A stretch of 64,000 nt of DNA, taken from Tortispora ganteri. Its lineage: Eukaryota. Position numbers and translations under genes: made by a program. The stretch spans positions 186,001 through 250,000 of the forward strand of contig PPNB01000008.1 of assembly GCA_003707115.1 (NCBI GenBank). Reading direction: 5' to 3'. This document shows positions 1-64,000 of the stretch, in pieces. Under the pieces are notes generated by a model. The model had not been told where the DNA came from. It worked only from the letters and a program-made list of their open reading frames with translations, and made no database searches. Positions within the stretch are counted from its first letter, which is position 1. Every line of letters begins with the position of its first letter.

Positions 1-429
1 AAAAAGAAGGGGAAATTGGAGTGAAAACAAGTAAGCAACCAAGCTATTCACTTTCAAACCAATGATTCTACAGAATTGAGCAATATAAATGAATCAAAAG
101 TGATAAGGGCTTAGAAGGTGCACTTTTTAGCCTATGCCAAGTACTAGACGCTTGAGGTTTCTCTACGGGTAGGTCAACTAGGGAAATAAGGTTTGTAGCA
201 CCTATCAATGACCAATAATGTGAAAGAACGTTGAGTTGTGATTAGCCCTATCTGTGAAGGAGATAAGTGTTTCCAGTAAGATCAATTATGTAGTTTTTCT
301 TACTTTTATTATTTATGGTAATATATGGCTGTAGGACATGGCAGTTACGGAATTTGGTGGTGTAAAAACTAGGGGGGCTTGATCAATTTTTCGGTCCAGA
401 ACTTGTCCATAATCGATCAGAGCATGTTC

Positions 430-491
430 CATGAATCACTCATAAATCATTCGTAAACCATTCCTATATCATTCATAAACCATTCATAAAT
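430..491. repeat. Degenerate 11-bp tandem repeat, ~5.6 copies, consensus CATAAA(T/C)CATT
   Basis: Units read catgaatcact/cataaatcatt/cgtaaaccatt/cctatatcatt/cataaaccatt/cataaat. Confidence 0.8.
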
Positions 492-788
492 AGTTTAACT
501 TAGATGAGTTTGTAGCCGAAAGTTCCTATTGTAGGTTCTAATGGTTCGAGAACCATACCATTTGAACGCGGTAGTAGGGGCAGTTTGACGCACCATACTT
601 TGTCGCTTAAGATGACACCTCAAATCTACAGATCATCCAACACGCATTAATGTTCTAAATATTATATACATACAGTAAATAAATTGTTTTTTCAATTTAT
701 TAGCATATTCAGCATGATAATAATTGCACAACTAAATACATACCATTACATGCCCCACAAACTCAAACTCTACCAACACCCCCAAAAA

Positions 789-3662
789 ATGGCCTCGAAG
801 GCGGAAACAGCGAGGTCGCTCGCTAAAAGACGCCTAAATTTTGGAATTGTCTCAATTTCACTTATATTTGTTTGGTTTCTCGCTATTCAAGGAATCGGCA
901 TATACTTATTCTCAACAGGTTTCCTTCTTTCAAGAACAGAACTGCCACAAAAATCGTCTACCGATACTGGCATCCCTCCTAAATTCTCAAAAGCTATTGT
1001 CGTATTAATTGACGCTCTGCGCTACGATTTCACTGTGCCCACATCCGGTCTACAATGCCACAATCATTTAACTGCGCTCAACGAAATCGCCTCTACTAGC
1101 CCGAACAACGCCGTCCTCTTAAAGTTCCTGGCCGACCCGCCTACCACCACGCTTCAACGACTTAAAGGTCTCACCACAGGCTCGCTCCCGACTTTCATAG
1201 AAGCAGGCTCGAACTTCGACGGCACATCCATCAACTCGGACTCATGGATTCACCAACTGCGTGCCGCTAACAAAACTATAGCCTTTATGGGCGATGATAC
1301 CTGGATGGCTCTCTATCCGGACTCATTCTACCCTCCTCTCACGTTCCCCTACGAATCCTTCAATGTATGGGATCTACACACTCTGGACGAAGGTGTCATA
1401 TCGCATCTTTATCCTTTGCTGGACTCAAACTCACCCCAATATGACGTTCTCATAGCCCACTTCCTCGGTGTAGATCATGCTGGCCACCGTTACGGGCCGA
1501 ACCATCCAGAAATGGCCTCAAAACTTGACCAAATGGACTCAATTGTTCGCAAAATTGTCTCCTCCATTGACGATGAAACTCTTCTCATAGTCATGGGTGA
1601 TCATGGAATGGATCCCAAGGGCGACCATGGTGGCGACTCTCAACTCGAAATAGAGTCTGCCCTGTTTATGTATTCAAAAAAGCCTATATTCCATCCTTCA
1701 AACCATGGACTCAGCCCAGATTCTGACACTGTTTCTCAAATTGATTTGGTGCCTACTATATCATTATTGATGGGCTTGCCGATACCCTACGGCAACCTAG
1801 GCAAACCAATCCCAAATTGCTTTATCGGTACAAAAGGTAACGATCATTTACAGCTTGCTCAGGCTCTGTTTGCCTCGACAAGTCAGGTTAAAGAATACCA
1901 CGAAGCGTATGTGCAACTATCTTCTGCTTCGGCACAAGTACCCGCTTCAATGGTTCAAATGTGGGACAAGGCGTCAGCGAACTATCAGAAATGCGCCTCC
2001 TCAAAATTATCCTCTTCCTGCGAAACAGCGGTCTCTTCGCTTGAAGAATATGCAAATGAAATTCTTCGCCATTATCAGAAACTCTGGATCCGGTTTGACT
2101 ACACTCTAATAACAATTGGACTAATCACTTTAGCCTTAGGCATCGTCTCGCTGTCGGCATACTTGTTGTCTGCTCCATTTGACTCTTGGGGGTCTTTGGT
2201 GATAGAAATATTGTCGTTTGGTTCATTTGGCATTGTTGCTGTTGTTCTACTCCTGCAAGCTTCTGGTTTGGGCTTTCAAACACCATATGTTTTATTTGGA
2301 TTTTCTTTAGGCTCATTTTTCGGCTGTATAAAATATCTTTGGCCCAAACTCAGAATCTTCAAGATATCATTTTGGAATTGTTTTGCTACCTTGCTTACTA
2401 TATTCCATTTGGTGCTTTTTGCCTCTAACTCTTTCACCATATGGGAAGACAGGGTTTCTGCTTTCTTAGTAGCCACAGCAGGTCTGGTGCTGTTGGCTGC
2501 ATCATTTGGTGTAGAAGATAAAATGGACAGATTTCTATGCGTCTACCAAAGTGTTATTTTTACTGTTCTCACTCGGATATCTGCATTATCTACCCTTTGT
2601 CGTGAAGAACAAGGTCAGTATTGCTTGACTACATTTTATGATTCAGGATCTTCCGTAACCACTTCACCTTATATTCTTGGCAGTCTGTTTGCTATATCTA
2701 TTATCCTTCCTGAAATTATTGCTAACTATTACCGACGGTCTGACTCATATCGAGAGTCTGCCCCTATTATTATCAGCATGGGATTACGTGGCTGTTTGTT
2801 ATTTATTGCTTCGTACTGGCTCTGCGAAGCGGGTGATAATCAGAACTGGCTGAAATTTGACGGATTCAAGAGTGTTAAGTTCTTGCTAGGACAGTCAGTT
2901 TTGTTTGCAGCTCTAATAATCGGAACTGTTTATTTTTATCAAGGACCAGTATGCATTGCAGTATCACTAGAAGGTGCTAAAAAAGGTGATGAAAATGCAG
3001 CTAAAACTGTTGTCAGAGGATTTGCCAATGTGTATGGCTCTTTGTACACATACTCCATACTGATTGTTTATGTTCTAGTAGCACTGTTCACTAAGCCAGT
3101 TGGCGGAATCACTCTTGCTGCTATGATCTGGCAGATCTTGTGTCTTGTGGATATCATCGATATCCTCAAACTAAACGAGTCAGCCTTTGGACCTGTCGTT
3201 TTAGGCCTGCTTGGCAATCTACATTTCTTCACTACTGGGCATCAAGCCACAATACCTTCTGTACAATGGGATATGGCTTTTGCGCTCACAGAAAGCATTT
3301 CATTTCCTCTTAGCCATTTCAGTATCATACTGAACAGTCTGGGCAGTTATATACTGAGTGCGCTAGCCGTGCCGCTTTTTGTATTCTGGAACTTTGCACC
3401 AAAGAAGGGTCTGTACAACGCTCTACTCTGGCACGTCAGTAGAGCGTGCGCTTATTCCTTGCTCTATCACTCTGTGGTCTCTTTTTCGTCGTTCCTTTTT
3501 GCTGCCTACTTCCGTAGACATTTAATGGTGTGGAAAATTTTCGCTCCTAGGTATATGCTTGCCGGTATATCCACGGTTGCAGTATATATAACTACAGTCT
3601 TTGGAGCTCTTGCCACAGCCACTGCGGTTACATTGAGCTCTGTAACTGCACTTTTCGGATAA
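789..3662 (+). CDS. GPI13: GPI ethanolamine phosphate transferase 3 (PIG-O)
   Basis: IDALRYDF, ADPPTTTLQRLKGLTTGSLPTF, HFLGVDHAGHRYGP, GDHGM and C-terminal RRHLMVWKIFAPR; many TM helices. Start placed at ATG 789 (aaaaATG), not the track's TTG 684. Confidence 0.95.
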   Translation: MASKAETARSLAKRRLNFGIVSISLIFVWFLAIQGIGIYLFSTGFLLSRTELPQKSSTDTGIPPKFSKAIVVLIDALRYDFTVPTSGLQCHNHLTALNEIASTSPNNAVLLKFLADPPTTTLQRLKGLTTGSLPTFIEAGSNFDGTSINSDSWIHQLRAANKTIAFMGDDTWMALYPDSFYPPLTFPYESFNVWDLHTLDEGVISHLYPLLDSNSPQYDVLIAHFLGVDHAGHRYGPNHPEMASKLDQMDSIVRKIVSSIDDETLLIVMGDHGMDPKGDHGGDSQLEIESALFMYSKKPIFHPSNHGLSPDSDTVSQIDLVPTISLLMGLPIPYGNLGKPIPNCFIGTKGNDHLQLAQALFASTSQVKEYHEAYVQLSSASAQVPASMVQMWDKASANYQKCASSKLSSSCETAVSSLEEYANEILRHYQKLWIRFDYTLITIGLITLALGIVSLSAYLLSAPFDSWGSLVIEILSFGSFGIVAVVLLLQASGLGFQTPYVLFGFSLGSFFGCIKYLWPKLRIFKISFWNCFATLLTIFHLVLFASNSFTIWEDRVSAFLVATAGLVLLAASFGVEDKMDRFLCVYQSVIFTVLTRISALSTLCREEQGQYCLTTFYDSGSSVTTSPYILGSLFAISIILPEIIANYYRRSDSYRESAPIIISMGLRGCLLFIASYWLCEAGDNQNWLKFDGFKSVKFLLGQSVLFAALIIGTVYFYQGPVCIAVSLEGAKKGDENAAKTVVRGFANVYGSLYTYSILIVYVLVALFTKPVGGITLAAMIWQILCLVDIIDILKLNESAFGPVVLGLLGNLHFFTTGHQATIPSVQWDMAFALTESISFPLSHFSIILNSLGSYILSALAVPLFVFWNFAPKKGLYNALLWHVSRACAYSLLYHSVVSFSSFLFAAYFRRHLMVWKIFAPRYMLAGISTVAVYITTVFGALATATAVTLSSVTALFG

Positions 3663-3798
3663 CTTAATGAATTTACGATTACTGATTAACTAGGATATTC
3701 AATTTTTTGTATTATTTTAGTGCCTATTATTAAGCTATTTTATAATTAAAGCTAGTTTTAACCTTATTAGATAAACATTTTTTAATTGAGTAAGAATC

Positions 3799-3889
3799 GG
3801 TCCCTTGGCCCAGTTGGTTAAGGCATCGTGCTAATAACAACTCCTTGTTTGTAACGCGAGGATCGGCGGTTCGATCCCGCCAGGGACCA
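3799..3889 (+). tRNA. tRNA-Ile, anticodon AAT (3833-3835), with 17-nt intron 3837-3853
   Basis: GGTCCCT/AGGGACC acceptor stem; A box TGGCCCAGTTGG; B box GGTTCGATCCC; anticodon stem TCGTG/CGCGA is restored by removing the insert after position 37; T-run terminator follows. Confidence 0.95.
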
Positions 3890-3991
3890 TTTCTTTTTTG
3901 GTGCATTTAGCGTACTTTATTATTTTTATTTTTTTTTTCTAGAAGATGCATTTATTGAACTGAAGCATGCTATATGAATTTTTTTTTAGTC

Positions 3992-5722
3992 TCACCACGT
4001 ATTGGAATCATGCGAAGGGTGCGGCCGTAGGCCTTTTAAGCGTCTCCGGGCATGCCAGAGATTAATCCAGGTTTCCATACGCGTTCTGGACTCTTGTGAA
4101 CCGTTATTAACGGTAGGAATGATTTTTTCAACGTCTATAGATGTGCAGAAACACGATAAGTCGCGGAAACTTGAGTGCTCGCTATAAGGAACCCCCAATG
4201 CCAGTCTAGTTCGTGTTGATCCTTTAGAGAGTTTTATATCAGATAGCTCAAACCGAGGAGCTGGGTTGTCAATAACAGCATCTAGAGTTTCAGATCGACT
4301 CATTTTCAGTGTAGATTTGTTTCTGTAAGTCCAGCCTGTAGGATGGATGCTGAGAATTCTGGTGAACCTATGCTTGTATGGTTCCATATAAGTATCAAGA
4401 GAATCATTTTTGGTGCTACCCAAAGACACAAGATGTACTTGGGCTTCTAAAGGATCATCCGTTAACAAGTGCCTTATTCTCTGTGACCCGAGACAGTCTA
4501 GTATACGGCGTTTTCTCGGGGCGGCGTAGAGCTTGGTCTTCAGCGCTTCGACAACGGCAAGCGCCAGTCGTTCTTTACCAATACTGTAAGTGCCGACAAG
4601 AACCAATAAGGACCCCGGTTCAAATTCAGGTGAGCTTTTTAGCGCTTTCATGCGCTTCAGGCTAGCGAAGAAGCTCGGCTGGTAATCAGTGTGATTTCCT
4701 TTAGCAGCAATCTTGTTGGTGAATTCAAGGGCGCATTCACCGTCATTTATAAGCGCACAAAACTCAGCACAGGTGTCTATCACCTGCTGTTGGTTTGGAA
4801 AATTATGTGATGGATCGAGGTATGTGGTGTCTAGGTACAGGCTCGCGAACTTTGAGTACTTGCGCGCCAACGCATGAGAAATTTGTGATGGACAAGCCCG
4901 GAAGTCTCCAGTGTGTATAGTGCACTTGCCATCAGCAGACTCGAAAAAGAATATCACTGCTCCAGGACAGTGATTGGCATCAATTAGAGTAACTTTGAAG
5001 TCTAGAATAGATACCGTAGAATTGAGAGGAAGCGTTCGGATGTAATGCTCTGGTACATGCAGATTCTGTCTCACTAGTTTTGCTGTGATCTCCGAACAGT
5101 ATATGATTCCATGTGACCATTGTCCAGAAAGGCCACCATAGTGGTCAGCATGGTAATGTGAGAGAAAAAATATGTCAACATTAGGTATACGGCCAAAACT
5201 GAAAGCGTCAACAGCGACATACGTGTCTGCTAATGGTATGATCTTGTAGAAAGGACACTTTCTCTCTGATAGTTTAGGCGGTCTCTTTAATGGGTTGAGC
5301 TCTCTGGCCTTTTCGAGGTCGTCTTTGACAGATATTATTACTGATGACGAGTCGAAGTCTGACAAAGAGTGGTTTACATGTATAAGGGATTGTCGGTAGA
5401 CGAACCCTCCACGCTCTGGGCTGTTGAACAAGAGTTCGGCTGATTTTTCTTCGACTTTTACACACTCCGGTTCGGGAGTCACGGGATCTTGAACTAATCT
5501 GACAGGCTGATCTGCGGGAACAACGTCTAAACAGGTGTCGGCATGACTCTCGCGCTGATCTAATGGTAACAGTGAGATGTCTAGGTCGCATAGCGGACAG
5601 AGGATTGGTGACGACAGTTTTGGCCGCTTAGCCAAATTCAAGGAGTCATCTGTGGATACAATCGTTTTACCGTTTGTGTTGAGGATGTCGTTGAGCGGAC
5701 CTCGTTTGTTCTCTGCAGGCAT
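3992..5722 (-). CDS. PSO2: DNA interstrand cross-link repair nuclease (MBL/beta-CASP) with N-terminal UBZ-type zinc finger
   Basis: FLSHYHADHYGGL, DANHCPGA, HTGDFR, LYLDTTY, VPYSEHSSF; CPLC...HADTC. Confidence 0.93.
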   Translation of the reverse strand: MPAENKRGPLNDILNTNGKTIVSTDDSLNLAKRPKLSSPILCPLCDLDISLLPLDQRESHADTCLDVVPADQPVRLVQDPVTPEPECVKVEEKSAELLFNSPERGGFVYRQSLIHVNHSLSDFDSSSVIISVKDDLEKARELNPLKRPPKLSERKCPFYKIIPLADTYVAVDAFSFGRIPNVDIFFLSHYHADHYGGLSGQWSHGIIYCSEITAKLVRQNLHVPEHYIRTLPLNSTVSILDFKVTLIDANHCPGAVIFFFESADGKCTIHTGDFRACPSQISHALARKYSKFASLYLDTTYLDPSHNFPNQQQVIDTCAEFCALINDGECALEFTNKIAAKGNHTDYQPSFFASLKRMKALKSSPEFEPGSLLVLVGTYSIGKERLALAVVEALKTKLYAAPRKRRILDCLGSQRIRHLLTDDPLEAQVHLVSLGSTKNDSLDTYMEPYKHRFTRILSIHPTGWTYRNKSTLKMSRSETLDAVIDNPAPRFELSDIKLSKGSTRTRLALGVPYSEHSSFRDLSCFCTSIDVEKIIPTVNNGSQESRTRMETWINLWHARRRLKGLRPHPSHDSNTW

Positions 5723-5955
5723 ATGACTCTTATGAAGGCGTCGACGTTCGCTTACCTGGCGTGTGGATCGGCAACTGTAGCCACAGAGTCAAGAAAAAAT
5801 GCACGTATTTAGTGTCTTATTAGGACAGTTATATAATCAATATAATAAATAAGCAGCACGTGGCTATATCAACAATATGCAAATAATGAAGTCGAAGTGT
5901 CGGTGGATCAAGGCCGAGAAACCCTATCATCTACCACCACCACCAGGACGTCAAC

Positions 5956-7023
5956 ATGCGAGACGGCGTTGCAGTAGTGACAGGAGCTAACTCCGGGCTC
6001 GGGTTAGGGATATGCAAGCGTTTAATTGACGAATGGACCGGAAACACATTGACGATAGTCGTGACGACACGGACTATGCTGAAAGCTGTGCAGACGGTCT
6101 CGTGTCTAGCGGACTACGCCAGAAGCAAACCTCGACAGAACGGCCCAATACGTTTTGATTACGTTCTTTTAGACTTGAGCGACATGGAATCTGTGGCAGT
6201 AGCTGCGAGAACGCTTTCTGTGCGGTTCAAGCATATCGACATGTTCTTCTGCAATGCTGGGATCGGCGACTGGAACGGCGTCGACTATTCGATCCTTGTC
6301 AAGGAACTCTTTACTGATCCTATTAAAGCCACAACAGAGCCTGGTTGTAAGCTCCAGAAAGTCGGTACACTATCGAAGGACGGACTTGGTCTTGTGTTCC
6401 AAACAAATTTCTTCGGCCACTATTACATTGTGAGAAAGCTATTTGACAATCTAGCGCATGGCGGCCGTGTAATATGGGTATCCAGCATGGAGTCGTACCC
6501 GAAAGCGCTATCGAATGACGATATACAAGCACTGAGGTCCCCTACAAGCTACGAGGCATCGAAACGACTAACTGATCTCGTATATATGACTACAGTAGAC
6601 AAATGGTCTGCTGAGTATGGCATACACCAGTTTTTAACACATCCAGGCATCGTGGGTACGCAGATATTCGCAGAGTACCTTAATAGGGTCGTCATTGTGC
6701 TAATGATCTGGACTTTTATGTTCTGCAGGCTTCTTGGCAGCAAATATCACACTGTCGATCCTTACCGTGGCGCCTATGCCCCGGTCTACGCCGCTCTAGA
6801 GGCTCCAGTATCTAGACAACGATCGCTGTATGGCCTTTCGTGGGCAGACCCTCACAAGAAACTTGCATCTACTGCAGACAGGTGCGGCCGATCAAATATT
6901 ACACTTGACTCTGTGCCTTATGATCCATCCGAGGGGGCTGCTGTACTGGAGCAAGTTGATCATCTGTACTTGCAATGGGAAAAGCGGCTTTCTGAGCTAC
7001 CGCTTCATAAGATCGACTCCTGA
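5956..7023 (+). CDS. ERG27: 3-keto-steroid reductase (SDR)
   Basis: VTGANSGLGLGIC, NAG, GLVFQTNFFGHY, YEASKRLTD. Confidence 0.9.
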   Translation: MRDGVAVVTGANSGLGLGICKRLIDEWTGNTLTIVVTTRTMLKAVQTVSCLADYARSKPRQNGPIRFDYVLLDLSDMESVAVAARTLSVRFKHIDMFFCNAGIGDWNGVDYSILVKELFTDPIKATTEPGCKLQKVGTLSKDGLGLVFQTNFFGHYYIVRKLFDNLAHGGRVIWVSSMESYPKALSNDDIQALRSPTSYEASKRLTDLVYMTTVDKWSAEYGIHQFLTHPGIVGTQIFAEYLNRVVIVLMIWTFMFCRLLGSKYHTVDPYRGAYAPVYAALEAPVSRQRSLYGLSWADPHKKLASTADRCGRSNITLDSVPYDPSEGAAVLEQVDHLYLQWEKRLSELPLHKIDS

Positions 7024-7273
7024 AAAACAAAAATTCACTACATCACTTCACTTACTAATAATAATAACTCGCTCGTCTTATAAATTCCACTCAGCCGCAT
7101 TGCCTATAAACTGCTCAAGCACTAAACGTTTTGGTAAGATCTCGGTTTTGTTGTTATGGCAATTAATTGTATAATGTAATAGAACTTTTCTGATTGGCCG
7201 AACCATACATAATAGCCGACCATTATATCCCATCGCCTCTTTCACCTTAATCACCTATCTTTTTACAGCCACA

Positions 7274-7999
7274 ATGATGAATTCACGACTAGCTATTTGT
7301 CGCGTATTAGTTCGAAGAGTTTATCTGTCTAGAGGCATTACATATTCTGCTGGTAAGGCTTCTGCAGTGCAAGTAGAAAGCAGAACAGGACAAGCATGGA
7401 CAGCCCCACCATTCCCACAAGCCGGTCCTGGCGCTAACAGTGGTAGTCTACATGGTGTCAAAACTGAAGCTGTGCCGCCAGTACAGCCTAAGTCATTTGT
7501 TCCATTGAGACCATCCAGATTTAGTAAGCCAGAATCGAAGATACAACCGCCACAATCACAACAACTACAACCGTCACAACAGCAACAACAACAGCATCAG
7601 TCACAACAATCAGGAATCGCACATATAGAAAAAGAAGTTCAGCCTAAACGCACGTTCCGAAAGTTCAAAGCAAGAAAGGCCGCACTGTCATTGACACCTA
7701 GAGCGGTTGAGCGACTGAAATCTCTAATGGAAGGACCCAACCCCAAATTCATAAGAGTCTGCGTCCGAAATAGAGGATGCTCAGGGCTGCAGTACCATTT
7801 GGAATACGTTGACGCCCCTGGAAAGTTCGATGAGGAGGTTGTTCAAGATGGCGTTAAAGTATTGATTGATTCTAAAGCATTGTTCTCAATAATTGGCTCA
7901 GAGATGGATTTCGAAGATAACCCGCTCTTCACAAAGTTCACATTCAAGAATCCTAACATCAAAGGAGAATGTGGATGTGGTGAAAGTTTTATGGTTTAA
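7274..7999 (+). CDS. ISA1: Mitochondrial Fe-S cluster assembly protein Isa1, with Q-rich linker
   Basis: RGCSGLQY, IDSKALFSIIGSEMD, C-terminal CGCGESF; Arg-rich presequence. Confidence 0.93.
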   Translation: MMNSRLAICRVLVRRVYLSRGITYSAGKASAVQVESRTGQAWTAPPFPQAGPGANSGSLHGVKTEAVPPVQPKSFVPLRPSRFSKPESKIQPPQSQQLQPSQQQQQQHQSQQSGIAHIEKEVQPKRTFRKFKARKAALSLTPRAVERLKSLMEGPNPKFIRVCVRNRGCSGLQYHLEYVDAPGKFDEEVVQDGVKVLIDSKALFSIIGSEMDFEDNPLFTKFTFKNPNIKGECGCGESFMV

Positions 8000-8136
8000 T
8001 GTGGAATGGGTCTTGAACCGCTTAAAGATTAGCATTAATTAGATTTATGATATAATGATACAAATTGTTGATATAAATAGTATGCATATGAGGTATTATG
8101 TGTCATGATCATGGGAATATATGGCGCAGTGTGTAT

Positions 8137-8652
8137 TCAGGCTAGCCAGCGCCTAACGGAAGCAGTGTTAGCAAATGCAGGGTTAAGAAGAATACAAGTC
8201 AAAAAGTATTCAAGTCCTTCTCTCCTTTTCTCTAAGAAATCTGGCCTGAATCGCGAAATTATAGCCTTGGGCGGCAACTGAGGCAGCACAGGTATCGATC
8301 TCGAATCTGATTGTTTTAATTCTTCAAGCAGTGAGCTTCTCAAATCGCAAAATTCTGAGTACCTTTTAATTTTTCTAATAGTAGCTCCATCCAGTGTTTC
8401 AACAAGAATATTCCATGCCACATATTCGCTTCCTACTTGTGTTTTAACGATAGTGTAATCGCCAACCCACACTCTCATTGCCCAGACACCTGGTTTCGCC
8501 GTACCCAGTGACACTGCATCCTCCAGTGTAATTTGATGAGCACTTTCTATTGGTTCTGGTGCAACAGCTTGGAGTATGTTCTGTTGCAGAATCGATCGCG
8601 GAATAGCACTGTTTAATGCAGCAGACGAAGATCTGGACTTGCGTCTACTCAT
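8137..8652 (-). CDS. YPT35: Small PX-domain protein
   Basis: KRYSEF...LPQLPPK...RREGLEYFLTCILLNP PX signature; N-terminal PEPIE/ITLED motif. Confidence 0.8.
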   Translation of the reverse strand: MSRRKSRSSSAALNSAIPRSILQQNILQAVAPEPIESAHQITLEDAVSLGTAKPGVWAMRVWVGDYTIVKTQVGSEYVAWNILVETLDGATIRKIKRYSEFCDLRSSLLEELKQSDSRSIPVLPQLPPKAIISRFRPDFLEKRREGLEYFLTCILLNPAFANTASVRRWLA

Positions 8653-8900
8653 TCGCTAGTTGTCTTCTGAAATGCTGATAATACCTATATTAACATGAAC
8701 CAAAAATACAAAATTCACTCATTCAGCAGTGTTTAATGCTCAGTGTGATGGAAATACGCAGATGAAACGCTATACGGATGTCGATGAGGTATGCTGAGAA
8801 AGGTAAGGTGTGTGTGTGTGTGTATGCTGATCTCGGGCGCCGTTTTGGGAAGAATCAATCAAATCAGATTTACAGATCTTAAAACCTCGGGTACCTTTGT

Positions 8901-10676
8901 CTAAACAGATCCACCGGACATATTACCTCCAACCAGTCCAGCCAGTTCCAAAATTGCCCTATCTTCATCAAAATTACCTCTTTTCAAATTCACCTCTCGT
9001 CGACGTCTGGCTTCGCGCTCTTCCCACGCCCATTCTTTAGCTTGTGCCGTCAGCTCCTTCTCTCCGCCGCATCCCCAGACTTCTACTTGGCTGATAGAGA
9101 ATACATCTTCCCATTCCTTTGCGGCTGCATATGCAGATCGGCTTCGTCTGTATACACCCTCACCGTCGACGCCGTAGCACCGGAACACCCCGTACTCCAT
9201 TGACTCGTCTATGGTCAACGAAACGGCACCTGGCACGATGCGTTCTCTCGATCCGCTCGGGAAATGCGGTACCGCAGTTCCAAAGCCGAATCCGCCGAGC
9301 ATTGGCGAGTAAAATGCATATGAGTCAGTCGCAGCGCTGGTCTTTGCCGGAAACCATTCTTGAAACGGGTACAATTGGAACAGTTGGCCTTTAGAATCGC
9401 CAAACCCCTTCTTCGAGCTCGAAGTCCATTTTGTATTCAGGAAGCACCCGTAAACCACCTTCCTCGAGTAGCACCCGTCGACGCTAGAACCAGACGATTT
9501 GCCAGTATATACCCATTCATTAAACGTGTCTAGCGACCTGTCTCTCAGTTTCGCGCGCTCGACGACCTCTCCAGACACGATTAGGATCGAAGGCGCATTC
9601 CACTTGAACGCCTTAGATTCAAATGAGCGCATGCTGAACCCATGGTCAGACCCGATGTACAGTTTTTGCAGCCTTCCCCATATAGAATTTCTGCCAAGTG
9701 CGCTGGCTATCTGTGCGGCTGTCGACATATCCATCAGGCAGTCGGAATAGTCGTAGGTGGTAGCGTTATAGTAGGGCAAATTCCGCAGTTCCAGTGATTG
9801 GTCGGTGGCCTGCTCATTAGCAGTGATCTGCGGCGACTGTTTTGGACTAAAAAGGAGATGTTGGAATAACGAAGTGAGTGGCGTAAAGATGTAAGGTGCA
9901 GCGGCGAGGATTCCGTTACAGAACTCCTCGCAAGAAAAGCCCGGATGTAGTGGGTCCCGCGGGCTCAGTCCGTCAGGTCTAAATGTACTGAGTATAGCCG
10001 CCGCACGGTGAGAGTATTTTAACCATTCTGAAGGCTGGAAGTTTTCTACATATGCCGCGATAGGCTGTTCCGGGTCCAGCGGGAATATAGCCAGCAGCAG
10101 GCTAATGAGATCATGCAGCTCTCTTGCGTCGATTCTCCATGATCGATTAGCATTTGACGGCAAGCCGTCTGGGCAGAGGTTATCGTAGTCGGCTATGACG
10201 GATAATTGTGGCCATCCAGCGGCTAAAGATGAGGAATCAAATAAATCTTCAGCGTTATATTCCTTAGCGGCGTCGTCTATCGGGGTGGCAATGGAGAAGA
10301 ACAGAAGGATAAGCGGATCATAGCCTGGGAGAATGTTTGACCGTCTTTCTGGGTCGAGTAGAGCAATTGCCTTTAGCAGGCTTCTCATTGTGAGAGGTTC
10401 TAAGGAATTTGAGGCAATAAAAGGGAAGCTTGCTAGTTTTTCAGCTATTTTGAGAATGATTGGTCTGCAGTTAGTCGATTCAGGTACACCGAAGTAATCC
10501 AGGAGTTTGGAACCAGTCCAGTATTGCTGACCGGCGGTACCATCAGCTAGTGAGACAAAAAGGTCCTTTAATGCCCATAATTCAATCGAACTAAACTGTG
10601 ATAAACATAATCTGGCAAATTCGCCGTTAATTTGGTCTCTTGTGAGACTTTTAGGCGTACTTTGCGTCAACCCCAT
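8901..10676 (-). CDS. RTC5: TLDc-domain protein (restriction of telomere capping 5)
   Basis: Myristoylation-type MGLTQS start; LYIGSDHGFSMRSFESKAFKWNAPSI; EVWGCG; WEEREARRR; DRAILELAGL...SGGSV. Confidence 0.9.
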   Translation of the reverse strand: MGLTQSTPKSLTRDQINGEFARLCLSQFSSIELWALKDLFVSLADGTAGQQYWTGSKLLDYFGVPESTNCRPIILKIAEKLASFPFIASNSLEPLTMRSLLKAIALLDPERRSNILPGYDPLILLFFSIATPIDDAAKEYNAEDLFDSSSLAAGWPQLSVIADYDNLCPDGLPSNANRSWRIDARELHDLISLLLAIFPLDPEQPIAAYVENFQPSEWLKYSHRAAAILSTFRPDGLSPRDPLHPGFSCEEFCNGILAAAPYIFTPLTSLFQHLLFSPKQSPQITANEQATDQSLELRNLPYYNATTYDYSDCLMDMSTAAQIASALGRNSIWGRLQKLYIGSDHGFSMRSFESKAFKWNAPSILIVSGEVVERAKLRDRSLDTFNEWVYTGKSSGSSVDGCYSRKVVYGCFLNTKWTSSSKKGFGDSKGQLFQLYPFQEWFPAKTSAATDSYAFYSPMLGGFGFGTAVPHFPSGSRERIVPGAVSLTIDESMEYGVFRCYGVDGEGVYRRSRSAYAAAKEWEDVFSISQVEVWGCGGEKELTAQAKEWAWEEREARRRREVNLKRGNFDEDRAILELAGLVGGNMSGGSV

Positions 10677-10747
10677 TCAAGTTGTGGAACGGAGCGAAAG
10701 TATATCAGAAACTAAGTTATAAGCTTGATATTAAATCATACACAATT

Positions 10748-12403
10748 TCATTCGCATAACAACATATTGTAAACGGTATTGTCGGTTTCCTCAATGTATC
10801 GGTAATTGAGATCGACAAGGAACTTTTCCAGTAAGTCTTCCTCTTCTGGTGGCACTGACCATGCAGCAAGCACCTGTCCTACATCCGCCCCGTAATTTCT
10901 GTAATGGAACAAGGAGATGTTCCAAGATGTGTTAAGAGTAGTCAGAAACTTATGTAGCGCTCCAGGTCGTTCGGGAAATTCAAATCTGAACATCTTCTCG
11001 TTAGGAACATGTGCTCGTCCACCGAGCAGGTACCTTCCGTGTGTCTTTGCGAGTTCGTTGTCGCTAATATCGATTCCTGACATGCCATTCTCCACAAGTT
11101 TTTGCTGCACTTCTTTTATCTCGCTCTCGCGTTCGGTCACAGAAAACGACATAAAAATGTGCGCCGGTTGCTGCGGGTTATTGGAATATCTGTAAGCGAA
11201 CTCCGTCACATTGCGCGGGTAGATGATGTTGATCAATTTCATGAACTCACCGTGTCGCTCAGGAATGTTCACGAGCATCAGCACCTCACCACCTTCGCCC
11301 AAAACAGCTCGTTCAGCAACAAATCGCAACCTGTCAAAATTCATATTGGCTCCAGAGACAATAGGGATATGTACACCACCTTGCTCGACGATCTCTGGGT
11401 GTTCTTCAAGGTACCGTTTCATGCCAGCAGTCGCAAGCGCACCGCTAGGTTCAACAACGGCGCGAGTATCTTCAAAAATATCTTTGATCGCGGCGCAGGT
11501 CTCATCCGTATTCACAAGAACAATGTCGTCTACATTTTCCTGAAGTAGTCTAAACGTCTCCTCGCCAACAACCTTGACGGCAGTGCCGTCTGCGAACACG
11601 CCGACATCACTCAAAACCACTCTTGATCCTTTCTTCCGCGACTGGTTGTATGCATTGGCATCGTAGGTCTCGACACCAACTATACGGATATGAGGCGCGA
11701 CGCGTTTGATGTAGACTGACAGTCCAGCTAATAACCCGCCTCCGCCAATACACGCATAGATAGTGTTGATCTTGTGAATCGGCACTTGGCGCAGGATCTC
11801 CATAGCGATGGTACCTTGGCCAGCGATAACGAACGGGTCGTCAAAGGGTGGAATAACGAGCAGCTCGTGTTTGAGACTGAGTCTCTGGCACTCGGCTTTA
11901 GCACCGTCAAAATCATCGCCGAAAAAAACCACCTTGGAACCGAGTCTGGATACGTTCTCGTGCTTGATCGCCGGCGTGCCTTTCGGCATCACAATAGTGG
12001 CTGGCATGCCTAGCTGTCGTGCACCGTAGGCCACGCCCTGTGCGTGGTTACCTGCTGAGCAGGCAATAACACCTTTCCATCTATCTTCAGGCGGCACCTG
12101 TGCAATCTTGTTGTATGCGCCGCGGAGTTTGAAGCTGAACACGGGCGAGGTGTCCTCTCGCTTTAGCATGACCTCGACTCCTCGTTTGGCAGTAAGTCCC
12201 GGCGCCGCTGTCGTTGCCGTTTCCTCCATGACCTCGTACACGCGCGAGCATAAAATCATGCGCAGATAGTCAGGCTGTCCGTCTGGAAGTCGGAACTCTG
12301 CAGGAACCGAGTTCCACACAGATGAGATTGGCGATTGTGATCTAGGGGTGATCGCCTCATACTCGGTCAAAGATGCTCCCGGTCCGGATTTTTGTCTCGA
12401 CAT
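10748..12403 (-). CDS. ILV1: Biosynthetic threonine dehydratase
   Basis: FSFKLRGAYN (PLP lysine), SAGNHAQG, GGGGL, SGANMNFDRL, regulatory FPERPGAL/LFHYRNYG. Confidence 0.97.
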   Translation of the reverse strand: MSRQKSGPGASLTEYEAITPRSQSPISSVWNSVPAEFRLPDGQPDYLRMILCSRVYEVMEETATTAAPGLTAKRGVEVMLKREDTSPVFSFKLRGAYNKIAQVPPEDRWKGVIACSAGNHAQGVAYGARQLGMPATIVMPKGTPAIKHENVSRLGSKVVFFGDDFDGAKAECQRLSLKHELLVIPPFDDPFVIAGQGTIAMEILRQVPIHKINTIYACIGGGGLLAGLSVYIKRVAPHIRIVGVETYDANAYNQSRKKGSRVVLSDVGVFADGTAVKVVGEETFRLLQENVDDIVLVNTDETCAAIKDIFEDTRAVVEPSGALATAGMKRYLEEHPEIVEQGGVHIPIVSGANMNFDRLRFVAERAVLGEGGEVLMLVNIPERHGEFMKLINIIYPRNVTEFAYRYSNNPQQPAHIFMSFSVTERESEIKEVQQKLVENGMSGIDISDNELAKTHGRYLLGGRAHVPNEKMFRFEFPERPGALHKFLTTLNTSWNISLFHYRNYGADVGQVLAAWSVPPEEEDLLEKFLVDLNYRYIEETDNTVYNMLLCE

Positions 12404-12509
12404 CGGCTTGCAGGTACTAATTTTCAGTCACAGGCAGTATAAGTAGAACAAGAAAATAACCAGTAAGGTTTCTATATTCTTATTCTCGACGGTCTGGTAG
12501 GTGAAGGAT

Positions 12510-12516
12510 TGACTCA
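12510..12516. promoter_or_regulatory. Gcn4-type site TGACTCA upstream of ILV1
   Basis: Exact consensus 107 bp upstream of an amino-acid biosynthesis gene. Confidence 0.6.
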
Positions 12517-12709
12517 TGTGGAACAGCCGAAGAAAATACCTAAAGCCCGGGAAAAATAGAAACCCTAATACCTCCCAAATAGCATTTTCGCCGGAAGCCT
12601 GCGTTTCGACAGATCATTTCACCAGGCGATCGCTGAATTCGCTTGTATTTCTATTAGTTTTTTTTGGCTATCAATATTGTCATTGAGTAATTAGACGCTG
12701 ATACTCGCA

Positions 12710-13078
12710 ATGGAAGAAGCAGAAGCCGAATCGTCGCCGTTTCTCGACAACATCAAGGAGAAGACTCGGCAGAACCCGTTAGTGCCGATTGGAATGATCG
12801 CAACAACTTGGGCTATGTGGGGCGCGTACCGAGCCATTCGACGTGGAAACGCGAAGACCGCCCAGCGCATGTTCCGGTACCGTGTAGGTGCGCAGCTTGT
12901 CACAGTAGCGCTTGTAGGAGCTGGCGCGTTGTACTACGAAACTAACTACCAGCATCTCAGCCAGAGCGCCGAAGAGAAACAGCGACTAAAATCAGAAGAG
13001 CGTAAGAAAATGTGGCTCGAAGATCTCGATCGCGAAAACCGTGAAATCGAAGAAAGACGTAAAAGAAAACAGAACTAA
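12710..13078 (+). CDS. RCF1: HIG1-domain respiratory supercomplex factor
   Basis: QNPLVPIG...AQRMFRYRVGAQLVT...WLEDL. Confidence 0.88.
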   Translation: MEEAEAESSPFLDNIKEKTRQNPLVPIGMIATTWAMWGAYRAIRRGNAKTAQRMFRYRVGAQLVTVALVGAGALYYETNYQHLSQSAEEKQRLKSEERKKMWLEDLDRENREIEERRKRKQN

Positions 13079-13111
13079 AAAATGTTGCTTATTTGCACTT
13101 CGTGGTTCGTT

Positions 13112-14662
13112 TCAATCTGTGTATTTAGCCTTTTCAATTGCATCTCTCGATAAGCAGAAATCTATATGCTCATTGATCTCAAGAGGATCATTGAGTATTT
13201 TTTTTGAACAAATAAAGCATGTCACTTTATTGTCTAAACTCTGCTCTCCTAGGTCCTTATCTGCGCTGCTCTGCTTGTGCGGCGACTCCGATCTCCGTTG
13301 TCTCTTGAGAAAACTCGTCATCCGCGTAGACATCTCCTTTGTTTGTAGTTTGGTCAGCTTTAGTCCCATCAGACGCACACATATAGGCATTTCCTTGTCT
13401 AGAAGTTCTTTCCCGTATTTATATAGATCGTCTGCAGTGTATGCTGGACTTCCCAGTGGTGTTTGTCTCGTTATCACCTGAAAATCGTCCCGTTTCAGCT
13501 TCAGGTGCAGCACCGTACCCGCGAGCTCCTTCTCTGCGAGGTCCTGTGACAACTCATTTGCAATAGTCTTGAGTTTGCTGTATATTTCGGTGGTGTTGCT
13601 CGTTTCTTTGAATGTCATCTCGTGACCAAGCGACTTGCGCGCTTCCTGGTGAAACGAGTCGATGTCTACGGTGCCGAGTCCAAGGTAGCATTCGAGCACT
13701 AGCTCGAATACCGACGGACTCAATACCTTCTTCAGAAGGCCTCTGATCCCGTAGAATTCTTTAAACGTATTTAGACCTGCTGCTTGCAGTTTCCTTTCGA
13801 GTACTCTGCCGATCCCTCCGACTTGCCGTACAGATATCCCCGACATGAAATCAATAACCTCCTGACGAGTACTGAAAGGCACGTAGTACTGCCCGTTCGG
13901 TTTATTAATATTAGAGGCAATTTTTGCGACTCGGCAGTTCGGGCCTATGCCTGCAGAGACGGTCAACTGCGTCGAGTCGTGGATCTTCTGCCGGATCGAC
14001 AACACAAACGTCTCGACATCTTCCACGGTACCATTTAGTATTGCGTCGCTATATGCATCCGTAATATCTAAAAATGCTTCATCAAGGCTCGGACAGAAAT
14101 AATTGGAGTCGTACTCTGCTAGAATAGCCTGAATTTCTCGGCTCTTCTCTCGGTATCTGTCGAAGTGCGACGGCACTAGTATAAGATTCGGACATAACTT
14201 TTTCGCTATAAAAGTGGCCATTGCCGACCTACATCCGTACTTTCTCGCCTCATAATTGCATGTCGAAAGAATTCCACCACCGCCAACGGCCATTGGTTTG
14301 CCTTTGAGTGAGGGGTCATCCAGTTCCTCTACTGAGGCAAAAAATGCATCACAGTCTACGTGCACAATGATTCGGGACAAGTCTGCTGTATGGTTTTTAA
14401 GCAGTGTACGTATCTGCGTATCGACAGCATTCTCTAGCATCTTTACTTCCATTGAGTCGCGGTTGAGGTCGGCGATCTGGGCCTTAAATGTCTCAATTTC
14501 TTCTTGTAATTTCCTGTCTCTGCGCTGCTCGGCCTCAAAAAACTTCGACCCTTTCGAGGCCTCGTAAATGAGCCTGCCCACCTCATCCTGATCCACGTCC
14601 TTCTGACCAGCCTTCAGCAGCGACGGGCCTAGCAGCCGGTGTTTCAGGCTCTCTTCGCCCAT
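13112..14662 (-). CDS. POLK: Y-family DNA polymerase kappa (DinB) with C-terminal UBZ finger
   Basis: Kappa-specific N-clasp (KAGQ...IYEASKGSKFF), HVDCDAFFASVE, SLDEAFLDIT, SNINKPNG, CFIC...HIDFC. Confidence 0.92.
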   Translation of the reverse strand: MGEESLKHRLLGPSLLKAGQKDVDQDEVGRLIYEASKGSKFFEAEQRRDRKLQEEIETFKAQIADLNRDSMEVKMLENAVDTQIRTLLKNHTADLSRIIVHVDCDAFFASVEELDDPSLKGKPMAVGGGGILSTCNYEARKYGCRSAMATFIAKKLCPNLILVPSHFDRYREKSREIQAILAEYDSNYFCPSLDEAFLDITDAYSDAILNGTVEDVETFVLSIRQKIHDSTQLTVSAGIGPNCRVAKIASNINKPNGQYYVPFSTRQEVIDFMSGISVRQVGGIGRVLERKLQAAGLNTFKEFYGIRGLLKKVLSPSVFELVLECYLGLGTVDIDSFHQEARKSLGHEMTFKETSNTTEIYSKLKTIANELSQDLAEKELAGTVLHLKLKRDDFQVITRQTPLGSPAYTADDLYKYGKELLDKEMPICVRLMGLKLTKLQTKEMSTRMTSFLKRQRRSESPHKQSSADKDLGEQSLDNKVTCFICSKKILNDPLEINEHIDFCLSRDAIEKAKYTD

Positions 14663-14773
14663 CTTTAGAGCTGACGAAATCAGGGCAGGATGTGCGCATT
14701 GGTGGCATCAACTACAAACAAATAAGGTTTAACGGGTGGAACGGTTTTCTGCGTACTATAGTGTCTTACTGTT

Positions 14774-15736
14774 TTACCTGTCGAAGGTGCAGACGCCTTC
14801 GAGTGCCATGCTGCCGCGGGAATTAGTGGCCCAGACGGTGAGAGCTCCATCCTTCTCGGCAGCGTGAAACTTGACGGGCTCGTCAGGGAATAGCGGGACG
14901 CGGTTGGTGTACTTGTATTGTTTGATCGGCTCAGGCACAAGCGACGACACCCAATGAAGCATTAGGGCTGCCTGGAACGGGCCATGCACGACGACGTCGG
15001 GAAAGTTTTCTGAAGGTCCTGTGGCATACGGAATGTCGTAGTGGATGCGGTGGCCGTTGAAAGACAAAGCCGAAAACCGGAACAAAGCCAAATGTGACGG
15101 GCGAAACTCGATGTCAGCTTTGTACCCCTCTGAGACAGCGACAGGTTCAACGAATTTGCCGATAGTTTTCTTGCGTAAATCAGGTCCCATTTCCGGTATA
15201 TGGATGAGTACTCTATCTTCAAGGATGTGGTACTTCTTTGGATCGTTGCCCAAGTCTACGGGGCCCATCGCACGGTGCTTAGAGATGATCATCTTGCCTA
15301 CCTCTTCGGATCCTTTTATGTCATTAGTGTACTCAATACACCTATTCGGTGAATCTGTGAGTAATGGTTGAGCGCCAAAAGTGATTGAGCCACCGAGCCA
15401 CATTCGCGTAATCAACTTGGACCCGCGTGGTGGGCCAAAAGCCGAATGATACCCATCTTTCTCTAGTAATTTCTCAGGATACGCAGGGTTGAAGAAGGCG
15501 AGATGCGTTCCTGGTCGCAGTGGATCGCCCGGATTTAGGAACGGAATATTTAAGCCGAGTGTATCGTTCAGTACCATGTTCACCATATTGGCATGACTTG
15601 AACTCAATGAATCATACAACCTGACTTTCGGCCCCCCGACCTCTGCAGGCACCACCGCAGCCTCGTATGCATCCTTCACCGCATCCAGTACGCGTGCACG
15701 GTTTAAAGCTAGACTTCGAACTAAAGAAACTCTCAT
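14774..15736 (-). CDS. HTD2: Mitochondrial hydroxyacyl-thioester dehydratase (hotdog fold)
   Basis: RMWLGG, LFRFSALSFNGHRIHYD, VVHGP; presequence-like N-terminus. Confidence 0.82.
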   Translation of the reverse strand: MRVSLVRSLALNRARVLDAVKDAYEAAVVPAEVGGPKVRLYDSLSSSHANMVNMVLNDTLGLNIPFLNPGDPLRPGTHLAFFNPAYPEKLLEKDGYHSAFGPPRGSKLITRMWLGGSITFGAQPLLTDSPNRCIEYTNDIKGSEEVGKMIISKHRAMGPVDLGNDPKKYHILEDRVLIHIPEMGPDLRKKTIGKFVEPVAVSEGYKADIEFRPSHLALFRFSALSFNGHRIHYDIPYATGPSENFPDVVVHGPFQAALMLHWVSSLVPEPIKQYKYTNRVPLFPDEPVKFHAAEKDGALTVWATNSRGSMALEGVCTFDR

Positions 15737-15974
15737 ATTAATAGATAAAAATTGAGCGACATAAGCAACAATTACGCGTCAAATAGGAATATTATTATAA
15801 ATATATATATTCGTTGGTCCTTGAGCCGCACAGAGCAATATAGGGGTACATAGCATTTACCCTTACCCTGACAACCCACGAAATTACATCCAAAAAGTGT
15901 CGCGCTGGACACAGAACCACAACCACCCTTTGTACCTAGTAACCTCTTCTGTACGCGCTACAATATCCTGCACA

Positions 15975-18221
15975 ATGGCTGCTAAACACCGACCAGGATC
16001 AAAAGAAAGTAAGATTAAGACATCTACACAGCCTACAATGCCGTCAAAGGGCAAAGCTTCTACGTGGAATGAACTCACGTCTGGAAAATCCTACAAATTA
16101 GCCTGCATCCTAGTGACTGTGCTGGCATTTTGGCTCCGATTCAGACACATATCTCACCCGGACGAGGTCGTTTTCGACGAAGTCCATTTTGGCAAATTTG
16201 CTTCCTACTACCTTCGTCGCACTTACTTTTTTGATGTACATCCGCCATTCGCCAAAATGCTATTCGCAGCCGTCGGATGGCTCGTCGGCTACAAGGGCCA
16301 GTTCCTCTTCGACAACATCGGCGACAGCTATATAGAAAACAATGTTCCTTATGTGGCCTATCGTGCCCTACCTGCTTTCTTAGGTACCATGACTGTACCC
16401 ACAGTTTTCCTCACTATGAAAGAATGCGGCTATAGCTTGCCTGCCTGTCTAGTCTCTACCGCACTGGTCCTCTTCGACAACGGCCACGTCACACAAACGC
16501 GTCTCATATTGCTTGACTCCACCCTCATCTTCTCTATAGCCTTTTCTATTTACTGTTATGTCAGATTCTACAAAGAAAGACGTCACGCGTTTTCTTTCAA
16601 CTGGTGGAAATGGCTCTTGCTTTCCGGCTTTGCTCTCTCCTGCGTCATCTCTACCAAATACGTTGGGGTATTCACTTTTATCACAATTGGCTCCGCTGTC
16701 GCTATCGATCTTTGGAAATTGCTTGATATAAAATCTGGTCTGACTATTCGTCAGGTTACTAAGCACTTCTCGGCTCGCCTATACTATCTTCTGGTTTTCC
16801 CCTTCTTGATATACCTTTTCTGGTTCTATGTTCACTTTCAAGTGCTTTGCAACTCAGGACCCGGTGATAACTTCATGACACCGGAATTTCAAGAAACGCT
16901 CAATGAAAGTCCTCTCATGAAAGAAGCTCGTCAAGTTAACTACTACGACAAAGTTACCTTGCGTCATTCTAGCACTGAAAATTACTTGCATTCACATGAT
17001 CAGCACTATCCTCTTCGCTACGAAGATGGAAGAGTCTCGTCACAAGGTCAGCAAGTCACTGCTGTTGAAAATCCTGACGGAAACAGCTACTGGATTGTCT
17101 ACCCTTCATTCGACGAAGATGTTCATGTAACCGGTCGTGCTGTTAAGTTTGGCCAACGCGTGCGCTTGTATCATCCTGAAACTAACACTTTCCTGCTTTC
17201 ACACGACGTTGCTTCGCCTTATTACCCTACTAATCAAGAATTCACTGCTGTTAGCCCCGAAAATGCTGCTGAAAGATTTAACTTCACACTTTTTGAGATT
17301 CGTCCCATATACGGCCAGCGCAATGAAGCTGTCAAAACTAAGGCTGGCCTGTTCAGATTTGTGCATGTTCCGTCTAATGTGTGTATGTGGACTCACGATG
17401 ACAAACCTCTTCCTGAGTGGGGTTTTGGCCAATTTGAAGTCAACGGTAACAAGGATATTACTGATCGAACTAATACCTGGTACTTTGATGAGATTATTGA
17501 CCTGCAGGAACCAGAACGATTAAATCCTCCTCCGAAAGAAGTTAAGACTCTTCCCTTTTTGCGAAAATACTTTGAGCTTCAATTTGCTATGTTGGAGCAT
17601 AACAATAAACTCACTTCGTCTCATCCCTATGCTTCGCAGCCTGGAATTTGGCCTATAACCTTAAAAGGTATATCTTTCTGGACCAAGAATGATACACGTG
17701 AACAGATATATCTTATTGGCAACCCTGCCGGATGGATCTTGGAAGTTGTTGTTATAACTCTGTTTGTCCTGATCTCCATTGTCGATTTACTTGCATCACA
17801 AAGAAACGCTTCACCCTTACCAGAAGCTGTGCGCCACAGGTTCTATGCCTCTACGGGATTTTTCATTCTTGCTTGGGCTACGCATTATTTCCCATTTTTC
17901 CTCATGGGACGACAACTGTTTTTGCACCACTATCTTCCCGCTCAAATGTGTGCTGCACTCGCTGCCGGATCCATGCTAGACTTCCTAACGGGAGTGATGC
18001 ACGACCAGGTCGAAGACCGGAACAAAGGATCCAAAGTTTCTGGTTCTTTTGAGTCTAGAGCTTCAACTACAATGGCTTGGATTGCTGCATTTATCATTAT
18101 TTCCACGTTGATAGGAGTATTCTTTTACTTTGCGCCTCTGTCATACGGCACTCCAGGCTTGTCAGTGGAAGAAGTAAAGGAACGAACCTGGCTGCAATTC
18201 AATTTACACTTTGCTAAGTGA
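15975..18221 (+). CDS. PMT4: Protein O-mannosyltransferase, PMT4 subfamily
   Basis: VVFDEVHFGKFASYYL, FFDVHPP, MIR domains, RQLFLHHYLP; first ATG at 15975. Confidence 0.93.
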   Translation: MAAKHRPGSKESKIKTSTQPTMPSKGKASTWNELTSGKSYKLACILVTVLAFWLRFRHISHPDEVVFDEVHFGKFASYYLRRTYFFDVHPPFAKMLFAAVGWLVGYKGQFLFDNIGDSYIENNVPYVAYRALPAFLGTMTVPTVFLTMKECGYSLPACLVSTALVLFDNGHVTQTRLILLDSTLIFSIAFSIYCYVRFYKERRHAFSFNWWKWLLLSGFALSCVISTKYVGVFTFITIGSAVAIDLWKLLDIKSGLTIRQVTKHFSARLYYLLVFPFLIYLFWFYVHFQVLCNSGPGDNFMTPEFQETLNESPLMKEARQVNYYDKVTLRHSSTENYLHSHDQHYPLRYEDGRVSSQGQQVTAVENPDGNSYWIVYPSFDEDVHVTGRAVKFGQRVRLYHPETNTFLLSHDVASPYYPTNQEFTAVSPENAAERFNFTLFEIRPIYGQRNEAVKTKAGLFRFVHVPSNVCMWTHDDKPLPEWGFGQFEVNGNKDITDRTNTWYFDEIIDLQEPERLNPPPKEVKTLPFLRKYFELQFAMLEHNNKLTSSHPYASQPGIWPITLKGISFWTKNDTREQIYLIGNPAGWILEVVVITLFVLISIVDLLASQRNASPLPEAVRHRFYASTGFFILAWATHYFPFFLMGRQLFLHHYLPAQMCAALAAGSMLDFLTGVMHDQVEDRNKGSKVSGSFESRASTTMAWIAAFIIISTLIGVFFYFAPLSYGTPGLSVEEVKERTWLQFNLHFAK

Positions 18222-18412
18222 TATAAACAAAAATAAAAAATATAAAAAAAAAAAAGAGTTTACAAACGCATTGGAAGCTGTGCCTGTTTACAAATCACTT
18301 GAGTGATGTTATTTCTTGTTTTGATTTGATTATGGGCAAATCTCCCGTTGTTCTCACTAATGTCAATATTTGTGTTTAGATTATATATCTGTATACGTAT
18401 TTCAGATTTTAG

Positions 18413-19318
18413 CTATGCGTTTATTGTGTCGGAAATATCTGGCAGGTCTATTTGCGCGTCGTCTTGAGGTTTCCAGGCGTTGAATCGCCAATTCAGTTTG
18501 GCGTTGTTGTGAATACAGTACCCTTGTGCAGATAACGGGTTGATTGCGCCAGTTTGTGGCATGTCGCGTATATATACGAGCCGTCCAACTCTAGAATGTA
18601 CCATAGCCATAGCACACATAGAACAAGGCTCGTGTGTAGTGTAGAGGTGCATGTTAAGGCACAGGTATCCCTTTACGGCGTTTGGTTCTCTTCGTCGTTC
18701 AAGTTCAAGCTCAGCTACTTTTCGTATGCATCGCATTACTGAATGTTCTATAGGGTTCCCTGAAGAATTACGGGCGTCAAAGTCTGTTGCGACTATTGTC
18801 TGTGTATCTGGATCGACAGCGAACGTCGCTATTGGCAGATCCTCACTGTGTATTTTATGTGTTTCAAGCACTTGCTTGGCAAGTTTATATATATATTGCG
18901 ACATTTGGTCCTTTTCATTAGCAGTAAGCTCTACCGGTAAGCAATTTGGATTACTCCGCCAGAACGAAGGCCATACTTTTGTATTCCATGTAACACATTG
19001 TTCTTTTGTTCTAGCAGGAAATTTTGGGGCCTGTTCTATCCGTAATTTATCACATGGTAGTCCATCAATAATACTTTTTAGTTTTTCGAGATCTATTGTA
19101 TCAACAGAGCATATCGCTAGGTCAAGACGGATTTCTCCTTCACCGTCAATTTTATTGAGTCTTCGAAGATGGCTGAGTTCATGCACCTCATCTGGTAGTG
19201 AATCTTTCAGCGTTTCTAAAACCAAGCGCGAATCTTTCGCTGGAATAATTGTAGCATATATATCTATAAGTTCTAATGGTCTGTCTAGCGGATCATTGCC
19301 TATTTGTAAGAACTCCAT
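18413..19318 (-). CDS. TAD3: tRNA A34 deaminase non-catalytic subunit
   Basis: HLRR; HSV pseudo-active site instead of HAE; YLC; EPCSMCAMAMVHSR; LNW. Confidence 0.9.
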   Translation of the reverse strand: MEFLQIGNDPLDRPLELIDIYATIIPAKDSRLVLETLKDSLPDEVHELSHLRRLNKIDGEGEIRLDLAICSVDTIDLEKLKSIIDGLPCDKLRIEQAPKFPARTKEQCVTWNTKVWPSFWRSNPNCLPVELTANEKDQMSQYIYKLAKQVLETHKIHSEDLPIATFAVDPDTQTIVATDFDARNSSGNPIEHSVMRCIRKVAELELERRREPNAVKGYLCLNMHLYTTHEPCSMCAMAMVHSRVGRLVYIRDMPQTGAINPLSAQGYCIHNNAKLNWRFNAWKPQDDAQIDLPDISDTINA

Positions 19319-19408
19319 TGATTTGAATGGTCGCGTGCAAACCTTTTGCTAAGTTAGAATCTTTGGTGTAAAACTCCCACCTTAATCCTTCCCCCACCGT
19401 GTCAAACT

Positions 19409-21169
19409 ATGAGCAGAAAGGAAGAAATCGAGGCCAAACGCGCCAAACTTGCAGAACTACGTAGGCAACGTGAACTTCGTCAAACTGCATCGTTGCCGAA
19501 CCCTCTCGTATCTATTGACAAGCTCGTCGATACAATCGTCGCCAAAACGCCGCCTAGATCGACACCCCTACCTCAAGAACACATTTCTATCGTCAACAAA
19601 GTCCAAACGGTCTCCGCGCAGGTTTACGAACGTCCACCGCTTGTCAAGGAAAAGCTCACGTTTGATGTAGGCGTACAGGCTGTCGTTTCTGCTATACCAG
19701 ATGCCCTAGAGTCGGAACAAAGCGAGCTCGAATCCACCACCCCAGAACCCGTGGCACCACAAATCCAACCCCCGCTGACCCCAGAATCTCCTCCACTCGT
19801 TCCAGAACTTTCCGAACGCCGAAAATCATATGATGAGGCAGAAATTGAACAATTTGTCCAGACTTCGGCTAGGATAATAAGACGCACTGTCGAAGAACCA
19901 GACGTGCTCACCGATTATGCCGCGGAAGACCCTTCAAAAAAAGAAGACGTGCCCCTCTTGAAACAATTCAGCGTCTCCGACCATTCTGTCACTTCAATTG
20001 ACTGGTCAAACGTTCACCAAGAACTACTCTTAGCTTCCTACAGTTCCTCCGGCTTCGCAGACGCGCGCAAAGGGAAACTCAACGTGTTCAATACCAACTA
20101 TTCACACGCAGAGTACGAACTCTCAGCACCTTCTGAAATACTAACCGCCAAATTTTCTCCGACGCGTTCCAATATCATAGTAGGTGGGCTTTATTCCGGA
20201 CGAATATGTCTATGGGACCTTCGCGCAAGTCACAACCCTGTCCTGAGCTCTACCTCAACGTCCAATGCTCACGTCCACCCAGTGTACTCTCTTGAATTTA
20301 TAGGCGAAACTACATACAGCATACTTACCTGTTCAACTGATGGCACTGTTTGCACATGGGCCGACGACCGCTTGGACAAGCCATTAGAAAAGTTGTCTCT
20401 CTCGGCCCCTTCATGGTCACGCTTAGCGGATATTGCCCCTATCGCAATGGCTGTCCCGAGTACAGATCAATCGTTCTTTGTAGTCGGCACAGAAGATGGT
20501 TCTGTATTTCCCTGTAACAGAAGAAATGCAGGAGGGTTCAAAGCTGGCATAGACCCCAGAGTATCCTACAAATCTCATTACGCTCCAATCACCTCTATGG
20601 ACTTTTACCATGAAAAATCATATTCTGAAATCAAGTCTCTTCTTCTCACAACAAGTATGGACTGGAGCATCAAACTGTGGAAAATCCTTTCTCCAACTGC
20701 CGATGACACTGCCATTAAATCAGAAGCAGCGATTGTCCGCGATGACCCTAATGCTTTTGGAGACATGCTTTCTGATCCACGTGCTTCTGTCTCTTCAAGG
20801 TCGCTGCTTTCTTCATCGGGTACTGATGAATCATATACGAAAATCAATCCTATAAGGACGATATTGAGATCCAACGTTCCCAGTGCCGCACGTTGGGCGC
20901 CAACAAAACCCTCTTTTTTCGCTGTCGTGGACTGTCAGGGACAGTTAGAGATATGGGATATTTCTTCTGGCTCTGAGTCGCCATCAAGTCGAATTTCAAT
21001 AATGACAGATAATGATTCACCCGCTGTTATGACCACATTAGCTTGGGATAAAGCCGAGTCTCGCCGTATTGCTGTTGGCGCCACAGATGGGACGGTGCGT
21101 ATATATGATGTTTCTTCTGTTGTTTCCAAACCGGCGCATGATTTATGGTCGTTTGTTAAATCTTATTGA
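19409..21169 (+). CDS. PAC11: Cytoplasmic dynein intermediate chain (WD40)
   Basis: N-terminal RKEEIEAKRAKLAELRRQR; GLYSGRICLWD; HVHPVYS; VGTEDG; SMDWSIKLW. Confidence 0.9.
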   Translation: MSRKEEIEAKRAKLAELRRQRELRQTASLPNPLVSIDKLVDTIVAKTPPRSTPLPQEHISIVNKVQTVSAQVYERPPLVKEKLTFDVGVQAVVSAIPDALESEQSELESTTPEPVAPQIQPPLTPESPPLVPELSERRKSYDEAEIEQFVQTSARIIRRTVEEPDVLTDYAAEDPSKKEDVPLLKQFSVSDHSVTSIDWSNVHQELLLASYSSSGFADARKGKLNVFNTNYSHAEYELSAPSEILTAKFSPTRSNIIVGGLYSGRICLWDLRASHNPVLSSTSTSNAHVHPVYSLEFIGETTYSILTCSTDGTVCTWADDRLDKPLEKLSLSAPSWSRLADIAPIAMAVPSTDQSFFVVGTEDGSVFPCNRRNAGGFKAGIDPRVSYKSHYAPITSMDFYHEKSYSEIKSLLLTTSMDWSIKLWKILSPTADDTAIKSEAAIVRDDPNAFGDMLSDPRASVSSRSLLSSSGTDESYTKINPIRTILRSNVPSAARWAPTKPSFFAVVDCQGQLEIWDISSGSESPSSRISIMTDNDSPAVMTTLAWDKAESRRIAVGATDGTVRIYDVSSVVSKPAHDLWSFVKSY

Positions 21170-21199
21170 TATTTGCTCATGAATCTGAAAAACATTGAG

Positions 21200-22330
21200 G
21201 TCAGTCCTCTCTCTTGACTGTGAAATATGATTTTGCATATTCTATCTAACCTGCATTTTTTTACAAACTTTAATAAGGTTACAGTTGATGTTGACAGAAG
21301 CTTATATGTCAACTAGACCGTTGAAGTGACTAACACGCATTCTTTCTTGGCTATACCGGTTTAATATCTCTGTTGCCGTTTTTATCTTACGATTTTATGA
21401 ATATTTCATGTATATAGCTATAGAATCTATGGTTTATTATAATTTAGCGAGAGAGTAGTTTTTAATTGCAGAAGAGAGGTTATTAAAGTCAGAACCATCT
21501 TTGAAGCTAACTATAGCTTCATAATTGTTCAAACCGTATTCTTGTAGAAAATAATTTGTGTATACTTAATTAAATCAACAACTCTCAGCAGTGTTAAATA
21601 TGCAAAACCTACATTATTATGTAGGTTTCTTATAAAACAATGTTGGATATTAAAAGAAAATCTAGATGTTTGCTACCAGAACAATGTCAGTTATATCATT
21701 AAATAGTACCACAAACGTACATATTAAACACTTTTATGAAAATTTCAAGTCTTCTATAATTTTAACTATTGTTACTTTCATTGTAAATGTGCTAATAATT
21801 ATAACTTGTGAGTTTGTCCTACCTTTTACAACATCATTTGTAGGAAACTAGTTACCCAGAGTCTCTTGATTTTTTCGACCAAAGATACTAAGATTATTGA
21901 TAAGAATGCTAATCCAATATATATTAAACTATCTTTACAAAAGAAACCATAAATTCAAGCTGTTACCAACATAAAAATCATTAATTTAGTAACTTCAATT
22001 ATCACTAATCAGATTTCAAGAGTTATAAATATCTAGGTTCAATTAGTTGTTCGAAAGCAATAATAGATCATATCTGCATCTTGCTATACAACAAAGCTGT
22101 TAATTCACTAATATCAGTTTCAAATAAATAAAATAATTTAAAAATAATCAATTAAAATATCTTATAAAAAATCAAATTCATATTATAAAATTTCTTTAAA
22201 TTAAAACACATATCAAATCTATATTCAATAAATCAAAAATCTCAAAAATCAATAATGTTTGTAAATTCCACCAAATTTCCACGTTGGGACTTCAATCTAC
22301 ATCTATCAATTTTTACTATACTTTTTCATC
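21200..22330. other. AT-rich non-coding island with a G-free tract at 22118-22256
   Basis: Direct reading: 139 nt with no G and 15 C; no convincing ORF in about 1.1 kb. Confidence 0.8.
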
Positions 22331-22332
22331 TA

Positions 22333-23451
22333 ATGTACATTGCAACACCACATGGATTTATTCCTTTAAAAGGAAACTACAAACCTTTAAAAGCAATCGA
22401 AAATATCACTGCATGTTGTGTATGGAATAATTCACTGCTAAGATGCACAGGAACTGTCTTATCAAACGATTCCTCTAAATCAATTCTCCCGGTCTCGCCA
22501 GTATCTATAACGACTTCACACTCGCAGCAGCTGCTGGTAGTCGGCTCGCAATCTGGTCAAATAATCATTTGGTTCGTTCAGTCTGGTCAGCTCGTAACAT
22601 CCTTCAACGCGCACTTTAAGTCAGTCACATCATTGACCTTCTCTGCAGATGACGCTCTCCTCATATCCTCATCCACCGACGGTACCCTCAATATATACAG
22701 TACCGCTGCCTTGCTCTCTGGAAACACAGACTTCATCCACCAAATACCTTTTTCTCTTCCAGTGTCTAAGATAACGCTCTCCGTCGCCGGAACGGCCGCT
22801 GACGGCCTCCGAATTTATGCGATCTCCGAGGATCAGACCTTGTCCGTATGGGACGCTCTCACCGCCAGCAAAATCGTCTCGTTCGTATTACCTTCGCTAC
22901 CTACAGACCTCGTTCTCGATCCTGCTGATCGCGTTGTTTACGTATCTGCAGGCCCAGTACTTTTTGCGGTCCCCCAGTCTCCGGACCGCACCGGCCTCAT
23001 CAACCACTCTGACCCTGTGTTGGTGCATTCCTCAGAGATACTAGCTCTTGCACTGTCGCCAGATGCTTCTATCCTGGCGATCGGCGACGAATTCGCCTGC
23101 ACGCTTTACGATGTCGCATCCGCGCAGCAAGTGCGCAAGTTTGGAGTCAACGGGCCCGTCTCTTTCATACAGTTCACAGCCACACAATCTACTGGACCGT
23201 CCTTCCCGCCTTTCCAAAGATCAACGGACGAGGTCCCCGTGCTCTTTGCACCCACAGATGCAAGTGATATCCTACGTGCACATACAGGCCGCCCTGATTT
23301 GTCAGCCGAAGCGTCCGCATTCTGGCAGTCGCTCAGTTCGGACTCCGAAAAGCTCGCCAAAGAGCTCAAAGACTTAAAAAAGAAGTACAACTCGTTACAA
23401 AGCGCCCATAACGAGCTCTACAAGGCATACGTCGATAAAGTCGTTCCATAA
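22333..23451 (+). CDS. IPI3: Rix1-complex WD40 pre-rRNA processing protein
   Basis: GQIIIWFVQSGQL...AHFKSVT; DPADRVVY; C-terminal coiled coil. Start is uncertain (ATG 22255 or 22333). Confidence 0.78.
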   Translation: MYIATPHGFIPLKGNYKPLKAIENITACCVWNNSLLRCTGTVLSNDSSKSILPVSPVSITTSHSQQLLVVGSQSGQIIIWFVQSGQLVTSFNAHFKSVTSLTFSADDALLISSSTDGTLNIYSTAALLSGNTDFIHQIPFSLPVSKITLSVAGTAADGLRIYAISEDQTLSVWDALTASKIVSFVLPSLPTDLVLDPADRVVYVSAGPVLFAVPQSPDRTGLINHSDPVLVHSSEILALALSPDASILAIGDEFACTLYDVASAQQVRKFGVNGPVSFIQFTATQSTGPSFPPFQRSTDEVPVLFAPTDASDILRAHTGRPDLSAEASAFWQSLSSDSEKLAKELKDLKKKYNSLQSAHNELYKAYVDKVVP

Positions 23452-23485
23452 TCTATCCATTACGACGAAAGCATTTCCCAGCGAA

Positions 23486-24235
23486 TCATTGGCTGCGTAA
23501 GTACTCTGCAAACTTGCTTTGAACGTGAATACCGCATTCGGTTTTCGTCTTGTTCTTCCATCTCCCTGACCGCTCGTCTTCCCCGGCGTCTACAGGAACT
23601 GTAGAATGCCAGTCCCCAATGGACTTGTATCCGAGATCCACAAGCGCATTATAGGGAACGTCGTTGTCCTCAACATACTTTTTCACCATCTCAAAAGTCC
23701 AATCGGCTAGCGGGTTGATTTTGACTACTCCTGTCTCCGGTTCCAGTTCGACTACATTAAGTGACGACCTCACGGCACCTTGCGATCTTCGTCTGCCCGT
23801 CACTACCGCCTTCACATTCAACTCGTTATATGCACGACGAAGCGGTTCTACTTTCACTAAATAGTCGTATTTGAGATCGTCAGTTTCCCACAACTCTTTG
23901 CCGTACGTATTGGCAAACTCCTCCGCAGTAGACACGCCAGACGGCCTATAGACATGCAGATCACTGCTGTAGCGTGATCTAACACGGTCTACAAGATCCA
24001 AAGTCTCGTTAAAGTGGTGTAACGTGTCGATAAAAATCAGCGGCACCCGTCGAGCCACTCGCCCCTCAGTATACAATTTGTTAAGTGCATCCGTAATAAC
24101 CAATCCTGTCAGCCCGAAGGCCGTTGTCTGAAACAGATCGGGGAACGTCTTAGCGGCCCATTCTAGTATCTCGTCATATGTTTTGCCCTCTAATTCAGAA
24201 TTCCATTTTTTAACAGTGCCTTCATCAAAAGCCAT
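23486..24235 (-). CDS. MET16: PAPS reductase
   Basis: QTTAFGLTG, FIDTLHHF, TGRRRSQG, GYKSIGDWHST, ERSGRW...ECGIH. Confidence 0.97.
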   Translation of the reverse strand: MAFDEGTVKKWNSELEGKTYDEILEWAAKTFPDLFQTTAFGLTGLVITDALNKLYTEGRVARRVPLIFIDTLHHFNETLDLVDRVRSRYSSDLHVYRPSGVSTAEEFANTYGKELWETDDLKYDYLVKVEPLRRAYNELNVKAVVTGRRRSQGAVRSSLNVVELEPETGVVKINPLADWTFEMVKKYVEDNDVPYNALVDLGYKSIGDWHSTVPVDAGEDERSGRWKNKTKTECGIHVQSKFAEYLRSQ

Positions 24236-26344
24236 TACTAAGATTTATGCCTGCTATAAGCTCGTAGAATAAATTGTAGCTCTCGCTCTCTCAAGGAAAA
24301 CGGGTTTCTATGTAAGTTACCCTGCCTGTGACGTCGTTATCCATTCAAGTTGCGCCATCCATTTATCCCCTTACCCAGAGAAGTCAAACTGTCGCGCGGC
24401 GCGTTGATCTGTTCAGTATTCGTGCTTATACAAAGGTCTGTTTATGGACTTTTTATGCGTGAATAATGGCATTATACGCCTTACTTATCGAATAATGCAA
24501 AATTTTTATCAATTGAACTGCCCTGTATAGACTATACATCGTATGTTGGTGTTGATAAGTTGATCAGTTGATCCTCAGTGACAAGTTATTGTCTGGCAAA
24601 GGTATATGCATCCTTGTTTCGTCTACTACAAGTCGTAGAGAAACAATAGCATTCAGAATAGAATGCTCGAGCTTACAGCGCTACGAATCTTATATAAACT
24701 TCACCAGGCTCAACTCATTTTTGTTATAAAGTTTTCGGCTGCACTATAGTCGGGTTGGCGCCGTTTTATTATTACTAACAGCCGACTAAAATGTGTTAGC
24801 GATGCGCTTGCCTGTAAATGTTTATACAAGATTTGCTTTCGGTACCTGAAACGAAGTTCCGCATCGGATACCGACATTATGCTCACCGCATCTATAACTA
24901 TTCAAAAGCTAAATATAATAACTCTGTGCAAGATGCAAGGGTTTCTTTGCAGCGCATCTAAAGTTTATCAAAGCACAACCAATGCCATAATAGCATGAAT
25001 GCAATGTAAAGTTTCACAGTCAATAGTTTGTTAATTCAGTGCCTTTTCACCGATTTAATAGACCAAACACGAGATTAGACGCATTGATGCTGACTCGAAG
25101 GGTGGAACGGTTTGAGAAATAGTGCATGATGACTGCTTGGAATCTAATAATGCGAGGGGCTGCGCGCAAATTTCTCTATACGAACCACAGAAGATGTGTC
25201 TTTCGTGTTTGCGGGGCATACAAAGAATCTGTGCACACGTGTGCTGCCCGTTCCACCATTAACTTTCACACTCCGATCCTTAAATAGAGTTTCAATAACA
25301 AGATTTCATGGGATGAGTAGTTCTGACTGAATATCACCTACATTTAAAAGTCCAGATTAAGCTGTTGGAAATCAAAGTTATTCTCAATAGAGAAAATATT
25401 CTCTCATTATCATACCGATAAACAATGCGAACCTGATGCTCTATTTTAGCAACGTTCTGTGCCACCTACGGAGAGAGCTTTTGCTAAATTACTGCATTCC
25501 TGGTATTTCGTCTGCCGCGTTTCATTCCACTTTCAGCTATTATTTCTTTGGCTTGGCGAAATTATACCATATTCCCTTCTTTCTTTGGATTGGCGGAATT
25601 ATACAAATTTCCTTTCTCTCGGGTAAGTCCTAAACCAAAGCGGAAAGAATACCTACCTTGCAATTGTTCCTGAAGCATATTTCTATTATACTTTACTGCG
25701 GTTGGAACTTTAGAAATTGAAAATGCCCACAAGCTGATTAATCAAAGCCACCGGTATTCATTTGTGTTTAGGTTTTGACCGAATTTCCGATGCAGCTTAT
25801 CACACATCCACCACGCTTCCTTCACAAAACTTCACCATTTGATACAAGTGAAGATGTTTATGACTTCAATATCCCTGTTCTTAGCAAGTTTCAGTTCTGT
25901 TTTGAACGCGAGAGGTACACTTTTAAACTCTGTATCAGATGAACCAGATCTATTTCTTGCTCCGCTCTAATTCCTGCAGCTTAAGTGGAAACTCTAATAA
26001 ACAGAAAGGTTATTGTTGTACCTGACACTATGATTGGTAGTACACCAGAGCAAAAAGCCGATTGAGGCCGTTTAATTCGAAATGCATGTAAAAAGTTTAG
26101 GGTTCTCTTTTCATTTGCGATTCTCAAATGACATTCAGAGTATAATACACATGCGACCCCGAGTGGTTTTACTCTAGCTAGCCGCTTTTCCCCCCCTTGG
26201 CGTCACTGATATATAATTCATTTTAACCTGCCCCTCATTCTAACTCTTAGTGTATTTTTCACTGTGCTGCATAATCGCTCATTTTCAGGTGACAGATAAA
26301 ACGAAAAGTTAGTAAACGATTTCCGATTCTCTCTAACGCAGGCA

Positions 26345-28870
26345 ATGAAACTTACTTCACTAATATTGGCAGCTACCACGCTTGCTCAAGCATCGTTGAG
26401 TCTAGGCCCACGTGTCACTGAGACAGATTATTACAATACTGCACCCTCGGAGTATGAATTTCCCTCTCAAGTCACTTACAGAATCCAACCCACAGCTAGC
26501 GATCCTTGCGAACGTGTATACGATATCTATACCTATCAAGGGCGCAATGTATTTAATTACTCCCTTGCAATGGAGTGTCTACTCAATATTCCTGTCAATG
26601 AAACTTTTGCTTCCGCTATTCTCGATTCAGTGAGAGGTTGGTTATCTGCGTACAGCCAGCAGAGCTGGTATTTGGATCCTCCTTCAGACAGCAAAATGGC
26701 TAAGGTTGACTTCAACTCCACGTTGGATGAAATTTCTGATGGCATTGAAAATGGTGATTTTTCTCAGCGCTACTACCTTGACCGAAATATTACCAATCTC
26801 TTTGCATCCTTCTATGACGGACATACTGTTTACTACTCGTACTGCAGCATGCCTTTCTACTATTATCACAAACGCCCTCTTATTGCTGTAGGAGACGTTG
26901 ATAGTGATGATGTTTCTGTGTATGCGCTCACGATGAGCACAGTTCGCCCTGCTACGGTCTACAAGGAAGTCTCAGAAATTGAAGGTGTTCCTGTTTTAGA
27001 TTATCTTAAAAACCTTATCACGGATTATAATGAGTTATCAGAAGTGGCTTACTCTGATTTCAATGCCCGTTTTAACGATCTCTTATACAACCCGAAGCTT
27101 GCTAGTGCCGGTTCTCGTCAAGGAACATTTGCTTTGAGACTATTCCCTCCTGCCAATTCTACAATTAGCTTTACTTACGCTGACGGCAGTACTGAAACTG
27201 TGCCATGGCTTGCACGTCTTCGTCCAGGTACTGGCTATTCGTCTTCTACTGGCCGGTCATTTCTTAGTAGTACGGACTACTTCGCCTCTTATATGTGCGA
27301 TTATCCATTTTACGTTCCCGACTATTCTAGCTCTACTAAATTTGACGAACTTTACCCTGGATTTAGCTCTGGTTATTATACGTCTTCGCAGAGATCAAGG
27401 AAGCACAAACGTGCCAATACTGTTGACTCTAATCTGGATGATCGCAAACATCGAACATTAACAGAACTTCGTAATGTTGATATTGAATTTGAAGATGACG
27501 AAAAAGAGCAATCTCCTATAGCAGATAACGCCGCTGCAATTCTCGCCGATGACACAACCGATTACTCAGTTCCTTCTTCATTTAACAGAACGCACCCCAC
27601 CCCGTTGGGTAAGACTGAAGGTGATGAAATTCGCTACTACAAAATTCCTTTTGGTGGAAATTCTGATAAGGACCTTGGTGTCATTGAGATTTCATCTTTT
27701 AGTGAACTCAGCAGCACTTATTCTACTTCTACTTCGTTTGCAAATGATTTTATCGAAATTTTGGAAGACGCCCTTAAAGAGTTTCAGGATGACGATAACG
27801 TTGAGAAAATTGTTGTGGATGTCACCTATAACGGAGGTGGTTATGTTTCGCTCGGAGTAGCCGCATTTCAAATATTGTTTCCTAATGCTTCACCTTTTTA
27901 TGGCGTAAATATTCGCTTGAGTCCAATGGCTGTTTATTTGTCGGAACAAAGTTCTCCATCTGCATCTACGGTTAGAAAATGGTCTTTGAACAGTCTTTAT
28001 AGTGTTAGTACGATAAGATCATACCTGGATGCCATCTCATTCAATGATGATAGTGTTGTACAACCCAATGGCGAAGCTTTTGACAGCAACGGTGACTATA
28101 TCACGCCATACGCTCTCAATGGCGATTACTTTACGCAGCCTGCGATCTTCAATGTTTCTGATGTTATCGCGGAACTTTTTACCAGCTTTAATGTGAAAGG
28201 TACCCCTGCTTTCCAAGCCGAAGATATTCTTCTCATGTCGGACGGTCGTTGTGGTTCTACATGCTCTTTATTCTCGGAAGCGTTGTCTGGTGTTGGCGCA
28301 AACACTTTGACGTACGGTGGATATCCTGGAACGGAGCAAAACGGCCAGATTGACGGTGGTTTCCGCGGATACCAGGTTTTGCAAGTAAGTCAAGAGTACC
28401 TATATATGGATGAGGTGAACTATTACGCTGATCCTGATGTAGCATTTGATTTTGACAATGATGCAGTTCCTATTATTCCTCCTCTTAGTGGTTCTCTTAG
28501 TGTGAATTTGCGCAATTCGTTCCGTGAGGACGAGTTCGACATGCCTCTTGCATTTACCATCACTCCCGCTGCTGCACATCTGAATCTGAATGTCTCACTG
28601 ATCTACGACCAAGAGAATTTGTGGCAAGCGGCTGCACAGGAGGCCTGGGGATCAGACGGCTCTGGAAGCGGCACGGGAACCAATGATGGTTACAACAGTG
28701 ATGCTGCCAGTGTTGCCACCCGGTCTGCTAGTGGCCTTCCTTCCGCTACGAGCTCTAGTAGGTCGTCCTCTTCCAGCCAGTCCAGGAACGCTGCCGCTGC
28801 TACTTTTAATGCCAGTCCTCTGGTGCTGACTCTTCCGCTGTTCATGGCATTCGCTGTCGCGTGGTTGTAG
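26345..28870 (+). CDS. Secreted, probably GPI-anchored fungal S41-family peptidase
   Basis: Signal peptide; DGHT, DVTYNGGG and DGRCGSTC motifs typical of fungal S41/CPAF-like peptidases; Ser-rich stalk followed by a hydrophobic C-terminal tail. Confidence 0.78.
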   Translation: MKLTSLILAATTLAQASLSLGPRVTETDYYNTAPSEYEFPSQVTYRIQPTASDPCERVYDIYTYQGRNVFNYSLAMECLLNIPVNETFASAILDSVRGWLSAYSQQSWYLDPPSDSKMAKVDFNSTLDEISDGIENGDFSQRYYLDRNITNLFASFYDGHTVYYSYCSMPFYYYHKRPLIAVGDVDSDDVSVYALTMSTVRPATVYKEVSEIEGVPVLDYLKNLITDYNELSEVAYSDFNARFNDLLYNPKLASAGSRQGTFALRLFPPANSTISFTYADGSTETVPWLARLRPGTGYSSSTGRSFLSSTDYFASYMCDYPFYVPDYSSSTKFDELYPGFSSGYYTSSQRSRKHKRANTVDSNLDDRKHRTLTELRNVDIEFEDDEKEQSPIADNAAAILADDTTDYSVPSSFNRTHPTPLGKTEGDEIRYYKIPFGGNSDKDLGVIEISSFSELSSTYSTSTSFANDFIEILEDALKEFQDDDNVEKIVVDVTYNGGGYVSLGVAAFQILFPNASPFYGVNIRLSPMAVYLSEQSSPSASTVRKWSLNSLYSVSTIRSYLDAISFNDDSVVQPNGEAFDSNGDYITPYALNGDYFTQPAIFNVSDVIAELFTSFNVKGTPAFQAEDILLMSDGRCGSTCSLFSEALSGVGANTLTYGGYPGTEQNGQIDGGFRGYQVLQVSQEYLYMDEVNYYADPDVAFDFDNDAVPIIPPLSGSLSVNLRNSFREDEFDMPLAFTITPAAAHLNLNVSLIYDQENLWQAAAQEAWGSDGSGSGTGTNDGYNSDAASVATRSASGLPSATSSSRSSSSSQSRNAAAATFNASPLVLTLPLFMAFAVAWL

Positions 28871-28982
28871 TATTTTATTAGTTTATTAGTTACTTTGTAT
28901 TCTACTAACGCCGGGTAACACTCAACACATTGTATTCTAACTCCCCACGTTGGCCTTGAAATGGACCTATCTTGCAGACACG

Positions 28983-30491
28983 ATGATGGTGCTGATACTA
29001 TGGATGTTCATTTTACGCAGTATTGCTGCGATAGACGACAAACTTGCGTATCCGATGTACGATATTTTGTTTAATGGCAGCAGTGTGAGTGAAGAGGAGG
29101 CGGCACGATGGGCGTTGGAGTCGCGAATGGAGAAAGTGATGCTGAAGAACCAGAGTTATATCTGCGAAATAACCGAGCCTGACAACAACGACATCGACCA
29201 TGAAACTAAGGTGCAGACTACTGCTGAAGACGCCTATAATTTGCTTGAACCGCTCACTGGTGTCTGCTTGCATACGAGACAGGGATGGTGGATATATTCT
29301 TACTGCCATAAACAGCACATACGACAGTTCCACAAGCCATTCTCGAACAGGGAGGACCCGTTTGAGATGGAGTTTATTCTCGGCCAGAGAAAAGACCGTG
29401 CGTCTGTAGAAATAGCCCTAGACATGCCCTACCTGCTTGTAAATTACGACGAGGGCACTGAGTGCGATCTGACGGGCTTGCCTAGAGAGGTGAACGTAGA
29501 ATTCAGGTGCAACGAAGGGATACAAATGAGTACTATCACTTCTGTGAAGGAAATGTCTACATGCCGGTATTCTATGACTATAGACACTCCGCTGCTGTGC
29601 AGTGACGCTGGGATGAACCAGCACCTCAACAGAGCGAAAGGCTTGATTCAGTGTCACAAGGTGCGACCAGAGAGATTTCAAGGCAACGGCGAGCCTACTG
29701 GTTCTGAGGATATACGTGAAAGCACTGGTGAAGAGCTTATAGCTAGCGGGTTTAATGATAAGAAAGTGATTCTCGGAGATGGGAAAAGCTTGGATGATTT
29801 AACGGCACTTGAACAGGATGGAGTTGCGTGGCGGCACATCGGTTCGCGTATTCGTGAAATGTATGAGAAGTTCAAGGCCAACATAGCGAACAGCGACGGA
29901 ATGTATGATGCTGCAATTGATGCTGCATCAGGGGTGATATTTGCTGCCTACGAGATCAGCGCTGACGAGAGCCACATGCTATATGTTAAGCTATGGCGAG
30001 CGCAGGACCAGAACATATACTGGGATCTTGCAGACTCGGAAAAGGAGGCACAACTGCTGGCGCTGAAAATGCTTGGTCTATCATCGAAACGGATTCAGGA
30101 AGACCTTGCAGCTGTTTACGATTTCGTGGCCGCACGGAAGGCACAAACTGAAGGACATCGAAAGTTGCTAACAAACTTGGGTGATCTTAAGGCTGGTCAC
30201 GTATCGTATCACCATGCTGACGAGCATGCGAGGCATGAGGAGTACGGCGAGGAAGCTGGATTTTTACAAAAGCCAATGGAAGACGACCAGGGTGTTGCAG
30301 CTGATGATGTCAGTACTCCACAAGAGGGTGATGTGATAGACGTGCAAGCCGACAAGGAAGGTGACCAGAAAGCTAATTTTTACGGAGCGGAAGAGGAAGC
30401 GACCGAAACCAACAGTTCTGACGAAGAAGGATTACTTAATGATAATGAAGAAAACGAAAATGATGGCGCAGTCGGCCATGACGAGCTGTGA
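28983..30491 (+). CDS. YOS9: ER lectin OS-9 homolog (MRH domain)
   Basis: Signal peptide; GWWIYSYCH...IRQFH; GTECDLTGLPREVNVEFRC; C-terminal HDEL. Confidence 0.9.
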   Translation: MMVLILWMFILRSIAAIDDKLAYPMYDILFNGSSVSEEEAARWALESRMEKVMLKNQSYICEITEPDNNDIDHETKVQTTAEDAYNLLEPLTGVCLHTRQGWWIYSYCHKQHIRQFHKPFSNREDPFEMEFILGQRKDRASVEIALDMPYLLVNYDEGTECDLTGLPREVNVEFRCNEGIQMSTITSVKEMSTCRYSMTIDTPLLCSDAGMNQHLNRAKGLIQCHKVRPERFQGNGEPTGSEDIRESTGEELIASGFNDKKVILGDGKSLDDLTALEQDGVAWRHIGSRIREMYEKFKANIANSDGMYDAAIDAASGVIFAAYEISADESHMLYVKLWRAQDQNIYWDLADSEKEAQLLALKMLGLSSKRIQEDLAAVYDFVAARKAQTEGHRKLLTNLGDLKAGHVSYHHADEHARHEEYGEEAGFLQKPMEDDQGVAADDVSTPQEGDVIDVQADKEGDQKANFYGAEEEATETNSSDEEGLLNDNEENENDGAVGHDEL

Positions 30492-30762
30492 CACTGATGA
30501 ATTCGTATATAGAGTACGGATCGGCTCTACGACTATTATTAGAAGAACAAAAGCTTATTTGGCATGAATTAAACGGAATAATAAATTCTTATTGGATAAT
30601 ACGTGAAGCGTCCTAACCTTAAAGTTGCTTTTTTTAGTGTAACTGACATAGATACGCTTTCTGCACTACTTTTTAGACCGAAAAGCTACTTGTCTATTTC
30701 GTGTAGTTTTTCTTTCCATTTTTTCCGCTATATTTGATCTAGTTTGCTAGATAACGGAAACA

Positions 30763-33159
30763 ATGGATATTCCTGGATCTGGATCTCAAGACATTGACAT
30801 GGACACTAGCACAGCCGAAACGCCGTTTTATTCATATCTTGAGGATAGGAATCTGCATTTGATAGAGAGCAAAGTGTTAGGAACTTCGCCAATGACTCAT
30901 CCGACTGAAGATTTATCACAGAGCGTGGCTAGTTTATCGTTTTTCAACAGCCAACATGAATCTGAAACCGGTAAGACACTTGCCGACCAGATCCCTAATG
31001 CCCCTTCATCTCCTGAACTTGTGATGCCTCAAAGAATTAGTGCGCCCGCTACAGAAGACCCCGAAGTGGTGGCAGAGCTTACTAAGATATATACTGACAT
31101 TGCAAAATGCATAAACATTCGCCGCAAATACATGGAGATCTCTCTGCAGCGACCGGGCGATGATCCAAGAAATTCAGATAACTGGCACGTCTATCCTGAA
31201 CATCCTAAACCGATGTACAAGGAAACAAAGGAGTGGAGTCAAGGAGAAGGCAAAAGAAAATTTGGCGAAAATATTGGCGAGGATTTTGATTTTTCAAAGT
31301 GCGATATTCCTGGCCTCGATTCCCGTATTGAGTATAGGATATCTCCAACTGGCGTATTCGAGATCTTTGACGCCAATGAGCTCAAAGCCGCCGAACAAAG
31401 TGACGAGTATCCTAAATGTAAGCCTTTGGCAGAAGTGCCTTCGCTCAAGGACTACTATCTTGACATGGAATTCATCAGTAGCGTTGCCGCAGAGGGACCT
31501 ACCAAAAGTTTTGCCTTCAGAAGACTACAATACCTAGAGTCCAGATGGAACATGTATATTCTCCTCAACGAATACAGGGAACTGAGCGAATCGAAACAGA
31601 CTCCGCATCGCGACTTCTACAATGTACGCAAAGTCGATACTCATATTCATCATTCAGCTTGCATGAACCAGAAACATCTCCTACGCTTTATCAAGTACAA
31701 AATGAAGAAATCTCCTGATGAAGTTGTTATCTATCGTGATGGCAAATATCTCACACTCTCAGAAGTATTTGAGTCGCTGAAACTAACGGCATACGACTTG
31801 TCAATTGACACTCTTGACATGCACGCCCACAAAGACTCCTTTCACAGGTTTGACAAATTCAATCTTAAATACAATCCTGTGGGCGAATCGCGTTTGCGAA
31901 CTATCTTTTTGAAAACAGACAATCACATAAAAGGCAGATACCTCGCTGAAATCACCAAAGAAGTGGTTGCTGATTTGGAAGCCAGTAAATATCAAATGGC
32001 TGAGTACCGTATCTCCATCTACGGCCGCCATCCTGAGGAGTGGGATAACCTGGCCGCTTGGGTGGTAGATAACAAGCTATTTTCGCCGAATGTCAGATGG
32101 CTAGTTCAGATTCCTCGTCTTTATGACGTCTACAAGACCAGTGGACTTGTCAACAACTTCGAGGACGTCATCAACAACATATTTCAGCCGCTATTCGAAG
32201 TCACTAAAGACCCCTCGTCGCATCCCAAGCTTCACGTGTTCTTACAGAGAGTTATCGGATTCGACTCAGTGGATGATGAAAGCAAGCCGGAGAAGCGTCT
32301 ATATAAGAAGTTCCCTACTCCTAAGTATTGGGACACCTATCAGAATCCGCCATATTCGTACTGGCTTTACTACCTTTATGTTAACCTTGCCAGTCTAAAC
32401 CAATGGCGCAAAGCGCGTGGGTTTTGTACGATTGTGCTCCGACCTCATTCGGGTGAGGCCGGAGACATTGACCATTTGGTCAGTGCTTTTATGACCTGTC
32501 ACTCCATTTCGCATGGAATTGTGCTGAGAAAGATCCCGCTGATCCAGTACCTGTTCTACCTAGAACAGATCGGCATTGCGATGTCTCCTCTGAGCAACAA
32601 TGCTCTTTTCCTTGCATACGAGAAGAACCCGTTTCAGTCTTACTTTAAGCGGGGTCTAAACGTGTCGCTATCGACGGATGACCCACTGCAGTTCTCTTTC
32701 ACCAAGGAGCCGCTCATCGAAGAATACTCTGTTGCTGCACAGATATACAAGCTGTCAAATGTGGATATGTGTGAGCTTGCGAGAAACTCTGTACTCCAGT
32801 CGGGATATGAGGGGTCGGTTAAACGTCACTGGCTCGGATATAACTACGACAGGGCAGATGGTCGCGGCAACGATATAGCGAAAACGAATGTGCCCAACAT
32901 CCGCGTAGCATTTCGCCGTGAGACCTTGGAGCAGGAATGGAGTATGCTTCTGCGATTCGGTGACGTGGATCTGATGCCGTACTTCAGCTCCGACAAGGGC
33001 AGCTTTGAAAACTACGAAATGAGTGCGCTGCTGCCAAACATCACCGGAGGTAGCCAGACGCAAGGGTTCCCGGGAGTCAAACAGAACGCTCATCGCCGCC
33101 GATCTACATTCTCCGACCACTCGAAACTGTCAATGTCGGTTCTGTCAACGGAACAATAA
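30763..33159 (+). CDS. AMD1: AMP deaminase
   Basis: [32 protein letters not shown]. Confidence 0.98.
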
Positions 33160-33194
33160 GTAATCAGCAACAGCAAATCGCACGTAATAGCTCC

Positions 33195-33248
<54 letters not shown>
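33195..33248. repeat. (AAT)18 microsatellite
   Basis: 54-nt perfect repeat between AMD1 and STT3. Confidence 0.97.
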
Positions 33249-33251
<3 letters not shown>

Positions 33252-33395
33252 AATAACTTCTCAACATCTAACAAAATCCTTCTGCCCGTTGCTATGCAAA
33301 CTTATACTCACCCACCAGTACCACGTTCGTGTCCTCTACTGATACACCAATCACCGAATTCGTCGCTCTTTTTTTTTTGTTTATCCAACCACACA

Positions 33396-35555
33396 ATGGA
33401 GAAAGAAACGAAACGGGGTTTTGATGTATTTCGTGCTGTCATTCTTCTGATAGTCGGAATGACTGCCATTGCTGCGCGGCTTTTCTCGGTAGTCCGGTTT
33501 GAGTCTATCATCCACGAGTTCGACCCCTGGTTTAACTTCAGGGCTACCAAGTATCTCGTAGCGAACGGCTACTACAAGTTCTTAAATTGGTTTGACGATC
33601 GTACATGGTACCCTTTGGGACGAGTTACTGGTGGTACGCTTTATCCAGGACTAATGGTGACTTCCGGTCTTCTCCACACCATCTTTCGATGGCTATCATT
33701 TCCCGTCGACATTCGCAACATCTGCGTGATGCTGGCCCCCGGATTTTCCGCATTGACCGCTATCGCTACTTATTTGCTTACCTCTGAGATGAAAAATCAA
33801 ACAGCCGGCCTTTACGCTGCCGCTTTCATGGGAATTGCCCCCGGTTACATCTCCAGATCCGTCGCAGGCAGCTACGACAACGAGGCCATTGCCATTTTTC
33901 TCCTCATGTTCACATTCTATCTTTGGATAAAATCGGTCAAAGTCGGATCGGTATTCTACGGCACAATGACTGCTATCTTCTACTTTTATATGGTTGCCGC
34001 CTGGGGTGGATATGCATTCATCACGAACATGATCCCTCTCCATGTGTTCGTGCTCTGCCTTATGGGCAGATTCTCCCACCGCATCTACATCGCATACTCC
34101 TCTTGGTATGCGCTTGGAACGCTTGCTTCTATGCAGATTCCCTTTGTGGGTTTCTTACCCATCAGATCGAGTGAGCATATGGCCGCACTTGGCGTCTTCG
34201 GCTTGGTGCAGCTTCTCGCGTTTGGTATGTACATGCGCTCCATGATATCTTCGACCAATTTCCGCTACCTACTGTTTGCTACAGTAGGCGTTATTTTGAT
34301 TGTCGGATTTGGTGGCATTATTCTGCTCACGATTTCTGGTGTTATTGCTCCCTGGGGTGGTCGCTTCTACTCGTTCTGGGATACCAACTACGCCAGAATC
34401 CATATCCCTATCATTGCATCGGTAGCAGAACATCAGCCTACAGCCTGGCCTATGTTCTTCTTTGACACGCACATGCTTATATGGCTCGCCCCCGCTGGAA
34501 TGTTCTTTTTATTCTCTGAACTTCGCGATGAGCATGTATTTGTGATCGTTTACGCTGTACTTGGCTCATACTTTGCTGGTGTGATGGTGCGTCTAATGCT
34601 TACGCTGACTCCTATACTGTGTGTTGCTGGTGCTGTTGCCGTTACCACTGTCTTAGAACCGTACCTCGATGGCAATCAAACAGAACCTACGCGTGCTTCT
34701 GAGCCAAAAAGTTCTTTATATAAGCGATTCTCTCGTATTCTGGACCTTTCGGCGCCCAGATATATATACCAGAAGGGGATCAGACTTTTGACTTCACTCG
34801 TCTTTGGATACATGCTTTTGCACTTTGTATTCCATTGCACGTGGGTAACTCAGAATGCGTATTCTTCTCCATCGGTGGTTCTTGCTTCTGCGAGACCGGA
34901 CGGATCGACATTCCTGATTGACGATTACAGAGAGGCTTATTATTGGTTAAGGCAGAATACCGATTATAATGCAAAGGTTATGTCCTGGTGGGACTACGGA
35001 TACCAAATAGGTGGTATGGCTGATCGTACCACGCTGGTGGACAACAACACCTGGAACAACACACACATTGCTACAGTGGGCAAGGCTATGTCATCGAGCG
35101 AAGAAGTAGCGTACCCTATTTTGTTACAGCATGACGTTGACTATATTCTTGTGGTTTTTGGAGGGCTTATAGGCTACTCTGGAGACGATATCAACAAGTT
35201 CCTGTGGATGGTACGAATTTCGAGCGGTATATGGCCGGACGAGATTCAAGAAAAGAACTACTTTACGCCTAGAGGCGAGTACAAAGTTGACAGTGAAGCA
35301 ACGCCGGCTATGCGCAACAGTCTTATGTACAAGATGTCTTATTATCGGTTTGCGAAACTACTAGGAAGCAATGCTTACGACAGGCAGCGTCAACAGCTTA
35401 TACCTAACACGCCTATTGTGCTCGATACATTAGAAGAAGTGTATACTACCGAAAACTGGATGATTCGAATTTACCAAGTGAAAAAGCCTGATGTTTTTGG
35501 ACGTACGCCAAAAGAGGCGCGACAGTGGAAGAGTGGCATCAAGCGAACTGCTTGA
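33396..35555 (+). CDS. STT3: Oligosaccharyltransferase catalytic subunit
   Basis: IIHEFDPWFN, SYDNE, SVAEH, WWDYG, DINK; start chosen at acaATG 33396. Confidence 0.97.
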   Translation: MEKETKRGFDVFRAVILLIVGMTAIAARLFSVVRFESIIHEFDPWFNFRATKYLVANGYYKFLNWFDDRTWYPLGRVTGGTLYPGLMVTSGLLHTIFRWLSFPVDIRNICVMLAPGFSALTAIATYLLTSEMKNQTAGLYAAAFMGIAPGYISRSVAGSYDNEAIAIFLLMFTFYLWIKSVKVGSVFYGTMTAIFYFYMVAAWGGYAFITNMIPLHVFVLCLMGRFSHRIYIAYSSWYALGTLASMQIPFVGFLPIRSSEHMAALGVFGLVQLLAFGMYMRSMISSTNFRYLLFATVGVILIVGFGGIILLTISGVIAPWGGRFYSFWDTNYARIHIPIIASVAEHQPTAWPMFFFDTHMLIWLAPAGMFFLFSELRDEHVFVIVYAVLGSYFAGVMVRLMLTLTPILCVAGAVAVTTVLEPYLDGNQTEPTRASEPKSSLYKRFSRILDLSAPRYIYQKGIRLLTSLVFGYMLLHFVFHCTWVTQNAYSSPSVVLASARPDGSTFLIDDYREAYYWLRQNTDYNAKVMSWWDYGYQIGGMADRTTLVDNNTWNNTHIATVGKAMSSSEEVAYPILLQHDVDYILVVFGGLIGYSGDDINKFLWMVRISSGIWPDEIQEKNYFTPRGEYKVDSEATPAMRNSLMYKMSYYRFAKLLGSNAYDRQRQQLIPNTPIVLDTLEEVYTTENWMIRIYQVKKPDVFGRTPKEARQWKSGIKRTA

Positions 35556-35715
35556 GAAGTCTGCACAAAATGCTACAACCGCTTACAATAGAGGTTGTAT
35601 TTCTTTAAGAGTATGATGAATTAAAATACGATTATAATTTGAATTTAAATATTTGTCGGTAGAGGCTAGTGGATGCATGTGTGTGAATGCGTTGTTAAAG
35701 AACCTAGATTGTGAT

Positions 35716-36519
35716 ATGAAGGTCGGATTTCTGGGGCCGAAAGGGACGTTCAGCTATGAGGCTGCGTTGAAGGCTGGAGAGGGGCTAGAACTGACTGAAT
35801 TAGAAAATATAGACCGGTGCGTTGAGAGTGTAGTAAAAAAGGAAGTGGAAGTATCGGTGTTGCCAATTGAGAACTCTACGAATGGAAGCGTCGCCGGAGC
35901 GTTTGATGCGCTGATGCGAATTCCAGTTGTCGATGGACATGCCGTGGTGGTGGCTACCGAGGAAATTATTGTAGATATACGTCATTGTCTTGTGGGTTAC
36001 AGAGAGAGCAATGTTGTGTACTCGCACCCGCAGGTATGGGGTCAAGTAAAGGAGTGGATGAAGCGGCATCTTGGCGGAGTGGAAACAGTAGATGTGAGCT
36101 CAACGTCGAAGGGTGCGCTTATCGCTAAGACGCAAAAGGCGATGGGGATTTCGTCGGAGGTTGCGGCTGCTGTGCATGGTACACCAATTTTAGAACGAGA
36201 AATTAATGACAAGAAGGGCAACCAGACGCGGTTTTTGCGGCTGACTTGTGCACAGACACTCGGGCTATTCACACCAGTTCCCAGCAAGAAGACGCTGTTG
36301 AAGCTGCAGGTAGAGCATACTCGGATCGGAGCTTTGTCTGAAGCGCTACAGGTGTTGAGCGAATATGGAATGAATCTTACATTTATTACGAGTCGGCCGG
36401 ATCCAGAAAGAGAATGGCAGTACATTCACTTTATTGAATCTACGGGCGGTCAGATCGAACAAGCGATCAACAAGCTACGCCAGCACGGATGTAAAGTTTG
36501 TGTTTTAGGCAATTATTAA
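35716..36519 (+). CDS. PHA2: Prephenate dehydratase
   Basis: [33 protein letters not shown] domain with SRP. Confidence 0.93.
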
Positions 36520-36824
36520 CGACCATATTTTTGAAATACCCAATCGCTGTTATCAAGCGGACATACATGACGCGTTTTTAGCCATCTAGATATGCAATGG
36601 AAATGAAATGCATGATTACAGGCACCCCAGGCCACACTGCACTCCTCTTCGTTTAGTTCTCCCGGGTTAGCCTGGCACTCAATGCACGCGTCCATAATGT
36701 GGTTTCGGCAAATCGCGCAGTTGTCCACTACAATATCCCATGACCATAGCGCTACAGCGTTCCATTTTTTGATCTCAAACCGTTTAGGCGTCGTCGAGTC
36801 CACCTCCATTGCTGAATCCGCCAT
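36516..36824 (-). CDS. RBX1: RING-box protein of cullin ligases
   Basis: [24 protein letters not shown]...[16 protein letters not shown]. Confidence 0.98.
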
Positions 36825-37081
36825 CGTTTTGCTATGTGTGTGTGTGTGGGGTGCGTGAAAACGGCAAATCCACTACACACTACCCTTGCCCTTAATCACC
36901 AGCCAGGGAAAAAACCCTTTCTAACACACTCTGCTTTTCGATATCCAATCCCCATCTAGCCTTATATCACATTTAGATCAATATAGTACTACTTATCACC
37001 TGCTGCATACCAGCGCAACCTTTTTCTACCTTCTATTTTTTCACAACTCTCTGCTTCTTTCACGCAGCACCCTTCGTAAAC

Positions 37082-37837
37082 ATGACTCGAAAGTCCTCTG
37101 ATAAGCGCCATAACAACTATTCAAAGAAAGGCAAACAAACAGACGCCACGGCTAATACTGTTTCGACTCCGAAGAAAGCCGTTAAGAAATCGAATGATCC
37201 AAAATACGCCGGCGGCTCTTATTCAGCTTCACCTGCAGCCTCTGCTCTCCCTAAACCGACGTTCAGCTTAACCCCTTCTAAACCGTCACCGCAGCTGTCA
37301 CCCGCTTCGCTCGGCCAACGCGACTCTAACTCAACTGCCTTCGTGAACAGGTCTGCTTTGCATTCCCAGGCTATTCTAGAATCGCTACAGCATCCACCCC
37401 GCCATTCTCATACTCAGCAACTGACAAATGCTCAATACAACAGGGACATGCCTACTCACACTCACATTCCCGCACCCCAACACCAAATGTCTAGCTATCC
37501 TCAGCAGACGAATCACGCACAGTACAACTCTCTCATGCCTCCACAATTGCCTAATGCGCAGTACGCACAATCTCCGATCTATTGGCAATCTCCAGAACAC
37601 TCGCAACCTTCGCACTACTCGCGATCACCACAGTATCATCAACAATTACAATATCAGCACGCCACGCAGTACGTTAACAGTCCACAACCTCATAATTCAT
37701 ATATGAATACACCTCCTCATCAGACTCCAGCTCCAGATTATCATCTGAAAACCTCGTCAGCGTCTAAACCAGCAGAACACACGGCATCTTCTCCGGCAAA
37801 TTTGCAGTCTAAGATAAAGCAGTTCATACACACTTGA
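37082..37837 (+). CDS. Edc1/Edc2/PNRC-like decapping activator with Q/H/Y/S/P-rich low-complexity domain
   Basis: KYAGGSY-SASPAASALPKPTF matches the YAGxx(F)...LPxP signature; the rest is low complexity. Confidence 0.7.
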   Translation: MTRKSSDKRHNNYSKKGKQTDATANTVSTPKKAVKKSNDPKYAGGSYSASPAASALPKPTFSLTPSKPSPQLSPASLGQRDSNSTAFVNRSALHSQAILESLQHPPRHSHTQQLTNAQYNRDMPTHTHIPAPQHQMSSYPQQTNHAQYNSLMPPQLPNAQYAQSPIYWQSPEHSQPSHYSRSPQYHQQLQYQHATQYVNSPQPHNSYMNTPPHQTPAPDYHLKTSSASKPAEHTASSPANLQSKIKQFIHT

Positions 37838-37901
37838 AAATAAAAAGATTAATTACACTATTCATGCACAGTTATATTCAGTCATAGCATTCTTTTCGTT
37901 A

Positions 37902-39329
37902 TTATTCTTTTTCTTCTTGTTCTACCTCGTTCTCCTTATCGCTTCCCTTTCCCTCTTTTCCACTCACAGATCGATGCACAGAGTTGCTGTCAGTTACCTC
38001 AGATCCGGAATGGATTAGACTATCTCCACCAATAACATCTTCAGCATATTCAGTATCTTCTGTGCCGACAGCAAATGCGTTTATCTCTTCAGGCGCGATT
38101 TCATTCTCATTGAACGCTTCCTTAGCCTTGTTGGCAAGATCCTGATCCGAATCTAATCGAATAATCGGTGGTTGCTCAGGCTCTCTGATAACCTCACCAT
38201 CTTCTGGTAGTTTCCCAGCAACAATAGATTGTTTTCGAGAATTTTTGCCTTCGGCCACGTCAACACGTGCTTTAAGAACCTTTAGATAATCTAAGACTTC
38301 GCCGTTCTCTTTATATTCCAACAAGTCGTAAAGATCTGTCTCAGTGACTGTCGCACATTCACCTTCTAAGTCATCTGCAAATGTACAAAGAAAATGTGCC
38401 CAGGATTGTGCTACCACGTACTTCTTGTCATAGTCTTGTCCAAACAAAATCACTTGTCCCCAGGTTCCAGCAGGGCCCGGGTTCAAGTCAATTCCAATAT
38501 TGTTACCACACTTGTCGTAAGCTACTGGAATCCAATCGGGATGTGAGTATAAACATTGGACGGCTCCTTCCGGAACGCTACTCTGAGATTCAATAAATTT
38601 TCCTAATGCTTGAATGCGTTTCTTTTCCACAGGACTTAATCCTGAAGAGCTGGGAGTACCAGATGCTGGAGAATTTGGCCTTGAGCGAGTGCTGGCAAGT
38701 CGCGGCGAGGGTGTAAGCGAGGACCCTCTAACAGCAGCTGCATTTCGGGCTTGGCTCGCAGCCGATATAGGTGGAACATAAGGCCCGTTCAACACCGATA
38801 GAGCAGATTTATATCTATTAAGATCCTCCTCATAATCCTTCGCAACTTTCTTCCAGTTGTTCCATTCTTCTTCTATTGTTTCCATATCCATAAGGTAAAT
38901 GCCAAACAGCAGGCCACAAGGTCGACCTGACTCGTCCTGGCCATCGTGCAATGTCAGGGAAGCTTTGAAATCGGGAGGCAACGTGCAGTCCTTATCGTTC
39001 TCAAATTCTAAAACGTCAGCATGGGTGGCAGGATCATTCAGCTGGTCGCTAAGTTCAGGGAAGTTAGCTTCTAGCCAGCGTTCAATACGGCCCCACGAAA
39101 CTGAAACGGGGGATGGTGGAGCCGCACCATTGCGAAATTCGCCTAGGGCTATATCAGCCTGTTCTCTAGTGATAGCATACGGGTTTACACTGTTCACAGA
39201 CTCAGAATCCGGGTCTGCTGTCACGTTTAGCGGTCTGGAACCGGCGCGGTCGCTGTGATACGTCGCAAACCTGTCATTAGTCGTCAAAGAATATACAAAC
39301 TCTTTCAAACCTTCAGTAAACTTTCCCAT
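37902..39329 (-). CDS. SMI1: Cell wall assembly regulator Smi1/Knr4
   Basis: LTTNDRFA, HDGQ, GLLFG, HPDWIP...GNNIGIDLNPGPAGTWGQVILFG. Confidence 0.93.
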   Translation of the reverse strand: MGKFTEGLKEFVYSLTTNDRFATYHSDRAGSRPLNVTADPDSESVNSVNPYAITREQADIALGEFRNGAAPPSPVSVSWGRIERWLEANFPELSDQLNDPATHADVLEFENDKDCTLPPDFKASLTLHDGQDESGRPCGLLFGIYLMDMETIEEEWNNWKKVAKDYEEDLNRYKSALSVLNGPYVPPISAASQARNAAAVRGSSLTPSPRLASTRSRPNSPASGTPSSSGLSPVEKKRIQALGKFIESQSSVPEGAVQCLYSHPDWIPVAYDKCGNNIGIDLNPGPAGTWGQVILFGQDYDKKYVVAQSWAHFLCTFADDLEGECATVTETDLYDLLEYKENGEVLDYLKVLKARVDVAEGKNSRKQSIVAGKLPEDGEVIREPEQPPIIRLDSDQDLANKAKEAFNENEIAPEEINAFAVGTEDTEYAEDVIGGDSLIHSGSEVTDSNSVHRSVSGKEGKGSDKENEVEQEEKE

Positions 39330-39371
39330 ATTGTATATACAGCTAAATTAGCCAAAAATCAACGATAACAC

Positions 39372-39478
39372 ACGCGTGAGGTGCAGTCAAAGTACTTATT
39401 AGCAATGCGAGGCGTGCGTGTTTGTCTTTGGGCAGGTTGCAAGGGGGTGGTGTGTGGTGTGGTGTGGTGAGCACGAAA
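39372..39478. promoter_or_regulatory. Possible MCB (ACGCGT, 39372) and SCB-type (CACGAAA, 39471) elements upstream of SMI1
   Basis: Exact short consensus matches upstream of a cell-wall gene; short motifs can occur by chance. Confidence 0.3.
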
Positions 39479-39629
39479 AGAGGTAGAATGCACTACAGCA
39501 TCAGGGCATAGGGTTTAATACATCATATCGATACTTAAGCAGAAAACAATATATACGGGCAAAATAAAAGGGACTAGCAGAAAAGCAAAGGGCGAGCATA
39601 GCTGTTGACAAAGTATAACTGGGCTTGTT

Positions 39630-41492
39630 TCACTGAGTATCTTCTATGGCAGAAGGTCGGAGCCGTTCCATATCGCGAAAGAGGCAACGACTCACCAGAT
39701 AATACATAGTGACAACCACAAAAACAATAAAAGTCAATATTCCAAAGAACCAACCAAGACCGCTAGCTCCTTCTCCAGGCACTTTTACGTTCATACCAAA
39801 CAGACCGGTAATGAGATTCAAAGGTACTAAAATAGTACCGATGATAGTGACCTTAGAGAACAGTTCAGTGACTCGGTTGTTAGAATGGAATGATTCGACT
39901 TGAACTTGAGCTAAATAATTGGCATGAGATCGCGAAAGTATTTTTTCATATGAGACCAAATTCTGGTACATAGTCACGATGTGATCATGAATATCACCCA
40001 GATAGAGTCCAATTTCTGTCCTTGAGGCGTTGTCGAAGTTCTCATTGCAGCGCTTGGCATACATCTTCACCACATCCGCCTTTCCTGACAACAAACGGAT
40101 AACCGTCATGATTTTCTTTCGAGTCTCGCCAATACGCTGCAACATATGACTGTGATCATCGTGTCTAGTAATAAAGACAGAGTCTTCAATGCCATCTGCT
40201 TCAAGTTCTATCTCATGAATGAGAGGCGCATAGTAATCGACAATGTCATCCACAAGGGCGTAACACATCCAATCGGCACCGACGGTCATGTAGTCACGTA
40301 GCTGCCTAATACGGTTGCGAACACGCGCAGGATGAACAATATCAGCAAAGTGAAAAGTCAAAAGTCCCTGTCGGAAGACAACAATATAGACGTTTTCGTC
40401 GTCTAAATAATCCTTTGACTCTTTGTCCGCGTTGAACGTATGGAAAGCGACAAAGTAATAATGAGGAAACATTTCGACCTTCTCGCGCGCATCCTTTGTG
40501 TGGATATCTTCGGCCGTAAGTGGATGAATATCAAATGTCTTAGCCAAAGTCCGCATTTCGGCATCAGTAGGGTTGAGGCAGTCAAGCCACCACGTTCCCT
40601 TTTCCTTTTCGTTCCAGAACATGTCTTCAAAGTTAGATTCGCCTTCATCTAACAGTGCACACAGATGAGAAGCATGAATGGTTTCATCAGATTCTGAACA
40701 GAAATAAGAGAACCGATCATCACATTGTTCTCCAATGGGCAAGGTAGAGTTAGACTCGTTCAGCTGTTTATCTACTAACTCCGTAGTTTCAGAGAATTCT
40801 TCAGAATTAGTCCTAACTCTGCTGGTATAGTAGCCATTCCCAGTCGCAGCCCCGCGAGACCAAATATCAATCTTTCTGGGTTTCTCGGTGATCCTTGAGT
40901 AGTATTCATCAGTAAGAGCTCGACGTTCTTGGTCGGCATAGTCATACAGTTCCGACAGATCAATCTTGCCTTTCATACTAGGCCTCGACTTGATAGGAAT
41001 ACAGACATCCTCATCGGATAACTCATAATCAGAATTCAAGTCAGAACACACAGAGCTAGCTCGGAGAGCCGGGGTAGTGTTAGGCAAGCGTGAATCAAAA
41101 AGTATCGAATTGTCCGAACGCCAGGAAGAATTGGATCTTACCCGGGTGAGCGACGCGCCATCGCGGTGACCGGTGAACGAGAGGCGAGGCTTTCTAGCCT
41201 GTCCATTAGTAGAGGAGGCGCCAGGAACAAGAAAGGTAGAGCCATTGGGCATGACCACAGGAGTAATAGGGTCCCTTGTTCCAGAGCCATCATAGCCTTG
41301 TCCAGGGATATAATCTTGCTCGTCATCACCGTGCATTTTGTTATCTGCGTTGTTATTATCACGGAAAGCCTCATTAGAATCTATAAAGAGCGTAGAGTCG
41401 TTGACTGTAGCGGCCATGTGAGATTCGAACGATTCATCGTCAGTGGACGAGATCGACAAACTGTCGGAAGGAGAATTACCACGCGTTTCCAT
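39630..41492 (-). CDS. ALR1: CorA-family Mg2+ transporter (Alr1/Mnr2 group)
   Basis: WWLDCLNPT, IHPLTAEDI, REKVE, GLFGMNVKVPG, two C-terminal TM helices. Confidence 0.85.
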   Translation of the reverse strand: METRGNSPSDSLSISSTDDESFESHMAATVNDSTLFIDSNEAFRDNNNADNKMHGDDEQDYIPGQGYDGSGTRDPITPVVMPNGSTFLVPGASSTNGQARKPRLSFTGHRDGASLTRVRSNSSWRSDNSILFDSRLPNTTPALRASSVCSDLNSDYELSDEDVCIPIKSRPSMKGKIDLSELYDYADQERRALTDEYYSRITEKPRKIDIWSRGAATGNGYYTSRVRTNSEEFSETTELVDKQLNESNSTLPIGEQCDDRFSYFCSESDETIHASHLCALLDEGESNFEDMFWNEKEKGTWWLDCLNPTDAEMRTLAKTFDIHPLTAEDIHTKDAREKVEMFPHYYFVAFHTFNADKESKDYLDDENVYIVVFRQGLLTFHFADIVHPARVRNRIRQLRDYMTVGADWMCYALVDDIVDYYAPLIHEIELEADGIEDSVFITRHDDHSHMLQRIGETRKKIMTVIRLLSGKADVVKMYAKRCNENFDNASRTEIGLYLGDIHDHIVTMYQNLVSYEKILSRSHANYLAQVQVESFHSNNRVTELFSKVTIIGTILVPLNLITGLFGMNVKVPGEGASGLGWFFGILTFIVFVVVTMYYLVSRCLFRDMERLRPSAIEDTQ

Positions 41493-42246
41493 TTTTAAAA
41501 AGAGAGAAAGAACTCACTTAGCATTCAGCAATAAAGAGGGAATATAAAAAAAAAGAGAAAGAAGATAAGTTTTCGTTGTAGTATGTATAGAAAGTCAGAT
41601 CAAAGCACCTGAAGCACACCGATCCGAGATAAAAGACGCAAGCAGCTTAGGCCAGTTATGGTGGCTCGAAGAGAGGAATGTAAACAGACAGCATGCACGA
41701 AAAAAAGTGCAAGACGCGATTATCAATAATAGCAGACAGCGTTAATGTATTTATGTATTTTCAAGAATGTACTCACTTTTAAGGGGCAAGCACAAACGAT
41801 AGAAAATGCAGTGAAAGAGACAGTAAATGAGGAGATTTTTAAACTAACCAAAGTAGATACAAAATCAGTAGATAGTGGTTAGTTAGAGTCAGATATATAG
41901 TCTATTATCGATGCTAAAAGAAAATAGGGACAAGTTAATAAGTGTTGGGTTCAAACTGAAGCTATTTTTTCTTTATAAATGATTCAAAAGGTTGAGACGG
42001 AATTTGAAAAGGGTGTTCTTGGTTCACTAAGAAAAAAGAAGAAAAAAACCTTTTTTCCAGCTCACATTTATTTAGAGTTCAAATCTCGACCAATCACAGG
42101 GATAACGTGGGCCGCTTGTGAACAGGGAGTAGGCGTTACAGAATAATAGAGTTTTCGGAGAGAAACAAGTCATCTGAAATGATCTGTGAGCATGCGGGTC
42201 AATGAGTGTATCAGGCAGTGCAGGGGCCAGAGTGGTGAGATATGCT

Positions 42247-43248
42247 CTATTTGTTGGACGAGGGCAGTCCTGAAGAAGACTTTTGTTGGGCTTTGGCGAT
42301 CGCATAAACGACACCAGCCAGGAAACCGATGGCAATTGCAGACACCGAAAAGAAAGTAACAGGAGCTTCGAAGAATATGAGTCCACTCAAGGCAATAGGG
42401 AGCTTGTTGAGAGCTCCTACCATGGAGTAAGTTGTAGATGAGGTGACTCTGATGCACCACGCTGAGCAGTAAGAGATGAGAACAGTCGAGATACCGGTGA
42501 AGAACATCGATAGGAAGATAGTATTGCGAGCAGCTGGAGGAAAGTTCATAGTGAGATTCTCGGCCGACCAGTCTTCTAACACAAACGAGCAGACGAGGAG
42601 GACAGGAATGGTAAGCAGGTTGTTGTAAAACATTGTGTCGAAGTCTTTGAAGTTAGTGAGCTGGATGCGCTTACGCATAATTAGGAGATACGCAGCGGAC
42701 GAAAAGCAGTTAGTAAGCATCCAGAAGTAGCCTTGGCTTACTATAAAGCTCGAAGTGCCTTTTCCTACTGGGGTGCTGATATCTGCCCATGCAGCCACCA
42801 CGGAGGAAAGGACCATCAAACTGAATGAGCCGAATATCATTGGGGTAACGGTCGATCCGCTGAACCATAGCTGCTCACCATAGGCAATCAGGATGATTGT
42901 CAAATTCTTAAAGATCGTGTAGACAGGGATCGATAGGTACTGTAGCGCCTTAGACGACGTGTATATCATGATTACTAGGAATAAGGAAATCGGGAACCAC
43001 TTTTTCGCGTCGTCTTTGTTGAAATCGCGATAGGTAATGATACCCATGCGTTTACAACACTCTACTGTCATTGTACAGACAATCGATTGTACTGCGAGGA
43101 GTAAGAAGTTCATGTTGAAAGAATAGCCAGACACGACATACTTGTTAGCGAGTGTCATCAGAATCGACGAGGCACAATATGAGATAATCGGCAGCACAGC
43201 TGGCGATAGTTTATAGCTGCTTTCGATTTTACTACGGTTTTGAACCAT
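42247..43248 (-). CDS. VRG4: Golgi GDP-mannose transporter
   Basis: [42 protein letters not shown]. Confidence 0.96.
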
Positions 43249-43533
43249 TGTAGTTTCTATGCTGAATGGCGTTTTTGATGGTTCTTGTCAAGATTAATCC
43301 TATTAACTGTTTGTAGTTTTATACGAGATCTAGGGGTATTTTCCATTTTTTAAAGCAGAACTTGACCCAAAAAAATTCATATCCATAGCAACTAATCTGG
43401 TAACTCCCACACCAAACCGTCTGCGAAAACAAAACTCTAACCTTATATTTTTTTTTTTTCTTTTCTACCTTTTCTTCGACCTATACAATAGTTCATTATT
43501 GCTTTTTGTTAAAGTACTATATACTATTACAAG

Positions 43534-44793
43534 ATGTCTATGATTCCACTTGCTACATATTCTCTGGAACTAATTCCTGGAATCTCTGTTCAGGCAATCG
43601 AAGATGATTTCCCTGTTACTGTCAGACTCACTATGGCCGCAGTTGATCCTTCGCAGACTTTAGACGACAATGCTACTCCTTCGACTGTCCGTATCCTCAA
43701 GGCGCCGTTCATTGGCCCGCTTGATGACAGCGACGACGAAGACAGTGAAGATGAAGAAGGCGATGACGAGGACGATGTCGAGATGGAAGAAGAGTCTTCC
43801 TCTGAAGAAGAGAAGGAGGACGGCGAAGAGAACGATGAGGATGAGGATGAGGATGATGAGGACGCCGAGGGCCAAGATCAGGATGAGGACGACGAAGAAG
43901 ACTCTGATGATGACTCTGATGATGGAATTGAGATTGAAGAGATCGTTCTCTGCACCCTTGACCCGAAGATTCAGTACCAACAGCCTTTAGATCTTGTTCT
44001 GACTGCTGGCGATGAAATCTTCTTTGAAGTCACTGGATCCTACCCTGTTTATCTCACTGGTAACTATGTTGACCATCCTTATGACCAAGACAGTGATGAG
44101 GAAGATATTGACTCTGAGGAATTCGACTCCGACGAGTACGATCTTACTCCCGACTCTGATGAGATGTACGACTCCGACGAACTTGACGCCATAACTGAAG
44201 GACGTCTTGAAGAGATAGTCGACGAGCAGGAGGACGACTCTGCGGAGGATGAGGAAGAAGAAGAAGAAGAAGAAGAAGAAGAGGAGGAAGAAGAAGAAGG
44301 AGAGGAAGAGGAGGAAGAGTCTGAAGAAGAGAAGCCATCTAAGGCTTCGAAGAAGCGCGCTGCCGAAAGCGATGAGAAGCCTTCGAAGAAGCAAAAAGCC
44401 GACAAAAAAGTAGCATTCTCTGAAGATGTTGAAAAATCCAAATCGAAAGCGAAGTTCACTACCAAGACTCTGGATAATGGCTTGGTTATTGAAGATAGAA
44501 AGGTTGGAGACGGACCTGGAGCTAAAGATGGACAGAGAGTCGGCATGAGATACGTAGGCAAACTAAAGAACGGCAAAGTCTTTGATTCGAATACCAAGGG
44601 AAAGCCATTCCAGTTTGTTCTTGGAAAAGGAGAAGTGATTAAGGGCTGGGAGCTTGGAATCAAGGGCATGGCTGTCAACGGTGAACGCCGGTTGATCATT
44701 CCCTCGAAGCTTGCATACGGCAAGAAGTCGCTTCCTGGCATTCCTGCCAACTCTGATCTCATTTTTGACGTTAAACTTGTTTCTCTTAAATAA
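43534..44793 (+). CDS. FPR3: Nucleolar FKBP with nucleoplasmin-like domain and acidic tracts
   Basis: [15 protein letters not shown], poly-D/E tracts, C-terminal FKBP ([24 protein letters not shown]). Confidence 0.93.
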
Positions 44794-44921
44794 GCGGGCT
44801 GCCTTTTTACATTATTTTGACTTATAATCGTTTTATACATAGCTAATACAGATAGCAGTCTTCTTTTTGTCTCCGTACGCAATAGCAACCTAAACTTAGA
44901 CCTACCGACCCGCACTGTGAA

Positions 44922-45536
44922 ATGCACACATTAAAATATTTGGCGCTGCAGAAGTGCTTGCGCTATATTAATTATATCACAGATGTAGGAGAAGCACCGT
45001 ATGAGCTCATGGAACCAATTTTGAGCAGGATGTCCGCACCCGGGCTCGAGGTAATAGAAAAGGCGTCGCCTCAGCTACGAGACCGTACTGATACACTCTG
45101 GAAAGCGCTGCTAGTACGTGATTTCCCTACAAAGGAAATACCTTCTACTAATTTTAGATCTGCATATACAAAGAACCATAAAGACAAACAACGGCGACTG
45201 AAAAGTATATCGCAAAAGCTACGTGCTTCTACTGAATCGCTTAATGAACAGAAAAGTATGATGAAAATAACGCCTCTTGACGATATACCACTGTCAATAA
45301 AACGGGCCGAATTGTCCAGAAAACTTTTAAACACACCAAAAAAGAATCTGTCTATAATGCAAAAGGCGCGTATGGAGGTTAGGGACAATCTGCGCTCCAG
45401 ATCAAAAGTCCACAAACCCGTTAGACTGACTGCCACCAACGCTATTGCGTCGCAGACTAGTTCTCACGATCAAACTAATCATGATCATACTCATTCATCT
45501 ACGGTTCCCTCGGTGTTTATTAAGCCGAAAAAATAA
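44922..45536 (+). CDS. ELA1: Elongin A
   Basis: N-terminal BC-box-like TLKYLALQKC; DVGEAPYELMEPIL; IEKASPQL; LWKALLVRDF. Confidence 0.8.
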   Translation: MHTLKYLALQKCLRYINYITDVGEAPYELMEPILSRMSAPGLEVIEKASPQLRDRTDTLWKALLVRDFPTKEIPSTNFRSAYTKNHKDKQRRLKSISQKLRASTESLNEQKSMMKITPLDDIPLSIKRAELSRKLLNTPKKNLSIMQKARMEVRDNLRSRSKVHKPVRLTATNAIASQTSSHDQTNHDHTHSSTVPSVFIKPKK

Positions 45537-45585
45537 CTCTCACGAAATAATTACTAGCCGTTTATTCCTACACTTGCATGCTGTC

Positions 45586-46344
45586 TTATTTCGGAGCGAC
45601 AGTAGTGGAGTACTTGATATATTCCTCTGTCTCCTTATTCCTGGCTTCAATGAAGTCGCTGATATAACTGGGTAGAGGTACTTCATTATAAGAAGAGGGT
45701 ACGGGCGGCTCAAACTTTTGGCTGATGGGCAGCACACCCGTCCAGATCTTCTTGTTCTCGTCGATGATATCTTCTGCACCTTCTACACCATATCCAGCAC
45801 GTACTTTCGCAGAAGCTGAGTCGACTGTGATCTTTAGAATGCTCGTTGCCGCAAGTTCGCCTTTAGTAGGTGGAGTACGGCTGTTCTCATACCGACCGGG
45901 AACGATTTTGTCGGTGATGATTGTCATCGCATACAACTTTTCATCAGGATCGGTGACCAACGTGGCAGTACCATGGATTACAGATGATCTGTAGTTATAA
46001 TTGTGCGAGTATGGCGTGTACGTGAGAATGTATCCGTCGACGATCGATGCACACACGCACACCTTCATGCCATCAGTACCCGCAGTGTTCATCATGCGTG
46101 CAGACACGTAACCGTGGATGTACAAGTCCAATGGCTCATCTAAGCCGGCACTTGGGTGATCAAATGACCCCATCTGACCGATCATCGGTAAATTCACAGG
46201 AAGTCCGTCTACTACGAATGAGACGTGCAAAACCGGCGACTCGTTTACAATAGAGTGTACCGTCTTACACTCATAATCTGCGAGCGAATCATACCTGACG
46301 ACCTTATTCTGTTTCTTCTTAGGATACTGAATCGTCTCAACCAT
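45586..46344 (-). CDS. FMN-binding split-barrel protein (pyridoxamine 5'-phosphate oxidase-like / NimA-like)
   Basis: VLHVSF, LYIHG, VDG...HNYNYRSSVIHG, SASAKVRAG, WTGVLP. Confidence 0.8.
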   Translation of the reverse strand: MVETIQYPKKKQNKVVRYDSLADYECKTVHSIVNESPVLHVSFVVDGLPVNLPMIGQMGSFDHPSAGLDEPLDLYIHGYVSARMMNTAGTDGMKVCVCASIVDGYILTYTPYSHNYNYRSSVIHGTATLVTDPDEKLYAMTIITDKIVPGRYENSRTPPTKGELAATSILKITVDSASAKVRAGYGVEGAEDIIDENKKIWTGVLPISQKFEPPVPSSYNEVPLPSYISDFIEARNKETEEYIKYSTTVAPK

Positions 46345-46647
46345 ACCTGTTAACTTGAGCGAATCTACTGATTAAACTGTCACTTCTTATAGAAGAGCAA
46401 CCACAAGATACTTCCGCGATATGCGATAGATCGCCAGTAGGTTAAGGTTTACATTTCCTCTTACGGTTATTAAAAGAGCTGTGATTGGATATACGACTGC
46501 TATTATTTGTTCAATTGCATAGATTTTACTACGGTGAATTTATGATTAGTCGATCTTGTGGGCGATACATCGTTAATAAAACCCCGTTAAGTTACGCATG
46601 TGGCTGATTAGCCTGTAAAACGAAATTACATACCCGCTTTTTAGTCC

Positions 46648-46656
46648 ATGAGTCAT
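46648..46656. promoter_or_regulatory. Perfect Gcn4/AP-1-type site ATGAGTCAT
   Basis: Exact 9-bp consensus in the divergent promoter, 304 bp upstream of the flavin-binding gene. Confidence 0.5.
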
Positions 46657-47070
46657 ATGATAATGACGATCTACATCGGATAAGATCGCTTATGTGATTA
46701 GAGGTATTGACACATTACGAAATAAGAATTTAATATTCTTAAAATACACGCCAGTGTTTACTTTTAATGAGTAATCGCAGTAATTGATATTTTTGTTCAA
46801 TTGTTACTAGCCTGTCCTTTCGCGCTCGAACCTTACTTAGGCACTGATACCAGCATATAACACTATATATACGCTTCCCCGCTACACTGAGAATTATGAA
46901 GCTATAAAATATTTTGCGCCGGTATCGCGGTTATATATAGAAATTTTTTTTTTCTATTCGACTTCATTGTCGTTCTGCGGTCTGTCCCTGAACTCCGACA
47001 TGATAGATATTGTTAAACCTTATTTCCGCGTAGCACTGCTCTTCTACTTCAACCACAGGCTTTAGACAAC

Positions 47071-47907
47071 ATGAGCGAAATAGCGGCTATCCAGTCGCGG
47101 ATAGTGGTCTCTGAGACCGAAATACGGAAATTGCAGAACTCTTTTCGTATGTTTATAGATGGCGATCCCTCGGTAGCAGATATCGATAACGCCAAGAACC
47201 GCATCGATATCGATTTACAGGCATGCCGCGATACGCTCAAGGCGCTGGAAATCCAGGCGCAAGTCGCCAGGACAGAGATCTCGAATTATACCGAGAAGTC
47301 GGACAAACTGCTTAAAACCACTATCCCGCAGCTGGACAGCGAAATAAAGAAACTCAACATGACACTCGAAGTAGCCAAACAGCGCAAAAGCGAACGCATG
47401 GACATTAATGCCTGCGCCGATGCTATCACCACCGGAAAACTGTCGAGACAGTTCACAAACGGTATAAAATGGCCTACTTCTAAGCCAACAGGACAGCGGT
47501 ATGGTGCATACCCAAAAACTGTCGCCACAGTACAGAAAGAGCTGGACATAATCCAAGGCAAGATCGCGGCCGAGGAAGCGGAGGCTCTGAATCTACAGAG
47601 TAAAATACTCAAAAGGGAACAATGGGTCAAAGACATAGTAAAGGAACTGCACTCAAGGAAAGACGAACTTGTTAACTCTCTTATGAGCGAGTCTGACGAG
47701 TCTGATGACGAGGACCAGCCTGAGACAGAAGCGACAGAAGCGACAGATACGGCAACCGACGCAGACGCAGATGATACATCACCGCTTTCAGAGAAGGAAG
47801 ATACGGAAATGGAAGAAACTGAACGCACAGGCACTAAAATCACAGAATCAGTTGCCACTGATAACGACGCAGAAGACGAAGAAATGAACGATGTTGACTC
47901 ATTGTGA
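47071..47907 (+). CDS. Coiled-coil protein with acidic tail, possibly THO subunit Thoc7/Mft1-like
   Basis: Long coiled coil (EISNY...IKKLNMTLEVAK), N-terminal IQSRI motif, acidic C-terminus; family assignment is tentative. Confidence 0.55.
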   Translation: MSEIAAIQSRIVVSETEIRKLQNSFRMFIDGDPSVADIDNAKNRIDIDLQACRDTLKALEIQAQVARTEISNYTEKSDKLLKTTIPQLDSEIKKLNMTLEVAKQRKSERMDINACADAITTGKLSRQFTNGIKWPTSKPTGQRYGAYPKTVATVQKELDIIQGKIAAEEAEALNLQSKILKREQWVKDIVKELHSRKDELVNSLMSESDESDDEDQPETEATEATDTATDADADDTSPLSEKEDTEMEETERTGTKITESVATDNDAEDEEMNDVDSL

Positions 47908-47996
47908 AACAAAATGGATTATACATTATTTACTATAGTCTCATTACATGTTTTACTACATGATTTACGAACATAAGTAAATGAAAGTAATATTAT

Positions 47997-49622
47997 TTAA
48001 AGTAATCCTGTTCCCCGTCGCAACCGTCTGCTAGCCAATATCGGCGTGGTAGAGCAATGGTTAGTCTGACCATTATTATTTTCATCATCATCATCATCAC
48101 CCCCAAGCCATTTGGTGCTAGGCGCTGCATAAGACTGAGACCTGCCGAGTTGCATACTCGACTTGAATCTGTGCATTTCACGCTCGCACGCCTGTGTGTG
48201 ACTCGAATGATCCATTTCCACATACTTTTGTGGATAACATCGATGTCGGTGATCCTTAAAAAACGACGAGTACCCGCCTAACAGAACATATATCTCTGGA
48301 TAATGCAGATAAGGGTATCTGTGTCTGTTCATTTCTCGGTCTAGCTCTCTTAAATATCGTGCAATTAGAGGTGCGCGCCATGCTGAATATTCACAGTGGA
48401 AAACGAGCAATGTTTTCGATTTAGAAGGGTTTCGCAGAAGTAGCTTTTCCACATCCTCCTTTGAGTTTGCGTTTATTGCGCCGAAAATATGACCGCCTGC
48501 ATATTCGTACTCAAAGCGGCAATCTACTATTTGAACTCCGTCGTAATGATCTTTGTAGTGGCCATCGAGAACGCGTATCAGTGTTTCGCAGGTAATGCGT
48601 CTGAACGGTTCTCCTTCCTTTTGTTCAGAAGGCAAGATATGAGGATGCTCTGTCTCTATATTCTGAAAGAAGCTCGCAGGTTCCACAGGCTGTTTAAGCT
48701 CTGTTGGTGTTTTTGAGCTAAGCAAGTCCTGCGGGTGCTGAAACATACTCTGTGTCCTTCTGAATTTGGACGATCTTTTAAGGGCAGGATTCAACTTGTA
48801 ACAGACAGAGGTGTCACCATCAGGCTGGTTGATGGAGATAGTGGGTCTAGCTCGACGGAATGGGTTGATTGGCGAGCCTGAATTACGAAAGGGGGAGTCA
48901 TCCGAGGGCGAGCAACTGGCGATATCATTAATTTCGCGCTTCCTTCCAGAGATAGGGGTGGTCTTAGGGCTGTGGAATATCTCAGCTAGTTCATCTTCAC
49001 CAATTGTGTTAGAGCGCGAATTAGAATGCGAAATTGAAGAGAACAGGGAGGAGGCAGAATGTCGTGAGAATGAGGATGACTTGGAGCACCTTCTGGAAGA
49101 CGGGCCGTTAGCGATATTGTTGAGCGAGCTATAGATTGGTTTCAGCGGGTGACGCAAAAACTTGGAAGAAGGATGCGACAGTGAGTACTTTGCAGTAGGC
49201 GAGAGCGGCACCGGCTCGTGCACTTCGGCGTTCTTTGAAGCGTGCAGGGTGAACGACTGAGTGAGAGACCTTTTTGGAGCCGGGCGTGCAATGTCTGGGG
49301 CGAGATGGAAGTTCTCAGATATGTCAGCCGCGAGAAGGGAGGCAGGGCTGTCACATGATTGAGAAGCAAATGAACGACGATGGATCATGGCAGAGAGAGA
49401 GGAGGACCTGGAGGGCCACAGAGATGGACTTTGAGTGTCTGAGGGTATGGTGAAGTCAGTGTTCTCGTTTTCGTCCTCGTCCTCGTCAAGTGCATGAATT
49501 GTATTCAGAGATGAGGTTAATGTAGAAGATCTGGATAGAGATGGGAGAGAAGAAACCGAACTTCTATTGGAGTGAAACTGCGGGAAGTCATCAGACGGGG
49601 GTTTGAGAGATTGGCTGCTCAT
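47997..49622 (-). CDS. MIH1: Cdc25-type M-phase inducer phosphatase
   Basis: IVDCRFEYEYAGGHI, HCEYSAWRAP active loop, LHYPEIYVLLGGY; Ser-rich regulatory N-terminus. Confidence 0.95.
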   Translation of the reverse strand: MSSQSLKPPSDDFPQFHSNRSSVSSLPSLSRSSTLTSSLNTIHALDEDEDENENTDFTIPSDTQSPSLWPSRSSSLSAMIHRRSFASQSCDSPASLLAADISENFHLAPDIARPAPKRSLTQSFTLHASKNAEVHEPVPLSPTAKYSLSHPSSKFLRHPLKPIYSSLNNIANGPSSRRCSKSSSFSRHSASSLFSSISHSNSRSNTIGEDELAEIFHSPKTTPISGRKREINDIASCSPSDDSPFRNSGSPINPFRRARPTISINQPDGDTSVCYKLNPALKRSSKFRRTQSMFQHPQDLLSSKTPTELKQPVEPASFFQNIETEHPHILPSEQKEGEPFRRITCETLIRVLDGHYKDHYDGVQIVDCRFEYEYAGGHIFGAINANSKEDVEKLLLRNPSKSKTLLVFHCEYSAWRAPLIARYLRELDREMNRHRYPYLHYPEIYVLLGGYSSFFKDHRHRCYPQKYVEMDHSSHTQACEREMHRFKSSMQLGRSQSYAAPSTKWLGGDDDDDENNNGQTNHCSTTPILASRRLRRGTGLL

Positions 49623-50972
49623 TGGGCGCCAGGCAGGGTTGGAACTGGAAGGGACAATAAAAATAATAACGAATGGTTAGAAAAGAGGAAAAGGAAGAAG
49701 AAGCAGAGTGAGAGTCTTGTCTTACAAAGACAAAGAATACCTCAATCAGCAAGAAAACAAGAGATATTAAGGTAAAGAGGAAAGATGGTGTTTGATTAGC
49801 AAAGAAACGAGAGCTTTAAGGCTTATTGGAGGATTTTTGTTTTCTTTGACCTGAATTGGGTAATCCTGTAGAAAATCATGATTGGTCCATTAAGGTGTTT
49901 AAGCTTTTATTTTATTCATAGTTAGTGTTTTATAGCGGCTCGGAGATATTAGTAGTGCTAGTTAGCACCAACCTTGAACGAGGAATGCATAAATAAAGCG
50001 CGTACTAGTATCGATACTAATTTTAAAATTTATTTATTTGATTGATATTACTCTGAATGATGGTGCTGCTGCACTGTTTAGCAGCAGTGTTTTATTTCGG
50101 CCGTTTATCCATTTATAGTTCATAGCTATTCTCGTGCGATAACTCTCTCGTTTAAAGTCGGAACCAAGACAAGCTAGTTGCATTAATGGCTATAAAATTC
50201 TAGTATCGCTGAATATCGGACAAAAAAATGTACTAGAATTGAACTGCACGTGCTAATTCTTGTACATGTTAGTATGATACAAAGAGACCATATGCACTCG
50301 TATATTCCTTACAATTTCCTGTTCGGGAAATAAAGTTAAGTATGTACTATTTGCTAAGGTTCGAACGGCTTTTCGCTGCCATCTTAGATCGAAAGGATTC
50401 TTGAGATTAATCGTTTTAGTACCCTGTATACAATCTAACGAAATTCGAACTTTAAAAAAGCAAAACCGAAAATAAGAGAAAATCGTGCGAAATTCACTTT
50501 TGCAGTCTCAAGCGCTATAAAAAATTATAGTTATGGTGCTATCTTCTTAAAAGGTTTCTCGCACACAAGCGGTTTCTGACCCTCCTAATGTTCACTTTAC
50601 CTACTACTACATTCAGACTATTGTATCATACCAACAACTCTATCTATTATTATCAATATTATCATAGGTCTCGCTCTTTATATCTCAACTCGCCAAACAA
50701 GAAGTCTATAGTTTTTAGTTGCAGTGATCGAGTTTCGTGGGGGTCCGGCTTTCAAGATGAAGTACCGAAACTCTATTAATAAAATGATTGTCTTAATTGG
50801 ATAATGAAAGACCCTCACACACTAGCGATGTGCTCAGTTCGATCTAACCTTACAATTCTCATACAACGTTGCCCCTCCCTCGGTATTTCTTCTTCATCTT
50901 TTCTAAGTCATAGCACTGCCTAAAAGTAGCCAGACTTATATAGATATTTAACGTTTTTTAGAGAGACTATAG

Positions 50973-52214
50973 ATGACGCTAACCTCAGATGTGCCGGAGC
51001 AGTCTGCGCCGGCCGTTGCAGATAGTCATATTCCTCTCAAACCAGTAGAATCAGAATCAGATTCTCAGAACTGGTTCAAGAGACGCTGTCCTAAACCATT
51101 ATACAAAATTATAGTTTCACATGCGGGACTCAAAATTGTAGCTGTTTCACAGTTATTTGGCTCTTTTATGTCTGTCTCTGCGCGGCTACTTGAAACCCGA
51201 TCGAATCCTCCATTCCACCCTTTGCAGATCCTTTTTACTAGAATGGTTATCACATCGATCTGCTCCCTACTCTACATGTACAAGACCAAAGTCCCTAATT
51301 TTATTCTAGGGCCGCCAGAAGTGCGTGGTCTTCTTGTGGCCCGTGGTGTCACAGGCTTTTTTGGAGTCTTCGGCCTCTATTATTCCCTTAACTACTTGTC
51401 GCTCTCTGAAGCTACTGTTATTACATTTCTCAACCCAGCTGCCTCAGCATTTGCATGTTATCTTTTATTAAATGAACCATTCACAAAAAAGGAACGTCTA
51501 GCATCAATTATATCGCTTATCGGAGTCATAATCATCGCTAAACCAGGCCCACTCGCTCTTTTGGACGGCTCAGCCTCCAGCTCTGTACCTGCAACCTCAT
51601 CATCAACTGTATCGAATCAGACAGAGAACACTGTGTCAAGTACTGATAGATATATAGCTATAGCAGTAGCGCTACTTGGAGTCTGTGGCGCTGCTGGTGC
51701 TTTCACCTGCATCCGGTGGATTGGTAAAAGGGCTCATGCTCTCATAACAGTCAACTACTTTGCCATATGGTGTGTAATTGTTTCTACTACAGCTATTCTT
51801 GTACTCCCGGGAATGAAATTTCTATTTCCAAGCAATTTTACTGAATGGGCGTTGTTGATCGCCATTGGCGTGTCAGGATTTCTCATGCAGTTTTTATTAA
51901 CTATAGGTCTACAGCTCGAGCGACCTGGTCGGGCTACGAACATGTTATATCTCACCATGTTCTACGCGCTCGCATTTGACAAGCTTATCTGGGGCCAAAC
52001 GCCGACGTGGCTGTCTATTTTCGGGTCAGCGATGATCCTCGGCAGTGCCGTTTGGGTTGCGCTGCAGAAGGACACGGGTACACCGGCCGCGCAAGGTTAC
52101 AGCGAAGTACAGCATCCACGCAGCCATCGCGAAGACCTCGAAGAGGGCTCAGACAACTTGCAGGAGGCCGTGCTGCTGGACGATTTTGATATTAGCGGCT
52201 CAGAATCGGAATGA
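50973..52214 (+). CDS. DMT/EamA (SLC35G-like) transporter
   Basis: RGVTGFFG...YLSLSEATVITFLNP; about 10 TM helices; LTIGLQLE. Confidence 0.88.
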   Translation: MTLTSDVPEQSAPAVADSHIPLKPVESESDSQNWFKRRCPKPLYKIIVSHAGLKIVAVSQLFGSFMSVSARLLETRSNPPFHPLQILFTRMVITSICSLLYMYKTKVPNFILGPPEVRGLLVARGVTGFFGVFGLYYSLNYLSLSEATVITFLNPAASAFACYLLLNEPFTKKERLASIISLIGVIIIAKPGPLALLDGSASSSVPATSSSTVSNQTENTVSSTDRYIAIAVALLGVCGAAGAFTCIRWIGKRAHALITVNYFAIWCVIVSTTAILVLPGMKFLFPSNFTEWALLIAIGVSGFLMQFLLTIGLQLERPGRATNMLYLTMFYALAFDKLIWGQTPTWLSIFGSAMILGSAVWVALQKDTGTPAAQGYSEVQHPRSHREDLEEGSDNLQEAVLLDDFDISGSESE

Positions 52215-52290
52215 CTTAAGGAGTCATAGGTAGACTCAGGAACATTTAAAGTAAGGTATTATAAAGAACATAAAGTTATGACGTAATGAT

Positions 52291-52926
52291 TCAGAATTGT
52301 GATAGTCCTCCTTGTAGCTCATCGGGTACCAATTGTTTGTGGTCTTTTGGGTTCGCAGCGGCTTCATACATGCTGATGACGGGGTCCTTAGTTAGCGCAG
52401 ACCAGTCTCCAGACAGGCCAATGTAGTAGAGTTGCGACTCGTCAGCTCCGTGATTCGATTCGACAAATACAGTGAGCGACTTGACATTACTAAACTGTGT
52501 GCGTTTTAGCGGGTACTCAGCAATTTCTAGAGTTTGTGGGTGGTCGATCTCTGCTGTGGGTTTCATGTCTGCAGCTGTGTCGAAATCCATCTCTCTGTTG
52601 ACAAACAATTTGATCTTATTGACGGCGTGAATATCGGCAGTTGAACGGATTTGAATGCTGTGAAGTCGAACAAGTGAAATAAATGGAATTGTGATAAGCA
52701 ACTGTTCATCGGCGTCAGACTCCAGAACTGGATCACTTGACAGTCGCTCGCTGTACGGTCTTATGATCTTCTTCGCTGTTTCCGGGACCGCTTCGTTCAG
52801 CGCACGTACGTGCTCAATATCTATCTGCGCATACAGGCTCTTTGCACCTGCCTGTGACCCCTGAAGTCCGTGGTCGTCATAGCCGTTGCCGTCGTTGTGG
52901 TGGTGATGGTGGCTGTGACAGGACAT
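52291..52926 (-). CDS. PITH-domain protein (PITHD1-like)
   Basis: His-rich N-terminus, SLYAQID, LESDADEQLLITIPF, YEAAANPKDH. Confidence 0.9.
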   Translation of the reverse strand: MSCHSHHHHHNDGNGYDDHGLQGSQAGAKSLYAQIDIEHVRALNEAVPETAKKIIRPYSERLSSDPVLESDADEQLLITIPFISLVRLHSIQIRSTADIHAVNKIKLFVNREMDFDTAADMKPTAEIDHPQTLEIAEYPLKRTQFSNVKSLTVFVESNHGADESQLYYIGLSGDWSALTKDPVISMYEAAANPKDHKQLVPDELQGGLSQF

Positions 52927-53291
52927 TCCCTAGTTGTTGCAGTATTGTCGTTGAGTAAGGAGGAAACCGTTCTGGTAGAAGATTGAAACAATGCCCCAAT
53001 TGGGTAATAAACGTTTCAGCAGGTTTGGTATGACTCTGCACATGCTCAGTATGCGGTCGTAAATGGCTCTGTATAGACAAATAAAACAATATTATGGAAC
53101 TGAAAAAAAAAATGAAAATGTTCTGTAGCAGCAAAACATTGAACACTCTTTGACGTCGAATATCTGTACACAGACACTGTCCACTAATAGCGGCCTCGCA
53201 CGAGGTCGAATGCGGGAGCTTTGAAATCGCCCCACAACCCTAATCCATTAAAACAATTTACACTAATGTTGGTTGGATGTTAATTTTGTAG

Positions 53292-54332
<1,041 letters not shown>

Positions 54333-54351
54333 ACTGACTATTTGCCACGCA

Positions 54352-54969
54352 TTAATTTGGTAACATTTCTCTCTGGATGTTGTAATTATAGTTTGGATTG
54401 AGCTCTTCTAATTCTTCTTCTTTTGTAATCACTGGATCTGGCAACGCAGGCAGGCCAGGGATAGCCTTAACATTAGTGCCGTTAACATTCTGTTCTAGTT
54501 CCTTAAGTTCGGACTCTATTTCCTCTTCATCGGATTTAGTTATACTTCGCGCCATAATATTACTAATTTCTTCCTGGTACGCAATGCCATCGGCTGTTTC
54601 GTCTATAAGCTTTTCAATCCTATCCATGTTCATTTCGGCATTTAGTTGTTTGAGCACACGATTCCCTTCTTCGAGCCCAAACACAACATCTTTCTGCACG
54701 AGTGCAAACTCTACACTATCGACCAGTTGTTCCAGGGTCATCAACTGTTCGTCTGTCTTGTTCAATAGTTGTTCCTGGTACTTTCGTTTCCGTAGCGCTA
54801 ACAGTGCCCGCCGCCTGTCACCTTTCTGTAAACACAACGCCGCAAGTTCCTTCTCACGGTCCAGAACTACCTGTATACTTGTTTGATACTCTTGAAGTTT
54901 ATCACGTTGAAGTTTCAGGTTCAAAATCGCGCGGTCTTGTGCCGTTATTTTGCTTGATCCGTTTCCCAT
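54352..54969 (-). CDS. VPS20: ESCRT-III subunit Vps20/CHMP6
   Basis: MGNGSSKITAQDRAILNLKLQRDKL, ALLALRKRKYQEQLL. Confidence 0.93.
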   Translation of the reverse strand: MGNGSSKITAQDRAILNLKLQRDKLQEYQTSIQVVLDREKELAALCLQKGDRRRALLALRKRKYQEQLLNKTDEQLMTLEQLVDSVEFALVQKDVVFGLEEGNRVLKQLNAEMNMDRIEKLIDETADGIAYQEEISNIMARSITKSDEEEIESELKELEQNVNGTNVKAIPGLPALPDPVITKEEELEELNPNYNYNIQREMLPN

Positions 54970-55104
54970 TTGTTTCTCGTGAATGGTACAAGGTGATAGC
55001 TAGTCCCAACTGTTATGCTCTCTAAGACCTGTTTTTTTTCACCTTACCAGGCCACCACCTAACTCTTATATTCCTTTAAACCTCTTCCCTTCTTTTGTGC
55101 TATA

Positions 55105-57303
55105 ATGCCTCCTAAATCAAAAGTGGCTGGTTCGATAGAAGAGCGACTGAGTGTATATGTTCGCTCGCCAGAGTTTCTGCCGTCTCTTGCATCAATGCCA
55201 CCATACATGGCTGTCGACTCTCTGATCAATTTTGCGCAATCACAGGATTTCTTACTACAACGCACAAAAAAATCTATTCTTGTTAAATCCGCCGAGAAGG
55301 TACTTAGCGAATACATGCAGACTGATACAGAAACTTCACAACAGTTGCCGCCAGAATCCCGCTCCTCGGAACAACCAGACGACCGTTCTATGAACTCATC
55401 CATAGTTGATCTGTGGAAGAAGGACTCCAATAATACCCCTGAACCATCGCGCAAGCGTGATAGGGCAGGAAAGGAATTGAGAAAAAAGCAGGATAGATCC
55501 CCTCCGGCCAATGTCAAATTATCAGATCTTGGTGGAGTTGATTCCACCATCGAAAGAGTGCTCGAACTCATCGCCATGCCCTTGCTACATCCTGAAGTGT
55601 ATATTCACACCGGCATTGATCCACCAAGAGGAGTTTTACTACACGGTCCTCCAGGCTGCGGCAAGACGTTGCTTGCAAATGCAATAGCTGGCGAACTCGG
55701 CGTCCCATTCATATCCATATCTGCACCCTCTGTTATCTCAGGTATGTCTGGAGAATCAGAAAAGAAGATCCGTGAAGTTTTTGATGAAGCACGATCTCTT
55801 GCACCATGTCTAATGTTTATAGATGAAATAGATGCAATTACCCCAAAGAGAGAAAGCGCACAACGAGAAATGGAACGCAGAGTAGTCGCTCAGCTCCTCA
55901 CGTCCATGGATTCTCTCTCCATGGCAAACACTGGCGGACAGGCAGTGGTAATAATAGGCGCTACGAATCGTCCAGACTCACTGGACGCTGCTTTGCGTCG
56001 AGCTGGCCGTTTTGACACTGAAATAGCAATGACAGTGCCCTCAGAAGCGTCACGCGAAAGAATCCTCCGAGTTTTGAGCAAGAAACTCAGAATCACTGGC
56101 AATTTCGATTTCGCTGCTCTAGCGAAAATGACCCCAGGATTTGTAGGCGCCGATCTCAATGCACTCACATCCGCTGCGGGTGTTTGCGCAATCAAAAGAA
56201 TATTCGAGTATCTCAAAGGCACAGAAATTGACACTTCTTCAATGGAAGTGGACGACTCTCCTTCGTCGTTGATAAAGAAGTTTATTGACGCACACCCTGA
56301 TCCTTTAACTCCGGAACAACTAGAACCATTGTCTATCTCGCTTGAAGATTTTATCACGGCCTTACCCACTATTCAGCCTTCATCAAAGCGCGAAGGTTTT
56401 ACGACTGTACCCGATGTAACATGGGCAGACGTCGGTGCACTTGGCCCTATTCGAAAGGAGCTGCAAATGGCTATTGTTCAGCCCATTATGCGTCCAGACC
56501 TTTATAAGTCTGTTGGAATCACTGCACCGTCAGGTGTTCTACTTTGGGGCCCGCCGGGATGCGGCAAAACACTTCTTGCCAAAGCCGTCGCAAACGAATC
56601 TCGTGCGAACTTCATATCTGTGCGAGGTCCTGAGCTACTAAACAAGTATGTAGGTGAATCAGAGCGCGCAGTTAGACAAGTTTTCTTACGTGCACGTGCC
56701 TCTGTACCATGTGTGATATTTTTCGACGAACTGGACGCTTTGGTACCTAAGCGTGACGAAGCACTATCGGAATCATCTGCACGGGTGGTCAATACTCTGC
56801 TAACAGAGCTTGATGGACTGAATGATAGACAAAGTGTTTATGTTATCGGTGCTACGAATCGTCCTGACATGATCGACGCAGCCATGCTAAGACCAGGGCG
56901 ACTGGACAAGCCGCTGTTTGTACAGCTGCCTACCGAAACTGAACGCTACGAAATTTTACGAACTTTGACACGAAAAACGCCACTTTCGGACGATGTTGAT
57001 ATTAAAATATTGGCGGCAGACAACCGTGGACGCAACTTCTCTGGCGCAGATTTGGCTGCGTTAGTGAGGGAGGCTGCAGTGGTAGCTCTGCATGAGAGGA
57101 TATCGAAATCATTAGACAATGAACGTTCAGAGAATGGTATAAGACAATACGAATTGCCGCCACAATACGCTGACGAGAACGAGGAGCAAATAAAGGTCGG
57201 CGCTATACACTTTGAGAAGGCATTTAACAATGTTAAGCCAAGCGTAAGTGATGAAGACCGAGGGAAATACGAACGTCTTAGCCGACAACTAGGATGGAAC
57301 TAA
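55105..57303 (+). CDS. RIX7: Ribosome biogenesis AAA ATPase (NVL)
   Basis: Two AAA domains (GPPGCGKT twice); SGMSGESEKKIR; QPSSKREGF; ELLNKYVGESE. Confidence 0.95.
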   Translation: MPPKSKVAGSIEERLSVYVRSPEFLPSLASMPPYMAVDSLINFAQSQDFLLQRTKKSILVKSAEKVLSEYMQTDTETSQQLPPESRSSEQPDDRSMNSSIVDLWKKDSNNTPEPSRKRDRAGKELRKKQDRSPPANVKLSDLGGVDSTIERVLELIAMPLLHPEVYIHTGIDPPRGVLLHGPPGCGKTLLANAIAGELGVPFISISAPSVISGMSGESEKKIREVFDEARSLAPCLMFIDEIDAITPKRESAQREMERRVVAQLLTSMDSLSMANTGGQAVVIIGATNRPDSLDAALRRAGRFDTEIAMTVPSEASRERILRVLSKKLRITGNFDFAALAKMTPGFVGADLNALTSAAGVCAIKRIFEYLKGTEIDTSSMEVDDSPSSLIKKFIDAHPDPLTPEQLEPLSISLEDFITALPTIQPSSKREGFTTVPDVTWADVGALGPIRKELQMAIVQPIMRPDLYKSVGITAPSGVLLWGPPGCGKTLLAKAVANESRANFISVRGPELLNKYVGESERAVRQVFLRARASVPCVIFFDELDALVPKRDEALSESSARVVNTLLTELDGLNDRQSVYVIGATNRPDMIDAAMLRPGRLDKPLFVQLPTETERYEILRTLTRKTPLSDDVDIKILAADNRGRNFSGADLAALVREAAVVALHERISKSLDNERSENGIRQYELPPQYADENEEQIKVGAIHFEKAFNNVKPSVSDEDRGKYERLSRQLGWN

Positions 57304-57318
57304 AAACTCTGAAGTGGT

Positions 57319-58098
57319 TCACCAGAAATCATCTTCAATATTTTCGGATGTGGTGAGATTAGACGTTTGTCGCATTGAATCTTCGTCAGCAAAGAAATCA
57401 TCATAAGCGGACTGTTGTTGCTTCTTCTTCTGGGCTTCTGCTTCTGCTATTTCTCGCTGCTTTTTCTCTCTTTCTTGCTGTTCCTTTTTCTTTTTGGCGT
57501 TCTGTTCGCGTTGGTAGTCGTTGCGCTCCTTTTGCAGATCCGGGAAAGATTCCTTTTTTGTCTTTTCAAGACGGTTAATAATTGCATTAGTGCGGGTTGG
57601 CACCAATATGCGTTTAACGAGCCGCGGGTTCTTGAACCCTACCTGTCCTGCAACCATACTTCCATCCTTGTGTAAATTTGTCCAAGGCGTGTATATTACG
57701 GTAATATTATCTATTTTGTTGCCTTGTATAGAATTTGCCTTCGTAAGTTGTGCACAGTCCTCGAGCACCTCCATAGGAATGTTCTTCCAATCGTCGTTCT
57801 CTTCGAGACGGAGATAAACATGCGCGGAAGAATGTGCATCTACATGGAACTATTCAGTTAGTCATTATCTTGGAATAAAGTAGATAATACGTACCCTGCA
57901 TTGTTAGTACACTGCCGAACCGCCCAGATCAACTACTACTTACCATACATCGATCGGAAGACCATACTTGATTAAAAGCTCGTCTAATTGTTAGTTTGTG
58001 CAATACAAAACCATGAATACTTACATACTCTCTTCCTTGTGCTTTCCCATATAAAGCTGGTAGCTTTTATTGTGTTTTGAAGTGAAATAATAGACCAT
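57319..58098 (-). CDS. JLP2: NFACT-R domain protein Jlp2/CCDC25, 213 aa; exons 58098-58029, 57983-57944, 57895 (1 nt), 57849-57319
   Basis: Spliced product MVYYFTS...[36 protein letters not shown]...DCAQLTKANSIQGNK...YTPW...GQVGF...EDDFW; 642 nt, frame intact. Confidence 0.92.
57850..57894 (-). other. JLP2 intron 3 (45 nt)
   Basis: GTACGT...GACTAAC-TGAA-TAG. Confidence 0.9.
57896..57943 (-). other. JLP2 intron 2 (48 nt)
   Basis: GTAAGT...TACTAAC-AATG-CAG. Confidence 0.9.
57984..58028 (-). other. JLP2 intron 1 (45 nt)
   Basis: GTATGT...AACTAAC...TAG; removal joins A|AC to give the conserved EN. Confidence 0.92.
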
Positions 58099-58234
58099 TG
58101 CGGTGTGATGTGCAAGAGAAGGTTTTTGTCGGGGTCTCGACAATGCGGGTTAAGGTACCTTTTTAATCATATACTAGACGCTTTAGAAACAAATATACAA
58201 TAATTTTTTCTTTTATTCATAGAAGTTACGCCGA

Positions 58235-59401
58235 TTATGCAGAGGTCGAGCTTTGACCGGCCTCGCCGAGCGTCTCTTCGAGTGCCTTGAGAGCAGCATC
58301 CAACTGGTAGCTGTACGTGGACACAGAAACACCCATATGACCTAAACGAATATAATTCGCAGCTATACCTTTGATCAAACCGCCAGCAAGAAAAACACCT
58401 TTACTTGCAAGCTTGGGGATAACATCGGGGCCGGTCAGTCCATTAGGAAGATAGATAGTAGTTAAGCCGTGAGCCTGATCTTCTGACTTCGAGGGGATCT
58501 GCTTAAGACCCAATCTGGCAACAACAGCTTTGGCCTTGTTTGAGCCTTCAATATGAGCGGCAAAAGTTTTATCGATACCTTGAGCGAGGATCAGTTTCAG
58601 CGAGGCGTGTAGAGCTAATATGTTCTGCACTGCCTGCGTAGAGAAGTACATTGGTTTTCCGTCTTCGTTAGAGCGCATAACAGGTAGCCACTTCGCAAGA
58701 GAAACGTAGTATGCGTGTACAGGCGCCGTGCGATTCTCGAAGGCCGCAATAGCCCGATCCGAGAGCTGCAGAACCGACAGGCCAGCTGGCGCTCCCAGAC
58801 CTTTCTGCGAGGCAGTGAGAACAACGTCAAGATCCCATGCGTCAAAGCGAATCTCCTCAACGGCCACTGAACAGACACCGTCGACTACGATTAAAGTGTT
58901 TGGCGAGACCTTGCGGATGGCCAGAGCGAGGTCTTTGAGCGGGGACAGGACACCGGTAGAAGTGTCGACATGCGTGATGACGACGGCGCGGTACTCAGTG
59001 GCCTTGAGCGCCTCAACAGAACGGTCAACATCAGGAGCGGCACCAAGGTCAAAACGAACGTGATCCACTGAAGCACCGTAAGCGGCTAGACAGTCGGCAA
59101 ATCCATCCGAGAAATAACCGATATTGAGCACTAGGACCTTTTCAGAAGGTTGAATAAGATTAGCTGCAACAACATCCCAGCCTACAGTGCCACCGCCGCT
59201 GAGAATGAGAGGTTGGCCTTTGCCTGGAGTGTTGTCGAGAACCTGTCGAACCATTTTGAGGGTTTCTGAGAAAACCTTGACAAAAGGGCCGGCGACGTGC
59301 GGAACAGACGGAGAAGCCATCGCTTGTGCCACTGAATCGTGGATCTCTATAGGTCCAGGAATCATAGAAAATGTGTGAGAAGGCTGCGATGACTGTTCCA
59401 T
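58235..59401 (-). CDS. AGX1: Alanine-glyoxylate aminotransferase (class V PLP enzyme); first ATG at 59401, possible non-AUG extension to 59446
   Basis: MIPGPIE, GGGTVGWD, THVDTSTGV, VDGVCSV, TASQKGLGAPAGLS, RLGHMG. Confidence 0.93.
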   Translation of the reverse strand: MEQSSQPSHTFSMIPGPIEIHDSVAQAMASPSVPHVAGPFVKVFSETLKMVRQVLDNTPGKGQPLILSGGGTVGWDVVAANLIQPSEKVLVLNIGYFSDGFADCLAAYGASVDHVRFDLGAAPDVDRSVEALKATEYRAVVITHVDTSTGVLSPLKDLALAIRKVSPNTLIVVDGVCSVAVEEIRFDAWDLDVVLTASQKGLGAPAGLSVLQLSDRAIAAFENRTAPVHAYYVSLAKWLPVMRSNEDGKPMYFSTQAVQNILALHASLKLILAQGIDKTFAAHIEGSNKAKAVVARLGLKQIPSKSEDQAHGLTTIYLPNGLTGPDVIPKLASKGVFLAGGLIKGIAANYIRLGHMGVSVSTYSYQLDAALKALEETLGEAGQSSTSA

Positions 59402-59866
59402 GATGTGTGAAGCAATGAGACGAATACGGTGAGCCAGGATGGGCAAGCTCGGCGGTGATGCGAACTTAGTGGAAGTACGAGAAGATAATTAGCGCACTAT
59501 AGAATAATTTCTATAGGATCAAAAGCGTCGAGCAGACAAAGAGACTATGGCTATGAGAGTGTTGGTTTAGCAAGTCTCAGTGGAGTTCGATGTTGAGTCG
59601 GAGAAAACGTAGTCGAATATAGACGATCAGTCAGCAAAAGGGATTGGTAAGAAGGCCCACCGAAGCGATGAATCTTTAAAGGCTGAAAAGAGTGGGGGAA
59701 CCAATAAGTGAAGCCGAGTGGTTCATTTTAGGGCGGTAATAAAGTTCCTACCAATCACACAATACACCTGGTGTGAAATGCCCAGAACCCTGATAGTCGC
59801 CGTTCGACTTCACCTTGCAGCCGGGCTAATATTAAGGGAAACACACGCTGACGCTAGTATTCGAGG

Positions 59867-60433
59867 ATGTTGGTATTAGCATTGGGCGATGCGCATATTC
59901 CAGACCGCGCGATTGATATACCGGAACAGTTCCAAAAGCTGCTGAAACCCGGCCGAATTGGACTGACCCTTTGTTTAGGCAACCTTACAGACAAAGCGAC
60001 GTTTGAGTATATTCGCGGAATAGCCCCCCAACTGGAAATAGTACGAGGGGATTACGACTTGATGTCAGGTCTTCCGCAGACTAAAGTTGTCGCCACTGGA
60101 AGTCTCAGAATAGGCATCACACATGGTCATAACACCATACCGCGAGGCGACGCAGATGCCCTGCTAATATTGGCTAGACAGCTCGACGTAAACGTTCTCC
60201 TGTTCGGCGGAACTCATAAGTTTGAGGCGTACGAACTCGATGGCAAGTTCTTCTTGAATCCTGGTTCCGTCACTGGAGCTTACAGCACAGAGAAGCCCAC
60301 TGATAGTCCAGGCATAGAAACTGTCCCGTCGTTCTGCTTACTCGATATCCAAGGTACGGAACTGGTACTATACGTCTACAGCCTAGTCGATGGACAATTA
60401 AAAGTAGAAAGGATAAAGTATCGCAAAGATTAA
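59867..60433 (+). CDS. VPS29: Retromer subunit Vps29
   Basis: LGDAHIPDRA, CLGNL, VRGDYD, FLNPGSVTGA, PSFCLLDIQG. Confidence 0.96.
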   Translation: MLVLALGDAHIPDRAIDIPEQFQKLLKPGRIGLTLCLGNLTDKATFEYIRGIAPQLEIVRGDYDLMSGLPQTKVVATGSLRIGITHGHNTIPRGDADALLILARQLDVNVLLFGGTHKFEAYELDGKFFLNPGSVTGAYSTEKPTDSPGIETVPSFCLLDIQGTELVLYVYSLVDGQLKVERIKYRKD

Positions 60434-60455
60434 AAATAGCTTGTTGCTATTATGA

Positions 60456-61298
60456 TTAGCGACGTTTTGATTTGGCTTTGACTTGTGCCAGCACTTGAGC
60501 CTGTACCTGTGACAGTTCTTCTACTCTATTTTCATTAATATCTCCAACCTTCTGATACAATCGCCCTGATCCAACTTTTCGAGATTTGACTTTCCTTTCG
60601 CCATCGCTCGAATCGTCGGCGCTGTCTCCTGGCGGCGTTAGCTCACCTTCTGCGGGTTTGAGCGAGTCTTTCGCTAATTCCGTAACGTTCTCCCGTCCAT
60701 TTAGTTTCTTCTCCAGTCGTCCTAAATTTAATGGCGGCCTTTCTAAGGCGGGCTGATCGTCAATGGGCTCACCGGAATCTCTTGCCGCAAGCTCATACGA
60801 GCTAAACTCTTTTTGATGCGTCATGCGGCTGTGATTGATGAAACCTTGCATCGTCGTGAATTTGTCCCGTCCACACACTTGACATACCATGCGAACAATT
60901 AAACCGTCCGACCGCTTATAGACATATTCAGGGGGTGGCGGCGGAGGACCAGTTTGCTCTACTGATGGCAAATGCGTGTCATAAGACGAGTTTCCTCTAT
61001 GTTTCGCTGACGATCTGGTAAAGTATTCGAATTCTGGTTTTGGCCGATTGGGGTTGGGCTCGTGGGTTTGCTCGATATTTTGCAGATAAGAAGCATAAAT
61101 CTCTGCAAACTCGTTCGGTTCGCCGCATTTCGCACGAGTGTCGGCATCCAACAGATTCGGCAGCGCTTTTTGTAATTGGACCATCATTACGTGAACTTTG
61201 GCGATTTCGTCTTCAATGGATCTTAGTTCGCGATGTTTGAGTAGTATCTCAAGATCGAACTGGTTTTGAATTGAATTTACAAGGTCCGAATTCTGCAT
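60456..61298 (-). CDS. AHC1: ADA histone acetyltransferase complex component Ahc1-like
   Basis: QFDLEILLKHRELRSIEDEIAK; KRSDG..VRMVCQVCGR.KFTTMQGFINHSRMTH zinc finger. Confidence 0.8.
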   Translation of the reverse strand: MQNSDLVNSIQNQFDLEILLKHRELRSIEDEIAKVHVMMVQLQKALPNLLDADTRAKCGEPNEFAEIYASYLQNIEQTHEPNPNRPKPEFEYFTRSSAKHRGNSSYDTHLPSVEQTGPPPPPPEYVYKRSDGLIVRMVCQVCGRDKFTTMQGFINHSRMTHQKEFSSYELAARDSGEPIDDQPALERPPLNLGRLEKKLNGRENVTELAKDSLKPAEGELTPPGDSADDSSDGERKVKSRKVGSGRLYQKVGDINENRVEELSQVQAQVLAQVKAKSKRR

Positions 61299-61565
61299 TT
61301 TTGAATATTTATAGACACTAGTGTCTCCATTAACTAGGGAGCGGCGAGTCAGTTTTGGAGAATTTTAGGTGAGGTGGTAATAAAGAGAATGGCAGGGCAA
61401 AGGGGCAAGAAGGAGCGGGAAAAAAATGTAGATCCGTGCCGTTGCCATAACAACATGCACATGTACAGCAGAAATTAGATATACGTACAGCGTAATAGCC
61501 TACTTTAACTATGTGACAAATTCCCATAGAGTAACCAGTATTTAAAAGAGTGTAAATCTGTGTAG

Positions 61566-61811
61566 ATGGAACTGCAGATTAGATCTGGGGACAAAATAGC
61601 ATCTCGAGTGAATCGGATACAGAAGCAGTTAGAAGAGGATGGGACTATAGAAGTTTTCAGCGAACATCAAGCAGCCGGGAAGCTGATCACGATAGTGGAG
61701 ATCGTTAAAAGAAAGCAGTCATTGCAGCAAAATAATGAGGTATACAAAAATGCAGATGGAAAGATCTATATGAGGATTGGCTTGCGTAAGAAGGTTCAGC
61801 AGCAGGAATGA
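61566..61811 (+). CDS. Small Alba-like nucleic-acid-binding protein (Rpp25/Pop6-like)
   Basis: KIASRV...AAGKLITIVEIVKR...Q.N...MRIGL pattern of the Alba fold. Confidence 0.6.
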   Translation: MELQIRSGDKIASRVNRIQKQLEEDGTIEVFSEHQAAGKLITIVEIVKRKQSLQQNNEVYKNADGKIYMRIGLRKKVQQQE

Positions 61812-61860
61812 AACAATGAAAAATGAAGATCACGTAAAAGTATGTAATGATCATGCCAAT

Positions 61861-62556
61861 CTAATCAAACGTATGAGCAGGTAGCTTTCGTAGTTTAGAT
61901 CGATTCCTAAGGGAGTAAGTTTTTGGTATCGGGTGGATATTGTCGATTGAGAGCGAAAGGTTTGAGAACGGTACTTTCGGAGTGGAGGCGGTAGGAGGAG
62001 ATGATGGTGGAGGCGTTTTGTTGTTCAACGCGTCTGCAGCAGGTTTAATAGGTTTCAAATTTACAGTGGTTCTCTCTTTCGCATATTTTTTGGTATTCTT
62101 TAAAGCGATGAGATGATTATTCTCAGAATTATAGTTGGAATTGGTGATCGATTTAGAGCGAGGGAGTCGAGTAGCACGGTGGCTAACTGCAGGAGTCAGT
62201 TCAGGAATGATTGCAGGCGGTGTTTTGTATTTAGACAGCAGATTTGCGCCAGAATTGGCACTGGTGTTGGTATTGATATTGGTATTGGTTGTTGATACAT
62301 GTTGTATTTTTGGATTTGCTGTTTTCTTTACAGACTTTCGCGTGTTTCGGGTGTGAATTCTTGTTTGATTGACGTTTAGATCAACATGGTCAGTTGAGGT
62401 TTCTGTAATTGGCCGAAGCACGCTAGCGAACTTGGTATTTTGTTTCAGTTTCCTATTTGAAAAAGCAATTTTAGCTGATATAGGAACGAATATACCGGAT
62501 TTATTAGAATTTGGTCTACTAAGCGGCGCCTGTGTGAGTTCGTCGTCGTCGTCCAT
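61861..62556 (-). CDS. Hypothetical basic, low-complexity protein (~231 aa)
   Basis: Uninterrupted ORF with acaATG context filling a gene-sized gap; no family recognised. Confidence 0.55.
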   Translation of the reverse strand: MDDDDELTQAPLSRPNSNKSGIFVPISAKIAFSNRKLKQNTKFASVLRPITETSTDHVDLNVNQTRIHTRNTRKSVKKTANPKIQHVSTTNTNINTNTSANSGANLLSKYKTPPAIIPELTPAVSHRATRLPRSKSITNSNYNSENNHLIALKNTKKYAKERTTVNLKPIKPAADALNNKTPPPSSPPTASTPKVPFSNLSLSIDNIHPIPKTYSLRNRSKLRKLPAHTFD

Positions 62557-62611
62557 TGTTAAAGTTGAAGTTAGACAACAAGACACAAGACTTTTTACCT
62601 TTTAATTGACC

Positions 62612-63127
62612 ATGCTCATCAGACAGGCGGAGGTCCGGGACCTTGTAGGAATGCAAAATTGCAATTTGCATAATTTACCTGAGAACTACGCACTAAAATA
62701 TTATTTATATCATGCACTTTCTTGGCCTTTAGCGTCATTTGTGGCCGAAGAAAACGGCAAAGTCGTTGGCTACGTGCTGGCAAAAATAGAAGAAGAACCG
62801 AGCGACGGCGTCCAACACGGCCACATCACATCTATTTCGGTACTACGAAATTACAGAAGGCTAGGAATTGCAAATAAGCTGATGAGAATGTCGTTACGCG
62901 TACTCCGAGACACATACGGCGCAAAGTACGTTTCACTACATGTACGAAAGTCCAATCGGGCGGCGCTGAACTTGTACAAGCGGTCACTTAACTTCACACT
63001 CGTCGATATCGAGAGTGGATACTACGGCGATGGTGAGGATGCATACCAGATGCGAAAAGATTTAAAAGAGCTAGAGGAACCAGAGTTTAACGAGCTGAAC
63101 AAGTTCAGTGCACTGAGGGTGCACTAG
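62612..63127 (+). CDS. ARD1: NatA catalytic subunit (Naa10)
   Basis: [54 protein letters not shown]. Confidence 0.96.
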
Positions 63128-63144
63128 CTTGCCATCTCTCTCGC

Positions 63145-64000
63145 TCATATGTCATTGAGGGCGACGCAGATAGCGCCCTTATGGTGGCCGTTATACTGGC
63201 GTATTATCTGCGAAGAGGAAAGTTCCCATAACCGTGCGTAGTGGTCGCTAGACGCAGTGACCAGGTAGGCACTGTCTGCACTGAATGCGCAATCCCATAC
63301 CCATCGTTGATGGTTCGTCAGACTGGTCTCCAGGGTGAAGCCGTTGAGCGACCATATTCGTGCAGTGTGGTCTGCGGAACAAGTCGCTAGATGTTTCACG
63401 TCGGGCGAAATTAATGCCTTTGTCAAATATTTATTATGTGCACGCAGTTTAGTAACTGGATGCAAACTCGTAGCGTCATTCTCGTTAACCATTTTCCATA
63501 TATAGCAGTTGCCTTTGTTATTGCCTGCAACTAGCATCGATCCATCGGCGGCTACCGACACGGACCGCACAGGCACATCCTGCTCAGGAATGAGTTGGTG
63601 TGTACACGTACTTTCGCCCAGATCCCAGATCCGGATGTTGCCGTCTTGGTCGCCTGATATAAGTTCGCCCTGGTTGGGATGGATGACCACGTCGTTAACA
63701 GCCACTCCATGATGTTTGTAGTTTCTCTGCACAGTCGGAGTTCGCGTATCCCAGACTTTGACAGTTCCATCTTCGGAGCTTGTGACGAGCCATTTGCCAT
63801 CCGACTGGAATGCCACTGCCGTCACATTGTTCTTGTGGCCTTCGAATGTAATCACCGGATTCGGGTTCTGAGTGGTGATATCGTACAGCCTTACATGTAG
63901 GTGTCCAGCCGCCGCCAGAAATCTTTTATCAGGCGATATTGCCAATCTATTCACTTGCGAGCCAGGGTGTTGAATAGTGCGCGAACATATCCCCGACAGC
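63145..64000 (-). CDS. LST8: TOR complex subunit Lst8 (WD40); 5' end lies beyond the window
   Basis: Frame is open to the window edge: LSGICSRTIQHPGSQVNRLAI; HQRWVWDCAFSADSAYLVT; ends ALNDI. Confidence 0.96.
   Translation of the reverse strand, partial: LSGICSRTIQHPGSQVNRLAISPDKRFLAAAGHLHVRLYDITTQNPNPVITFEGHKNNVTAVAFQSDGKWLVTSSEDGTVKVWDTRTPTVQRNYKHHGVAVNDVVIHPNQGELISGDQDGNIRIWDLGESTCTHQLIPEQDVPVRSVSVAADGSMLVAGNNKGNCYIWKMVNENDATSLHPVTKLRAHNKYLTKALISPDVKHLATCSADHTARIWSLNGFTLETSLTNHQRWVWDCAFSADSAYLVTASSDHYARLWELSSSQIIRQYNGHHKGAICVALNDI

What the first reader, a model, noticed from the sequence alone, without database searches (positions are those of the whole stretch)
57850..57943. Single-nucleotide exon between two back-to-back introns in JLP2/CCDC25
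Seen: the minus strand reads ...GAT GTA TG|GTAAGT..TACTAAC.AATGCAG|G|GTACGT..GACTAAC.TGAATAG|TTC CAT GTA GAT. There are two complete introns (48 and 45 nt), each with its own donor, branch point and acceptor, separated by one G at 57895. That G is the third base of the Trp codon in DVWFH. Known: W-F-H-V-D..[8 protein letters not shown] is the conserved NFACT-R/CCDC25 motif. Excising the 94 nt as one intron gives TGT TCC ATG TAG (frameshift and stop), and retaining either intron gives an in-frame TAA. Inference: the only productive mRNA needs sequential, intron-defined splicing around a 1-nt exon. Exon skipping would be a built-in NMD off-switch. This is striking because no other protein gene in the window visibly has an intron, and automated annotation would probably miss it.
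Basis: partly seen in the sequence, partly recalled or inferred. Interest (0 to 1): 0.9.

Follow-up and report, generated by a model that had tools for sequence, protein, structure and literature searches.

The report
One-base exon in yeast CCDC25 gene
A budding-yeast gene for the conserved protein CCDC25/Jlp2 most likely needs a single G, lying between two tiny introns, to complete an essential tryptophan codon, and the same one-base exon is present in many distantly related fungi, where it regularly defeats automatic gene annotation.

Summary
On the minus strand, two complete introns (57943-57896, 48 nt; 57894-57850, 45 nt) flank one G (57895), the third base of the Trp codon in DVWFHVD of a CCDC25/Jlp2 (NFACT-R) gene in a Tortispora-like yeast.

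Joining four exons gives a 213-aa protein colinear with orthologues. Every other splicing pattern gives an early stop or deletes Val-Trp.

No RNA data exist for this organism. The main support is comparative. Of 80 fungal and other CCDC25 loci fetched from metagenomes, 23 have the same TG|gt..ag|G|gt..ag|TTY layout. Their intron interiors are unalike, and they group with reference proteins of five Pezizomycotina classes. The other 57 loci encode Trp directly or across one intron.

The in-frame single-intron shortcuts at these loci reproduce the aberrant database models: 48 of 332 lack Val-Trp, and the Tortispora caseinolytica model starts at FHVD.

One-base exons are already known (Arabidopsis APC11, Fusarium CYP621A, Coprinopsis, Candida snoRNA host transcripts). 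This is therefore a new member of a known kind. It appears ancient, and it may link intron positions one base apart. The proposed NMD switch is untested.

The parts
58029..58098 (-). Exon 1 (70 nt). ATG at 58098-58096. Encodes MVYYFTS...GKHKEE plus the first base of the Asn codon.
   Evidence: The N-terminus aligns with orthologues.
57984..58028 (-). Intron 1 (45 nt): GTATGT..AACTAAC(57996-57990)..TTAG, phase 1. Many metagenome loci have an intron at the same position (GAG A|gt..ag|AY GAG).
   Evidence: The position was compared by eye.
57944..57983 (-). Exon 2 (40 nt). Encodes (N)[12 protein letters not shown] plus TG of the Trp codon.
57896..57943 (-). Intron 2 (48 nt): donor GTAAGT, branch TACTAAC (57909-57903), acceptor GCAG. 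Phase 2, inside the Trp codon.
57895..57895 (-). Exon 3: one nucleotide, G, the third base of the TGG (Trp) codon of DVWFHVD. It sits in the context AG|G|GT.
   Evidence: The same AG|G|GT occurs in 22 complete and 1 truncated orthologous loci.
57850..57894 (-). Intron 3 (45 nt): donor GTACGT, branch GACTAAC (57863-57857), acceptor ATAG. Phase 0, between the Trp and Phe codons.
57319..57849 (-). Exon 4 (528 nt coding plus stop at 57321-57319): [14 protein letters not shown]... to the C-terminal DDFW.
   Evidence: ORF. Pfam NFACT-R_1 E=6.7e-21. 94% identical to T. caseinolytica CANCADRAFT_18463.
57943..57948 (-). Alternative in-frame donor GTATGG (Val codon plus TGG). Used with the 57850 acceptor it would remove 99 nt and delete Val-Trp (rival model).
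   Evidence: donor@-5, acc@+0, length 99. (dVW, 211 aa).

Best explanation
The gene at 58098-57319 (minus strand) is the CCDC25/JLP2 orthologue of a Tortispora-like (Trigonopsidaceae) budding yeast. It has four exons of 70, 40, 1 and 531 nt.

The third exon is a single G between two short, complete spliceosomal introns. The mature mRNA is made by removing both introns. This joins ...GTA TG + G + TTC CAT... and restores the Trp of the conserved DVWFHVD strand of the NFACT-R domain.

The 3' splice site and branch point of intron 2 lie within about 10 nt of the 5' splice site of intron 3. I therefore infer that the two introns are removed one after the other by intron definition. After either is removed, the other still has canonical flanks (TGG|GTACGT or GCAG|GTTC), so either order gives the same mRNA. 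Upstream-first is my guess if splicing follows transcription.

What is shown: the sequence anatomy, the reading-frame logic, and conservation of the layout in distant fungi. What is inferred: that this yeast splices it this way, and the order of removal.

The layout is not peculiar to this yeast. It appears to be an old feature of the ascomycete CCDC25 gene that many lineages later simplified, either to one intron or to none.
For: 1. Anatomy. There are two full sets of donor, TACTAAC-type branch and acceptor, each with the branch A 8 nt from the 3' end.

2. Frame.
- Only the four-exon join gives an open 213-aa product, the usual orthologue length.
- That product aligns with 11 orthologues without a gap at the junction, with 26-35 of the first 46 residues identical.
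- Exon 4 is NFACT-R_1.

3. Orthologous DNA. The metagenome scan found 509 relatives and kept 80. Of these 80 loci:
- 22 show TG|gt..ag|G|gt..ag|TTY, and L005, cut at the contig end, shows the ..cag|G|gtatga.. half. Halves are 49-90 and 48-163 nt.
- 8 have one phase-0 intron after TGG.
- 1 has one phase-2 intron.
- 48 have none.
So 57 of 57 loci without the two-intron layout encode Trp directly before Phe.

4. Intron interiors are unalike. Median aligned identity is 0.44 and 0.33 over 210 pairs, against 0.82 for 22 nt of flanking exon. A central AGGGT is expected in about 2% of shuffles per sequence, yet it is present in 21 of 21 distinct sequences. These sequences are related, so this is not a p-value.

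5. No single GT-AG intron gives D[V/I]W|FH in 0 of 21 distinct sequences. L035 has no in-frame single-intron solution at all. L035 and L051, which have Ile instead of Val, lack the GTNTGG shortcut but keep the layout.

6. The in-frame shortcuts found ('ED|FHVD', 'EDVC|AHIY', one extra residue after W) are exactly the odd database models.
- 48 of 332 proteins lack VW.
- Coniochaeta hoffmannii P0328 reads EEDVC|AHIY and is 100% identical over 119 aa to L005.
- Terfezia P0111 lacks VW, and L035 is 94% identical to it.
- The T. caseinolytica model starts at F.

7. Breadth. In the tree, the one-base-exon loci sit beside Eurotiomycete, Lichinomycete, Pezizomycete, Sordariomycete and Dothideomycete references, plus Tortispora. 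Five lineages were checked; the class labels of the other reference genera are recalled.

8. Precedent. One-base exons are spliced accurately in Arabidopsis (PMC4674806, passages), in Fusarium (PMC12940212, passages; also AGGGT), and in Candida parapsilosis-group snoRNA host transcripts with RNA-seq (PMC5033589, passages).

9. The uninterrupted short contig L002 is 100% identical over 175 aa to Tuber melanosporum models that all fail at this junction. L002 reads ..GAT ATA TGG TTT.., which is indirect mRNA-level support in a related architecture.
Against: No RNA from this organism or from T. caseinolytica could be examined, so the junction GTATGG|TTCCAT is not observed here.

The metagenome loci are unnamed and their mRNAs were not seen. 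No same-species pair of a one-base-exon locus and a transcript was found among the 80 loci and 332 proteins.

An in-frame alternative exists in this window: the GTATGG donor, giving a 211-aa product.

The tree is a quick, weakly resolved one (44 of 113 inner branches open). The class labels of most reference genera are recalled, not computed.

The read check may rest on the same reads as the assembly.
Confidence: 0.85

Rival explanations
1. A single 99-nt intron. The spliceosome uses the GTATGG donor at 57948, the GACTAAC branch and the acceptor at 57850. This joins GAT|TTC and gives a 211-aa protein without Val-Trp. On this reading the inner signals (GCAG, G, GTACGT, TACTAAC) are accidental.
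For: This is the only single-intron solution that keeps the motif FHVD in frame and gives an open 211-aa product. Annotation pipelines chose this form in 48 of 332 database proteins. The Pfam score of such a form is still far above the cut-off: P0301 scores 107.1 bits.
Against: It deletes a Trp that is encoded in 57 of 57 loci lacking the two-intron layout.

Loci with Ile instead of Val (L035, L051) have no such donor, yet keep AG|G|GT.

It leaves unexplained a second full signal set that is conserved in 21 of 21 distinct sequences while the intron interiors diverge.

P0301 and P0302 are 99% identical and differ only by VW, so the deleted form looks like a choice of the gene model. It costs about 10 bits against NFACT-R_1.

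GTATGG departs from the three donors actually paired with branch sites in this gene.
Confidence: 0.07
2. A regulatory splicing switch. A sizeable, condition-dependent share of transcripts skips the G (TG|TTC) or retains an intron, meets an early stop and is degraded by NMD. On this reading the one-base exon is kept because it tunes Jlp2 output.
For: All three non-productive patterns give stops at codons 38-47. The layout has been retained in many lineages.
Against: Nothing here measures isoform ratios. The layout was lost repeatedly (48 loci with no intron, 8 with one phase-0 intron), which argues against an indispensable function. Retention of old introns needs no function. Short introns with strong branch sites favour pairing of each donor with the nearest branch site (inference).
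Confidence: 0.12
3. An artefact or a dead gene: either a one-base assembly error inside one ordinary intron, or a decaying pseudogene whose frame no longer matters.
For: A single-base indel would mimic the frame problem. No expression data are available.
Against: Contigs rebuilt from reads at depth 88 are identical over 901 nt (not independent). The same layout recurs in 20 other distinct sequences from unrelated samples. Exon 4 is an intact 176-codon ORF, 94% identical to the T. caseinolytica protein. The T. caseinolytica model also begins exactly at FHVD.
Confidence: 0.02

Closest known systems
Arabidopsis thaliana APC11 single-nucleotide exon (Guo & Liu 2015, PMC4674806; passages read)
   Same: One exonic nucleotide lies between two GT-AG introns and is needed for the reading frame. 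It was mis-annotated in the database. The authors propose intron definition with stepwise removal.
   Different: There the nucleotide is an A inside a 422-nt region of one plant gene, and it was proven by cDNA and reporter mutants. Here it is a G fixed by a Trp codon, the introns are 45-48 nt with yeast-type TACTAAC branches, no experiment exists, and the layout is shared by many distant fungi.
Fusarium CYP621A one-nucleotide exon (Nelson & Syed 2026, PMC12940212; passages read)
   Same: It is fungal, has the same AG|G|GT context, completes a codon of a conserved motif, and was inferred by comparative genomics. Gene models are wrong at the site.
   Different: It is confined to one genus and a P450 subfamily, and is backed by SRA reads. 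The paper calls it the first case in a fungal gene. The CCDC25 case groups with five Pezizomycotina classes plus a budding yeast, but lacks read support here.
Single-base exons in snoRNA host transcripts of the Candida parapsilosis group (PMC5033589; passages read)
   Same: It is in Saccharomycotina. [quoted passage not shown] This shows that a budding-yeast spliceosome can handle the layout.
   Different: Those exons are non-coding, so the retained base has no reading frame to keep. Here the base completes a codon in a protein-coding gene.
[D1,2]/[A2,3] stwintrons and the 1-nt intron shift (Fekete et al. 2017, PMC5587772; abstract and sections 3, 15, 16 read)
   Same: Both are complex intervening sequences removed by two consecutive U2 reactions under intron definition. 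In both, orthologues carry phase-0 or phase-2 introns one base apart at the same codon.
   Different: In a stwintron the inner intron interrupts a splice signal of the outer one, and the two inner introns overlap by one G (..A-G-T..). Here both introns are complete and are separated by one G (..AG-G-GT..). No splice site has to be regenerated.
Coprinopsis cinerea long-read annotation: thirteen 1-nt exons in 13 genes (PMC12230235; passages read; three supplementary text files searched, 0 hits for CCDC25/NFACT/DUF814)
   Same: It shows that 1-nt exons occur repeatedly in a fungal genome when long reads are used.
   Different: It is a basidiomycete. The genes are not named in what I could read, and no conservation is claimed.

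Membership tests
Single-nucleotide exon between two spliceosomal introns | Two complete introns, each with its own GT donor, branch site and AG acceptor | tested here: met
   GTAAGT/TACTAAC/CAG and GTACGT/GACTAAC/TAG, 48 and 45 nt.
Single-nucleotide exon between two spliceosomal introns | Exactly one nucleotide between the upstream acceptor and the downstream donor | tested here: met
   G at 57895 in AG|G|GT. Unchanged in contigs rebuilt from reads.
Single-nucleotide exon between two spliceosomal introns | The nucleotide is required for the reading frame or a conserved codon | tested here: met
   Only the join that includes the G gives the 213-aa ORF. Skipping it gives a stop at codon 40. No single-intron solution restores D[V/I]W|FH in 0 of 21 sequences.
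Single-nucleotide exon between two spliceosomal introns | The architecture is conserved in orthologues while the intron sequence diverges | tested here: met
   23 of 80 loci. Intron identity 0.44 and 0.33 against 0.82 for exon flanks.
Single-nucleotide exon between two spliceosomal introns | cDNA or RNA reads across the exon2-G-exon4 junction | not testable with these tools
   No RNA holder was listed for the stretch. No whole genome or relatives' genomes are held.
Stwintron (spliceosomal twin intron) | An inner intron interrupts the donor, branch or acceptor element of an outer intron, so the outer intron exists only after the first splicing | tested here: not met
   Both introns are intact in the primary sequence. 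After the first AG comes G, not T, so no [D1,2] reading is possible (definition from PMC5587772 section 3).
Zero-nucleotide recursive splicing (ratchet point) | AG|GT junction with no exonic nucleotide kept | tested here: not met
   One G is kept between AG and GT. Dropping it breaks the frame.
NFACT-R / CCDC25 / Jlp2 protein family (Pfam PF05670) | Match to NFACT-R_1 above the gathering score, with full-length colinearity with CCDC25 orthologues | tested here: met
   Exon 4 alone scores 75.4 bits against a cut-off of 29.8. There are 1641 homologues. The full product aligns end to end. The name JLP2 for the S. cerevisiae orthologue is recalled; one database record is labelled 'Jlp2p' (P0045).

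The most novel reading that the evidence does not exclude
The one-base exon of CCDC25 arose once, before budding yeasts and filamentous ascomycetes separated. It has been kept for hundreds of millions of years in at least six lineages.

It is also the living intermediate of a one-base 'intron slide'. An old phase-2 intron inside the Trp codon acquired an abutting phase-0 neighbour. That phase-2 intron is also seen as a single intron in the animal- or plant-like locus L057, and is inferred from ..cag|G read-throughs in non-fungal fragments. Later loss of one or the other intron left orthologues whose single introns lie one base apart: 8 phase-0 loci, and phase-2 forms such as P0178. Loss of both left the 48 intronless loci.

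This would be a second route to a 1-nt intron shift, distinct from the stwintron route. It would also make this yeast a tractable system for asking how small an exon a yeast-type spliceosome can define.
Probability: 0.45. Interest if true: 0.75.

Novelty: new member of a known kind. Interest (0 to 1): 0.65.

Why it matters
1. It adds a protein-coding one-base exon in the budding-yeast subphylum. [quoted passage not shown]

2. It is not a single-species curiosity. The same layout in distant ascomycetes would make it, to my knowledge, the most widely conserved one-base exon described so far. My searches found no paper on it. In one search, none of the 15 listed papers, out of 23 holding at least three of the four terms, contained 'CCDC25'.

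3. It explains a systematic annotation error. Dozens of public CCDC25 models lack Val-Trp, carry junk residues or are truncated at FHVD.

4. All four states occur at one codon: two introns, phase-0 only, phase-2 only, and none. This offers a natural series for studying one-base intron shifts.

Tried and rejected
RNA evidence: the look-up of sequencing runs listed no RNA holder. Only two DNA runs hold the stretch. They have equal depth and contig length, so they are probably one data set and possibly the source of the assembly. The other four listed runs hold next to none of the words.

Whole genome and relatives: none is held for this window. I therefore made no genome-wide intron census and could not get T. 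caseinolytica DNA.

Earlier notes of this scan: nothing for this place or for CCDC25/JLP2. A word search returned only two group-I-intron micro-exon cases in a virus and a phage, which do not bear on this.

Transcript pairing: I looked for a transcript-like protein or contig at least 88-97% identical to a one-base-exon locus. Only ORF fragments or mis-modelled proteins matched, and no same-species mRNA was found. The Tuber pair (L002 against P0052/P0047) is suggestive, but I hold no Tuber genomic DNA.

Reading residues before FHVD in truncated models: I took Q/K to mean NAG|TTC and R to mean AG|G TTC, as a proxy for intron phase. This is useful as a lead, but back-translation is ambiguous. Some pairs (Sporothrix P0309/P0310, Apiospora P0271/P0273) could not be reconciled without DNA.

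Stwintron and zero-nt recursive readings: considered and rejected on the sequence (see the membership test).

Supplement search of the Coprinopsis paper for this gene: 0 hits in 3 held files. The list of its thirteen 1-nt-exon genes was not visible to me.

Relaxed intron scan of the window: mostly chance hits inside open ORFs. Seven candidates break an ORF; the four I single out are 10741-10612(-), 15866-15721(-), 16157-16091(-) and 48841-48949(+). None was followed up.

No structure prediction, complex prediction or RNA-family search was run. None would bear on the question.

Full report
**What is in the window**

The minus strand between 58098 and 57319 carries a gene whose last exon is an open 176-codon frame beginning [14 protein letters not shown]. 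That exon matches Pfam NFACT-R_1 (75.4 bits against a cut-off of 29.8).

- exon 2 ends ..GAT GTA TG at 57944;
- a 48-nt intron follows (57943-57896: GTAAGT .. TACTAAC AATGCAG);
- then one G (57895);
- then a 45-nt intron (57894-57850: GTACGT .. GACTAAC TGAATAG);
- then TTC CAT GTA GAT.

A third intron of the same type lies further upstream (58028-57984: GTATGT .. AACTAAC AATTAG). In all three the branch A lies 7-8 nt from the 3' end.

A strict donor-branch-acceptor pattern occurs only 8 times on both strands of the 64-kb window, and 4 of those hits are in this gene.

The flanking genes are a class-V aminotransferase (59488-58238, minus strand) and a two-domain AAA ATPase (55063-57300, plus strand).

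**Reading-frame logic**

Joining 70+40+1+531 nt gives 642 nt, a 213-aa protein. The alternatives:
- leaving out the G gives a stop at codon 40;
- keeping intron 2 gives a stop at codon 38;
- keeping intron 3 gives a stop at codon 47.

The 213-aa product aligns end to end with 11 orthologues. In its first 46 residues, 26-35 are identical, and there is no gap at D-V-W-F-H-V-D.

One in-frame single-intron alternative keeps the FHVD motif. A GTATGG donor at 57948, used with the acceptor at 57850, removes 99 nt and deletes Val-Trp. The other in-frame solution also removes FHV.

**Which organism**

The closest database protein is 'CANCADRAFT_18463, partial' of Tortispora caseinolytica. It is 94% identical. 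It starts exactly at the F of FHVD, so that annotation failed to reach the upstream exons. Tortispora is a Trigonopsidaceae budding yeast.

**Sequence quality**

No whole genome is held for the window, and no RNA run holds the stretch.

Contigs rebuilt from reads of two runs match 57300-58200 without a difference at depth 88. The two runs look like one data set and may be the source of the assembly. An assembly indel is therefore unlikely, but this check is not independent.

**Orthologous DNA: the decisive evidence available**

The protein searches showed many truncated or odd CCDC25 models that diverge exactly before FHVD. I therefore fetched DNA of relatives from metagenome contigs. The scan found 509 relatives and kept the best 80.

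I read the DNA upstream of the Phe codon in each locus. The 80 loci fall into four classes:

| Class | Loci |
|---|---|
| ..GTN/ATH TG\|gt..ag\|G\|gt..ag\|TTY CAY (same layout as the window) | 22, plus L005 (cut by its contig end; shows ..cag\|G\|gtatga..ctag\|TTC) |
| One phase-0 intron after TGG | 8 (L043, L045, L058, L060, L061, L064, L070, L071) |
| One 492-nt phase-2 intron, TG\|..cag\|G | 1 (L057) |
| No intron at this site | 48 |

So all 57 loci without the two-intron layout encode Trp directly before Phe.

In the one-base-exon class the two halves are 49-90 and 48-163 nt. These are normal fungal intron sizes, and each half starts with GT and ends with AG.

The intron interiors are not conserved. 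Median aligned identity is 0.44 and 0.33 over 210 pairs, against 0.82 for 22 nt of flanking exon.

A centrally placed AGGGT appears in about 2% of shuffles of each intervening sequence. It is present in all 21 distinct sequences, counting the window and 20 loci. The loci are homologous, so this is not a probability. It does show that the five bases are held constant while everything around them drifts.

**Why the single-intron rival fails**

I enumerated every GT..AG pair that keeps the downstream frame open. None of the 21 distinct sequences has a single intron that yields D[V/I]W|FH.
- 19 of 21 offer the Val-Trp-deleting shortcut.
- The two loci with Ile instead of Val (L035, L051) lack it.
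- L035 has no in-frame single-intron solution of any kind.

The shortcuts reproduce the aberrant public models:
- 'ED|FHVD' occurs in 48 of 332 collected proteins.
- 'EDVC|AHIY' occurs in Coniochaeta hoffmannii P0328, which is 100% identical over 119 aa to the one-base-exon locus L005.
- Forms with one extra residue after W occur too (P0048, P0072).

P0301 and P0302 are 99% identical and differ only by Val-Trp. The shorter one scores 10 bits lower against NFACT-R_1.

The rival model is therefore what gene finders produce when they cannot represent a one-base exon.

**Indirect mRNA evidence**

Some short, uninterrupted contigs in the collection behave as transcripts:
- L004 is nearly identical to the phase-0 locus L058.
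- L059 is identical in protein to the phase-2 locus L057.
- L002 is 100% identical over 175 aa to Tuber melanosporum models.

L002 reads ..GAT ATA TGG TTT CAC... Yet all five non-transcript Tuberaceae models (four named, one unnamed) fail at this junction. Several of them read through an intron end ..AAG|TTT. This is what a one-base exon would cause. Without Tuber genomic DNA it remains indirect.

**Breadth and history**

I built a quick maximum-likelihood tree of 128 rows, with weak deep support. In it the one-base-exon loci lie beside references from Eurotiomycetes (Penicillium), Lichinomycetes (Lichina), Pezizomycetes (Terfezia; L035 is 94% identical), Sordariomycetes (10 loci; Coniochaeta 100%) and Dothideomycetes. 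The window groups with T. caseinolytica. Five of these lineages were checked. The other class labels are recalled.

Six independent inventions of the same AG|G|GT at the same codon are far less likely than one origin followed by losses. The phase-0 and intronless loci nested among Dothideomycete-like rows fit this.

The phase-2 position alone also occurs:
- in L057, whose protein resembles animal and plant sequences;
- by inference from ..tgcag|G read-throughs, in seven non-fungal-looking fragments (P0211-P0235);
- in the fungal fragment P0178, whose 69-nt in-frame intron can be read off the protein.

This suggests, but does not prove, that intron 2 is the older one and intron 3 the addition. 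Single introns one base apart in different fungi would then be what remains after losing one or the other.

**Mechanism**

Shown: two complete introns separated by one G, and a conserved need for that G.

Inferred: the branch site of intron 2 lies 9 nt from the donor of intron 3, and its acceptor 1 nt from it. Two spliceosomes can hardly assemble at once, so removal is stepwise under intron definition.

Either order leaves a canonical partner: TGG|GTACGT after intron 2 goes, or GCAG|GTTC after intron 3 goes. G suits both the +1 position of an acceptor and the -1 position of a donor. The Fusarium case has the same AGGGT.

The Arabidopsis authors reach the same stepwise model. RNA-seq in Candida parapsilosis-group yeasts shows single-base exons between introns of snoRNA host transcripts being spliced.

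Repeated loss of the layout argues against an indispensable role.

**Comparison with what is known**

One-base exons have been described in:
- Arabidopsis APC11 (PMC4674806);
- Fusarium CYP621A (PMC12940212, which calls itself the second case overall and the first in a fungal gene);
- Coprinopsis cinerea, with 13 such exons (PMC12230235);
- non-coding Candida transcripts (PMC5033589).

Stwintrons and their one-base intron shift (PMC5587772) are the nearest 'complex intron' family. Their defining feature, an interrupted splice signal, is absent here.

Searches for one-base-exon phrases and for CCDC25 with intron terms found no report of this case.

I therefore file it as a new member of a known kind. 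Its unusually deep conservation and its possible role in intron shifting are the points of interest.

**Limits**

- No RNA from this yeast could be examined.
- No genomic DNA of named relatives could be fetched.
- The metagenome loci are anonymous.
- The tree is only a guide.
- Phases inferred from protein read-throughs are leads.
- Supplements of the Coprinopsis paper that might list its one-base-exon genes were not visible beyond three small text files.

Noticed in passing
Database proteins P0010, P0014, P0019, P0301, P0309 and others: 48 of 332 collected fungal CCDC25 models lack Val-Trp (211 instead of 213 aa). Others carry 1-10 junk residues or start at FHVD. One species can have several lengths: Apiospora arundinis 211/216/222 aa, Sporothrix schenckii 211/216 aa. 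This is a systematic annotation error at this one codon.
   Followed up: partly
L043, L045, L070, L071: A group of loci with a single phase-0 intron of only about 34-35 nt at the Trp|Phe site. They branch near the base of the ascomycete rows. The organism is unknown, and the introns are unusually short.
   Followed up: no
L057 and L059: An AT-rich locus with a 492-nt phase-2 intron inside the Trp codon, and an uninterrupted contig encoding the identical protein. They look like a genomic and mRNA pair from a non-ascomycete, with animal- or plant-like protein similarity.
   Followed up: partly
window 10612-10741 (-), 15721-15866 (-), 16091-16157 (-), 48841-48949 (+): A relaxed intron-pattern scan gives a few candidates that break an ORF near a possible 5' end.
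   Followed up: no
window 55063-57300 (+) and 58238-59488 (-): The neighbours of the gene are a two-domain AAA ATPase (AAA, 308 bits, two stretches), convergent with it, and a class-V aminotransferase upstream on the same strand.
   Followed up: partly
window 57984-58028 (-) and many loci: Intron 1 of the gene (phase 1, in ..GAG A|..|AY GAG..) lies at the same position as an intron in most filamentous-fungal loci. This yeast has therefore kept at least three old intron positions in one small gene.
   Followed up: partly

Follow-up and report, generated by a model that had tools for sequence, protein, structure and literature searches.

The closest described precedent for the leader considered here is the 6-phosphogluconate dehydrogenase Pgd1 of Ustilago maydis, whose cryptic PTS2 is translated by non-AUG initiation at AGG AUU with about 2% initiation, according to the accessible text of PMC7214817, which bears out the mention of a non-AUG PTS2 extension for this fungal enzyme in the preliminary description of the DNA studied here. 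The AGX1 gene of the yeast Tortispora ganteri, located in the window (the whole analyzed stretch of 64,000 nt from contig PPNB01000008.1), resembles Pgd1, as far as the accessible text goes, in several respects: the motif lies in the apparent 5' UTR near the AUG (39 nt in Pgd1 and 27 nt in AGX1), there is no upstream in-frame AUG, the motif is conserved in relatives, and a minor peroxisomal form would accompany a major cytosolic one, as measured for Pgd1 and predicted for AGX1. It differs in the enzyme, in the phylum and in the start, which is AGG AUU in Pgd1 versus a strong-context CUG/GUG, alternating with AUG between lineages, in AGX1. Moreover, Pgd1 has been tested experimentally, so that proof of such an arrangement so far concerns a different fungal enzyme only, whereas for AGX1 it is apparent from sequence in many moulds. 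The 6-phosphogluconate dehydrogenase gene of the window genome (L159, G000:C668) had no PTS2 in any frame within 500 nt upstream; its first exon is short, and it has an intron whose donor is GTAAGT.

The orthologous enzyme of Magnaporthe oryzae, AGT1, was reported in peroxisomes, and in the accessible parts of that report (PMC3338719) the targeting is assigned to a C-terminal QKA on the basis of a fragment of 46 residues, no signal was obtained with full-length fusions of the 386-aa model, and an upstream PTS2 is not considered. AGX1 of the window is without such a C-terminus. The mammalian AGT/AGXT is the same enzyme and is found in the peroxisome or the mitochondrion depending on the species (accessible parts of PMC4585086 and PMC3798809), but it is directed to peroxisomes by a non-canonical PTS1 at the C-terminus, in contrast to the N-terminal PTS2 behind a near-cognate start proposed for AGX1. 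Conserved non-AUG starts that have A at -3 and G at +4 and open an N-terminal extension, as predicted for AGX1, are described for cpc-1 of Pezizomycotina; unlike AGX1, it encodes a transcription factor under uORF control, with no organelle targeting (PMC5487733, accessible part). No PTS2 or non-AUG form of a fungal AGX1 was found in a search of mainly open-access literature, and none is mentioned in the accessible portions of PMC9133605, PMC9549241, PMC4580311, PMC11842775 and PMC3798809.

The AGX1 gene and its leader

AGX1 of Tortispora (Saccharomycotina, Trigonopsidales) occupies positions 58235..59401 of the minus strand and is intronless, coding for 388 aa, with the stop codon at 58237-58235. 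The product is a class V PLP-dependent aminotransferase (PF00266 match; 2bkw, yeast Agx1, E 2e-85), and the PF00266 domain, the full-length likeness to yeast Agx1 and the lysine motif TASQK mark it as a fungal alanine-glyoxylate aminotransferase, the sole match for this enzyme in its own genome. It is 95% identical to a protein of Tortispora caseinolytica annotated from the same Met. Around the ATG at 59401 the sequence reads cac atc ATG G, which places A at -3 and G at +4. As had already been noticed, the protein ends in STSA, which does not constitute a PTS1, and a canonical PTS1 ending (S/A/C-K/R/H-L/M) was present in 0 of 240 AGX1 homologues. A PTS1 acquired by read-through was ruled out, since only Ser-Ala-stop follows beyond the AGX1 stop codon. 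Three CTG codons of AGX1 fall into alignment columns occupied by Leu in 119 of 119 homologues, so CTG is decoded as Leu in this genome. About 465 nt, shared by both promoters, lie between AGX1 and a divergent neighbor at 59867..60433 on the plus strand (PF12850 match), presumably VPS29-like. The gene downstream of AGX1 (57319-58040, minus strand) is interrupted close to its start by three short introns, whose donors are GTAAGT, GTATGG and GTACGT and whose CTAAC branch sites lie a few bases before the AG.

The leader frame of AGX1 is closed by an in-frame TAA, read directly at 59489..59491 of the minus strand, and between this stop and the ATG there are 29 sense codons (59488-59402, minus strand) with no ATG among them. 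The last nine codons before the AUG methionine (59402..59428, minus strand) encode, in frame, the PTS2-like nonapeptide RIRLIASHI. The predicted start CTG at 59435..59437 of the minus strand (ccc atc CTG gct) sits three codons before the motif, has A at -3 and GC at +4/+5, and would add 12 residues to AGX1. A near-cognate TTG at 59444..59446 of the same strand (agc TTG ccc) shares the A at -3 and has C at +4, G at +4 being found in the CTG only; the other in-frame near-cognates before the motif are AAG 59467 and ATC 59440. A reading of the minus strand thus reproduced the ATG-free open frame of 29 codons, the nonapeptide at codons 59428-59402 and the A at -3 of both TTG 59446 and CTG 59437, all of which had been described before. 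No stable RNA structure was detected around the AGX1 starts (z -0.23).

With R, I and H at positions 1, 2 and 8, where R/K, L/V/I(/Q) and H/Q are allowed, a large hydrophobic residue (I) at position 5 and A, one of the permitted L/S/G/A, at position 6, RIRLIASHI agrees with PTS2, while Ile at position 9 fails the strict consensus, in which L/A is given for this position (accessible part of PMC4585086). A residue-by-residue comparison upheld the earlier claim that every defined position matched except the last, and the motif is classed as PTS2-like, not as a member of the strict consensus. RIx5HI is listed as the PTS2 of an Arabidopsis LACS in the accessible part of PMC9328179. Motifs ending with Ile were also found at 2 of 75 fungal AGX1 loci among the matches listed and in the homologous protein P0029, and Arg at motif position 3 occurred in none of the 75 homologous motifs listed. 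The motif would form residues 4-12 of the CUG form, with about 11 polar residues separating it from the part that aligns to 2bkw. It abuts the core Met, whereas the motif of homologous proteins begins 20-98 residues ahead of that Met, making the spacer the shortest seen and the linker only about 11 residues long.

PEX7 is intact in this genome (L006, 345 aa, E 3.4e-107 to 3w15_A). A thiolase of the same genome opens with an AUG-started PTS2 (Met-Asp followed by RLQSISNQL) and the malate synthase ends with AKL, which would be consistent with glyoxylate metabolism in peroxisomes. A consensus PTS2, RIRALTAQL, begins at residue 8 of another ORF (L151:2176-4086, minus strand, 636 aa).

The genome control consisted of the window and 400 kb of contig C1 (464 kb in total, about 5% of the genome), with 191 ORFs of at least 250 aa. 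In this control 34 of the 191 ORFs had at least 29 open codons upstream, so the length of the open frame alone is no evidence. An in-frame loose PTS2 pattern was present upstream of three of the 191 (AGX1 and two others), while the His-requiring pattern and a good-context CTG/GTG at such a position before the motif were each restricted to AGX1. Dinucleotide shuffling of the 180 nt upstream, repeated 20,000 times, produced the loose motif in 191 cases, the His pattern in 51 and the motif together with a good-context CTG/GTG in a single one. Since the PTS2 search patterns had been drawn up once the motif was known, both the genome and the shuffle rates are post hoc; conservation in other fungi provides the stronger test. 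That the motif resembles a PTS2 by coincidence, in a leader rich in pyrimidines, for which the two further ORFs with the loose pattern and the post hoc patterns might speak, is extremely improbable, given that motif and start signature recur together in the same gene across several fungal classes.

Conservation of the motif and its putative start codon in other fungi

The occurrence of R-I/L-x5-H-L/I in frame upstream of AGX1 in relatives, proposed earlier as a check, was indeed encountered in the protein set, which comprised the best 120 homologues. Sixty-four of these have at least 15 residues before the conserved M-S-x-Q methionine, and the annotation of the other 56 starts at the core Met and is uninformative on their leaders. 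Within the best 120, the pattern R-[LVIQ]-x5-[HQ]-[LAFIV], mostly as RLSLISRHL, was present in 56 of the 64 N-extended homologues, against a mean of 1.7 and a maximum of 7 matches in shuffled extensions, and 46 of the 64 fitted the strict consensus; the catalytic core gave a background of one match in 45,057 residues. The motif-bearing set includes Lipomyces, another early-branching yeast lineage, with RLAQLSSHL. The Lipomyces models (P0100 cluster) are either 389 or 427-429 aa long, and RLAQLSSHL/F is present in the longer group. Six partial models (P0043, P0050, P0061, P0122, P0163 and P0178) lack an initial Met, their sequence opening at the PTS2 or ahead of it, and P0043, P0169 and P0178 read K-L-A where P0032 has Met, as expected for a true CTG start. 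The initial Met of a database protein may stand for a CTG or TTG start chosen by the annotator, therefore AUG and non-AUG starts were counted on DNA only.

A scan of metagenome contigs with the conserved AGX1 N-terminal core yielded at least 112 loci. Among the matches listed, the motif was in frame at 75 of the at least 112 loci and missing at 37, which included short contigs, bacterial-looking genes, Candida-type yeasts and some moulds; some of these motif-less loci listed were fungal with full upstream DNA. Enough upstream DNA was available for 74 of the 75 motif loci listed, forming 42 clusters at 70% identity. An ATG was present within 14 codons before the motif in 15 of these 42 clusters among the matches listed and absent in 27. 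In 19 of the 27 ATG-less clusters listed, an in-frame CTG (14 clusters) or GTG (5 clusters) with a purine at -3 and G at +4 was located 5-11 codons before the motif. The same signature was found in 0 of the 15 ATG-bearing clusters among the matches listed, with a Fisher p of 7.7e-6 that overstates independence, since the clusters are related and the limit of 14 codons was set once the loci had been inspected. As controls in the 27 ATG-less clusters listed, the two other frames gave 0 and 1 occurrences of the signature and the 14 codons past the motif gave 0.

All 19 CTG/GTG clusters listed continue with GC (Ala) and 17 of them have A at -3. Among the matches listed, CTG or GTG was used in 19 of 21 Leu/Val-Ala pairs, compared to 69 of 305 Leu/Val codons downstream. 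Synonymous Leu and Val codons are avoided at the putative start, and selection for CTG/GTG at this position is evident in these other fungi. Upstream of the start, 13 of the 19 clusters listed had a stop and no ATG, three ran off the contig and three had an ATG 49-66 codons up; of the remaining eight ATG-less clusters listed, seven had an ATG at least 21 codons up and one had aag CTG tct. The 19 clusters listed span Leotiomycetes, Lecanoromycetes, Dothideomycetes and relatives of Aspergillus, as roughly assigned from the nearest named protein by tblastn score, and the conservation of the CTG/GTG start is accordingly drawn from fungi outside Trigonopsidales.

The CTG at 59437 of the window shares the conserved signature, having A at -3 and GC at +4/+5, while the TTG at 59446 does not; the distance of the CTG to the motif is three codons versus 5-11 in the moulds among the matches listed. 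The earlier proposal of a leaky near-cognate start upstream of the ATG, at either codon, was made independently of the cluster comparison and can be retained for CTG 59437, which fits the signature of 19 of the 27 clusters listed, but not, as the main start, for TTG 59446. The AGX1 extension most likely starts at CTG 59437, as the sequence comparison suggests, and not at TTG 59446, although the latter, lying outside the conserved signature, is possible as a minor start. As the main start, TTG 59446 was rejected: it has C at +4, and adding TTG and ACG to the search gained 0 clusters among the matches listed.

In the AGX1 tree the window protein was placed outside the well-supported Pezizomycotina clade on a branch of 0.95, with an unsure placement, hence shared ancestry with the moulds and convergence are indistinguishable. 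Such a long branch could also belong to a relic, in which CTG and motif are ancestral but dead, the mRNA starting below the CTG or Pex7 not binding; the non-consensus last residue, the missing spacer and the atypical motif position 3 point in the same direction. A neutral leader on such a branch would, however, be unlikely to retain R, I, I and H together with the frame and the CTG context, and the composite of CTG and motif arises only in the above-mentioned 1 of 20,000 shuffles, which makes a relic unlikely. The conserved feature is a real one: a PTS2-like signal behind a putative CUG start, of the Pgd1 kind, present in a minimal form in a budding-yeast lineage.

Predicted dual targeting and the possibility of a spliced start

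It is probable that a single AGX1 mRNA gives rise, by leaky scanning, to a CUG-started form with a PTS2 and to a cytosolic AUG form. A minority of scanning ribosomes would start at CUG 59437, where the strong context would compensate for the mismatch, and the resulting protein, 12 residues longer, would have the N-terminus Met-Ala-His followed by RIRLIASHI as the PTS2. Pex7 would bind this signal and carry the folded enzyme into peroxisomes, where AGX1 would convert glyoxylate and alanine to glycine and pyruvate, while most ribosomes would continue for 36 nt and initiate at AUG 59401, yielding the cytosolic enzyme. Inclusion of the CUG in the AGX1 mRNA, initiation at this codon and import by a motif ending with Ile are the steps that we infer.

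If this is true, AGX1 would follow Pgd1 as a second case in fungi of an enzyme relying on non-AUG initiation for its peroxisomal form, and the arrangement would predict the mode of glyoxylate handling in fungal peroxisomes by an enzyme without a canonical PTS1. In AGX1 the start codon itself is visibly conserved, as CUG/GUG and, in other lineages, as AUG, many fungal AGX1 gene models are probably cut short at the N-terminus, and the 36-nt leader represents an easily testable unit.

The start might instead be supplied by a spliced upstream ATG exon, as in Candida albicans, where the PTS2 isoform of Gnd1 arises by alternative splicing (accessible part of PMC3798809). The lone ATG of the intergenic stretch on this strand is located at 59726 in a good context, a CTAAT is present at 59492, and acceptor-like AAG and GAG sites are found at 59466 and 59449. 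This ATG opens an out-of-frame ORF of 16 codons (59676..59726, minus strand; strong context), which would be of consequence only for an AGX1 mRNA beginning above 59726. The hexamers beginning with GT between 59726 and the motif are GTTCCC, GTGGGC, GTCTAT, GTTTTC, GTCTCT, GTCTGC, GTGCGC, GTACTT and GTTCGC. GTAAGT, the enriched donor of this genome (5.1-fold before branch sites), is absent from this interval, as are GTATGG and GTACGT used in the neighboring gene, so the original statement that there is no canonical splice donor upstream was correct for GTAAGT-type donors between 59726 and the motif. Splicing would also offer no reason why relatives show selection for CTG/GTG preceded by A at -3, and a spliced start is very improbable.

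Mitochondrial-type extensions and upstream starts

Apart from peroxisomes, the extension behind CUG 59437 could target mitochondria, or both organelles, as was suggested earlier from its basic character and the lack of acidic residues. Such targeting has parallels: presequence-like extensions were found in 55 N-extended AGX1 homologues of Candida/Debaryomyces type (within P0198-P0315), with a His-type PTS2 in 0 of the 55 and one loose match, and a presequence-like tier exists in many moulds. A title cited in PMC4585086, of which part was accessible, indicates that a change of the PTS2 His can yield a mitochondrial signal. The first 30 residues of the predicted CTG form, however, carry a net charge of +1, and their hydrophobic moment is 0.45, compared to medians of +5 and 0.63 in the 55 presequence-bearing yeast homologues, only one of which is at +1 or less. 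The extension of the window does not qualify as a mitochondrial presequence, taken as Arg-rich, net positive, amphipathic and long enough, and the conserved features are the His and the R-x7-hydrophobic spacing, leaving the mitochondrial alternative weak and quite unlikely. Candida/Debaryomyces-type yeasts read CUG as Ser.

The tier in the moulds consists of a second in-frame CTG/GTG-Ala in strong context, 17-36 codons before the PTS2, at 14 of the 17 loci with sufficient upstream DNA among the matches listed (L008, L010, L016, L023, L025, L027, L029, L032, L044, L052, L059, L080, L086 and L088), against 0 and 2 of the 17 listed in the other frames. It opens an Arg-rich, acid-poor peptide resembling a mitochondrial presequence. 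Among the matches listed, loci of the ATG group often show an ATG or a CTG about equally far upstream. In the window, 20 codons of open frame precede the motif, none of them a CTG/GTG codon of the upstream tier, and, with the TAA at 59489..59491 closing the frame, the presequence-like tier appears to be absent.

Slightly favored, on balance, is a ladder of starts in the AGX1 of much of Ascomycota: a CUG/GUG for the presequence, a CUG/GUG (or AUG) for the PTS2 and a strong AUG for the cytosolic form. With starts of rising strength, one mRNA would feed three compartments and start-codon stringency would set the split; the Tortispora yeast would represent a minimal two-step version (CUG and PTS2 within 36 nt), and Candida-type yeasts would retain the AUG presequence only. 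Gene models starting at the last AUG would, if the ladder is true, miss the organellar forms. A PTS2-like RLAAFSRQM, outside the search patterns used, is present upstream of the core in a Mucoromycota-like AGX1 locus (L116).
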